Assembly: GCA_964016885.1 (NCBI GenBank)
Contig: OZ024741.1
Coordinates: forward strand, 53,630,001-53,694,000
Direction: 5' to 3'
DNA: 64,000 nucleotides
Origin: Eledone cirrhosa
Lineage: Eukaryota
The notes beneath the pieces are model-generated. The model saw only the letters and a program-made list of their open reading frames with translations. It was not told the DNA's origin and searched no databases. Positions 1 to 64,000 of the stretch are shown piece after piece. Made by a program: the position numbers and the translations under genes. How positions within the stretch are numbered: the first letter of the stretch is position 1; every line of letters starts with the position of its first letter.

Positions 1-452
1 CACGTGTCTTTATATCAGAACAACATCTACACATTGAGTCTCTCTTGTCACCATCTATACTTAGTTCCTATCAAATAAGTATCTATACTGTTTCTATATA
101 TTCAGTCAACATCTATACTCTGTGTCGATCTATCTAGATGATATCTACAGAACGCCCATGTATATCTAGTCAACATAATATAATGTGTCTGTGCAGCCTT
201 TCATAATCTACACATTGTGAACGTTTATTTGGAGAATATCATTGTGTTAATCTATATAGGCAGCCAATATATACATATTGAGTTTCTCTATTATGTCAAC
301 ATCTTCACACTGTGTCAGTTTAACAACGGTAACAACAATACTTCCATTGGAAATTCTAAAACCTATTCCTTCAGCTTGGCTTCCCTTTTGTCATATGAAG
401 CCAATTGGTAATTTTTTTTTTTACACCAAATGCAACGAAGCATGGCTGCACT

Positions 453-604
<152 letters not shown>

Positions 605-618
605 TTATATATATATAG

Positions 619-675
<57 letters not shown>

Positions 676-689
676 TTATATATATATAG

Positions 690-773
<84 letters not shown>

Positions 774-787
774 TTATATATATACAG

Positions 788-886
<99 letters not shown>

Positions 887-2024
887 TTTGGTTTCCACTC
901 TCTAACATTTTTCCCTGTAAGCACACAATATCGTTCGCCTGTATAGTTTCAGCTGTATTTGGTAACTCAATTTGTTTCAGCTTGGATTCCAGATCATAGG
1001 AATTCTGTTTTTTTCTTCTGTAAAATGATGTTGTGATAGGTTTACAGTTTATAAGTTGATGAAGAAAAAACGATAATATATTTTATTGACTAAGCATGAA
1101 TGCAAACTTTAAATATAAAAGCCTAATTACCTTATCTTTTTTTTTCATTTTATTTACTATAGTGAATATTAAATTAACCTATCAGCCAATCACTGCAAAC
1201 GTAAGTTTAGCCACACATCTAGATACTGATGGTTGGTTACGTCAGTCAATCGTGAGAATGTTGTTTTTGTTTATTTATTTATTTTTGTGCTTGATAGCTG
1301 TGTGGATGTGTTTACATTACGCGATAGCATCAAACGTCGATCCCAATGCAGAGTTTGCTCAGATTATCAAATAATGAAATAGAATGGGCTGCAAATTGGA
1401 GGAAAAGAAAAAAAATCCCGATTAAATCACTGATATATTAATTTTAATGTTTACTCGATTTCCCTGGTAATGGACCATAGACCACCGCATACATATTTCT
1501 AAACGCAGAGCAAAATTGAAAGTTTAAATGCAAACATTGAAAAACAAAGAACAACACATAATAATTGATTGCACTTCATATTTTCCACAGCAACAAATAC
1601 ATTAATAAAATATGAAGTAAAATTATAATCTTCTTTATCAATTTCATATGACAATGATCGAGGGTATATTTTAGAATGTGAACTGTTATCATAAGCAGTG
1701 ACATTTGACCGGGAGACAGTGATGTGAACGGATTAAACGGTTGGTGAACCCGCATTATGCTTCGACATGACTTTTTCTAAAACCTCTGAAAAGATCATAT
1801 CTGATTGGTAGACCTTGTTAATATGTATTCTAGCAATGGAATATCAACCAAATATATAGAAATTTACGATATATTTCTATACACAGGCATATATATATAT
1901 ATATGTGTATACATAGCACATACATGTTAAGTGTATGAAACTTTGTTTACACTGAAAAAGCTTTCTTCCGAAAGATCGAACACGTTTTTCCTTGATCTAC
2001 GGATTTCTACCAACGTTTACATAC

Positions 2025-2058
<34 letters not shown>

Positions 2059-2162
2059 TTTTTCTATTAGGGGCCATATACGTATATATATATACATACA
2101 TAGATACATGCATACATACATACATACATACATACATACATACATACATACATGTATACATA

Positions 2163-2281
<119 letters not shown>

Positions 2282-2705
2282 ATATATATACATACATGGT
2301 GGCTGCCAACTCGATTTCGAGTACGGCCACTACTTTATATCCATGTAGCAGAACCCTTACCGATGCGCTGAACGAGTGTGACTTTTTAGTCCAGCCAGCG
2401 ACTTGAAAACTCTGGTACACTTGTGACAGTTATTGACACATAGTGCTGGGCCCATGGTACCATGTCATGATAAGTGCAGATAGATCTCCAGATATAAAGC
2501 AATGCCTGTGCCGTGAAGCTTTTATAGTGAGCAAAGGCACTACACAAAGCCAGTCCCACTCTCTTAACCAAGATGATATTTACCAAAAAGAAGAACAAGT
2601 CAACATCATTGGATACCATCAGGGTTGCAGGTGTTATGTCAGAGTTTTCCTTCTCCTAGAATACATACATACATACATACATACATACATACATACATAC
2701 ATACA

Positions 2706-2791
<86 letters not shown>

Positions 2792-3181
2792 AGAGTATTG
2801 AAGTTTGCTTGAAGCATTGTGGAATAATAAGGTAAATTTCTTTAAGTCGTTTGGAAGCCTTGACAATGCAAATCGGTAAATCTCCGGGTAACAAGATCCG
2901 GTGGTGGAGAGAGAGATGTAAGTGGGTGTACGTTGAGATGCGTGACGTGTATACGACGTGTAGAGGAATGAAGGAAAGAGCATAAAGGATAAAATAAAAT
3001 AACAACACGAGAGAGAGTTACATTGGGAGAGATTTAATTGTCCCTATATATTTCGGATTCACATCCATCAACTGGGGTGGGGGAAAGGTTGTCTGCCGGA
3101 AAGGTGCGAAACGCGTCCTCCGCTGTTCGTTGTTCTCACCTTTCCGACAGACAACCTTTCCCCCACCCCGGAAAACATTTA

Positions 3182-3232
<51 letters not shown>

Positions 3233-3238
<6 letters not shown>

Positions 3239-3668
3239 AAAGGGTGAAGAATAGCATGGTCGTCTGTACAAGAGGGTTTATTTACAGTATTGACAATTAT
3301 TTCATTGATCGAGTGAGACTAAAGGCCGCTAATCTCTCGAAGTTGCGTCACACGATCTTAAATACAATGAGTGTCTCTGATCAAATCATTGGAATCATCC
3401 GTAATGCGGATATATATGCCGTATTATTTAAACTATTTCTTCCAGAAGAAATAGAAGAAATAGTTTAAATAATAAGGCATATCCGCATTAAGGAAAACAG
3501 TGGACATTAGACCAGCAAGTGTCAATATCCATTTTGTTTTCTATTAGGGGGGCATATACGTATGACCTATGGCTGAGGATATTTTTCTATAGTAAAAACC
3601 TTCGATGAAGCTTCGAAACTTCTTATGAATTTCAGATTCTGTTCAATGTTTCTAAACACACTCTCGTG

Positions 3669-3734
<66 letters not shown>

Positions 3735-4170
3735 ATATATATATATATACGAAGTTATGTCTGTTCTATTTGACTTGCTTCGTCTCCTAAGTATATATAT
3801 GTATGTATACGTTGGTAGAAACCCGTAGATCAAGGAAAACAGTCTTCGATATTTCGGAAGAAAACTTTTAAACAAAGTTGCATACACTTAACATGTATGT
3901 GCTATGTATACATATATATATGCCTGTGTATAGAAATATATCGTAAAATTCTATATATTTGATTGATATTCCATTGCTTGAATACTTATTAACAAGGTCT
4001 ACCAATCCGATGATTTGATCAGAGACACACACTTTATTTAAGGTCGAGTGACGCAACTTCGAGTGATTAGCGAACGGCCTTTAGACTCACCTGATCAATG
4101 AAACAATTGTTAATACTGTAAATAAAACTCTTTTTGTACAGCCGACCATGTTATTCTTCCACTACTATTA
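3233..4170. repeat. Composite non-coding repeat family F (PLE pLTR-like) with inverted segments; 1790-2030 is an inverted copy of ~3790-4025
   Basis: 3233-3395 is a diverged reverse complement of ~4005-4165. Interleaved with (TA)n. Contains a degenerate HHR-like motif. Confidence 0.65.
4004..4114 (+). ncRNA. Degenerate hammerhead-like motif with very long stem II
   Basis: CCGATGA (4007) - TTGATCAG...CTGATCAA - GAAA (4100) - palindromic CAATTG - TT. The inverted copy near 3290-3395 has a GTC triplet. Confidence 0.45.
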
Positions 4171-4708
4171 CTCCAAGAATAACCAGCATGAGAATTCTCG
4201 CATCTCGCCACCTAACTACAGAAACCTCTTGTTGTGTCAAACAACGCCATACGTTAAAACTAACCATAGTTCAGACTACTCACAACCTCTAACTAGATTA
4301 CCTAAAACGATAACTTGTTATGCCATATATATATACATTAAAAAATCTTCCCACCGAAGTCAACAAAGAACTTACTAGATCTACCAACTCATAATATTAT
4401 ATTATAAAATTAAATCAAATTGTTTAGAACTACAAATGAAGCCATTATTTTCCTTTTTTTCGGACGAAATTTGCCTAAATTGCTACTATGGTTCATAGTA
4501 ACATTTTGGCTACTGTCTTTTTAACACCCCACTCTTCACTGATTAACCTCGATGTCACTTGATTCTTTTGAATTTGCCACTGACAGGGAAGGCAGTGAAA
4601 TTTTCAGTGTCTTGAAATTTATCCGCGCTTGCTTTTTTTTCATTCACTGAATTATTTTTGTTTGAGCTCCCTGTTTCCGCCTATCGCCAGGGATCTTAGG
4701 CGAGAATT

Positions 4709-4781
4709 GACTCCCTGATGAAGAAAGGATTCTCCATAGTTTTGAACACTATGTATATCCCCTTTCAGAAACTAGTTAGTT
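4709..4781 (+). ncRNA. Type I hammerhead-like motif with extended stem II
   Basis: CTGATGA (4715) - GAAAGGAT..CATAGT/ACTATG..ATCCCCTTTC - GAAA (4768) - CTAG - TT. Stem I is weak. Confidence 0.55.
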
Positions 4782-4828
4782 GGACTTAAGTAAGTAAGTT
4801 AATTATTATAATTTCCTTAGTTTACGTC

Positions 4829-4868
<40 letters not shown>

Positions 4869-4870
<2 letters not shown>

Positions 4871-5055
4871 TTGGGGAGGGTCATATTTGTGTAATAATAT
4901 TGCCAGAATTAATAACAGAATACACTCACTGTTTGGTTGGTTTTCGCTTCTGTGTCTTTTATATCGGGTAATTTAATTTATTCGGTCCTCAATGTTACCA
5001 TTGACTGACCAACGGTCATATCAAAAACCTCGCAAAACTAATTCATCGCCGTTAT
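4869..5055. mobile_element. Short non-autonomous fragment of the 3' end of the 26-28.8 kb PLE family (inverted + forward piece)
   Basis: Matches 28625-28845 (TTGGGGAGGGTCATATTTGTG... reverse; AAAAACCTCGCAAAA... forward). Flanked by (TA)n. Confidence 0.8.
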
Positions 5056-5350
5056 ATATATATATATATATATATATATACTGTACATACATAAATACAT
5101 ACATGCATACACCCACACATTTATATTTGTATATATATCTTTACACAAGATATTATTGACGGAGATATGCGTGTATTTTCAACTTGGTGCCGTTCTAACA
5201 CTTCTCTTTCATGCATGTTGCTTGTCTTTTTATACTCTACTTTGATAAAGAGTTTAAGCCGAAGTATCAGTTGTTTATTTTACTTTTCATTTGGTGTAAA
5301 TATTTTCATTCAACTTTTTTGTCTCATATATAAACAATACAAATTAATTG

Positions 5351-5530
5351 TTTCTACATTTGGCTCAAGGCCAGCAATTACCCAGTACATTACTAGTACT
5401 TTATTTTATCGACCCCGTAAGGATGAAAGGCAAAGGTAACCACGGCGGGATTTGAACTCAGTCCGTAAAGGGACATAACTGTGCAAATCATGGCGTCCGA
5501 CCCTCTACCGATACTGCCAATTCACCACCC
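5351..5530 (-). mobile_element. tRNA-derived SINE
   Basis: Minus strand A box TGGCAGTATCGGTAGAG and B box GTTCAAATCC; central TTTCATCCTTACGGGGTCGATAAAATAAAGTAC. At least six copies in the window. Confidence 0.85.
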
Positions 5531-5972
5531 TTACAATAGAAATTATTACACAGCAATAATCACAGCAGCGACACACTGTTGCTTCCTAAGAATGCTTTCT
5601 GTTAATCCCGACAAGCGAGTAAAGTACGTCTTTATAGCCATCCATTTCAAATTTGGGGCCGAGCTACTTTACTGGTACATCCCTGTTGGTCCAGTGTCGG
5701 TGTCATCATCACCGTCTTCAACATCATCATATAATCCTTCTCCTCCACCTCCTATTCTGCGGTCTCATTTACCTACTACTCCCCATCATCATCAGCTTTG
5801 TCATCATTATAATCACCATTATCACCGTCATTGTCGTTATAACAGCCACTGTCCTCATCGTCACCAACATCATGTGCAAGAGCAGCAGAATAATAGTTGT
5901 AGTATTAGTAGAAATATGACTTCCTGGTGTGACATTTCAAATGTCAAGTGTGTCTCATTGAATCATTTCGGT

Positions 5973-6016
<44 letters not shown>

Positions 6017-6098
6017 TATGTATATATATATACATACATACATACATACAGGCATACACACACAGATATATATATACATATATACACCCACACATATG

Positions 6099-6139
<41 letters not shown>

Positions 6140-6379
6140 CTGTATGCCTGTATGTATGCATGTGTCTGTAAGTATTCACAATCACACACGCACATATATA
6201 TATATATATATATTGACATTTTCACTTCACTCTACACTGCCAGCGGTTTCCAGACGAAAGAACGACGGAATTTTCAATTGATTTTCTCAAATGCACTTGA
6301 TGATTTATGTGCTAACGTCTTGAAACCTTCGGTAGTACGGAGGTAAATCTAAGGCTCTCGAGGACGAGTGCTTACCTCG

Positions 6380-9300
6380 ATGCTTTTCTTGCACCCTGGC
6401 TACAATCTTAAACTGTGTTTAGCAGAGTTATGATTCTGAAGTTATCTAAAACATCCATCTTGTTCTTGCTTTCGTAATCAGCATTACTACATCTCGACTT
6501 TCAGAACCAGAACTTGGAATTCTCACGTTCTGCTGTCAGTTGCAGTAGAAGGCTTCAAGGAAATCGGAGAACAAGTCTGGCATATCTACGTAAAATCTAT
6601 AGTGTACACCAACGAAATCGGGTAATTTTCGCCTCGTGTGATCGGCCACTGCTTCCCGAATATCAGCTGCTCGTTTCGGCTTTTCGTAGCACTCTGCATC
6701 AGTCACCGAGATTCGTGTGGGGCCGTCGAGGTTTGCAGTGAAGTCCGCCACCATATCTGACTCCCCGAACAGTCATGGAAAGTGCTGGCGAAAAGCCGCA
6801 CAGATCTGCTTGTAATCGATCATAACGGTCCATTCAAAGATCAAATTGTGGCTTTGTTCAACGTTGCGCATCATCCACCCGAGCCGGTTGAAATGCTTTC
6901 GTTCCCTCTTTTCTTAGATCATGCGCATTAGCTCTGAAAATGCAACCGCCGTATTTCACATTCAAGAAATGGTCTAGTGTCATTTGCGCAGCTAGCATAT
7001 CGGTTGCAGTGCGACTCCTAACAATTTCATCAATTTATCTAATGGATCCCCCTCATTTCTATTTGTTCCTATTGCCACTGCTTCACGAAATTCTATTGAT
7101 TCTACTCTAAACGCTCTCTTTAGAGAACACTACCACCTGTTGTTGACAAATGCCCCTGTCAGATTTCGCTTAATTAAAGTGCCAATCCGATCACCCTAGG
7201 CTTTACGAGTTGACAACGAAGCGTTAAATTTCTAGTAACTGGGTCCCTATCCAAACGTTTTATGAAAGTCGACCATGCAAATCCTGAATTTGTAGAGTTC
7301 GAATATGCAAACATTTGAAATTGTGGCCCCTATGTTATCCTTATCTGTTGACCTACTGAAAACCCTATTAAAACACGGTCTCGGTGAATCTAGGTGTTTC
7401 GGCTAGGTCAACACTGGCGCATTGAGGAGATATAGTCGTTACATGTCAGACTCCGGAATTACCTGAACGGGTTCTTGAAGCTTTCGCATCTCCCGCATAT
7501 ATTGGCTACTCTCACAATCCCAGCATGCATCAAAGATACCGTTCCAGTCTGTGGCTAACAGTAAATGGTGATACATTCCTAGAAAGTCCTTCAAACTCCT
7601 GAAGTAACCCGGCCGTCGAGCCCTAGTCGGGGCGTAGACGTTCATCTGTCTAACCTTCGCTATTGGTTACGTCCAGGACCACTAATTTACAGTCCTGGTA
7701 CAGGAACATCATTCGTACATCAAAATGCTGATCTTTTCTAAGCATCACTGTGATCAAGCCTCACGTTCCAGGCCGACTAAGAGATGCGTAGATCTCAGAG
7801 TCATAAAAATTAGGTATATTGTGCGAGTGTTGGAAATCCTGGTCTCACTGACGCCAGCCACATCCATAGCAAGTGACATGAGGTCGTTGAGCAAGTAACC
7901 TGGCTTCTAGGTTTAACCCAGGCTACTAAGAATCCTACCCATTAAAGCATTCTACTCTCATACTACTGAATGGCTAGTTAAAAGAGAAAAACAGTGGTGG
8001 CTACGTACCCTCCAGGTGCTGTTAGAGATCGGGCTGTTCGACCTTCATATTCGATGGGCTTTCCTATAGGAACCCCTTAAACAGCCCACTAGTCGCTGTT
8101 AGATTGTGGGTTCCCACATCATGCTGACAGCTTTCCCTAATGCCTTTGTAGGCACATAGTGACTTTCGTACTATAATTAGTGTTTCAGGCACTTTAAAAA
8201 TGCTTGTCTTCCAAATTTTCCCTTCTTTCTCACTCTCTTTATTTCCTGTTATCAGCGCTATCAGTTCTTGTTTGGTTCTTTGTCCTTGTTGGTGGTGTAT
8301 TTGCTACTGGTTTTGTTGCTGTTAAAGGTCTAGTTGGTGTTGTTGGTGCAACATTTGCTGGTGTTGTCGTCGTTGTGGATTTTGAGGTCTTGTTTGGCAG
8401 CTAGCTCTTGAGTGACCCATTCTCCCCAATGATGACCTTTCGCTCCTCGCCACCCAAAACGGCGAATTAGGTCAAGAATCATGTCAATCTTCTATGGTTT
8501 AATCTGTAGAAATATCTCTAGAGTGTTCCCAGTCCAGTTCTCATCCCGGATCCTATCTACTTCTGGCAGCTTTCAATTCCTGCTAGGATCATACTTGGTC
8601 CCACCAGATATCTGCTTCTGGCTGGATCCCAGCAATGCAGATCTAGAGTTCCCGTCTTCCTATGTGAGAGTGAAACTAATTAAATTGTTCCTTTTTGCGG
8701 GAGACCACAAAATACTTCTTCGCAAGGACCTCACTTTTGGACTTGATGTCAATAGATGTATAGGTGAGAGTTTTTCTCTCTATCACTGCCAAAGCATAAG
8801 GCGGAACACTTATGTTGGCCCAGGTTTTGTCAACTTTTACGAGTCTGGCCGTCTGAAACAAACATTCCTCCCTCCTTGTGGTGTCATGTGAAACAATTCC
8901 ACAGTTTTTGCAGCTGTTGCTGCGAATGTTCATTTATTGATGATAATATTGCTGTTGTCGATGTTGTTGTTGATGATGTTGCTGCTGCTGTTGCCGCTGT
9001 TGTGACTGCTGCTTCTGTTGATGTTTTCATTGTTGTAATCGATATAGTTTTTGCTGTTGTCGTTACTGTTGTTGGTAGTTCTGTTGTGTTCGTTGGCTTT
9101 GCCGATGTTGCTGCTGCTGTTGGTGATGTTGTTGTTGTTAGCGACGGTGATCTTGTTGACTGTAATGGTGATGGTAGCAGTGGTGACGTTGGAGAAAATG
9201 AGTATGTTTTCAAACTTTAGACTCGAAATCGAGTCGCTGACACGTAACAGATGGCTGGAAGTGAAGGGGCGTATCCTCTCCATTTTTCTCAAGCTTGTTC

Positions 9301-9490
9301 ATGTGAATTTCAATAAAATGAAGTTGAAATATTTCAGCCAAAGGCTCAATTATTATGGCGTCGTCTATTCTGTGGACAGTGTATGGCATTCTATTAATAG
9401 CTTGTAAGAAAGATTTTGACAATGAATGTTATGCAAACGCGTGAAAATCAACAAAACTCACGGAACAATGTGTATACACGTCTCGCGAGA
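6380..9490 (-). pseudogene. Decayed Tx1/L1-type LINE (ORF1 relic, APE endonuclease, start of RT)
   Basis: NVYAP...DWNGIFDACWD (7439-7645) and FYVDMPDLFSDFLEAFY (6536-6754) align with ORF2 of the 39-42 kb element. Thr/Asn-rich ORF1-like region at 8200-9300. Many stops; boundaries approximate. Confidence 0.8.
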
Positions 9491-9513
9491 CTCAACAACA
9501 AAGATAATAATGA

Positions 9514-9724
9514 TTTCTACTATAGATACAAGGCCAGCAATTTTGGGGGAGGAGAAGTCGATTAAATAGACCTCAGTGCATTACTGGTACTTTATTTTAT
9601 CGACCTCGTAAGAATGAAAGGCAAAGCTAACTTAGACGGGATTTGAACTGAGAATGTAAAGGGCCATAACTCTATGCCACGAAGCATAGTGTCCGACGCT
9701 CTACCGATACTGCCAATCCACTCC
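9514..9724 (-). mobile_element. tRNA-derived SINE (first of tandem pair)
   Basis: A/B boxes and the same central domain as 5351-5530. Confidence 0.85.
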
Positions 9725-9738
9725 ATGCAATGTAATGG

Positions 9739-9952
9739 TTTCTTATTTAGGCACAAGGCCAACAATTTTGGGGGAGGGGAAAGTCAATTAAATCGACCCC
9801 AGAGCGTGACTGGTGCTTTATTTTACTGACCCAGTAAGGATGAAAGGCAAAGTTAACCTCAGCGGGATCTGAACTCTGATCGTAAAGGGCCGTAACGCTA
9901 TGCTGCAAAGTAAGGTGTCCGACTCTCTACTGATACTGCCAATCTACCTCCC
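9739..9952 (-). mobile_element. tRNA-derived SINE (second of tandem pair)
   Basis: A box, B-box variant and the same central domain. Confidence 0.85.
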
Positions 9953-10327
9953 ATTCAATATAATAATAATAAAATAGGATAATAGTGAGGGTAGAAATGA
10001 AAATCAAGTGCCTACCAGATGGTCATATATTCCTTTGTGGTAAGCCAAATAAGTAATGTTTCAGGAAACGGTGTTCGAAATTTCCTCATACATCCTGCAA
10101 TGACAAAAAAAAAAAAAAAATTCAATATTTGAACAAGGCAAACTTCGTTAGTAAAACGGAAGTATATTTCCTTCCTTTCTGAGCATGCCGCATGGTGAGT
10201 GAAATGGTCTACAATTATTTAAGATACCCAGGTAATTTCAGGACACAATCTTGCTAAAATAATATCTAAGATTTCGCAATCTATAAAATATCAAATTATC
10301 GTTTGCTGTTTATTGACGGTGGATGTA

Positions 10328-10364
<37 letters not shown>

Positions 10365-11230
10365 TATATATATAGAGAGAGAGTCTATATAAATATATGT
10401 ATATAATTATAAATATAAATATATATACATATAAATTCACCCCACGCGCTCTGGATTGACTATGTCTTAGAACATGACAGATAAAAAGGCATTTTGTAAT
10501 TTTTAGATATTATGAGACAATTTTCTTCTGATGATTAGTTCCACGTCTCCCGGAGCTGTACCAAAATTGGTATTTGATAATCGATAATCGAATACTTAGA
10601 CCGATTTTAAATCCGGTTCTCGAAGCTATGAAACAGGAATTGTAGTTAATCAATCTTAAAGTAAAGGGTTTTTCTAACGATATAGGACTATATGCTTATA
10701 TATATTTTTTAATTTAAAGATATTTGGTGCCATCTTCACCTTAACAATCTTCCACCTTCTATTAGACACTAGTTCTCCATTGCTATTTCCCTTCTCCATT
10801 GCTTGCTGAAATAAATCACTGATTCACTTGGGACACCAGGATTGTATTTGTAAAGGTATAAGTTATTATTATAAACTGGAGCAATGTAGGATATCATGAA
10901 ATTCACATGATATCCTACTTGAATTATGGGATTTAAAAGGTTCAACTGGACTGATGATAATGTTAAAGAAACTTCTGAATTATTCAGTGTGGCTGCATGT
11001 TTTTCTTCGGGTCAAAATAGATATTGTGTAAATAACTCACCAGCCCGAGCAGCTTTGGTAAAGCAAAGTGTTAGCGACACTATAAGGATTACTCGTAAAT
11101 AATTTGTAAGATTTTCGTTTGCTTGCCCTTTTCTAAAGTATGATCCTCCATAAGTTATCTTTTACACATGATCCCAAATTTACATTCATATATAAATATA
11201 TAAGTATGAACGCATGCATATATATATAAT

Positions 11231-11266
11231 TCCTGATGATTTCTTATGAATGAAACGGTTGTAGTC
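11231..11266 (+). ncRNA. Minimal hammerhead-like motif in a short (TA)n-flanked element (family H; related copy on minus strand at ~21815-21870)
   Basis: CTGATGA TTTC-TTAT-GAAT GAAA CGGTTGTAGTC. Stem I is unclear. Confidence 0.5.
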
Positions 11267-11509
11267 TTGTACAAGTCATTTTTATATATAATAAAGTTGT
11301 CTATACTCCACCACCATGTAGTGTAGCCTGTTTAACTGTGGTCACCCCACGACGACACAACTCGGGGATTTACATATATATTATATACATATATATTAAA
11401 TACATATATATATAAAATATATATATGTATATAATATATATACATATATATATAAAATATATATATGTATATATATATATACACATATATATATGTATGT
11501 GTGTGTATA

Positions 11510-11594
<85 letters not shown>

Positions 11595-11654
11595 GTGTGT
11601 GTATACATATATATATATACATATATATATATAATATATATATTTTTATATTTT

Positions 11655-11760
<106 letters not shown>

Positions 11761-11789
11761 TATATATATACATGTATATTTGTGTGTGT

Positions 11790-11834
<45 letters not shown>

Positions 11835-11863
11835 TAGATACATATATATATATGTGTGTTTGT

Positions 11864-11907
<44 letters not shown>

Positions 11908-12258
11908 GTGTATGGAAGTATATGTGTGTATATCTACGTGTGTGTTTGCATAACATTAAGGAAAATGTATGTTGTGTATATGCACAGGTTTCCAATAAAT
12001 GAAGTGATATTAAGCCATGTCTTATCGTTGAAAAGCAGAAGAACCCATGGGATATGTGTTCTTTAGAAATATACATAAAACCTCTACGCATATACACGCA
12101 TACGTATAGAGAAGCAAATACATTTATATAAGGATGTATATATTCAAATATTTTTAATGTATATATATGGATATGTTTATGTATATTTATATATGTTTAT
12201 ATATATATAAATATATATATGTATATATATGTTTATATATATATAAACATATATATGT

Positions 12259-12389
<131 letters not shown>

Positions 12390-12633
12390 CGTGTGTGTTT
12401 GTTTTTGTATGCTTGTGTGCATACTTTTGTCTGTGTCAAAGTCTGTAATTGCTGATGCTATCACCAAAACCCGAGTGGATTATCAATGCATGGAAACCGA
12501 TCTCATCAATGAATACCATTAAGCGATTTCTAATCTGTTGCTTCTGTGGTCTCAGCAAGGACATTACTTAATGTCCTTATAGCCTCTCACTCTCTGAGTA
12601 TATACATATATATATAAATATATATATATACAA

Positions 12634-12673
<40 letters not shown>

Positions 12674-12699
12674 CCCCGACCCTTCGTTATATATATATA

Positions 12700-12763
<64 letters not shown>

Positions 12764-13217
12764 TATATAGAGAGAGAGAGCGAGGGTGGGAGGGGGAGAG
12801 ACAGAGATAGATAGTTAGATTGAGAGAGAGATAGAAACAGTGAGGGAGAAGGAGAGGTAAAGAAAGAGAGAGATATTAGACGACACGAATGCGTTCAATT
12901 ACAAAGTTTGTCTTGTTTCTTCTGTCTGATTGTCTGTCTGCTTCTAAGCATGTCATTTATTCACAGCCCCCCTCCTTCGTCACCCACACACAACCCCTCT
13001 CTTATTCTGTTATGTCTCAATCACATATAAACACGTACACACAGCACGCATATATATATATGTATGTGTGTGTGTGTGTGTGAGTGTGTATATATGCATA
13101 TAACTTTACAAACATGCACGTGTGTCTATTCATATGTGAATGTGTACCTGTCGTTTCCTAAGTTATTATTGTGTATATGTATGTGTTTTTTCTGTCTCTG
13201 TATCTCTCTTTCTCTCT

Positions 13218-13290
<73 letters not shown>

Positions 13291-13550
13291 CTTATACATA
13301 TATATATATACATATATATATTTATATATATATATAATCAAATACATATGTATTATATATATATATATATATATGTATGTGTATATGTGTTTGTGTGTAT
13401 AAATGTAATTATATATGTGTGCATGCACAGTTGTGGTAAGTGCTGGTAAACTCAATATTTACAAGGCCACGTCTTCATATCCATTTTTGTAATCAAGGAA
13501 TTACTAAATTAAATATTCTTTTCTATACATCCCATCATATTAGACGAGTA

Positions 13551-13644
<94 letters not shown>

Positions 13645-13646
<2 letters not shown>

Positions 13647-13867
13647 GTGAATCACAGTCCGTCTATCTCTTCGTCTTTACATCTCGCTCTCTCTCTCTCT
13701 CTGTGAATCACAGTCCCTCTATCTCTTCGTCTTTACATCTCGCTCTCTCTCTCTCTCTCACTCTCTCTCTCTCTCTCTCTCTCTCTTCATCTTTACATCT
13801 CTCTCTCTCTCTCTCTCCCCCTCTCTCTCTCTCTGTGAATCACACTCCCTCTATCTCTTCGTCTTAA

Positions 13868-13875
<8 letters not shown>
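13645..13875. repeat. Minisatellite CTGTGAATCACAGTCCCTCTATCTCTTCGTCTTTACATCT embedded in (CT)n, about 3.5 copies
   Basis: Direct repeats visible at ~13645, 13700 and 13832. Confidence 0.8.
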
Positions 13876-13913
<38 letters not shown>

Positions 13914-14132
13914 TCTCCTTATATATATATACGTGTGTGAGTCTGTGTGTGTGTGTATGCACTATATGCAAAAGCATTTCTATATACTTGAAAATCTTGA
14001 TGTAATACAATATCCCGTGGCTTCATATTTACCAAGTAATTTTTCAAAATTTATGCAGGTGTTCGACATACAATCACTGACAAACAAACAGGGATAGAGA
14101 TATACATATACGTAGCACACATGCATATATAC

Positions 14133-14233
<101 letters not shown>

Positions 14234-14522
14234 CATATATATATATATAATAGGATATGTGTTCCTTCACGCACAAGGCGCTAAGGTACGCATGTATTGT
14301 CCAACCAAATGCCAGTGTGGTTCAATGGCAGGTTAATAAATTAACGAGCCAGAACAAATATAAACAAGGTTTAGCAAATAATGAAAAAGTTTCAAAATAA
14401 ATTTTAAAAAATTGTCTTTGCCTACTATAGTTACCTTTACCGAACTCTCATCCCGGGAACAGTTTTGATAGCGCTAGTCTGTAATTTAAATTCAGGAATT
14501 TTATATTCTTTGAATGAAAAGA

Positions 14523-14606
14523 ACCTTCTGACGAGAATCTTTCTTTGCAACGAAGGCCGTATGGTCTCCGTTTTATTTTTGGGATTCGAAACCGATCGGT
14601 AAAGGT
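14523..14606 (+). ncRNA. Type I hammerhead ribozyme, extended stem II
   Basis: ACCTT CTGACGA GAATC..GATTC GAAA CCGATCGG TA AAGGT: stem I ACCTT/AAGGT, palindromic stem III, GUA triplet. Confidence 0.85.
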
Positions 14607-15005
14607 AACTATAGTAGGTAAAGTCAATTTTTTAAAATTTATTTTGAAACTTTTTCATTATTTGCTAAACATTGTTTATATTTGTTCTGGCTCGTTAATT
14701 TATTAACCTGCCATTGAACCACACTGACATTTGGTTGGACAATACATGCGTTCCTTAGCGCCTTGTGCGTGAAGGAACACATATCCTATTACTACTATCT
14801 CCTCTAATGTTGAGAACAAATTTGGTCGCTCCGACTGCTGCTAGTGATAGCTGTGGCTGGTTTGACCTACCTCCTTCTGCCTCTATCTTTACTTCGGCCC
14901 TTGATAAACCTGTTTCTACATCATCCACTCTCATCCCGGGAACAGTTTTCATAGCGCTAGTCTGTAATTTAAATTCAGGAATTTTATATTCTTTGAATGA
15001 AAAGA

Positions 15006-15089
15006 ACCTTCTGACGAGAATCTTTCTTTGCAACGAAGGCCGTATGGTCTCCGTTTTATTTTTGGGATTCGAAACCGATCGGTAAAGGT
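15006..15089 (+). ncRNA. Type I hammerhead ribozyme, second copy
   Basis: Same sequence as 14523-14606, 483 bp downstream. Confidence 0.85.
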
Positions 15090-15169
15090 AACTATAGTAG
15101 GTAAAGTCAATTTTTTAAAATTTATTTTGAAACTTTTTCATTATTTGCTAAACCTTGTTTATATATATA

Positions 15170-15242
<73 letters not shown>

Positions 15243-15463
15243 TGAAAAATCTTTGGAAAGTGGCGAGAGAAAATTAGAATTGAAATAGGGCTAGAAGCTT
15301 CGCCATAACATTCACTCATTAATGTAGTCTAATAATGGGGCGTATAATGCCACTGAAAGGAAACATTATATTATTTAGTCAATGTTACAGCAAAGGTTAT
15401 ATTTCCACATCAATTCTTTCTTACTCTCTGTCTCTCTCTACATATATGTATATATTATATATA

Positions 15464-16115
15464 CTAGCTAACATACCCAGCTTCGCCCGGGAAAACAGAG
15501 GAATTGCTTTCATTATCAGTATTCATTTCGAGCAATTATCAAAAAATGACACAATAATAAAAGATGTCTGTCAATGTAAAAAAAGGTCCCTATTTACTCC
15601 CTTCACAACTCTGTGTATGTTAGATTGACAGACAAGCACACAGACAGATAAACTGCGTGGCGATTGTGGAACGCCGCACGTACACACACACGGATGGAAA
15701 CGCACACACGCACGCAAACTTACACATGCACCCGTGCACTTACACACACGCACACACTCACACATGTTGATAGTTTTTACACACTGTGGAACGCTGCACG
15801 CACACACACACACATAAAGATACGCGCACGTATATACACACGCACACATGTTAATAGATATTGCTTTCCTTTCCCTCTTATTTCCACACACATCACACAC
15901 ACACATGTCTCTACACTAACACATATACATAGTGCATCCAACACACCGTTCACTTCGCTTCTCTGTTTCTTATCCCCCCCCCCACATTGGCATTATGCAT
16001 ATTAATTTAAGTTTGGCGTCGATGAGGTGGGCGGAGTTGTTTGAAACCTATGAACCAATGATAATCGAGAATTATGACACACGGAATACTGACATTGTGG
16101 AAATTAATATATAGA
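15464..16115 (-). mobile_element. Non-autonomous Helitron-like element
   Basis: Minus strand begins TCTATATATT and ends with hairpin CCCGGGCGAAGCTGGG followed by CTAG. Inserted between A and T. Internal short repeats. Confidence 0.7.
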
Positions 16116-16118
16116 TAC

Positions 16119-16245
<127 letters not shown>

Positions 16246-16448
16246 TAAAAGAAAATTTCGCTCTACATGGCTGAATACAATAAATGTAATCTGAGTTTTT
16301 CGTTCGAATATTAATAATAACATGTTCGCATGCCAACACAACAGCAAGAATGAAGTGTTCATTCTACTGACATGGCTATAAAATTGAGGCTTGTTTGCAT
16401 AATTGCAAACGAATGGAATGTTATTATTAATATTCGAAAAACTCAGAT

Positions 16449-16496
<48 letters not shown>

Positions 16497-17282
16497 TGTG
16501 TGTGTACGTAAAAGGTAAACAGAAATAACAACACAATCGGTACATGGAAGGGATATATTAGGTTAACGCTTTATATAGCAGGAAGAGGGTCTTAACATTT
16601 ATATATATATCTGTGTGTGTATGTGTATGTGTATGTGTGTGTGTGTGCATGCGTACGTGTGTGTGTGTGTGCATTCGTGTGCGCGCGCACACACACATAT
16701 ATATATATACATACATAGATACATACATACATACATACATACATACATAATGCATAGAATAGTAGTGGCAACTTATTGACGGCGTGTCTTTAACATTTTA
16801 GCCCTGGCGGAAACCATAACGTCTCCAAATTTGAACACAGCTGCTTTCTTCCAGAGAAGGAAAGAGAAAGAGATAGATGGAGAGAGGGAGAGAGGGAGTG
16901 ACAGAGGAAACGAGATGGATTTTTATATATAAATATATATATCTGTATATATATATATATATGCATATATAATTTTCGATATTATTATCATTGAGACAGT
17001 CTTATCTGGTTGGGGTTAGGTCACTGGGCTCTCTTAATTCACAGAGAGATTGTAACTAGAACATTTTTTTTTTATTAGTTTACATCATTGTTTTATATGT
17101 GCGGTTGTTTTCTCAATACACATTTTTTCACTTCTAATATTTGATTCCTATCTTGAGCTTTACTAGCATATTGCTTCACTCTATCACAATAACATCGCTC
17201 GGGAAATTATGTTTAAATTTAAAAAAAAATAAAAACAATTCGGTTTTCAACAACACTATGATATTATTGTTAATAATAATAA

Positions 17283-18950
17283 TAATTTGTTTATTGGCCA
17301 CAAGCGCCTACATATAGGGGACAATACAGATACAGGGACGGTGAGGGGTGTGTTATATAAATACGTGTAAACAATATAAATATTAATAAAAAAAATAACA
17401 AGAAACATACAAAAATGAAAATTTCCCAGTAGGGGGGAAAACCACCCAGGAGCGATTCAGCTACCTCACTAATCTTGAACCACCCGACGCTTTCAAGGCA
17501 CCCGGGAAGGGTGCCTATCTCCTCCACAAATTAGCCAGCCTATAGGCGCATGCTCAAAGTAGGCCCATTCAACGGGCCATTCTCATTTTTATTAATTGTA
17601 CTGTGGGGTAGCGCTTCTGTCCCCACTCTCACCTTCCTTTCCAAGTGAAACTTGAAAAAGCCGATGAGGGATTGGTCTAAGGGAAAAGTGTCTGTCTTCA
17701 ATCTTTCCTGCCTGGTGGACCGCACAACCCCTTTCGCTACCACCACCAGACAGAGTAAAATTGCCTGCCCTACCCGACCAAAGGAAGACGGTGGGTCGAT
17801 CATCGCTATGGATTCCGTTGATAGCCGGATCCGTTCTACACACCTCAACAGCTGTTCGACTTGACTCCACTTAATGGACGAGTGCGTGAAGCACAGTTTC
17901 GTAGCTCTGCGCGTCTCCCACGCAGGTCCGTCAGGCAACAGTTCCATGCCTGTAGAGTTTATCATTAACAACGGCATGCCCAGCACTCCGCATAGAGGGT
18001 ACTGGCAGCAGATGGACCACCTCACCAACGGAACCTGCCCCCTCCACAAGAAGTTGAAGAGGAGCCATTCTAATTTGGCGAGGTGCGAACGGGGGCAGGG
18101 CACAACGGTTAAGCAGTAGTCGCTTATGGACTTGGTCGGGATTGTGCAAGTTTGCGACTCCCCTATCAATTTCTCGATGACAAGCACCAACCTCATCGTT
18201 AACACCTTGGCCAAAATCGTAAACTCTGTGTTAAGTAGGTTGTTGTGGTCGTGCGTGTTTTCGTTTGTTTTGCTGTGCTGTTGTTAGTTTTGCCGGATGT
18301 ATTGTTTGTGGATGTGTCTGTATTTTTTGTGAGTGTGGTTCTGCATTTTCTGGAGTGTGTTGAAATGCTACATTTCTGAGGTGAAGTGGCCACTTTCGCC
18401 TCATAGATGTCAACGTGACTTTTTACCCAAACCACAACATAGAGTCCCCCTCCATCCTCTCGAAGGCGAATTGAATTTGGAATCTTATCTAGTATCTCCG
18501 GTTTTATATGGAGAGCACACCAAATCAGTATTCTTTGAGTGTTTGGTTTACTTTCAGGAGGGTATCACCCTTTTCCATGACCATGCTTGCCGAAATCCAC
18601 GAGATATTCACCTCTGGGGGGATCCAACAAATTCTTACTCTTACTGTTCTCCTCCCTAAATACGAAAGGAAAAGAACATGGCTGTCACTTCTACAGGGAA
18701 ACATCGAATGTTTTACGGCCAGAGCTTCACACTTAAAGAGCACTGAAGTACTTACATTCTTTCTGGTTCTTGAAATATGGTCTATATCGTGCATTATGTC
18801 TCTGAGTGCCCTTTCCCCTTCAGTCTGTGTGGCTGCTTTCCGCCGTCTCGACCTTATCAAGATAGATTTATATATAAGGGCTCTCTATTTCATTGTTCTC
18901 GGCGTAGCTGGGATGGCTAAATACAGCCATACATTTTTTTATTTTGATTA
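17283..18950 (-). pseudogene. Internally deleted Tx1/L1-type LINE (ORF1 relic fused to ORF2 C-terminus and 3' UTR)
   Basis: 17540-18214 encodes LTVVPCP..FLW..VRWSICCQ..LSTESI..PP..FFKFH, homologous to 40958-42388. AATAAA and (TTA)n tail at ~17270-17295. Confidence 0.8.
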
Positions 18951-19779
18951 CAAAGTGTCCAGCCCGTTATATCCCAGATCCAAATCATTGTGCCAGCTGG
19001 ATAGACTGTAATAAGAAATGAAGTGGCTTGCTCTTGTAATATTTATTAGTATATAGTTCAATATGTCATTCCTATTGTTAGCCCATTACTGTGGTATTTG
19101 AGTATATTCGCCATCGGTAGACGAAACCCTCCCGACCCTTTTGTGTAAGCTTTTATGCAAGTGAATGTGCTCGAACAGGTTTACAGTAGGGTAGCTCAGG
19201 CGAGTCAAGACAGCATATATAGACCGGGTTGTGAAAAACCAACCAGTCCACAGTTAGGTTCTGTCTAACAAAATCGTATCTGCATTCATTACATCTAGTT
19301 CAGAATTACATAACAACACGCAGATTCCATTCAAATACAAATTACAGCTTCTGCTTAATACATTTAATGTGGTGAAATAAAAGCTTATTGCCTTCTACAT
19401 ATATAACTATATCTATATATATATATATATAAATGTGTGTGTGTGTGTTTCAACTATATATATATATATACGGCTTTTTATCTATCCATATCTACTTCTA
19501 TTTCAGTACTACACATGATTAAACGCTTAAAACTGCCACAATCACACATCAGACTACATATATTCCTTTGCTCTTCCCATTTGCATAACACCCATTCTTA
19601 CACACACATCAATAGAATGTACTACACATTAACATCTCTAACATAATTCAAAACATATAACATTTCACTACGCAGAGTATCAAATGGTTGATACAAATAT
19701 TATTAGTATTACTATACGTTTATATTTGTGCCTGTGTATATATATATATATATATGTGCATACTTATATGCGTATAGAT

Positions 19780-19840
<61 letters not shown>

Positions 19841-19856
19841 CACACACTAACACACG

Positions 19857-19901
<45 letters not shown>

Positions 19902-19916
19902 ATATATATATGTATA

Positions 19917-19970
<54 letters not shown>

Positions 19971-20766
19971 CATATATGTCTATGTATGTATATATTTACA
20001 CATGCATCCGTAAGGACGTATGTACATACATACATCAATACATACGCACTTATATATCCTTGCATATTGCTCTTTTATGTATGTATATATACATTCACAC
20101 ATTCAGCCGGAAGAACGTATATACATACATGCTTACATACATACGTATATACATAGATACACATATACAGACATACATACTAACATATAAATATACACAC
20201 ATACACACAGATATATGCATACATACACACATACATACATACATACATACATACATACATACATGCATACATACATACATACATACATACATACATGCAT
20301 ACATACATACATACATACATACATACATACATACATACATACATACATACATACATACATACATACATACATACGCACTTGTATATCCTTGCATATTGCT
20401 ATTTTATTATTGCAAGTTTTCCTCTGAAACGATAGATTAAAACAAGTCTTAAATGCGTTTGACAATTCAATGAATATTTATAAATTTCTAAATACGAATT
20501 CGAAAACAAAACGAAACGAATCCAAAATATAAACACAATAAGAAAGCAAAAACCCAAAAGAAAAAAAGTATTGCATTAGGTTTCTATTTCGCTTTTACAT
20601 GTTTTATCAATGTTGTTGGTGGTTTTGTTTTCGTTTCGCTTGCGTTTTGGTTTTTAGTATTGTTTTTCTATATTACATTATTCGCGGGTTTTGGTTTTTA
20701 TTGTTATATAAAACAAAGAGACATGAAGAAGGGATAAAAGGAAGAGAGTGATAGAGAGAGAGAAAA

Positions 20767-20798
<32 letters not shown>

Positions 20799-21164
20799 AG
20801 ATAGAGAGTGACGGAGAGAGGAAGAGGACAAGAAAGAGAGAGGGGGGAGACGGAGAGAGAGAGAACGAGAGAGAGGATGGAGAGAAAGAGAGAGAAATTC
20901 ACTAATGTGGGCAACAAAGATAACTACAAATTGCAAAATAATAAAACACAATAATGAAAAGAAAATAAAGATAACACATATATAACTAATAATAAACAAC
21001 ATTGACAATAAAACAACGGCGAATATAAAATACAATAAAATGAACAAAAATAACGACGAAATAATTCTTCAAACCGTCGGCCATTTTCTGTTAGAAATTA
21101 ACGTTATTATTGGGTGAAGGAGGGGTAGAAAGAAAGAGATATATATAGAGGGGGAAATACAGAG

Positions 21165-21364
21165 NNNNNNNNNNNNNNNNNNNNNNNNNNNNNNNNNNNN
21201 NNNNNNNNNNNNNNNNNNNNNNNNNNNNNNNNNNNNNNNNNNNNNNNNNNNNNNNNNNNNNNNNNNNNNNNNNNNNNNNNNNNNNNNNNNNNNNNNNNNN
21301 NNNNNNNNNNNNNNNNNNNNNNNNNNNNNNNNNNNNNNNNNNNNNNNNNNNNNNNNNNNNNNNN
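21165..21364. other. Assembly gap (200 N)
   Basis: Run of N. Confidence 1.
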
Positions 21365-21765
21365 AAGTTAGGATGGGGAGGGGGGTGAGCAAAGGAAGAA
21401 GTAATAAGCGAGCCGAAGTGGTCGGGAATAATTGATCAAAAGTAATTTTATCATTGCCATAATGAAAGGTGTGGTTGTTGTAGTAGTTCTCTTCTTCATC
21501 ATCTTCACCACCGGCGGCGTCCATCTCGTCGTCATCGTCATCAGCATCATCATCAGCAATAGCAGCAACATCACCGTCATCGTTATTATAATTATCAACG
21601 TTGTCATCATCATCGCCAACAACATAATGTATGCATATTTAACATATATGAATATATATATATATATTGGTATGGTGAACTAACTGTTTGTGTTATCACT
21701 TCTACCTAACTCGTCCCATGGACTGAGTGCTCTACCACTACGGATATTACCTTACAGTGTTCTAC

Positions 21766-21817
<52 letters not shown>

Positions 21818-21930
21818 AATGGCTTCTACAGGACTAGAACTGTTTCATTCGTGAGAAATCATCATCTATACCCTGCTATATGTTGGGTACCTTACTTACT
21901 ATGGTTCCCTCGATTGAACCCGTGATAAAC

Positions 21931-21986
<56 letters not shown>

Positions 21987-22016
21987 AAGTGGTTACACAA
22001 CAGTTAGTTCACCACA

Positions 22017-22056
22017 CCGAGAACAATTGTTTCACCTTCGCGGATCTTCAGCTCGG
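22017..22056 (-). ncRNA. Minimal type I hammerhead ribozyme
   Basis: CCGAG CTGAAGA TCC-GCGAA-GGT GAAA CAATTG TT CTCGG. Confidence 0.8.
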
Positions 22057-22090
22057 GATGTAAGATTACAGGAACCTATAATCTTACATC

Positions 22091-22130
22091 CCGAGCTGAG
22101 GATCCGCGAAGGTGAAACAATTGTTCTCGG
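22091..22130 (+). ncRNA. Minimal type I hammerhead ribozyme
   Basis: CCGAG CTGAGGA TCC-GCGAA-GGT GAAA CAATTG TT CTCGG. Confidence 0.8.
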
Positions 22131-22223
22131 TGTGGTGAACTAACTGTTGTGTAACCACTTCTACCTAACTCGTCCCTGGGACTGAGTGCTCTACCACTAC
22201 GGATATTACCTTCCAGTTTCCAC

Positions 22224-22258
<35 letters not shown>

Positions 22259-22363
22259 TGAAAAATAGATCGAGAAACGGGACTGTCCATCATCAGTGAT
22301 CTTCTGACTATCATCGGTGACGGTGCTGAGTACTCTTTTCTCTCAGCCGTCAACCAACCAAAT

Positions 22364-22407
<44 letters not shown>

Positions 22408-22408
<1 letters not shown>

Positions 22409-23200
22409 AGGAAGGTTATATCTGTAGTAGTAGAGAGAGCACTCGGTCCATGGGACGAATTTAGTAGAAGTAGTTCCACAACAGTTAGTTCACCATTAGT
22501 GAGAACAAATGTTTCACCCTATTCGGATCATCAGCTCGGTTTAAATGAGGTTGTACGAAAAAGAAAAAAACAACTGTACGAATACGCATGTGCAGAAACA
22601 GTCATTTCTCAAAGGGGAGATAAACCCACGATAGATCGATGAGGAAGAGAACTGTGAATACTCAGAATAATTTTAGATTATTCATGTTATTCAGTCCAGA
22701 GTAATTATAGTTTGTTCATGTTAGTCAATCTTGAGCTTTGAAATTACGTAATAGGTGGTTCCAGGCGTGTGGACAACGCGAAAAGAGTCTATTACTTGAA
22801 TTTAAACAAGTGCTATACCTTCTCAGGTTATTGATTCTTTCTTCAATGCACAGTCCACAAGACAGATTCCCATTTATGTATGACTTAGACTTAGTAAACT
22901 TTTCATTGAATGGAGTAATCCACACCTGTGTCCTTCAGGGACAATACGTGGCACACGAGCTGCGTGGACGATCGTTTGTCCAGGTATCTGAAAGTCAACA
23001 GATGATTCAGAAATTGTTCTTTAAACCGTCCCTCCGCCATACCTACATAGGATGTGAACACTTGTTGTTGATTTGGTCTGTTAGAAGTGACCACAGATTC
23101 GTAAATTACAGCGCGTGTGTTACATTGTTGTTGACGGGACAGTGTTAGGCCTTCGGCAAGAGCATCCTGGCGGGGTTCTGCTGTTAGGGCTGTTTTATTA
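22408..23200 (-). pseudogene. 3' fragment of a Penelope-like element (GIY-YIG endonuclease + 3' UTR with HHR at ~22501-22537)
   Basis: CSC linker; VIYESVV...SYVGMAEGRFKEQFLNH; CGLCIEE..LN..RCPH. Broken by a stop and frameshifts. GAG CTGATGA TCC-GAATA-GGGT GAAA CATTTG TT CTC. Confidence 0.8.
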
Positions 23201-23292
23201 ATGTTAGACGAACTATTTAACCATAATAAAATGAATACTTAAACTCTAATTCGGTGCTGAGTACTCTTTTATCTCTGCCGTCAACCAACCAA

Positions 23293-23335
<43 letters not shown>

Positions 23336-23419
23336 CAGTCGATCTTCTTTCGTCAAATCAGATGAGGAAACAATGTTTCCATTGGTCTTTCTAATTGCTA
23401 ATACTGTCTATCGTTCGCA

Positions 23420-23549
23420 ACTCCAGGTAGAAGGAGCAACGTGAAGTAATGTGTTTGTTCAAGAACACAACGCATCAACCGTTCCGCGAATCGAACTCAC
23501 AACCTCATGATTACGAATCCAGTTCTCTAGCTAATCAGCCACGCACCTA
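23420..23549 (-). mobile_element. tRNA-derived SINE with CORE-like domain (fragment)
   Basis: Minus strand GGTGCGTGGCTGATTAG, GTTCGATTC B box, then TGCGTTGTGTTCTTGAACAAACAC...CACGTTGCTC. Confidence 0.6.
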
Positions 23550-24585
23550 TATATGGAGATAAATGGATATAAGAGAGCCTGTGAGTATGAATATATATTT
23601 ATATGTATGTATGTATTTGTGGGTATATGCGTGTGTATACACATGCATTTATAATAAATTTAGTATAAGCTTCAGGTGTAAGATTTTCAAGGGAGGATAT
23701 GATAGTGAAAAAACACAATTCGCATTGATAATACGTGGTATAAAAACACAGAAAGTTCCTTTCAATTCTTTTTTCAAAGTTTAAGGAAATGCTTTTAAGT
23801 TGTTGAATATATCGAGTACAGTTATTTTCATATATTACTTTAACAAAAATCTCACAAAAAGATTGTTGCTAGGTAAAAAAAAAAAAATTAAATAAATTCG
23901 TAACAAAATCCACGTTAGAATTATTGATTCGCAGCGCAGAAAATTTGGACACAATCTTGATTTTTTTTTTTTAATCGATCATTTCCGTGATTCACAGCGA
24001 TCGAGTGAAACACGCCTCACCATATATAACATGGCTGTGTTTATTTTTTTCTTGTACTGATTTCAAAGTTTCATGCCGTTGGCCTTAACCATGATTCAGG
24101 ATTGAAAGCCACAATTATTATAAATATGAAATGTGCACCAAAGAAAAGTTGTAATATAATATAATTTATGAAATATATTATAATTCAGATATATTTTCCA
24201 TAAATATCAAAGATAATTTAAGAAGAAAAAATATAGCATATTTCTACAGTTGAAACGTAAGAACTTTTACAAATGCTCCGGTTCATCTGCCTAATAACAA
24301 AGTTCCTGAATGTTTAGAGGTGATAGAGAACTGGGATTATCAGAGTTTACACTTCTTCATAAATATATATGTATTGCTTCCATACAGCCATTTACAATGT
24401 ATCTATGCTTCTACAGTAATTTAAACATCAAACAGAATAAATATTTCTATTTACTTCTCCCTGCCCTTGCGTCACAAAAGATCATGGCGCATTATACAAA
24501 ATTCTGAACATAACCCATGCTCATATGAAATAGGCAGTACTTCATATTATAATTTATTGCCGGCTTCTAATGAATATATTTATTA

Positions 24586-24622
<37 letters not shown>

Positions 24623-24960
24623 GGTATATATGTATATATGTATATATATATATAGGTATATATGTATATATGTATATATATATATAGGTATATATGTATA
24701 TATGTATATCAAAAAACAAAACCTGACAAAGGACGGAAGCACTCATAAGAGTCAACGGCCATCCAAAAGTGTGTAAATATGTATATACACATGTACCGCG
24801 CGGTTAAACCACTGGGAGTGAAGGACCCCTAGCCTTTTGGATTGGCTCAGTGCACAGTCTTTCCTCACTTTAAAAAATATCTTCACGCACATCCATTGCC
24901 CGATACAATTAATTAATAATGGTATATCGTGCAATGGCCATACTCGATAACGAGGGGGCA

Positions 24961-25003
<43 letters not shown>

Positions 25004-25156
25004 GTCCTATTTTCAATGCCTAGTTCATGCATGAACTATATATATATATATATGTATATATACGTATGTATATATAACGAAGGAAGTGTGGTAAGGAACC
25101 AGGTGGACCATAATGCACCAGAGTACTCGACATCTATTTCTGGATTCTGGACTTTG

Positions 25157-25231
<75 letters not shown>

Positions 25232-25924
25232 GAAAGAGATGGGCACGACGGCTGAGCTCATGCCGCTTCGACAGCTAATTCCAGACTCATTCTGGAATTA
25301 GGTGTCGAAACGGTCAGACTTCAGCCTTCGGGTCCAGACTCTTTTTAATATAGTCACACTCTACTATCCCAAGTATCGAGTGCTCTTAAGAAATGAGAAA
25401 GGGGGGACAATCCTGTGATTAGAAGATGGAATATCACTTTCTTTTGTTCAGTAGCGGTTCGTACTTTCTAAAAGGAATCGCATATTGAAAAAAAATATAT
25501 ATATCCAAATAGAAGTGGATGACAACCGCACTTTCAAACATTCGATCGTTGAAGAGAAGAACAACCCTCGGAGCTACACTACCATTTCATTAATACCCCC
25601 TTCCCCACCCCAATGGATATGTGAACTTAAATACTTGAGTAGATGTGTACACATATGTGTGTGTAGATGTGTATGTATGTGTGTATGAATGTGTACAGCT
25701 ATGTGTATACATGTGTATGTATGTATGTGTGCATGTGTGCGTGTATGTATAAATATATATATATATATACATGTATATAAGATATTTTCCATACATTAAT
25801 ATTGTTAAAATTAATAAATATTCCAGATTAAAACTTTAGAGTGCTTCAAATCTGTTCTAAAATAAACTTTGTTGAATGATAATCAACACAACATATAACT
25901 CATTGTTTATATATATATATATAT

Positions 25925-26115
25925 ATAACAAAGAAATTGTGGTAAGGAATCAGATGGACCATAACGCACTAGAGTACTCGATACTTAGGGTAGTAGAGTG
26001 GGAAATAGGAAAAAGTATGACCCCGACGGCAGAGCTCAATCCGTTTCGACGGCTATTTCTGGACTACCGTCGAAACGGCTTGAGCTCTGTCGTCGGGGTA
26101 ATACTTTTTCCTATA
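25925..26115. repeat. Hairpin-containing short element family B (copies 28946-29122, 52090-52260; degenerate near 25075-25385)
   Basis: CCCCGACGGCAGAGCTCAA..CCGTTTCGACGG / CCGTCGAAACGG..TTGAGCTCTGTCGTCGGGG stem plus a shared ~90-bp tail. Flanked by (TA)n. Confidence 0.85.
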
Positions 26116-26177
26116 TATATATATAGCGCACAAGGGATGGTGAGGTAGTATGTCTACCCACGGATAAGTCTGGTAGG

Positions 26178-28283
26178 ATGTCAATAGATATCATGCAGAA
26201 CTACATCAAGGCTATGCAACCCCACATCACCAACACGAGCGAATTTGCACAACAAACACACGATGGGAGAGAGAAAATCCTCAACGCTCACATGATGATG
26301 TGGACTGACATCCTAAAGCCAAGCAGACGCACTGCCAACAACTTTCAGGCGTCTAACAATAGCATACCACCCTTGTATGGGCTCCGCAAAGACCACAAGA
26401 CAGTCGACGACCCGACAACAGGACCACCAACAAGACCCGTATGCGGGGCTAATATAGCTAGCATCTGCAGGATCTCCTACTTCCTCTCAATGGTTATACA
26501 CCCCATAATCAAGATGTCCCCAGATGTATGTGACAGTACAGTGGACCTCCTCAGTGGAATCAGTGAGTGCAACAAAAACAGGAACCTATCCAACTGCATA
26601 ATAGGCAGCATGGATGTGGTGTCACTGTACCCATCCATTAACATTGATTTTGCTGTGAAAAGATGTGTGGAGATGATCATTGAGAGTGAGGTGGAGTTCT
26701 GCGACGTCGACACAGACGAACTGGGCCTCCTACTTAGACTTACCTACGGCACTGACTACCTAGACAGCCATGACCTTAGACGTTTCTGCTCCAGTAGACC
26801 CATAAGAGGTAGACCCCCCACCATAACCTCAATGGCAAAAAAGACTCCCATGGGAAGGTGGATTGGGTGGACCAAAGCTATACAGACCCCCCAAAACAAT
26901 GATCAGGTAAGAAAAATGGTCGCACATGCAATAGGGGCTAGTATCAAAACTACCCTAAAGGGCCACATATTTAAGTTCAACGAGAAGATCTACACCCAAA
27001 ATGAGGGAGCAGCCATCGGCGTCAGCATAGCTGGTAATGTTGCCAACCTTTTCATGGTATGGTGGGAAAGGAGACTTAAAGATCTCCTTAATGAGAGCTC
27101 CATAGACCTCATCATGTACTCTTGTTATGTAGACGATATCAATATAGTTATAAGAACACCCCCACTAGAGAGCACTAACAAGTTTGATTTAGAACGTAGC
27201 ACGATGGAAAGCATCCAGCAGATAGCTAATTCCATACACCAGAGTATAACTGTAACTATCGACTTCCCTTCCAAACACCCTAACAATAGACTACCTGTAT
27301 TAGACACAGAACCCTGGATTAACACTATAGACGAGAGAGCCCAAATTCTCCACTCACACTATGCTAAACCCATGGCCTCCAAATACCTGATACTCAAAAA
27401 CTCAGCAATATCCAGTAGAGCTAAGTTTAATATTCTGATCGCAGATTTGGTACGAGTGATGAAGAATGTGTCCCGCATGTGCGACCCAACAGAAATGGAA
27501 AGACACATCCAACACTTCATCAACCGCATGCAGTTCATTGGCTACAACCAAAGAGACAGAGTCAGAGTATACGAAGGAGCCATGGAGAAGTATAATACCC
27601 TCATAGAACTGGACATGAAAGGAATTTGCCCACTATACAGGAGCAAATCATGGAATAGCTTAGATAGGGCTAGACATAAGATAGGGAAAGCCACCTCATG
27701 GTACGACAACCAGAGATACCAGAGTGTCATGTTTGTGGACGCTACCCCTGGAGGGAAATTAGCTAACCAGTGTAGAAAGGCCCTGAGAAAGACCCACTTA
27801 AAAATAAAGGTGGTAGAAAAGCCAGGAACCACCATAAAATCCCTGATCAGCAAAACCTACCCTTTTAAGAAAACCCACTGTACCAATAGGAAATGTATCA
27901 TATGTGAGGTGAACCCCCGGATAAACTGTAAAACTACAAACGTAGTCTATAGCATAATATGTACAGAGGGTACTTGCACAAACATGACAACAACATACAT
28001 AGGTGAGACAGCTCGTAGCATAGGTGAAAGGATAGACCAACACTGGGGGGAACTAAAAGGACGAAAAAACGGGTCAGTACTATACGAACATGCTAGAAAA
28101 CAACATGATGGTAACATAGACAACATAGAAATTAGAATAATATGTAAACATAAAAATGACCCAGCAGATAGGCAAATGAGAGAAGCCAGGGAAATAGAAA
28201 TTAAAAGACCAAGGCTAAACAGAAAGAATGAATGGAATAACAACAACACCCAAACAAACAACACTGACCTAAGAGAAGTATAA
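26178..28283 (+). CDS. PLE reverse transcriptase + GIY-YIG endonuclease (N-truncated; frame open from ~26127)
   Basis: PPLYGLRKDHK, RPV, SMDVVSLYPSI, YTQNEGAAIG, YVDD, LPVLD, CxxxxCxxC linker, VVY..YIGETARSIGERIDQH, EAREI..RPRLN. Confidence 0.9.
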   Translation: MSIDIMQNYIKAMQPHITNTSEFAQQTHDGREKILNAHMMMWTDILKPSRRTANNFQASNNSIPPLYGLRKDHKTVDDPTTGPPTRPVCGANIASICRISYFLSMVIHPIIKMSPDVCDSTVDLLSGISECNKNRNLSNCIIGSMDVVSLYPSINIDFAVKRCVEMIIESEVEFCDVDTDELGLLLRLTYGTDYLDSHDLRRFCSSRPIRGRPPTITSMAKKTPMGRWIGWTKAIQTPQNNDQVRKMVAHAIGASIKTTLKGHIFKFNEKIYTQNEGAAIGVSIAGNVANLFMVWWERRLKDLLNESSIDLIMYSCYVDDINIVIRTPPLESTNKFDLERSTMESIQQIANSIHQSITVTIDFPSKHPNNRLPVLDTEPWINTIDERAQILHSHYAKPMASKYLILKNSAISSRAKFNILIADLVRVMKNVSRMCDPTEMERHIQHFINRMQFIGYNQRDRVRVYEGAMEKYNTLIELDMKGICPLYRSKSWNSLDRARHKIGKATSWYDNQRYQSVMFVDATPGGKLANQCRKALRKTHLKIKVVEKPGTTIKSLISKTYPFKKTHCTNRKCIICEVNPRINCKTTNVVYSIICTEGTCTNMTTTYIGETARSIGERIDQHWGELKGRKNGSVLYEHARKQHDGNIDNIEIRIICKHKNDPADRQMREAREIEIKRPRLNRKNEWNNNNTQTNNTDLREV

Positions 28284-28530
28284 ATAAGTAAATAAAATAA
28301 AAATAAAAAAATAAAAATAAATAAATAAATAAATACATACACAAGCACAATAACAACAAGCACATAAACACACACTAGTCACCCATCACACAGCAAACAA
28401 AACACTATACACACACGCAAACGCATGCGCAAAGAAGACAAAATAAAATAAACAAACAAGCAAATAAATAAATAAATATATAGACAGACTGAATAAAAAT
28501 GGCGTAGACATACAATACAACAGGAGGAAA

Positions 28531-28588
28531 ATATAGCACCACTGACGATGTTGCAGATGTGCAACGAAAGATTTATGATAAACTATAT
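28531..28588 (+). ncRNA. Hammerhead-like motif in PLE 3' pLTR
   Basis: CTGACGA (28542) T GTTGCA-GATG-TGCAAC GAAA GATT TA. Stems I and III are imperfect. Confidence 0.65.
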
Positions 28589-28854
28589 ATATGTGTTTGT
28601 GTCTATATTGTATCTGTATTATTTTTGACCGTCGGTCAGTCAATGGCAACATTGAGGACCGAGTAAGTTAGATTACCGATATAAAAGACACAGAAGCGAG
28701 AAGCGAAAACCAACCAAACAGTGAGTGTGTTCTGTTATTAATTCTGGCAATATTACACAAATATGACCCTCCCCAAGTATAACAATATTTGTTTCGACAC
28801 ACGATTTCATATAAAAAACCTCGCAAAAGTAATTCATCGCCGCTATATATATAA

Positions 28855-28942
<88 letters not shown>

Positions 28943-28945
28943 ACG

Positions 28946-29122
28946 TATGACCCCGACGGCAGAGCTCAAGCCGTTTCGACGACTATTTCTGGACTACCGT
29001 CGAAACGGCTGTAGCTCTGCCGTCGGGGTCATACTTTCTCCTATTACCCACTCGACTACCCTAAGTATTGAGTACTCTGGTTAGTTATGGTCCGTTGGTT
29101 CCTTACCACAACTCCTCCGTTA
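28946..29122. repeat. Family B hairpin element, inverted relative to 25925-26115
   Basis: Hairpin 28946-29034 plus tail TACCCTAAGTATTGAGTACTC...CCTTACCACAA. Confidence 0.85.
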
Positions 29123-29132
29123 TATATATATA

Positions 29133-29286
<154 letters not shown>

Positions 29287-29453
29287 CAAGAAGCAAAGAA
29301 AATTTCAAAGATACGAAAGATTTCCTGGTGGAAGTTCAGGTGTACTCCGAGTTGATATCCAGTTTCGAGATGAAAGTCCAATCAGAAAATCCCACGAATT
29401 TTGTGAGGTCCACGTAAACGTTGATATGTATATATATATAAATATGTAAAATG

Positions 29454-29831
29454 TAAACAGAAATAACAACACAATCGGTACAGTATATGGAAGGTATATA
29501 TTAGGTTAACGCTTGATATAGCAGGAAGAGGGTCTTAACGTTTCGGACGCTAGTCATTCATCAGAAGAAAAAATGAGAAATAAAATAGATTAAAGGGACG
29601 GGCGGGATGGAATTGGAAAAAATGTCTTTATATAAAAATAACAGGTCCATTCATGTTAACCTCTCTTGCAAAACTCCAACTCGCCCGCCCCCTAAATCTA
29701 TTTTATTTCTAATGTTTCTTCTGATGAAGGACTAGCGTCCGAAAGGTTTAGACCCTCTTCCTGCTATATCAAGTGTTAACCTAATATATACCTTCCATAT
29801 ACTGTACCGATTGTGTTGTTATTTCTGTTTA
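29454..29831. mobile_element. Palindromic (TA)n-flanked element family D with two divergent hammerheads (29533-29568 minus, 29717-29752 plus); fragment at ~16515-16596
   Basis: ~165-bp inverted arms. Consensus TCTT CTGATGA A GGAC-TAGC-GTCC GAAA CG TT AAGA. Confidence 0.85.
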
Positions 29832-29832
29832 A

Positions 29833-29887
<55 letters not shown>

Positions 29888-30280
29888 ATGTGTGTATATA
29901 TATATATATATATGTATGTATATGCATGTATGTGTGCGTATGCATGTATGTGCATGTATGTGTAGATATGTGTATGTGTAGACATTTGTATGTGTATGTG
30001 TGTGTATGTATGTAGGTATAAATATTTATATATATATATATGTGTGCGTGTGTGTGTGTATGTATGTATATGTATATGAGCCATAAATATGTTTACATGT
30101 AGGGAAGTGAATATGTGAGCTAGCATGCCCCCCCCCCCCCCCCGTACACACACACACACACTTCCCCTCCGAAAAAATATCACCAACGTACATTTCTGAC
30201 AAATATTCTGGAACTATCCTTATTTTTCTCTTTGCTGCAATCCTATTCTTATGAAAGACATATATCTGAAAAATCATTAC

Positions 30281-30612
30281 CACCCCCCGCCCACCCGCAC
30301 CCCAGCATCACCACCATTACTCCCCCCCCCCCCCGCATCCCCCCCCCCCCCCGCACCCCAGCATCCCCCCGCCCACCAGCAACCCAGCATCACCACCACC
30401 AGACGCCCCCCCCCCCCCCGCACCCCAACATCACCCCCCCGCACACCCACCCGCCCGCACCCCAGCATCACCACCACCACCCGCCCCCGCACCCCAGAGT
30501 CACCATCCGCCCACCCGCACCCCAGTATCACCACCACCAGACGCCCCTCCGCACCCCAGCATCACCCCCCCGCCCACATGCACCCCACCATCACCACCAC
30601 CAGACGCACGCC
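30281..30612. repeat. C-rich minisatellite (CCGCACCCCAGCATCACCACCACC-like)
   Basis: About 10 degenerate copies; G-runs on the minus strand. Confidence 0.8.
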
Positions 30613-30856
30613 TAAATTCATCTTTAATATAGACAATTATTGAAGGTATTCTTTATAAATTTAAGATAGTTGATTCAGCTATAAAAAAAGAATTTGAAAA
30701 ACAAGCTCCCATTATATTCATCAAAAGTCATTTATTGAAATGGAACCAGCAGGAGGGCACGTTTACAACCCTTAAACACTCCCTAAACAACCCAACACCA
30801 CTGCCAATCAATTATCTTGCTGTTACCATTCACTATTTTCTGTATATATATATATA

Positions 30857-31657
30857 CTAGCAGCTGAGCCCGGTTGCACCCGGGACCACCTTTTATTAAG
30901 TTAATATTTTGAAAAATATTATTGAAAGTTTATTATAAAGAAGCAGTTTCAGGGGAAAAAAATAGAAATATGCACTTGCGGCTGGACGGCGTACAATGAG
31001 AAGTGGAGCGACGTGAAAAGCGTTGTTTATTAACAGCGAAATAGCAATGTCGATGATATGCAATTTGAAATACTACTTACTGTTAGTGGTGGTTAACATG
31101 TATTAGAATTAAAATAAAAACACGCGTCCCTTTGAGGGTTTTATTTCTTTTGATGGAAAACAGTGACCGTACTGCAGAATCGATTTCATAAAACGGTATT
31201 GTATGATCGTTAAATGTAGAAGGATGATAGTTTATTAACAGCGAAATAGCAATATCGATGATATGCAAGTTTAAAAATGCATATTATGAAGGTTTGTATG
31301 ATAGTTTACATTTTTTCCTGAAACTGCTTCTTTATAATAAACTTTCAATAATATTTTTCAAATTATTGGTACCGTATGTTAACAGCGAAAGAACGTTGAT
31401 TAGTTTAAAAATCTGTATGAAATTGTAAATAACTCAGCCAAGTATTAGAACAGGGGGAAATAACTCACCGAACGCGATAGTAAATAGACCGTTTGGGGGC
31501 CCTAGGGACCACATTTTTCAAGTTAGAGATTTGAAAACTCGCCTATTTTCTTCCTTGGCACTTTTTACATAGGTGTGTAAATTTTCATGTCCGTCCGACC
31601 ACGTCTACTACCATTTAACCGTGCACATCTGAATTTCAACCACCGCCCATTTCACAA

Positions 31658-31660
<3 letters not shown>
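30857..31660 (-). mobile_element. Non-autonomous Helitron-like element (5' end uncertain)
   Basis: Minus strand 3' hairpin CCCGG-GTGCAA-CCGGG then CTAG|T. Internal ~55-bp inverted repeat (30905-30960/31311-31365) and ~39-bp direct repeat (31025/31230). Confidence 0.55.
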
Positions 31661-31729
<69 letters not shown>

Positions 31730-32020
31730 AATTCCTTTAAATCTTCATCAACACTCCTTCACTGCCACACTCATTAACACCCCACCCCAGACACACCCAA
31801 ATCTCTCTTATATACTGAGTCACACAACACAACCTGATCTCAGTTTGACAATTGCCACCGTCGAATGCGAGAAAGTTTTCCAGGAAAGTTAACCAGGAAT
31901 TTTTTAAAATCTTCCCATCGAAGTTAACAAAGTACTTACTAGATCTACCAAATCATAATATTACAAAATAAAATAAAATTGTTTAGAACTACAAGTGAAG
32001 TTATTATTTTACTTTTTTAA

Positions 32021-32108
<88 letters not shown>

Positions 32109-33304
32109 AATATATATACTGGTTTGGGTTTTAGATTCCCGATAATGGGATTGTGAATTCAATAACCGTATCAGGAGGTGGGATGCGTTCTTTGGCAAGA
32201 CATTTTATTGACGTTAATTTTGTTCATTCTCCTGAAGTAATAAGTATCGACGCCATTGATGCCAAGTGATAACGGCCTTTGCCATTTCTTTGGACAACAT
32301 TGGTGGTGTGGAGAGGGGAGACTGTCATGCATGGGCAACTGATGATCTTACACAAAATCACTTACACGTGTTTGTCCCTAAAGGATGAATTTTCTATGTA
32401 CAAAACCCATGACCGAAGCGTGTCTTTGCCCTCCTGTAGAAATTTCAAATGCAGAATATCACTGTAACTGCAATCAATTGCTATGAATAAAGCTTAGAAA
32501 ATGAAGTAATATAGCCCTATAGAGGAAAATAAAACACTCTGATTGTTGACGTACCGAAGAATTGTGACTACTTCCATGTTACACATTCGGACGGTCGGAT
32601 CTAAGGAACTGGAGACATTTCATTGTCATGGAGGCATGTGATACTCCAATCGCCACAACGAAACCTCCGCCGTCTGTGCCTCCAGTCACGCCATGTTTTT
32701 ACTGCATGTGTAATGAAGGATGGCGTCAAACAAACACAAACAGGCTTACAAAGTGACACATCATCAGATATTACAAAGGCGAATTTTAGTGCGACATTAG
32801 ACTCACTGTAAAACCTCGCTGTCCTGTATTTTCCAAATTATAGAAATCCTTTTAATAGTAAAATAAACAAACACTAACCATACGATATCCAAGCTACCTC
32901 ATAGGATAAGTACCCCCAAACGAAGCGGCAAGACTACAACGTATTTTTCGTCATAAGAAACCACATTGAACAAAGCCACACAACACTAAGAGGTAACACT
33001 CCAAAGTCAGTCCTGAAAAGGTCTAATAATCACTGGAGACAAACAACAATCTACCAAACCATACAAAACAAGGAAAAGAATTTTAGTTGTTTCAATTCAC
33101 CAATCCAATATACAACACGGTTTTGACATGTTGCGAAAGGCTTTTTCGTATTTAATTGATAATTATACTTATATATATATAAGTTTACGTATATCACACA
33201 CATATATATATACGTACGTGTCTATATCTATCAATCTAACTATCTATCTATTTATCCTTTTATCTATCTATCTTTCTATCTCTCTGTCTATCTATCTATC
33301 TATC

Positions 33305-36300
33305 AGAGACCACCACCACACCAAACAACCCCTTCAACACCCCCATGGAAATTGTGCAGCCTGGTCCCCAGGAGACAAAGAGGTGAGTGATTTCTTTTCT
33401 TCTTCAGCACCAACATGGCCAATATGAGAGTTGGATGTGTGAATGTACGCGGCCTGGGGATGCCCGGGAAACAGGGCAAACTCTTAAACGACCTCAGGTC
33501 GCACAGTATGGATGTAGTAGCAATTTGCGAGTCCAGGATCCACAGCGAGCCGGAACTGGCCCCCATCTTTGACGACTTTGAGATCTACGCATATCTCTGA
33601 CAGCCGAATGGTGGGGGTGGGGTTGCCGTTTTGCTGCGGAAACACCTGGACCTCGTAACTTAGACGGTACATCTGGACCGGAGGGTCTACTGGTGGTCCT
33701 AGACGCTGACGGTAGTGAAAGTGGAGCCTTCAGGCTGGTGGCCGCATATGGCTCATCCGGGACACCGCGACCAGACTTCTTCAAACGTCTAGAGACTTTT
33801 CTGTGAACGCCCCGTTCCCTGCTGTTAGTGGGGGATTGGAATGAAATTCTAGATGCACGTTGAGACTATGTGGGAGCATGTCCCAATAGAGGGGGGTGTA
33901 AAAGCCTCAAACAGTTAATCGGCCGATTTGACCTGGCCGATAGATATCGACTAGATTTTTCGACTGTGCCACTGTGGTCGTGGAGTAATCGTAGCGGATC
34001 ATCTAGATCGTACATAGATAGGGTTCTAGTTAGAAATAAGGATAGGGACATGTTAAGAAGCACTTGACGGGGCCATTGTCAACAACAGATTTTGGTACTC
34101 TCTCAAGAGGGCAGTTAGATTCGATTCGATAGGTTTTAGTAAAGAATTAGTGTTAGATAGAAAAGGAACTGGTAGATAAAGTAGAAGAGGCACTTAGGAG
34201 TGGCAACGTAGCCAGCGTGCTAGCGACGAGAACGGCCTTGGACCAGTACTTCGACGCAAAACATGAAGGCTGCGTTGTCAGAAACAAAATACGTGCTCTG
34301 GGAAACGAGGGAGCCAAAGCTGTTAGCTGGGCCCGAGTGACGGAGGCGAAAAGTGGCAACAAGTCCACGATTCGGTATTTGAAGGACCAAGATGGACGCG
34401 TGATACGTGAGCCGAAGCAAATGTGCGCGGCCTTTCAGCGGCACTTTGCTCAACTGTTCTGGCAGAGCGGCGCGCCGAGAGGAGCTATGGATTTCGATTC
34501 ATACCTCGACGGCCTACCGCGAATCTCGGACAGGTAGACGAAGTTCTGCAAAAGGCCGGTTTCGGCCGCTGAGATAGTGGACGCGCTGAGCTAATGCGGC
34601 AAAGGTAAATATCCAGGTCTCGCCGGTCTACCCTACGAATTTTACGTAGCAATGCCGGACTTGTTCTCCTGTCTCCTGCAACTGGCAGCAGAACGGGAGA
34701 ATTCCCAGTTCTGTGACCAAGGGTGTAATCACGTTAGTCAGGAAGGACGAGAACAAGGGGGATGACATAGGCAACTTCCGGCCCATAACTCTGCTCAACA
34801 CAGAGTTACAGATTTTGACCAAGGTGTTGGCAAAGAGGCTGGTGCCTGTCGTCGAAAACCGAGTGCGAGAAGTGCAGACATGCGCAATCCCGACCATGTC
34901 CATACACGACAACCTCCACCTCATGCGATACATCATAGAGAGGGTAGGGTGTAAACCCGGCTTCAGTGGGGCCCTGATCAACTTGGATCAGTCTAAGGCT
35001 CTCGATAGGGTTGACCATCGTTACCTGGAAGCGGTGCTCGAGCCGGCAGGCTTCGGTCCCGTGTTTAGGAGCTGGATTGCTGCAATGCACAACAGCAACA
35101 TCTGCTCACAGGTCAAGGTGAACGGCTACCTTTCGGAGCCGTTCCATATCACGCGATCCATCTGACAGGGATGCCCTCTCTCCTCCCTTCTGTACGTACT
35201 GACTCTCGAGCCACTACTGCGGAAGTTGGAGCTATTGCAGGGCATCCCTTTGGAACAGGGACTGCGAAAAGCGGCGTCGGACTACGCCGAGGACGTGACA
35301 GTGATTGTGTTGAGCACCTCGCAAATCGGGGAGCTAGGCACATTATTGGAGGAATACGAAAGGTTCACAGGAGCGAAGCTGAACCGGGACAAATCCGTCG
35401 GTTTGCAACTCGGAACGTGGAGAGGCAGACCGATGCCTTCCGATGACGTCGTCGGACGCTGGACGGAAGGACCGGTAAAGCTGCTCGGGTCTGGTTTGGT
35501 CTTGACCTCCAGGTGGAGAAGAACTGGAACGAGGTGACGGTCAAGGTGTTTGCGCTCACCCAGAAGTGGGCCGAGTGCAAACTATCCTTGAAAGGTCGAG
35601 CGGAGGTGGCGAACTCTTTTATAGCGTCCGTCATCTACTACCTTTTGACCGTTGTGTCTTGTCCAGCCAAAACGCTCACCAAAATGGAGCGCGCACTCTT
35701 CCAATTCCTTTGGAAGAAACGGGCTCTTTGGTGAGAAGATCCATCTACTGCCGACACCCTTCAAACGGAGGGCTGCGGATGCCGTGGCTGACGATGCGCA
35801 AACACGCGCCTGCCCACGATTCGTATCGCTGACCGAGCTGCAGTTCTGGGTCAAGCAAAGACCGAGGAAAATGGGTGACTGGCACATCGAATGTGCTCAG
35901 GCACTCACAGTCCTCTGGCAAACGGACCCGGCGATCAGTGGAGACTCCACTTCGACATTCTATAGAGGGTTGGTCCGCAGCAAGTTCGACGACACGCTCG
36001 GAGAATCTCAAGGCGTAGAGGAGAAAGAACTGTCCAGTCTGTTCGGTAGGACCTTCCTCCCGGGACCAATGGACAACTTCCAAAAGTCCCTGGCCTGGCA
36101 GTGCTACCGAGGAGCTCTACCAGTTCGAGACAAGCTCTACAAACACGGGCACTCGGGTAGGTACCCTTCGAAAAAGATCTGTCCGAGATGCGTGCGCGAC
36201 GAGGAAACCGTCGCACACGCATTCATACACTGCCCGGGCGTTACCGACCTGTCGGGCTATGTAGAACGACTATTGTCGCGGATGGGACCAATCCAGTTGA

Positions 36301-36828
36301 CCACCGAGTCCATTGTCATGATCAAACCGCCATCCTCCTTCAAAAACGAGGGAGAAGCGGTTTTCCTATGTGTTATGGCTATGGTGAAAGAGGTTATATG
36401 GTGGACGAGGTTAAAAGGGCTGAGGTCAGACACCTTTCTCTCCGGCGAGCAACTGATTCGTTTTTTCAAATATCATTTTGGAAGAAGAATCAGGATGGAG
36501 AGAGAGGTGCTGTACCCCAGCAAATTTTATTAAAGGTGGGTGAATGTGGCAAAGATGGCCCGAGTGGTTGGGCCTTCTCTCTATATAAGCCTGTAGGTTG
36601 AGGAAAAAGAGGAAGAGAGGAAGGGAGTACTCACTCTTGGTGCTCCTGGAGATGAGGGTTATACATTTTTTCGAGGTGTGTACAACCCCTGTGTAACACC
36701 TCCCCCCTATTGGGGATTTCAATTGTTATTTGCTATTGTATTAATAGTTTTATTTTCACATACCTGTATGTAAAGTCCCCATTTGTATTTGTCCCCTTCT
36801 TTTGTGCCCTTGTGGCTAATAAAGAAAT

Positions 36829-36830
<2 letters not shown>
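33305..36830 (+). pseudogene. 5'-truncated, decayed Tx1/L1-type LINE (end of ORF1 + ORF2) between (TATC)n tracts
   Basis: MANMRVGCVNVRGL, NFRPITLLN, DYAED, CPRC..ETVAHAFIHC with many stops and deletions. Highly similar to 38920-42630. AATAAA then (TATC)n. Confidence 0.92.
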
Positions 36831-36862
<32 letters not shown>

Positions 36863-37087
36863 CTCTATCAGTCGTGTGTCACTTCGCGGAGAAGTTTCCG
36901 TTAATTTATGTAAGGAAAAAACGTGAGTTTTTAGTTCAATTTTATATCATTGTGTAACTTGACCACCCGTCTGGACCTTCAGGTGGTGGGTCAACTCATT
37001 TTCGCCCCTTCAGGGGCGGAATATCCATTTAAAAAATGTTTCTCCATCGAATCTTGGAAAAAAATATTGTAAAACTTTGATTACGTT

Positions 37088-39004
37088 ATGAACGCTGCGT
37101 CCAACGATAATGGTGGTGGAGAGGCGGTAAGACTACAAAGCTCGCAGTCAACAACGTCTTCTTCACTAGATACTATAGAGATGGAAAGACAAAATGAAAA
37201 TAAAAAAACGAATTCACATCCAAACAACACAAATGACACCAAACAGCTCAATGACAACAAAAATAACAGCAAAACCAATAATGATGATAAAAGCAACAAT
37301 GATAACAACAACAAAGAAAAAAATAAAGACAACGCCAATAACACCAGCATCAAAGACAACAACAACACCAAGGAAAATACGGATGATACCAACATCGGTG
37401 ACAACAAGAATAACAACAAGAACAACAACAATAATGACAACACCACCAATACGGATTCCACAAAGAAACCAAAAATCTCCTTTGCGGAGAAAGTTCAAAA
37501 GAAAGAACAATTGATATATCTCGACATAACAAATGCTGAACACCTTTTAAAGGACGCTAAGAGATATGTCACCTTCGAAAAAAATGGTGCTTTCAGCATC
37601 AATTCTCCGGTAGAAATTCGCAAGGAAACTGCTCTCAAAACGATAGTTTTTAGGACAGTTTCCAATTCTACCCGAAAACCAGTCCAATTGTCACAGAAAG
37701 ATATTGAACTGGTTTTCAAAGATTCAATGAATGATATTGCATTCATTCAAAGAAGCAAACTTTTTGGGAGTATTTCGGTACTGATGAAGGATCAATTGAC
37801 GGCCCAAAATTACTCTGTGTCGCCAATTGTATCCAACCTGTACACCTTTTTCCCTACATACATGGGAAAAAGGACACAAAAGATCAGAATCACAAGTGTC
37901 ACACCAAAGGTGAACATATGGTGGATACTGTGCGGCTTCATCAATTTTGATGAAGACAGAATACTGTCAGTAGGCAAGTCCCCCAGAGATGTATTCAATG
38001 GGACTAGCATTGAAGTTCTGGTGCAAATGAGCCCAGAGCGAATATCTATGATCCCACAGCGTGTACTCCTGGACGGACTCACCTACATAAACCTTTCGGT
38101 TGAGGGTAGGCGGCCTTCATGTTACCATTGCTTTAGCAGGGGTCACCTGAGGGCTTCCTGTCCTAAACTAATGAACCAAAAAAAGGCTCTTCTGCCGACA
38201 CCCATCAAAACAACACAACCACCAACACCACCACAACAACAACAACACCAACACACAAAAATAACCACAACAAACATAGTCCCACCCAACCCCACTCCAC
38301 CTAAAACCACTGCAAAATCACATACAGACACAACAGCTCCCCAATACATACCCCTCCCCAATCACACAGACGATACAACAGATGAGGCTATCTCGCCATC
38401 ACCCAGTGAAGACGAGGGAGAACCCCATCGCTCGAAAAGAAAGAAAAGACATCACAAAAGCAAAAAACCAGCAAACACTACCACAAACATACAACCACCA
38501 ACACAAACAACAAAAATATCACAAACAAAACCCCCACCTCCTGAAAACAAAATACCTACAACAAAACGAAAGCACACACAAGAACTACAGACAAAAACAA
38601 ACACAACACAAGAAAATTACACTTACACTTACATAAACACTGAAAACAAAACACTAATGGAGACCATCACGAACGACCCTTCGGTTTTCACCGAAGGGAA
38701 AACTTTCGCCCACTCTATAAAAAATAGCAAAAAACTGAACCTAAAACTGATTAGGGTTCCTATACAAACTTATAGGTCCCTAAAAGAAACATTTGAGAAG
38801 GATGTGGGGAATTCCTGCGTGAAACCACTCAACCGCGTCCTTCGCAAATGTCTCCCCACCCCAGACACCCCCATCCCACCAGACCCCACCCCACCAAACA
38901 TCTGCGTCCCCACCCCGCCGGAAACCACCACCCATCCAGACAACCCCTCCAACACCCCCATGGAAATCGTGCGGCCTGGTCCCCAGGAGGCGAAGGGTGA
39001 GTGA
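37088..39004 (+). CDS. LINE ORF1 nucleic-acid-binding protein (Asn-rich N-terminus, CCHC zinc knuckle, Pro/Thr-rich tail)
   Basis: 638-aa ORF; SFAEKV; CYHCFSRGHLRASC knuckle; directly upstream of ORF2. Confidence 0.88.
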   Translation: MNAASNDNGGGEAVRLQSSQSTTSSSLDTIEMERQNENKKTNSHPNNTNDTKQLNDNKNNSKTNNDDKSNNDNNNKEKNKDNANNTSIKDNNNTKENTDDTNIGDNKNNNKNNNNNDNTTNTDSTKKPKISFAEKVQKKEQLIYLDITNAEHLLKDAKRYVTFEKNGAFSINSPVEIRKETALKTIVFRTVSNSTRKPVQLSQKDIELVFKDSMNDIAFIQRSKLFGSISVLMKDQLTAQNYSVSPIVSNLYTFFPTYMGKRTQKIRITSVTPKVNIWWILCGFINFDEDRILSVGKSPRDVFNGTSIEVLVQMSPERISMIPQRVLLDGLTYINLSVEGRRPSCYHCFSRGHLRASCPKLMNQKKALLPTPIKTTQPPTPPQQQQHQHTKITTTNIVPPNPTPPKTTAKSHTDTTAPQYIPLPNHTDDTTDEAISPSPSEDEGEPHRSKRKKRHHKSKKPANTTTNIQPPTQTTKISQTKPPPPENKIPTTKRKHTQELQTKTNTTQENYTYTYINTENKTLMETITNDPSVFTEGKTFAHSIKNSKKLNLKLIRVPIQTYRSLKETFEKDVGNSCVKPLNRVLRKCLPTPDTPIPPDPTPPNICVPTPPETTTHPDNPSNTPMEIVRPGPQEAKGE

Positions 39005-39037
39005 TCTCTTTTCCTCTTTTAACTTTTCAGCACCAAC

Positions 39038-42000
39038 ATGGCCAATATAAGAGTTGGATGTGTGAACGTACGCGGCCTGGGGATGCCCTGGAAACAGGGC
39101 AAACTCTTAAACGACCTCAGGTCGCACAGTTTGGATGTGGTAGCCATTTGCGAGTCCAGGATCCACGGCGACCGACAGCTGGCCCCCATCTTCGATGACT
39201 TTGAGATCTACGCATATCTCTGTCAACCGGGTGGTGGGGGCGGAGTTGCCGTTTTGCTGCGGAAACACCTGGGCCTCGTAACACAGACGGTACATCTGGA
39301 CCCGGAGGGTCGACTGGTGGTCCTAGACGTTGACGGTAATGAAGGTGGAGCGTTCAGGCTGGTGGCCGCATATGCCCCATCCGGGACACCGCGGCCGGAC
39401 TTCTTCAAACGTCTAGAGACTTTTCTGGGAACGTCCCGCTCCTTGCTTTTAGTGGGGGACTGGAATGGAATCCTAGATGCACGTTGGGACTATGTGGGAG
39501 CATGTCCCGATAAAGGGGGGTGTAACAGCCTCAAACAGTTAATCGACCGATTTGACCTGGCCGATAGATATCGACTAGATTTTCCGACTGCGCCACTGTG
39601 GACGTGGAGTAATCGTAGCGGAACATCTAGATCGTACCTAGATAGGGTTCTAGTTAGAAATAAGGATAGGGACATGTTAAGCTGTCCACAAATGTTCATG
39701 GTTGCCTATTCAGATCACAAACTAGTGACCTGCATGGCCAACCTTGATAGAACCCATAGACAAGGACCCGGCTACTGGAAGCTGAACTTGTCGTTACCGA
39801 CAAGCAAAGCCTACAGTAGACGGATTAGCACTTTAGTTAAACAGCACTTGACAGGGGCCATTGTCAACAACAGATGGTGGTACTCTCTCAAGAGGGCAGT
39901 TAGATTAGACTCGATAGCTTTTAGTAAATAATTAGCGTTAGATAGAAATAGAACCGAGAAGGAACTGGTAGATAAAGTAGAAGAGGCAATTAGAAGTGGC
40001 AACGTAGCCAGCGTGCTAGCAACGAGAACGGCCTTGGACCAGTTCTTCGACGCAAAGCCCGAGTGACGGAGGCAAAAAGTGGCAACAAGTCCACGATTCG
40101 GTCTTTGAAGGACCAAAACGGACGCGTGATACGTGAGCCGAAGCAGATGTGTGCGGCTTTTCAGCGGCACCTTGCTCGGCTGTTCGGGGGGAGCGGCACG
40201 CCGGGAGAGGCTATGGATTTCGGTCCATACCTCGACGGCCTACCGCGACTCTCGGACAGCGAGGCGAAGTTCTGCGAAAAGCCGATTTCAGCCACTGAGA
40301 TAGGGGACGCGCTGAGCCAATGCGGCAAACGCAAATCTCCAGGTCTCGACGGTCTACCCTACGAATTTTACGTAGCAATGCCGGACTTATTCTCCGGTCT
40401 CCTGGAAGCGGTCTACTGGAGAATTCCCAGTTCTGTAACCGGGGGCGTGGTCACACTAATCAGGAAGGACGAGAATAAGGGGGATGACATAGGCAACTTC
40501 CGGCCCATAACTCTGCTAAACACAGAGTTACAGATTTTGGCCAAGGTGTTGGCAAAGAGGCTGGCGCTTGTCGTCGAGAACCTGGTGGGAGAAGCGCAGA
40601 CATGCGCAATCCCAACCAGGTCCATACACGACAACCTCCACCTCATGCGATACATCATAGAGAGGGTAGGGTGTAAACCCGGCTTCGGTGGGGCCCTGAT
40701 CAACTTGGATCAGTCTAAGGCTTTCGATAGGGTTGACCATCGTTACCTGGATGCAGTGCTCGAGGCGGCAGGCTTCGGACCCGTGTTCAGGGGCTGGATT
40801 GCTGCAATGCACAACAGCAACATCTGCTCACAGGTCAAGGTGAACGGCTACCTCTCGGAGCCGTTCCATATTACGCGATCCATTCGACAGGGATGCCCTC
40901 TCTCCTTACCTTCTGTACGTACTGACTCTCGAGCCACTACTGCAGGAGCTGGAGCTATTGCAGGGCATCCCTCTGGAACCGGGACTGCGGAAAGCGGCGT
41001 CGGCCTACGCCGACGACGTGACAGTAGTGGTGTCGAGCGCCTCGCAAATCGAGGAAGTCGGCACCTTACTGAAGGAATACGAAAGTCTCACAGGAGCGAA
41101 GCTGAACCGGGACAAGTCCATCGGTTTGCAACTCGGATCGTGGAGAGGCAGACCGATGCCTTCCGATGGCGTCGTCGGACGCTGGACGGAAGGACCGGTA
41201 AAGCTGCTCGGTGTCTGGTTTGGTCCGGACCTCCAGGTGGAGAAGAACTGGAACGAAGTGACGGCCAAGGTGTTTGCACTCACCCAGAAGTGGGCCGAGT
41301 GCAAACTATCCTTGAAAGGTCGAGCGGAGGTGGCGAACACTTTTATAGCGTCCACCATCTACTACCGCTTGACCGTCGTGCCTTGTCCAGCCAAAACGCT
41401 CGCCAAAATGGGGCGCGCGCTCTTCCGATTCCTTTGGAAGAGGCGGGCTCCTTTGGTGAGAAGATCCATCTGCTGCCAACACCCTTCTAACGGAGGGCTG
41501 TGGATGCCGTGGTTGACGATGCGCAAACACGCGCTCAGGCTGCGGCATCTCTACGTATTCCTCACCGGACAACCGGTGTGGGCCCCGTTCGTGAGGCGAG
41601 CCTTCCCACGACTCGTCTCGCTGACCGAGCTGCAGTCCTGGGTCAAGCAAAGACCGAGGAAAATGGGCGACTGGCACATCGAATGTGCTCAGGCGCTCAC
41701 AGCCCTCTGGCAGGCGAACCCGGAGATCAGTGGAGACTCCACTTCGTCATTCTATAGAGGGTTGGTCCGCAGCAAGTGCGACGACGCGCTTGGTGAAACT
41801 CTAGGCGTAGAGGAAGATGAACTGGCCAGTCTGTTCGGTAGGACCTTCCGCCCGGGACCGATGGACAACTTCCAAAAGTCCCTGGCCTGGCAGTGCTACC
41901 GAGGAGCTCTACCAGTTCGAGACAAGCTCTACAGACATGGGCGCCCGGGCAGGGACCCTGCAAAAAAGATCTGTCCGAGGTGCGTGCGAGACGAAGAAAC

Positions 42001-42388
42001 CGTCGCGCACGCATTCATACACTGCCTGGGCGTCACTGACCTGTGGGGCTATGTAGAACGACTATTGTCGCGGGTGGGACCAATCCAGTTGACCACCGAG
42101 TCAATTGTCATGATCAAACCGCCACCCTCCTTCAAAAACGAAGGAGAAGCGGTTTTCCTTTGTGTGATAGCTATGGCGAAAGAGGTTGTATGGTGGACAA
42201 GGTTGAAAGGGCTGAGGTCAGACACCTTTCTCTGCGGCCAACAACTGATTCTTTTTTTCAAATACCACTTTGGAAGAAGAATCAGGATGGGGAGAGAGGT
42301 GCTGTACCCCAGCAAGTTTTATGAAAGATGGGTGAAAGTGGCGAGAATGGCCCGAGTGAATGGGCCTTCTCTCTATATCAGCCTGTAG
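39038..42388 (+). pseudogene. LINE ORF2 (APE endonuclease-RT-CCHC), broken into three frames
   Basis: NVRGL, GDWN, SDH; KSPGLDG, RPITLLN, LDQSKAFDRVDH, RQGCPLS, AYADD; CPRC..HAFIHC. Stop at 39931, ~70-bp deletion near 40057, frameshift near 40905. Confidence 0.92.
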
Positions 42389-42644
42389 GTTGAGGAAAAG
42401 GAGGAGGAGAGGAAAGGAGTACAAGCTCTTCGTACTCCTGGAGATGAGGGTTGCACATTTTTTTTCGGGGGTATGTGTTACCCATATAAACTGTCTCCCT
42501 CTATTGGGGAAAATCGACTAACTTTTAAATTCCATCTGTGATAACATTTTACACGTTTTTATTGTATGTAAACTTCCTCCTTTGTATTTGTCCCCTTCTT
42601 TTGTGCCCCTGTGGCTAATAAAGAAATATATCTATCTATCTATA

Positions 42645-42757
42645 TTTGTTTTATATTAAGTTATTTGCTTTCTTTACTCGCCTTTTTGTGTAAACTCCCC
42701 CTCCCCCCCTTGTATTTGTCCCCTTATTTTGCGGCCTCGTGGCAATAAATAGAAATA
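42645..42757 (+). mobile_element. Extremely 5'-truncated third Tx1 3' end
   Basis: TGTAAACT..TTGTATTTGTCCCCTT..TTTG..GTGGCAATAAA recapitulates the 3' ends at 36770-36825 and 42567-42625. Confidence 0.75.
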
Positions 42758-43073
42758 TATATATCTAACTATCAATTGAAACAAAATGAAAACGAAATTT
42801 CATTTCTCACTCTTAGTATGGCACTTACTTAAATGTAAGTATGCATGTATACGTACATACATATATGTATACAGACGTACAGTAGCATGCACATATATAT
42901 ATATATATACATATATATATACATATGCATACAGGTACACATACATATATGCACGTATCAGTTTAGCGGCGCTAACGTCGCTTTGTTCGTTTGTAAACAA
43001 ACTGAACAGCCTGAATTTATGCCATACGGTGTTAAGGCAACCACGTCACCTTTTGGTTCAACACTGACACAGG

Positions 43074-43118
43074 AACGATGTACTAGTTTCAAGCTTGTTA
43101 GCTATCATCAGCACCGTT
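43074..43118 (-). ncRNA. Minimal type I hammerhead ribozyme (first of 7 minus-strand copies: 43074, 43540, 44006, 44472, 44938, 45404, 45870)
   Basis: AACGGTG CTGATGA T AGCT-AACA-AGCT T GAAA CTAG TA CATCGTT. Confidence 0.88.
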
Positions 43119-46100
43119 TACCCATCTGCCAGATAGTTGAACGTTCGAAAGTATATACTTTCCTTATGAAAATTAACGGCTGAGCAGCCTAATTTGCATA
43201 TTGAGTGAGTTAAATCGGTCAGGCATACCGAAAACGATAAATTGAAACAAAATGAAAACGAAATTTCATTTCTCACTCTTAGTATGGCACTTACTTAAAT
43301 GTAAGTATGCATGTATACGTACATACATATATGTATACAGACGTACAGTAGCATGCACATATATATATATATATACATATATATATACATATGCATACAG
43401 GTACACATACATATATGCACGTATCAGTTTAGCGGCGCTAACGTCGCTTTGTTCGTTTGTAAACAAACTGAACAGCCTGAATTTATGCCATACGGTGTTA
43501 AGGCAACCACGTCACCTTTTGGTTCAACACTGACACAGGAACGATGTACTAGTTTCAAGCTTGTTAGCTATCATCAGCACCGTTTACCCATCTGCCAGAT
43601 AGTTGAACGTTCGAAAGTATATACTTTCCTTATGAAAATTAACGGCTGAGCAGCCTAATTTGCATATTGAGTGAGTTAAATCGGTCAGGCATACCGAAAA
43701 CGATAAATTGAAACAAAATGAAAACGAAATTTCATTTCTCACTCTTAGTATGGCACTTACTTAAATGTAAGTATGCATGTATACGTACATACATATATGT
43801 ATACAGACGTACAGTAGCATGCACATATATATATATATATACATATATATATACATATGCATACAGGTACACATACATATATGCACGTATCAGTTTAGCG
43901 GCGCTAACGTCGCTTTGTTCGTTTGTAAACAAACTGAACAGCCTGAATTTATGCCATACGGTGTTAAGGCAACCACGTCACCTTTTGGTTCAACACTGAC
44001 ACAGGAACGATGTACTAGTTTCAAGCTTGTTAGCTATCATCAGCACCGTTTACCCATCTGCCAGATAGTTGAACGTTCGAAAGTATATACTTTCCTTATG
44101 AAAATTAACGGCTGAGCAGCCTAATTTGCATATTGAGTGAGTTAAATCGGTCAGGCATACCGAAAACGATAAATTGAAACAAAATGAAAACGAAATTTCA
44201 TTTCTCACTCTTAGTATGGCACTTACTTAAATGTAAGTATGCATGTATACGTACATACATATATGTATACAGACGTAGAGTAGCATGCACATATATATAT
44301 ATATATACATATATATATACATATGCATACAGGTACACATACATATATGCACGTATCAGTTTAGCGGCGCTAACGTCGCTTTGTTCGTTTGTAAACAAAC
44401 TGAACAGCCTGAATTTATGCCATACGGTGTTAAGGCAACCACGTCACCTTTTGGTTCAACACTGACACAGGAACGATGTACTAGTTTCAAGCTTGTTAGC
44501 TATCATCAGCACCGTTTACCCATCTGCCAGATAGTTGAACGTTCGAAAGTATATACTTTCCTTATGAAAATTAACGGCTGAGCAGCCTAATTTGCATATT
44601 GAGTGAGTTAAATCGGTCAGGCATACCGAAAACGATAAATTGAAACAAAATGAAAACGAAATTTCATTTCTCACTCTTAGTATGGCACTTACTTAAATGT
44701 AAGTATGCATGTATACGTACATACATATATGTATACAGACGTACAGTAGCATGCACATATATATATATATATACATATATATATACATATGCATACAGGT
44801 ACACATACATATATGCACGTATCAGTTTAGCGGCGCTAACGTCGCTTTGTTCGTTTGTAAACAAACTGAACAGCCTGAATTTATGCCATACGGTGTTAAG
44901 GCAACCACGTCACCTTTTGGTTCAACACTGACACAGGAACGATGTACTAGTTTCAAGCTTGTTAGCTATCATCAGCACCGTTTACCCATCTGCCAGATAG
45001 TTGAACGTTCGAAAGTATATACTTTCCTTATGAAAATTAACGGCTGAGCAGCCTAATTTGCATATTGAGTGAGTTAAATCGGTCAGGCATACCGAAAACG
45101 ATAAATTGAAACAAAATGAAAACGAAATTTCATTTCTCACTCTTAGTATGGCACTTACTTAAATGTAAGTATGCATGTATACGTACATACATATATGTAT
45201 ACAGACGTACAGTAGCATGCACATATATATATATATATACATATATATATACATATGCATACAGGTACACATACATATATGCACGTATCAGTTTAGCGGC
45301 GCTAACGTCGCTTTGTTCGTTTGTAAACAAACTGAACAGCCTGAATTTATGCCATACGGTGTTAAGGCAACCACGTCACCTTTTGGTTCAACACTGACAC
45401 AGGAACGATGTACTAGTTTCAAGCTTGTTAGCTATCATCAGCACCGTTTACCCATCTGCCAGATAGTTGAACGTTCGAAAGTATATACTTTCCTTATGAA
45501 AATTAACGGCTGAGCAGCCTAATTTGCATATTGAGTGAGTTAAATCGGTCAGGCATACCGAAAACGATAAATTGAAACAAAATGAAAACGAAATTTCATT
45601 TCTCACTCTTAGTATGGCACTTACTTAAATGTAAGTATGCATGTATACGTACATACATATATGTATACAGACGTACAGTAGCATGCACATATATATATAT
45701 ATATACATATATATATACATATGCATACAGGTACACATACATATATGCACGTATCAGTTTAGCGGCGCTAACGTCGCTTTGTTCGTTTGTAAACAAACTG
45801 AACAGCCTGAATTTATGCCATACGGTGTTAAGGCAACCACGTCACCTTCTGGTTCAACACTGACACAGGAACGATGTACTAGTTTCAAGCTTGTTAGCTA
45901 TCATCAGCACCGTTTACCCATCTGCCAGATAGTTGAACGTTCGAAAGTATATACTTTCCTTATGAAAATTAACGGCTGAGCAGCCTAATTTGCATATTGA
46001 GTGAGTTAAATCGGTCAGGCATACCGAAAACGATAAATTGAAACAAAATGAAAACGAAATTTCATTTCTCACTCTTAGTATGGCACTTACTTAAATGTAA

Positions 46101-46383
46101 GTATGCATGTATACGTACATACATATATGTATACAGACGTACAGTAGCATGCACATATATATATATATATACATATATATATACATATGCATACAGGTAC
46201 ACATACATATATGCACGTATCAGTTTAGCGGCGCTAACGTCGCTTTGTTCGTTTGTAAACAAACTGAACAGCCTGAATTTATGCCATACGGTGTTAAGGC
46301 AACCACGTCACTCAATATGCAGCCGTTAATTTTCATAAGGAAAGTATATACTTTCGAACGTTCAACTATCTGGCAGATGGGTA

Positions 46384-46428
46384 AACGGTGCTGATGATAG
46401 CTAACAAGCTTGAAACTAGTACATCGTT
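46384..46428 (+). ncRNA. Minimal type I hammerhead ribozyme (inverted arm)
   Basis: 7-bp stem I, CUGAUGA, 4-bp stem II, GAAA, palindromic ACUAGU stem III. Predicted cleavage after GUA (46421). Confidence 0.88.
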
Positions 46429-46768
46429 CCTGTGTCAGTGTTGAACCAAAAGGTGACGTGGTTGCCTTAACACCGTATGGCATAAATTCAGGCTGTTCAG
46501 TTTGTTTACAAACGAACAAAGCGACGTTAGCGCCGCTAAACTGATACGTGCATATATGTATGTGTACCTGTATGCATATGTATATATATATGTATATATA
46601 TATATATATGTGCATGCTACTGTACGTCTGTATACATATATGTATGTACGTATACATGCATACTTACATTTAAGTAAGTGCCATACTAAGAGTGAGAAAT
46701 GAAATTTCGTTTTCATTTTGTTTCAATTTATCGTTTTCGGTATGCCTGACCGATTTAACTCACTCAAT

Positions 46769-46816
46769 ATGCAAATTAGGCTGCTCAGCCGTTAATTTTC
46801 ATAAGGAAAGTATATA
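46769..46816 (+). promoter_or_regulatory. Putative snRNA-type promoter module (octamer, PSE-like, TATA) present in each full 466-bp unit
   Basis: ATGCAAAT 46769-46776; TCAGCCGTTAATTTTCATAAGG 46785-46806; TATATA 46811-46816, just upstream of the HHR at 46850. Confidence 0.35.
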
Positions 46817-46849
46817 CTTTCGAACGTTCAACTATCTGGCAGATGGGTA

Positions 46850-46894
46850 AACGGTGCTGATGATAGCTAACAAGCTTGAAACTAGTACATCGTT
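46850..46894 (+). ncRNA. Minimal type I hammerhead ribozyme (inverted arm, second copy)
   Basis: Identical to 46384-46428. Confidence 0.88.
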
Positions 46895-47166
46895 CCTGTG
46901 TCAGTGTTGAACCAAAAGGTGACGTGGTTGCCTTAACACCGTATGGCATAAATTCAGGCTGTTCAGTTTGTTTACAAACGAACAAAGCGACGTTAGCGCC
47001 GCTAAACTGATACGTGCATATATGTATGTGTACCTGTATGCATATGTATATATATATGTATATATATATATATATGTGCATGCTACTGTACGTCTGTATA
47101 CATATATGTATGTACGTATACATGCATACTTACATTTATCTAACTATCTATTTATATATATCTATC

Positions 47167-47201
<35 letters not shown>

Positions 47202-47917
47202 ATATATATGTATATATATATATATAGAGAGAGAGAGAGGGAGAGAGAGAAAGAGAGAGAGAGAGAGAGTGTGTGAGAGAGAGGGGGAGAGAGAAAGAGT
47301 AGGTGGGGGGCATGTGAGTGTGAGTGTCTGCTTCATGTGTTGAATCTACAAACACGAGTACATGACCTTTAATATAGAATAGGCCAAAAGGAATTGTGAT
47401 CAAAGTAAGAAATTATACATTTAAAAAATGGAGAGAGAAGCGGGAGATTTGAAGAGGCAGGTGGGGAGGGGGATGCAAGGATGGGAGATAAAGTTGAGGG
47501 GTGAGATTAAGTGGGTGGTTAAAAAGGTGATGGAGATAAGGCCAGATGGTAAGTTGAAGGGGTTGAAAAGAAGAAGAGTTGTAGAAATGAATATGAGGAA
47601 TGGGAGAGAGATAGTGGTAATTACGGCTTTAGTTAGACACACCTATACAACAAAATAATATAAAGATAAATAAATGTAAATAGAAGAATATAGTGCAAAA
47701 GTGAAGTGAGGAGATGAGAGAGGAAAACCGATACATAAATATAGAAAGATACGTCGTTATGTCGAGATATATACAATCATACATCCATACATACATATAC
47801 ATATATGTGTGTGTATGTGTATGTGTGTGCGCGTGTATATGTGTGTGTGTGTGTCTTTGCGCGAGTGTGCAAAAGTTTTACATTTAAAATTTAGGCATTG
47901 CACCAAAGTAACTTATC

Positions 47918-47955
<38 letters not shown>

Positions 47956-47956
47956 A

Positions 47957-48063
<107 letters not shown>

Positions 48064-48074
48064 CATATATATAT

Positions 48075-48305
<231 letters not shown>

Positions 48306-48566
48306 TATAAATATACATACATCTATATATATATGTGCATCTGTGTAGATGTGGACGGAAGTGTATGTTGGTGTATAATGTGTGAAGATGGAAATACTGG
48401 GAATTGGGAGTGTAAAATAAAAAGTACGGTTCAATCATTTTGAACGGTAAGATATATTTGAAAAAACAAATGGAAGAATAAAACCTTCCTCCCATAAGAC
48501 TTGACATTAATCTGTTTACGGAAGGGAAATATCAAGAAAGTGAAGCAAGTATATGTCTAAATGTAA

Positions 48567-48645
<79 letters not shown>

Positions 48646-48655
48646 GTATATTTAC

Positions 48656-48690
<35 letters not shown>

Positions 48691-48795
48691 CTGTAAATAT
48701 ATATATATATATATATATGTGTATATATATGTATATATACATATATACAGTATATGTATGTATATATATATACATACACACATACATACATACAT

Positions 48796-48826
<31 letters not shown>

Positions 48827-49188
48827 AATACCCATTTTCGTCCGCTCTTGGTGCTTATATTTATTTCCTGACATTAGAATATTTTTGAAATCAAACATAA
48901 GATGAACACTACAAATTGAATACAGATTTCAAAATCCACCACCGTCTTCTGAACACGCCATTGTATACACACAGACACACACACACACACGCACACACAC
49001 ACACGCATACACACACGCACACACACACACACACACGCAGATATTTATATATTGCCTACTCTTGAAATATATCATAATGATAATGATCTGGTGGTTTTCT
49101 GTTATTTCTTAGTTCATTCCACAGTTTTATCTTTGTTGTTGTACTCCTTGTTGGTGCTATCATCTTTATTATTGTCGTCCTAGTGTTA

Positions 49189-49395
49189 GGGCGGTGTACT
49201 GGTAGACTCGGTAGCGCGTCGGACACCGTGCTTCGCAGCATAGAGTTATGGCCCTCATGTTCTGAGTTCAAATCCCGCTGGGGTTAGCTCTGCTTTTCAT
49301 CCTTGCGGGGCCGATAAAATAAAGTACCAGTAATGCACTGAGGTTGATTTATTCGACCTCCACCCCCAAAATATATGTCTGGCCTATAGTAGAAA
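49189..49395 (+). mobile_element. tRNA-derived SINE (first of tandem pair)
   Basis: TGGTAGACTCGGTAG, GTTCAAATCC, central domain. Confidence 0.85.
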
Positions 49396-49401
49396 TCATT
49401 T

Positions 49402-49617
49402 GAGGGCGGAGGATTAGCTGTACCGGTAGAGGGTCGGACGCCATGCTTTGTAGCCTAGAGTTATAGCCCTTTATGATCTGAGTTCAAATCCCGCCGAGGT
49501 TAACTTTACCCTTCATCCTTACTGGGTCGATAAAATAAAGTATCAGTCACCCACTGGGCTCGGTTTCATCGACTTCCCTCTTCCCCAAAATTGCTGGCCT
49601 TGTGCCTATATGAGAAA
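49402..49617 (+). mobile_element. tRNA-derived SINE (second of tandem pair)
   Basis: TAGCTGTACCGGTAGAG, GTTCAAATCC, central domain. Confidence 0.85.
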
Positions 49618-49729
49618 CTATTATTGTCCTTGTGGCTTTTCATTGGTCAGTTCGTCTGTTCATTTCTTGTTTTTTGGCAATGTAACTTCTATAAATTACT
49701 ATCTTCATGTCTGTATCTCCTATCTGTTG

Positions 49730-50045
49730 TTGTTGTTGATGTTTTTGCTTATTTTCCTGTAGAGGTTATTGTTGTTGTTGCTGCTGCTGTAACTATTTGT
49801 TTGTTTTTTGTTGTTGTTGCCATTATTGTTGCTGATGTCAGCGATGCTATTGCTGTTGATGATGTTGATATTTTGTTGTTGTTACTGCTGTTGTTGTTGC
49901 TGGTGTTGTTGTCTTTGTTTTTTGCTGTTGTTGTTGTTGCTGCTGCCATTGTTGTTGTTGCTGCTGATTTTGTTGTTGCTGCTACGGTTGTTGTTGATGC
50001 TGCTGCTGCTGCTGATTTTTGGTTGTTGCTGTTGTTGGTGTTGGT

Positions 50046-50080
<35 letters not shown>

Positions 50081-50205
50081 TTTTTTTTGTTGCTACTGTT
50101 GTTGCTACTACTGTTGTTATTGCTGCTGCTGTTTTTTTGTTTTTTTTACTGTTGTTGTTATTGCTGCTATTGTTGCTATTGCTGCCTTTCTTGTTCTTTT
50201 TGTCG
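49730..50205. repeat. (GTT/GCT)n low-complexity tract, possibly a LINE ORF1 N-terminal relic on the minus strand
   Basis: Composition resembles 8900-9200 and 37200-37450. No diagnostic motif. Confidence 0.5.
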
Positions 50206-51395
50206 ACATAGTTGGTAGAAGGAAGTTCTGTTTGGTGTCGTTGAAATTCTTTTTCTGTGTTTAATTCAAGAGATCTTTGTTTCTTTGTCCACGTCGCTCC
50301 TCTCAATTCTCTATTATGTCATCAGGTATATAGTTTTTTTTCTGTTCAGTTTTTGCAATTTAAACGTGCTTCAACAAATATAATTCTTTGTTGTTTATAA
50401 AATGATCTTATTTCATTTCATCTGTTGAGTAAACACATCTGTCGCGAAATTAAGTATTATTTGTTTTTTTAGTTGTATGTCAAGATTTCAATATGAATTC
50501 ATGAATTCATATATTTTTTTTAATCACTAGTTTTTTGGGTTAGATTGTATAATAGAGTTGCTTGGACGAATATTTGTGAAATATATTCGGGATATTCTGT
50601 GGCTTATATTTTGAATTAAATACTCCATATCGAACACAATTTACATCAAACCAAAAAATGATGTAACTAACAAATTAATGTAAGAGAGATGAAAGACAAA
50701 ATTAACCTTAGCAAAACTTGAAACTATAACGCAGAGTATGGGAACGAATGTTGTAAAGAATTCTATCTGACACGCTAACGATTCTGCCAATCTACCACTT
50801 TAATGGAAACGATATAATGACATTTTAGAAATATCGGATTAAAAATATAACGAATTAACAAATTTTAGGCAAGCCATATATAATGTATGGCATTGATATT
50901 ATATATAGGAATTTATGAGCAATTTAGAGAAGGTGGATATGAAATGGTATAGCTGTTTCGTGAAAAAGGATATAAATGTCGCCCAGTCGAGACAAAACAG
51001 CGGATAAATTGGCCATTGAAAAGCGACAATACAACAATAATTTGTAAAACAGCAACCATTACGAGTTAACCAATGAAAACGAGGCGGCTGCCAGAATAAA
51101 TCTGATGTAATGACGAAATGTACCCACATCGATAAAATAGCCAAAGAAATAGAAGTCAGAAAAGTGATAACATGGTGATAATGAAAATAAAAAAACCCCA
51201 AAAAATCACTACCATAATCAAATAACATTTAGAAAGTAGCCAATAAAACGATGGCTACAGACAGTAGAGCACGAATGCTATTATATAATATGAGCTTTAA
51301 ATACCAATAAACCACTCGGCTGAATATTGAGAGTGGCATGATACCAAGGCTAAGAGAAAAATAAAGGATAACCATGCCATATTTCAATGAACAAC

Positions 51396-51431
<36 letters not shown>

Positions 51432-51558
51432 TGTATATATATCTATATATTTATATATACATATATATATATGTATGTATATATATATATATATATATAC
51501 ATATATAAATATATAAATATATATATTTATACATATATATATACATATATATATATAT

Positions 51559-51595
<37 letters not shown>

Positions 51596-51606
51596 TATAC
51601 ATATGC

Positions 51607-51689
<83 letters not shown>

Positions 51690-51967
51690 TATATGTGTAT
51701 ATATATATAAATATATAAATAAATATATATATACATACATATATATATATATGTATATATATATATGTGTCTAAATTCTGCCTTCCATAGGTTATAGATT
51801 CCATATACTGGTGGTTTTTCCCTGTTTTATTGATGGCCCACTGTATCTCTCTCTAGTGTGTTACCTTTTCAAGATATTGTATTCTAAAGTGCCCGGGATT
51901 TCCCTCTCCTTTGAGCACATTATTTACAGGGAACGGCGAGAGACTATGGGTCGGTTAATATATCGTG

Positions 51968-52022
<55 letters not shown>

Positions 52023-52089
52023 AGGGCGGGCAACATTCCCGAGATCCATTGACAAGTTCTCCCCAGCGGTCTCTGTCCCTCATTTTATG

Positions 52090-52260
52090 TATAGGAAAAT
52101 TTATGACCCCGACGGCAGAGTCGACGGCTATTTCTGGACAGTCCAGAAAAAGCCGTGGAAATGACCTGAGCTCTGCCGTCGGGGTCATACATTTTCCTAT
52201 TACACACTCTACTACCCTAAGTATTGAGTACTCTGGTTCCTTACCACAACTCCTTCGTTA
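52090..52260. repeat. Family B hairpin element
   Basis: TATGACCCCGACGGCAGAG...CTCTGCCGTCGGGGTCATA plus tail. Confidence 0.8.
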
Positions 52261-52281
52261 TATATATATTTATATATATAT

Positions 52282-53056
<775 letters not shown>

Positions 53057-53513
53057 GAATTTCGATCATGCGATATGTGATCATAGAAATCAACAGAAAG
53101 TTCGTGTTAAAATCAAGTTGTGTATATTTTATTCATTATTTCACTAAGCACAGATACACTCACACTCGCATGTCTGCATTTATATTTATGATGATATGAA
53201 CACACTCACACATATACACTATCGCACGTGAGTAAATCCAGTCATATAAACATATCCTATAGATACATACATGCATATATATGTTCACAAAAAGGTACGC
53301 AGACAAACAGACAGACACCCAGATTGAGAGACACACACACATGCACACACACATACACATACACATAACCCTGCACACATATATGTGTGTGTTTGTTTTG
53401 GTGGGGGTATCTTTGTGATAAATAAATGTAAAATTATAGACATGCATACAATCACCAAATGGAAGCATATATTAGATACATACACACACAAACACAGACA
53501 CTCACACATACAA

Positions 53514-53544
<31 letters not shown>

Positions 53545-53587
53545 AATATATAAATATATGTATGTGTATATATGTATATATATGTAT

Positions 53588-53699
<112 letters not shown>

Positions 53700-53702
53700 G
53701 TA

Positions 53703-53755
<53 letters not shown>

Positions 53756-54273
53756 GGAAAAAATAAAATTTCATTTCTCACTCTTAGTACATATATATAT
53801 ATATGTATGTATGTAAGTATGTATATATATATATATATATATGTACATGGTGTGGAAACATTACATGGTATCTCAAAACTGGAGGAAAAATAAAAGTATG
53901 TAATGAAACACTCTAGAGAAATTAATATTTGTAAAATAAAAAAATAATGACATATTGAAAACATAATTAAAGTTATAACAAAATACACATACCGCTGTGT
54001 TGTTTACAAATTGCATATATTTCTTGAAAAAAAAAACAGGTGTGATAATCTCTGGGAATATTTCCAAATATCCCACCTATATCTCACATCACGTGAAATA
54101 TGCTATTTGGGCTTCGTTCCCACCTCGTTCCCGCCCCGACGCCATTTTCTATATATTTTGAAAATTTTTTATCGTGAATTTATTGCAATTTGGTTCTTTA
54201 TTTTTCTTTCCGACATATTGCTTTACCTGTCGCCGTTGTTAAATTTGTTTATTCTTTCACACACATACATATG

Positions 54274-54351
<78 letters not shown>

Positions 54352-55213
54352 CACACACACTCACACACACACACACACACCGACACACACTCACACACAC
54401 ATATATATATGTGTGTGTGTGAGTGTGTGTCTGTGTGTTTCTTTGTGGTGTGCTTGTATGCAGTGGGTTGTGTAGTTGGGTTACGTAAGTGAGGAATGTG
54501 GTAGAAGGTAGACGTGAAGTACATAGAGGCAGCTATAGGGAACTGAAAGAAAGAGATTAGAACTAATAAAAGAGATAATTTAATTTTTGTTGCTTTTTAT
54601 TGTTCGCTAGTTGTGTAGATAGCGATTTATGTAAGAGTCGGGATTAGAATTAAAAATAGAATTAAAACTAGGATTAGTATGATTACTGTGAGCTGTTACG
54701 CAGCTACTGACTGCGAGCCTTGTTGCTAGGGTAGTATGGGTTAATTTATAGTGAACGCATTCGGAGAGTTGTGTTACGCCACTCTTGCAGGGCTTGGAAA
54801 AACCAAACTTCCGAAGACCGCTGACTAGAAGAGACCATAAACACCGCGCAGGTGTATAGTAAACAGCGAGAAGGACGACTATAGGTTTGAAGATGAGTGG
54901 TTGAGTAAAGAATCTAAGTCAATATAATGTGAATTGCAATAAAAGGATGCATAACCTTCTTTACAGAAAGAATTACTACTACATTGACACCTTCCTTTAA
55001 GGCTTAGTATTGCATAAACCTAGAATTGATATAATGGGGGTTATAATTCAGCTACTAAGACTTATATTATTCCGCGGGTTTCTATTCAAGAAATGTTTAA
55101 TTTCAACAACAAATGTTTGCGTTCACGTTTATAGGTACTGAGAATTTTTGATTTCCGTTTTATATATATATAATTCAGCCGATTTCTTCCAGTGCAGTAG
55201 AGAAAGCCAGAGA

Positions 55214-55304
<91 letters not shown>

Positions 55305-55899
55305 GAAACAGTTTTGACTCGAATACTGGACTAGTACTTCTTTTATCGACCTCGAATAGATGAAACGCAAAGTTGAAATTGCCGAAACAGATGCCGCAAA
55401 TCTATCTAACGTTATATCGTCTCTGTCAATTTCCGACCTCATTATGATAATATTTGTCACCTGATCGTGGACTCCATTTTACACCAACATAGTGATTCTC
55501 CTATCTCTAATCTGGCAAGTAATGATAAGACCGAAGCGTCACAAGAATTGCCGTCTATGGTTGCCAAATAAGATTAAAATAATATTAGTTACTTTTCGCG
55601 ACATATGTATTGTTAATTAAATAGATGTCCCTCTCCTACCATAGTGTAAAGTGAGACTAATTAATGGATATAACCTAGTTGTCCAATCAACCAAGGCCGA
55701 CACGCATACATTCAACACAGACACAAGATTGCCGTTGTCAAATTTAACAAATAAAACAAAGAACTGTAATTATTTAGTAAAATTATATTAACAAAATTAA
55801 CAAAGAGAAGGAAAAATTCAATACTTCATAAATTATATACATGCCATATTTAATAAAAAGAAATCACACACTAAAGAATATACAAATTAATAATAATTG

Positions 55900-56078
55900 T
55901 TTCTACTTTAGGCACAAGGCCAGCAATTACCCAGTGCATTACTGGTACTTTATTTTATCGACCCCATAAGGATGAAACGCAAAGTCAACCTCGGCGGGAT
56001 TTGAACTCAGATCGTAAAGGGACGTAACTATGCTGGAAAGCATGGTGTCCGACCTTCTACCGATACTGCCAATCCACA
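55900..56078 (-). mobile_element. tRNA-derived SINE
   Basis: Same family as 5351-5530. Confidence 0.85.
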
Positions 56079-56326
56079 TTAACAAAAATAATTATTAAAC
56101 TAATACTACTAAGCCACCGTTGGTTTATAATGTAAATGTTTAGCTTGTTTGTGCAGCTAAACCACTAGGTATAAACAGAATAAAACATCTGTTATTAATG
56201 GTCAATGTTTACCTCAAAATTTCGTCGATAATATACAGACTATATTGAGTATTGAGAAATTAGCATCGCCAAATAGAATATACATCTATCTTTAACTATC
56301 TATAAAACTATACCTTTACATGTATG

Positions 56327-56427
<101 letters not shown>

Positions 56428-56458
56428 CAGTAATCAAAGTTCAGTTTAAGTCATTTAT

Positions 56459-56507
56459 TTGCTTACAATTGTTTCCTCCAAACCGAGGTTTGGATTCTTC
56501 GGAGCAA
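56459..56507 (-). ncRNA. Type I hammerhead (CCGAAGA core variant), inverted arm
   Basis: Reverse complement of 61463-61511. Confidence 0.75.
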
Positions 56508-57442
56508 CTATTTATAACATACTTGACCTCCTTTTCAACCCAAGAGACACATAAAACATATGCGCATATTGATCAACAGTGGGGTGACATTCATCAAATG
56601 ATATAGCATGGCAATTTACATATAAAGGTTACAGGATAAAAATAAAATAAAAACAAGAGTGAAAATAAGAGTGAAAATAAAGATAAACATGAAGCGTTGG
56701 CAGTCTATGAAGATAAAGCAAGAGGAAAGCTTAGAGTAGTCAGTGTATGAAACAATCTCCCGTGTAGCATGCACGCGTGTCTTATCTATACATGATTAGA
56801 GTGCGTCAGAATGATATTTGCAGGGTCAGGCAGTTGAAGCTGGTAATCGATCTTATTATGTAGGTTGAATTATTAAGTCATTTATTCTCATACATCTGTA
56901 TGATATACAGTCTCGGATGCGGGGAAACACCAAAATATCAAAAACCTTCAACATACTATAAACCTTATTGTATCGTAGGCAAGGCCGTACCACTGTCCTT
57001 GCTCACACCACCACTCACATAATCCATGAGACGTAATATATATAGAGAGAACACGCGTCTATTGTATAATTCGCGGTGGTTCAGCATATAGTCAAGCTAT
57101 AAACCGTATCCAGTCGGTTCTTAATTAATATATCATGCTGTCCAGATTCCGCAAGTGCCTGAATGACTAAGGGGAATTAATGCGTAAGGGGAGGTAACTA
57201 GCTAGTTATCTTAGTTACATTACTATGCTAAACTACATTAATGGTGATTCAAATACGTGCCTATCATGTGAAGTTATAACTAATATCTAGAGTATGTTAC
57301 CCATTTATAGGTTAGAGAGTTGTCCATTGAGAAGTACAAGGCTGTATATATTAAGATGATTACCATCCATTAATACTAATTACCATCCTTAATACTAATA
57401 ACTGCTCCATTTTGTTGAGCTGATATACCATAAATTACCAGC

Positions 57443-59926
57443 ATGCTGATCAAAGACCAACTCCCTATGTCAACCAAGAACATACCTTTACCAACCAAAA
57501 ATACATATGAAAAGTTGTTGATCAACAGTGTAAACTCCTTTATCAATAGAGTGAGATGGAGGACATTCCATTATGATAGAAACAAATCTGGCAAGGATAA
57601 TAACACCAACAAATTTGACTCCTTCGGCTTTAAAACATTTAGAAGCCCCCCTCATAACACACTACTAAACCTCTTCGAAAACGACCTAATTAAACTAGTT
57701 AAAAACATTAAATACAAAAAACACCATAATAAAAACAACACCTTCTTAAACAAACTTAGCACCTCTATTAATGACTTCAAAACTAGTAGTAACATTTTTG
57801 TACATGCCGATAAAACTAATAACATATACAGCCTAGATTATAATACGTATAGAAAGTTTATATATAATGAACTACATAAAAGCTACAAGAAAACCACTAT
57901 GAAAAACTTAGAAGATATTAATATGGAAGGCTATAATATAGTATCCAAACTAGGGCTCCAGAGACATACACAACCTTACACCCCAAACCCCCCTAGATTC
58001 TCTCTGAAGGACCATAAGGTAGACTTCATTAGCAACCCCTCGATTAGACTAATCTGCCCCTCCAGATCTGACATTGGCATTATCAGTAAACAAATCCTAG
58101 ACAAAATCATCCCACAGATTAAACACAAGATTTACCTTAAGCAATGGGGAAATACGGGTGAAGTGATTGAATGGTTCAAAAATATCATAGATAACAAGGA
58201 TAACAAATTTATTCAATTTGACATCAACTCTTACTACACCTCTATTTCCCCTATCCTACTAAATAAGGCACTTATAATGGCCATGGACAATAGTGACTTG
58301 ACTAGACCCCAGATTGATGTAATACTTGCGGCCCGTAAAACAATAATCACCTTTGAGGACCAATTATGGACCCGCAAGGATACGCAAAACAACTTCGACA
58401 TTGCTATGGGGTCTAGTGACTCGGCGCAGGTCACTGATTTGGTTGGCCTATACTTACTTAACCTAATCCACAGGGAACTTCCGTACCTCAGCGGTGGTTT
58501 GTATCGCGACGATGCACTTCTACTTATAAACTATAAAAAATTCAATATAGAAAGGACTAGAAAACTATTGCACAAAACATTCAAAAACTTTAACCTTAGT
58601 ATTACCATGGACAAAAACACCAAAAACGTCAACTTCCTAGACGCCACACTCTACCTAGACTCATTGATATATGCACCTTTCCACAAACCTAATGAACAAC
58701 TCATCTACGTAGATACCAAGTCTAACCACCCTAAATCTATATTGAACTCTATCTCTAAGGGAGTATCTAATAGAATCTCTAGTCTATCATATGACATAAA
58801 CACATTTAACAATAACTCGCAGTATTATAATCAGGCATTAGCTAGATCAGGCCATAATACAGGGATAGAGTTCCTACCTACAAAAACACATAGCTACAAC
58901 ATCATTTCACACAACATGTCCATGGGAAAATTTAATAATAGGAATAGAAACCGCACACACACTAATAGGGATTGTAACAACAAGAGTAACCAGCACCACA
59001 GAAATGACCATAGGAACATTAAAGGAAACAAATCACCAGACATAAAAAACAGAAATAGAAGAAGAAATGATACATTTTTCAACCCTCCTTTCAATTTAAA
59101 CGTCTCTACCAACCTTCCTAGGGCTTTCTTCTCACTACTAGATAAACACTTCCCATCCGGCCACAAGTACCACGGCCTTTTAAACAAAAACACTATTAAG
59201 ATCTCATACTCTACTACGCCTAACTTAGCATACCACATAGCTAGTACAAATAAAAGAAAAATTAATTCTTACTTCCAACAAACTAAATCACGACGGTCAA
59301 TAAACCTTCAAAATAACATTCAAAATAACAGTCAAAGTAACATTATAACAATTAACCGTAATATCAAGGGAAATAATAGTAATAGCACTAGTGTAAACAT
59401 TAACGCTGCGTACCACAACCCGCATAACCATAACCCTATAGCTAACATCCAAACTTCTACACAGCATAGTAACCGGCAGACTAGCACCCAGAATAATTGT
59501 AACTGTAGATCAAGCAGAACCTGCCCTTTAGATAAAAAATGCTTAACCAAGGATATCATATACTCATGCACAGTCACAACTAACAGCTCTTCTGAAACCT
59601 ACATAGGCTCTACTTCTAACTGCTTCAAAACTAGATACAATTCGCACCTCCACTCTTTCAAAAATCACAGTCTAGTCAACTCCACTTCACTATCTAGCTA
59701 CATACACTATCTAAAAACTAAAAATAAAATATATACACTTAAATAGGAAGTGGTAGGTAGTGCAACATCGTACAAACCACCTGATAAATTTTGTAACCTC
59801 TGTCTACTAGAGACCCATACTATCATCTTCTCTAAACATAATCTCCTTAATAAAAAATCAGAAGTGTTCGCAAATTGCCAACACCGCTTCCGACACTCGT
59901 TCCAAAACTTTAAACCCTATATATAA
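57443..59926 (+). CDS. PLE RT + GIY-YIG endonuclease; one in-frame TAG at 59744-59746, frame continues 59 aa
   Basis: KNIPLP, ADKT, SLKDHK, IRLICP, FDINSYYTSI, FDIAMGSSDSA, LYRDD, VNFLD, SNHP, CNC..CPL..C, IIY..YIGST..FKTRYNSH. After the stop: CNLCLLE..LLNKKSE..CQH. Confidence 0.88.
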
Positions 59927-61462
59927 TAATGTCAGACTGGAACCGGCACCACCCCTAGCAATTAACATCAGTAGCACGCCTTACACCTCACATCCACACC
60001 CATCTCTATACTCTAAAGATAATACTGACAGAATCTTAGTACCACCTACCCTGGGAATACCCCCTTGTACCTCTAATACTGATATCTTGACCGTGGACTA
60101 CTTATTCTGCATTGCACAAATATAAGATTAGTATAAATTGGGGACACGGTACTGGTTGCGATAGCATAGTCCTGTGCATGGACTACCACCAAGAGATAGA
60201 TTGATGATTAGATAGATAATCGTATTGTTAAGTGATTATATACTGTAAGCGATCAGTTCAATGAATTATGCACGTAATCATCTTGATGTGAACTCCTTTA
60301 GTACCTATTAATAGACTCCACTCTAGCTTGTAGATGTGATACATAATTGATTTATATTTGAGACGGGGGTTGTCTATTGCTTGATGGCCAGACTAGTGCA
60401 TTTATATGAGAGATTGGATCTCCGGACCATACCGAAGATTTACTGGAGATGCAGGCATGCAATGGCCCGGAGCCTACCGGGTGGCATATATAATAGTGGG
60501 ACCATACCAGGTCCTACTGTTATATTACATTTGCATGGAGCAGTGACTTGAGAGTCTGACTCCTCTTATAGAACGTTCAGATATGACACCCCTTAATTAA
60601 TGGATGGTAATCATCCTAATATATACACCCTTGTACTTCTCAATGGACAACTCTCTAACCTATAAATGGGTAACATACTCTAGATATTAGTTATAACTTC
60701 ACATGATAGGCACATATTTGAATCACCATTAATGTAGTTTAGCATAGTAATGTAACTAAGATAACTAGCTAGTTACCTCCCCTTACGCATTAATTCCCCT
60801 TAGTCATTCAGGCACTTGCGGAATCTGGACAGCATGATATATTAATTAAGAACCGACTGGATACGGTTTATAGCTTGACTATATGCTGAACCACCGCGAA
60901 TTATACAATAGACGCGTGTTCTCTCTATATATATTGCGTCTCATGGATTATGTGAGTGGTGGTGTGAGCAAGGACAGTCGTACGGCCTTGCCTACGATAC
61001 AATAAGGTTTATAGTATGTTGAAGGTTTTTGATATTTTGGTGTTTCCCCGCATCCGAGACTGTATATCATACAGATGTATGAGAATAAATGACTTAATAA
61101 TTCAGCCTACATAATAAGATCGATTGCCAGCTTCAACTGCCTGACCCTGCAAATATCATTCTGACGCACTCTAATCATGTATAGATAAGACACGCGTGCA
61201 TGCTACACGGGAGATTGTTTCATACACTGACTACTCTAAGCTTTCCTCTTGCTTTATCTTCATAGACTGCCAACGCTTCATGTTTATCTTTATTTTCACT
61301 CTTATTTTCACTCTTGTTTTTATTTTATTTTTATCCTGTAACCTTTATATGTAAATTGCCATGCTATATCATTTGATGAATGTCACCCCACTGTTGATCA
61401 ATATGCGCATATGTTTTATGTGTCTCTTGGGTTGAAAAGGAGGTCAAGTATGTTATAAATAG

Positions 61463-61511
61463 TTGCTCCGAAGAATCCAAACCTCGGTTTGGAGGAAACA
61501 ATTGTAAGCAA
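61463..61511 (+). ncRNA. Type I hammerhead (CCGAAGA core variant) in PLE 3' pLTR
   Basis: TTGCT CCGAAGA A TCCAAACC-TC-GGTTTGGA G GAAA CAATTG TA AGCAA. Confidence 0.75.
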
Positions 61512-61716
61512 ATAAATGACTTAAACTGAACTTTGATTACTGTAATCTCTATATAACTGCTCTGTAAAACAACTGATGTTATTACATTGAGCTATTTATC
61601 TTACTGGTAATAGGATAGTAATTATTGACTATCTCTCACTATTTAGGGTTTGTGTATATATAATATATTACCATTAAAGGTTTTATTGCATACATAACCA
61701 TAAATAGTACCCTTAA

Positions 61717-61774
<58 letters not shown>

Positions 61775-61786
61775 TTATATATATTT

Positions 61787-62026
61787 ATTTTGCGAGGTTT
61801 TTGACATGAAATCGTGTGTCGAAACAAATATTGTTATACTTGGGGAGGGTCATTCATATTGTTGTAATAATATTGCCTGTATTTTTGACCGTTGGACAGT
61901 CAATGCTAAACATTGAGGACCGAATGAATTAACTGATATAAAAGATACAGAAGCGAAAACCAACCAAAGAGTGAGTGTGTTCTGTTATTAATTCTGGCAA
62001 TATTATTACAACAATATGACCCTCCC
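61787..62026. mobile_element. Short fold-back derivative of the 26-28.8 kb PLE 3' end
   Basis: Reverse then forward pieces of 28615-28830. (TA)n flanks. Confidence 0.8.
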
Positions 62027-62055
62027 TATGTATATATATATATATATATATATAT

Positions 62056-62371
62056 GGTAAATTTCTTTAAGTCGTTTGGAAGCCTCGACATTGCAAATGG
62101 GTAAATCTCCGGGTAACAAGATCCGGTGGTGGAGAGAGAGATGTAAGTGGGTGTACGTTGAGATGCGTGGCGTGTATAAGACGCCTTTTCCTTCATTCCT
62201 CTACACGTCTTATACACGCCACGCATCTCAACGTACACCCACTTACATCTCTCTCTCCACCACCGGATCTTGTTACCCGGAGATTTACCCATTTGCATTG
62301 TCGAGGCTTCCAAACGACTTAAAGAAATTTACCTTATTATTCAACAATGCTTCAAGCAAACTTCAATACTC

Positions 62372-62376
<5 letters not shown>
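62056..62376. repeat. Palindromic (TA)n-flanked element family G; single-arm copy at 2790-2985
   Basis: 62056-62182 is the reverse complement of ~62203-62333. Confidence 0.85.
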
Positions 62377-62417
<41 letters not shown>

Positions 62418-62733
62418 GTATTTATATATGTAAGTATACAGCCGCGACAGACCAAGATCTTTACGAAACACCATTCACATACACAGACTAACTATCACAC
62501 AAAATTACTCAACAAGTTGTATACGCGTGCGCATATATAATTATGTATGTGTATGAATGTACGTATATGTATAGGTATGCCTAAACAATCCACAGACACA
62601 CGCACAGAAAAATAAAGCGATTAAATTTTAGGCACACAAATGGCACACAAATATATTCGAGTCGTGAGATAGTTGAGAAAAATGCCACGGTAAATATAGT
62701 GAGCACCTCTCTCACTCTATCTCCCCCTCACTA

Positions 62734-62869
<136 letters not shown>

Positions 62870-62983
62870 TATATATGAAATGTATACAACTCTGGAATAC
62901 AACCCGACACGAAACAGACCATTGTAACAGCATCAAATGCTTAGTCCAGCGAACCCCTTGTAACTATCGTTACGCACTTACCT

Positions 62984-63052
<69 letters not shown>

Positions 63053-63129
63053 CTGGTATAATTCTAATCTCTGTCACTGTTTCCCTCCTCTCTAAATATA
63101 TTTATATGCATATGTATACATACATATAC

Positions 63130-63219
<90 letters not shown>

Positions 63220-63381
63220 TCTACTCTGTATGAATATTGAGTGCTAATTTTGGCATACCGCCTATGGAAGCAGCATAGCTACCATCATACACAAGTATAT
63301 ATATATATATATATATATAGATATATATGTACATGTGTGTATATGTATATATATATATATAGATATATATGTACATGTGTG

Positions 63382-63509
<128 letters not shown>

Positions 63510-64000
63510 CATATACACACATGTACATATATATCTGTGTGTGTGTGAGTCTGTCTGAGAGAGAGAGTGAGAGAGAGTGAGAGAGAGAGGGTTACTGGAA
63601 GAGCAGAAGAACATTAAGTATGTACGTGTAGTTTATAGGTAAGACAGATACTTAGAATCGATATAGATTATCTATATAATCTCTATAAATATATAGTGGA
63701 ATACGTTCTGTTCATAAATGATTTCAGCAAAGAGAAGAAACAGACGAATTTGAGATTCCTAAAAGACCATTAGAAGAATATGATGATGGAAAACTTATTG
63801 ATTAATGTATTTGTTTTAACAAACAGGAATTATCATTCCATTACTCAAAAGTAGAAATCTGGTGGTCATTACTGAACAATATTTACTACGTATAGAGACC
63901 TGGTCACACAAGAATTTGTATATATATATATATATGAAAATTAGAATTGGTGCTCATACAGTGTATTGCAAAATCACTATATATACATTCATATATATAT

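What the first reader, a model, noticed from the sequence alone, without database searches (positions are those of the whole stretch)
42762..47148. Whole 4.4-kb array, including its inversion, is bracketed by a 12-bp target-site duplication
Seen: TATCTAACTATC lies immediately left (42762-42773) and right (47137-47148). The two arms diverge, with HHR-sense 3' ends facing outward. The junction uses TCAC microhomology (46308-46311) followed by a 14-nt deletion (AAATTAGGCTGCTC). Inference: a single target-primed, twin-priming-like insertion of a long multimeric cDNA rather than in situ satellite expansion, which fits the very low unit divergence.
Basis: partly seen in the sequence, partly recalled or inferred. 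Interest (0 to 1): 0.78.

Follow-up and report, generated by a model that had tools for sequence, protein, structure and literature searches.

The report
Ribozyme array inserted whole, Penelope-style
A 4.4-kb block of nine near-identical hammerhead-ribozyme repeats, folded head-to-head and flanked by a 12-base duplication, has the same insertion anatomy as this genome's Penelope-like retrotransposons, so it was likely copied in one step from a single, probably circular, RNA, which bears on how ribozyme satellites are born.

Summary
Observation confirmed: exact 12-bp duplication, head-to-head inversion, TCAC overlap, 14-nt deletion. The 466-bp unit carries a minimal type I hammerhead; its 33-nt core occurs 10,394 times in the genome: a non-LTR retrozyme family. 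The anatomy is a family rule, not a one-off: 32 of 53 positionally sampled loci are inverted the same way, and in 25 of 25 with both ends readable one arm ends at unit position ~1 and the other at ~57, into (TA)n. That is the Penelope-like-element (PLE) 'tail at one end' signature; an autonomous Neptune-type PLE family here does the same (5 of 5 inverted copies). L1-type twin priming fits poorly (fixed, not random, second priming site). A base variant found in all 9 units of both arms has no donor array in the assembly, favouring repeated copying of one monomer, likely a circle. Not shown: empty allele, long-read proof, cleavage, circular RNA, partner enzyme. Known kind of element; the insertion-level evidence for PLE mobilisation and for arrays born long was not found in my paper searches, nor in earlier scan notes.

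The parts
42762..42773 (.). Left copy of the 12-bp target-site duplication
42774..46311 (-). Left arm: 7.6 units of 466 bp, hammerhead sense on the minus strand, outer (3') end at unit position 1 ('tail+')
42774..42829 (-). 56-nt 'tail': present at this outer end, absent at the other outer end; equivalent to the PLE tail between two reverse-transcription start sites (inferred)
   Evidence: PMC11167929
43074..43122 (-). First of 7 left-arm hammerhead copies (others every 466 bp up to 45918)
43055..43055 (+). Unit position 282 = G, array-private variant present in all 9 units that cover it, both arms
46308..46311 (.). Inversion junction, 4-nt overlap TCAC
46308..46320 (+). 12-nt patch (unit 435-424) followed by a 14-nt deletion (unit 423-410) with 2-nt CA ambiguity
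46308..47138 (+). Right arm: 1.8 units, hammerhead sense on the plus strand, outer (3') end at unit position 57 ('tail-')
46380..46428 (+). Minimal type I hammerhead: stem I, CUGAUGA core, stem II, GAAA, 2-bp helix III in palindromic ACUAGU; predicted cut after 46421 (second copy 46846-46894)
47137..47148 (.). Right copy of the 12-bp duplication; first 2 nt shared with the element end
42644..42773 (+). Target context: 130-bp 3' remnant of an older L1/Tx1-type LINE whose TA/TATC tail is the insertion site
36870..42643 (+). Neighbouring full-length L1/Tx1-type LINE (ORF1 37073-39004; APE-RT ORF2 in three frames, 39023-42388); a neighbour, not part of the insertion

Best explanation
The array is a young insertion of a hammerhead-bearing non-LTR retrozyme, likely made in one event by the reverse transcriptase and GIY-YIG nuclease of a Penelope-like element, probably copying one circular 466-nt RNA round and round from both ends of the cut. 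Steps: (1) shown in sequence: target is a TA/TATC microsatellite and 12 bp are duplicated; inferred: two nicks 12 nt apart. (2) shown: the two outer ends are the two fixed family positions 56 nt apart, one each; inferred: each nicked strand primed cDNA on the same RNA, one at each of two start sites. (3) shown: all units of both arms share one private haplotype; inferred: repeated, strand-displacing passes over a single monomer circle gave 7.6 and 1.8 units. (4) shown: 4-nt overlap plus a small deletion at the centre; inferred: the two cDNA 3' ends were joined by microhomology and repaired. The partner is likely a (TA)n-targeting Neptune-type PLE, not identified by sequence.
For: Family size 10,394 exact core copies, control 0. 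Positional sample (53 stretches covering the first 100 listed hits, C1 2.5-69.6 Mb): 32 of 53 show the head-to-head inversion; 25 of those have both ends readable and 25 of 25 are one tail+/one tail-; 7 have one end lost in the internal TA tract or cut by another insertion. 58 of 61 true ends run into (TA)4 within 6 nt, 3 into (TA)3, none into (TATC)2 (8 further motif rows were internal unit continuations). Informative TSDs: 4 of 40 loci versus 32 of 3,120 mismatched pairs; 13 of 40 versus 8.4% at the lower threshold. Autonomous RT + GIY-YIG family (L106, 938-aa ORF, CxxxxCxxC linker) has two fixed ends about 64 nt apart, TA flanks, and 5 of 5 inverted copies with both ends in view are asymmetric. 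PLE literature describes the adjacent inverted 5'-truncated copy, a tail often at one end only, 8-10-bp TSDs and microsatellite bias (PMC3846280, PMC8557442, passages), and in vitro cleavage and extension of both strands with two internal RT start sites that define the tail (PMC11167929, main text). Arms share a template: own arms closer than the median other locus in 35 of 37. 282G: 21 genomic matches versus 12,902 for 282T; 8 are in this array, the other 13 sit as single units (one pair) in other copies, and none of the 12 such loci inspected is a young-type donor. Older arrays mostly carry unit-private changes (L156, L157, L035, L181); a near-identical young array spans about 8.8 kb (L187/L193/L195). 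In L140 and L171 neither arm contains the other, so simple fold-back cannot make them.
Against: No empty allele and no read bridging the central junction were seen. No circular RNA, expression or cleavage shown; Rfam gives only a sub-threshold hammerhead match (HH9, 18.5 bits versus 52, E 0.063) and stem II opens with a U-U pair. No sequence link to any of the 50 PLE-containing stretches inspected; tail similarity is at chance level (81 of 1,000 shuffles), and the tail (56 nt) is longer than the published 30-40 nt. L037 repeats the same derived changes in several units, which points to local duplication or a multimeric template there, and L157 shares six changes across its junction. Two symmetric exceptions (L036 tail+/tail+ with arms 13% apart; a tail-/tail- copy 1.7 kb away) lie in one AT-rich, rearranged cluster. 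At this locus alone the short arm is contained in the long arm, so fold-back is excluded only by other loci. 36 of 40 loci give no strongly informative TSD because the target is pure (TA)n or has since slipped.
Confidence: 0.7

Rival explanations
1. Same PLE-driven single insertion, but the template was a linear, uncleaved multimeric transcript of a homogeneous donor array rather than a circle.
For: Unprocessed RNA was the dominant substrate for the anole PLE in vitro (PMC11167929); insertion ends do not coincide with the predicted ribozyme cut (251 and 307 nt away); L037 shows repeated variants.
Against: No 282G donor array in the assembly; the donor would have to be in the other haplotype, lost, or collapsed.
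Confidence: 0.13
2. A short two-armed insertion came first and the left arm then expanded in place by slippage or unequal exchange.
For: A TSD dates the ends, not the unit count; local amplification is the model discussed in the 2026 preprint; L037 has shared derived changes.
Against: Only 2 substitutions in 4.4 kb, each in a single unit; the longest array seen is among the youngest; older arrays mostly show private, star-like changes.
Confidence: 0.09
3. L1/Tx1-type twin priming by the neighbouring LINE family, which targets (TATC)n.
For: The site is the tail of a Tx1-type remnant directly behind a full-length copy; 12-bp TSD and junction microhomology also fit L1 (PMC2912911 passages); 1 of 24 other LINE 3' ends inspected is followed by a related retrozyme end (L062).
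Against: 0 of 53 sampled family loci adjoin such a LINE tail and no end runs into (TATC)2; second priming site fixed, not random; no poly(A); the 3' end of the left TSD copy does not match the RNA at the priming site (C versus A).
Confidence: 0.03
4. One primed cDNA folded back on itself (self-priming) and made the inverted arm as a DNA copy of the first.
For: Proposed for rotifer Penelope palindromic junctions (PMC3846280); L141 has a 16-nt palindrome at its junction; here the short arm lies within the long one.
Against: In L140 and L171 each arm holds 23-92 nt that the other lacks; it does not explain why the second end falls on the other fixed site; the unit-7 change at 45849 is not in the right arm (uninformative if it arose later).
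Confidence: 0.03
5. The inversion or the unit number is an assembly artefact.
For: No bridging read was seen; near-identical units invite miscounting.
Against: Junctions differ at each locus and carry microhomology (13 of 31 with 2 nt or more; 16% expected for blunt joins); short-read contigs of one sample show seven other strand-switch joints of the same polarity at depth 8-34, one of them in all three runs; autonomous PLEs show the same form.
Confidence: 0.02

Closest known systems
Metazoan non-LTR retrozymes (Cervera and de la Pena 2020, PMC7229834; Li et al. 2026 preprint 10.64898/2026.07.22.740005)
   Same: Non-coding tandem repeat, type I hammerhead in every unit, low GC, thousands of dispersed copies, TSD larger than 4 bp, PLEs in the same genome.
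   Different: Unit 466 nt (above the 170-400 nt first reported, inside the 51-972 bp range of the preprint). In the passages I read neither paper describes head-to-head inversions, two fixed ends or (TA)n targets for retrozymes; RNA forms were not tested here.
EN+ Penelope-like element insertions (Penelope/Poseidon, Neptune, Naiad; PMC3846280, PMC8557442, PMC11167929)
   Same: Inverted 5'-truncated copy joined head-to-head, tail at one end only, short TSD, microsatellite targets, hammerhead in the repeat.
   Different: No ORF; arms are multimers of up to about 15 units; tail 56 nt (64 nt in the local autonomous family) rather than 30-40 nt; no detectable homology to a local pLTR among those inspected.
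L1 twin priming (PMC2912911)
   Same: Two cDNAs primed from both target ends, RNA 3' directions outward, microhomology at the inversion, TSD of 10-17 bp.
   Different: L1 uses poly(A) plus a random internal site found by target microhomology and copies non-overlapping parts of the RNA; here both sites are fixed, 56 nt apart, and the arms overlap in template.

Membership tests
Non-LTR retrozyme | Tandem non-coding units each with a type I hammerhead | tested here: met
   9 motif copies in the array; core intact; a sister family keeps stems I and II by compensatory changes. Rfam only sub-threshold.
Non-LTR retrozyme | Many dispersed copies, no LTR/PBS/PPT, TSD over 4 bp | tested here: met
   10,394 core copies; 12-bp TSD; flank test. 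PBS/PPT judged by eye only.
Non-LTR retrozyme | Expressed as linear and circular monomer RNA | tested here: inconclusive
   Only contigs were available; a 470-nt self-closing contig in run X7 (kind not on record) fits a circle or a tandem array alike.
Non-LTR retrozyme | Self-cleavage in vitro | not testable with these tools
   Fold of the monomer forms stems I and II; activity unknown.
PLE-type insertion | Inverted 5'-truncated copy joined head-to-head | tested here: met
   32 of 53 positional loci; no tail-to-tail junction, only separate neighbouring insertions.
PLE-type insertion | Optional tail at one end, two fixed 3' ends | tested here: met
   25 of 25 positional loci; 13 of 15 top-hit loci.
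PLE-type insertion | AT-rich or (TA)n target | tested here: met
   58 of 61 ends into (TA)4.
PLE-derived element | Homology to the pLTR of an autonomous PLE | tested here: inconclusive
   None found in 50 stretches around GIY-YIG hits (30 loci plus 20 longer fetches; 150 of 10,595 candidates scored); retrozyme copies there were separate insertions.
Autonomous PLE | RT plus GIY-YIG ORF | tested here: not met
   Unit has no such ORF; it is non-autonomous.
L1/Tx1 twin-priming product | Poly(A) or LINE tail at one end and random internal second priming site | tested here: not met
   Both ends fixed; no poly(A); 0 of 53 next to the LINE tail.

The most novel reading that the evidence does not exclude
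Hammerhead satellites are born full length: a PLE dimer grips one circular retrozyme RNA, primes at two fixed sites 56 nt apart from the two strands of a (TA)n cut, and both reverse transcriptases roll round the circle, writing two multimeric arms (up to about 15 units) that are then joined head-to-head. The strict one-tail rule would be the genomic footprint of that asymmetric dimer, explain the long-unexplained PLE tail and inverted repeats, and be the first insertion-level evidence of rolling-circle retrotransposition of a circular RNA in an animal.
Probability: 0.45. Interest if true: 0.8.

Novelty: new member of a known kind. Interest (0 to 1): 0.57.

Why it matters
Two open points meet here. 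Retrozyme papers propose, from co-occurrence and homology, that PLEs move these RNAs and that circles serve as templates for tandem cDNA, while the recent preprint leans to local amplification and calls the mechanism unresolved. PLE papers call the origin of tails and inverted repeats unexplained. A family with thousands of insertions, many very young, gives countable footprints for both: fixed dual ends, shared private variants across arms, and array length at birth. It names two exact RNA positions and a candidate local enzyme family, so the model can be tested in the published in vitro PLE assay.

Tried and rejected
Rfam at gathering threshold: nothing in the window; E-value scan mostly hit the AT hairpin with miRNA models, treated as chance. 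Partner search: Pfam GIY-YIG over the genome, 50 stretches inspected, no pLTR homologous to the unit; retrozyme copies beside PLE ORFs (L100, L116, L117) are separate insertions, the one read in full (L117) sharing a (TA)n tract. Tail-to-tail similarity between retrozyme and PLE not significant. Empty allele: none among the listed rows of four contig sets on the left flank (217 loose ends not shown), which proves nothing; no relatives of this genome are held. Junction bridging: not among listed records. Arm lengths show no bias (tail+ longer in 14 of 23, p 0.34) and no correlation. Inner ends do not cluster at the ribozyme cut (2 of 31). Twelve of 31 junction overlaps came out negative, partly because other subfamilies differ from the focal unit used as reference. 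In one search three loci were mis-anchored (L136, L038 variant tails; L187 cut by the fetch edge) and count as misses. Earlier scan notes: one unrelated hit, two blank look-ups. Paper searches for prior description of inverted, tailed retrozyme insertions; subscription journals are not covered and no supplements were read (the life-cycle figure S9 of PMC7229834 and the preprint's supplements may bear on novelty).

Full report
Observation. The 12-mer stands at 42762-42773 and 47137-47148 and cannot be extended. Between them lie 7.6 copies of a 466-bp unit (42774-46311) with two single-unit substitutions, then the reverse complement of the unit from position 435 down, with a 14-nt deletion after the first 12 nt, ending at position 57 (46308-47138); TCAC is shared by both arms. 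The word is a one-mismatch variant of (TATC)n, which is common here, so I tested placement rather than rarity: among 3,120 mismatched flank pairs only 1 reached this information class.

The unit. On the strand whose 3' ends face outward each unit has a minimal type I hammerhead: a 7-bp stem I, CUGAUGA, a short stem II, GAAA, and a 2-bp helix III inside the palindrome ACUAGU. Rfam finds nothing at threshold and a weak HH9 match at that place. A sister family in the same genome keeps stems I and II through changes on both sides, which supports the fold. Stem II opens with U-U in this family; activity is untested. Hammerheads with a short helix III were reported to cleave as dimers (PMC7229834, passage). 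The 33-nt core occurs 10,394 times in the 3.0-Gb assembly. This is a non-LTR retrozyme family as defined in PMC7229834 (passages and Discussion read) and in the 2026 preprint (parts 1-3 of 5 read).

The anatomy is a family rule. I took 53 stretches covering the first 100 listed core hits, a positional sample limited to copies with an intact core. 32 show the same head-to-head inversion; none shows a tail-to-tail junction, though some older copies lie next to newer ones. In 25 both outer ends are readable, and all 25 have one arm ending at unit position 1-6 (or the matching end of a variant tail) and the other at 57-61; the other 7 lost one end. Among top-scoring loci 13 of 15 follow the rule; the two exceptions lie together in one AT-rich rearranged cluster. 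58 of 61 true ends run into (TA)4. Inner ends are scattered; 13 of 31 junctions overlap by 2 nt or more against 16% for blunt joins, 12 gave negative values. Informative duplications appear in 4 of 40 loci against 1.0% of mismatched pairs, several of 11-13 bp; most targets are pure (TA)n and unreadable. The focal locus stands out only because its target is imperfect.

Which enzyme. PLE insertions are described with an inverted 5'-truncated copy, a 30-40-bp tail often at one end only, short TSDs and microsatellite bias (PMC3846280 and PMC8557442, passages). The anole PLE protein cuts and extends both strands of AT-rich DNA and starts reverse transcription at two internal sites whose spacing is the tail, without target homology, and is predicted to be a dimer (PMC11167929, main text). 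This genome holds many GIY-YIG copies. One abundant family has a 938-aa RT + GIY-YIG frame with a CxxxxCxxC linker, the Neptune mark named; it has two fixed 3' ends about 64 nt apart, TA flanks, a hammerhead-like motif with a palindromic helix III, and 5 of 5 inverted copies with both ends in view carry the tail at one end only. The retrozyme thus inserts like a PLE. No sequence link to a particular PLE was found. The neighbouring L1/Tx1-type LINE (clade name from recall, not from a tree) is a poor candidate: its tails are (TATC)n, 0 of 53 sampled loci adjoin one, and L1 twin priming uses an internal site chosen by target microhomology (PMC2912911, passages).

Which template. The arms of a locus are closer to each other than to the median other locus in 35 of 37 cases (4 of 41 dropped for too little overlap). 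At this locus unit position 282 is G in all 9 covering units, whereas the other young arrays examined have T or a one-base gap there. Genome-wide the G form matches 21 times, the T form 12,902 times; 8 matches are here and the rest are single units, or one pair, in other copies, none of the 12 inspected loci being a young-type donor. Other arrays likewise have their own fixed variants in both arms (L168, L181). One monomer read repeatedly explains this best. Older arrays mostly show unit-private changes, and a near-identical young array is about 8.8 kb long, so length seems set at birth. Against uniformity: L037 repeats derived changes among units and L157 shares six across its junction. Fold-back copying cannot make L140 or L171, where each arm has sequence the other lacks, although it could formally make the focal locus.

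Model and status. Shown: TSD, inversion, overlap, fixed asymmetric ends, TA targets, shared private haplotype, same anatomy in an autonomous PLE. Inferred: staggered nicks by GIY-YIG, priming of both strands on one RNA, a circular template, microhomology joining. Not obtained: empty allele, bridging reads, RNA evidence, the partner. Short-read contigs do show other junctions of the same polarity, so the class is unlikely to be an assembly artefact.

Novelty. The element is a new member of a known kind and each anatomical feature is known from PLEs. Seven paper searches found no description of this anatomy for retrozymes or of array-private variants as evidence of rolling-circle copying; coverage excludes subscription journals and supplements. 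Earlier scan notes held nothing relevant. Interest 0.57: an ordinary kind of element whose footprints make two open mechanistic questions countable and testable.

Noticed in passing
window 33305-36869, 36870-42643, 42644-42773: Three L1/Tx1-type LINE copies nested head to tail, each joined through a (TATC)n tract; the family (1,067 first-look candidates) appears to target and regenerate (TATC)n.
   Followed up: partly
L134:229-3106 (= L036): A head-to-head insertion whose arms come from two subfamilies 13% apart, both ending with the tail; if real, two different RNAs primed one site. It lies in an AT-rich rearranged cluster where one junction occurs twice.
   Followed up: partly
L050:4900-6400; also L031, L034, L116: A second, homologous retrozyme family (unit about 450 bp) with a canonical G-C stem II, compensatory stem I and an equivalent end into (TA)n.
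   Followed up: partly
L187:2967 to L195:754: Very young array of about 8.8 kb (4 + about 15 units, 99-100% alike), tail- left and tail+ right.
   Followed up: yes
L037:3535-9012: Derived changes recur with a 3-4-unit period, suggesting local duplication or a multimeric template.
   Followed up: no
L157:1805 and 4212: A forward unit and the first inverted unit share six derived changes: possible conversion between arms.
   Followed up: no
L106:2773-8815: Apparently full-length Neptune-type PLE, 938-aa frame between 1.06-kb direct repeats; its hammerhead-like core reads UUGAAAA instead of CUGANGA in all copies listed.
   Followed up: partly
L120:3260-6525; L111:1989-5737: Autonomous PLE copies forming near-perfect 3.3-3.8-kb palindromes with little or no spacer.
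   Followed up: no
L141:3246-3261: Inversion junction centred on the unit's own 16-nt palindrome.
   Followed up: no
window 47000-47135 (unit positions about 57-185): Long AT-rich hairpin next to the tail- end that scores against miRNA-precursor models; may be a binding or small-RNA feature or only low complexity.
   Followed up: no
run X7, laid on window 42450-43200: A single 470-nt contig that closes on itself over the unit in a run with no cover of the flanking LINE; circle or tandem array cannot be told apart.
   Followed up: no
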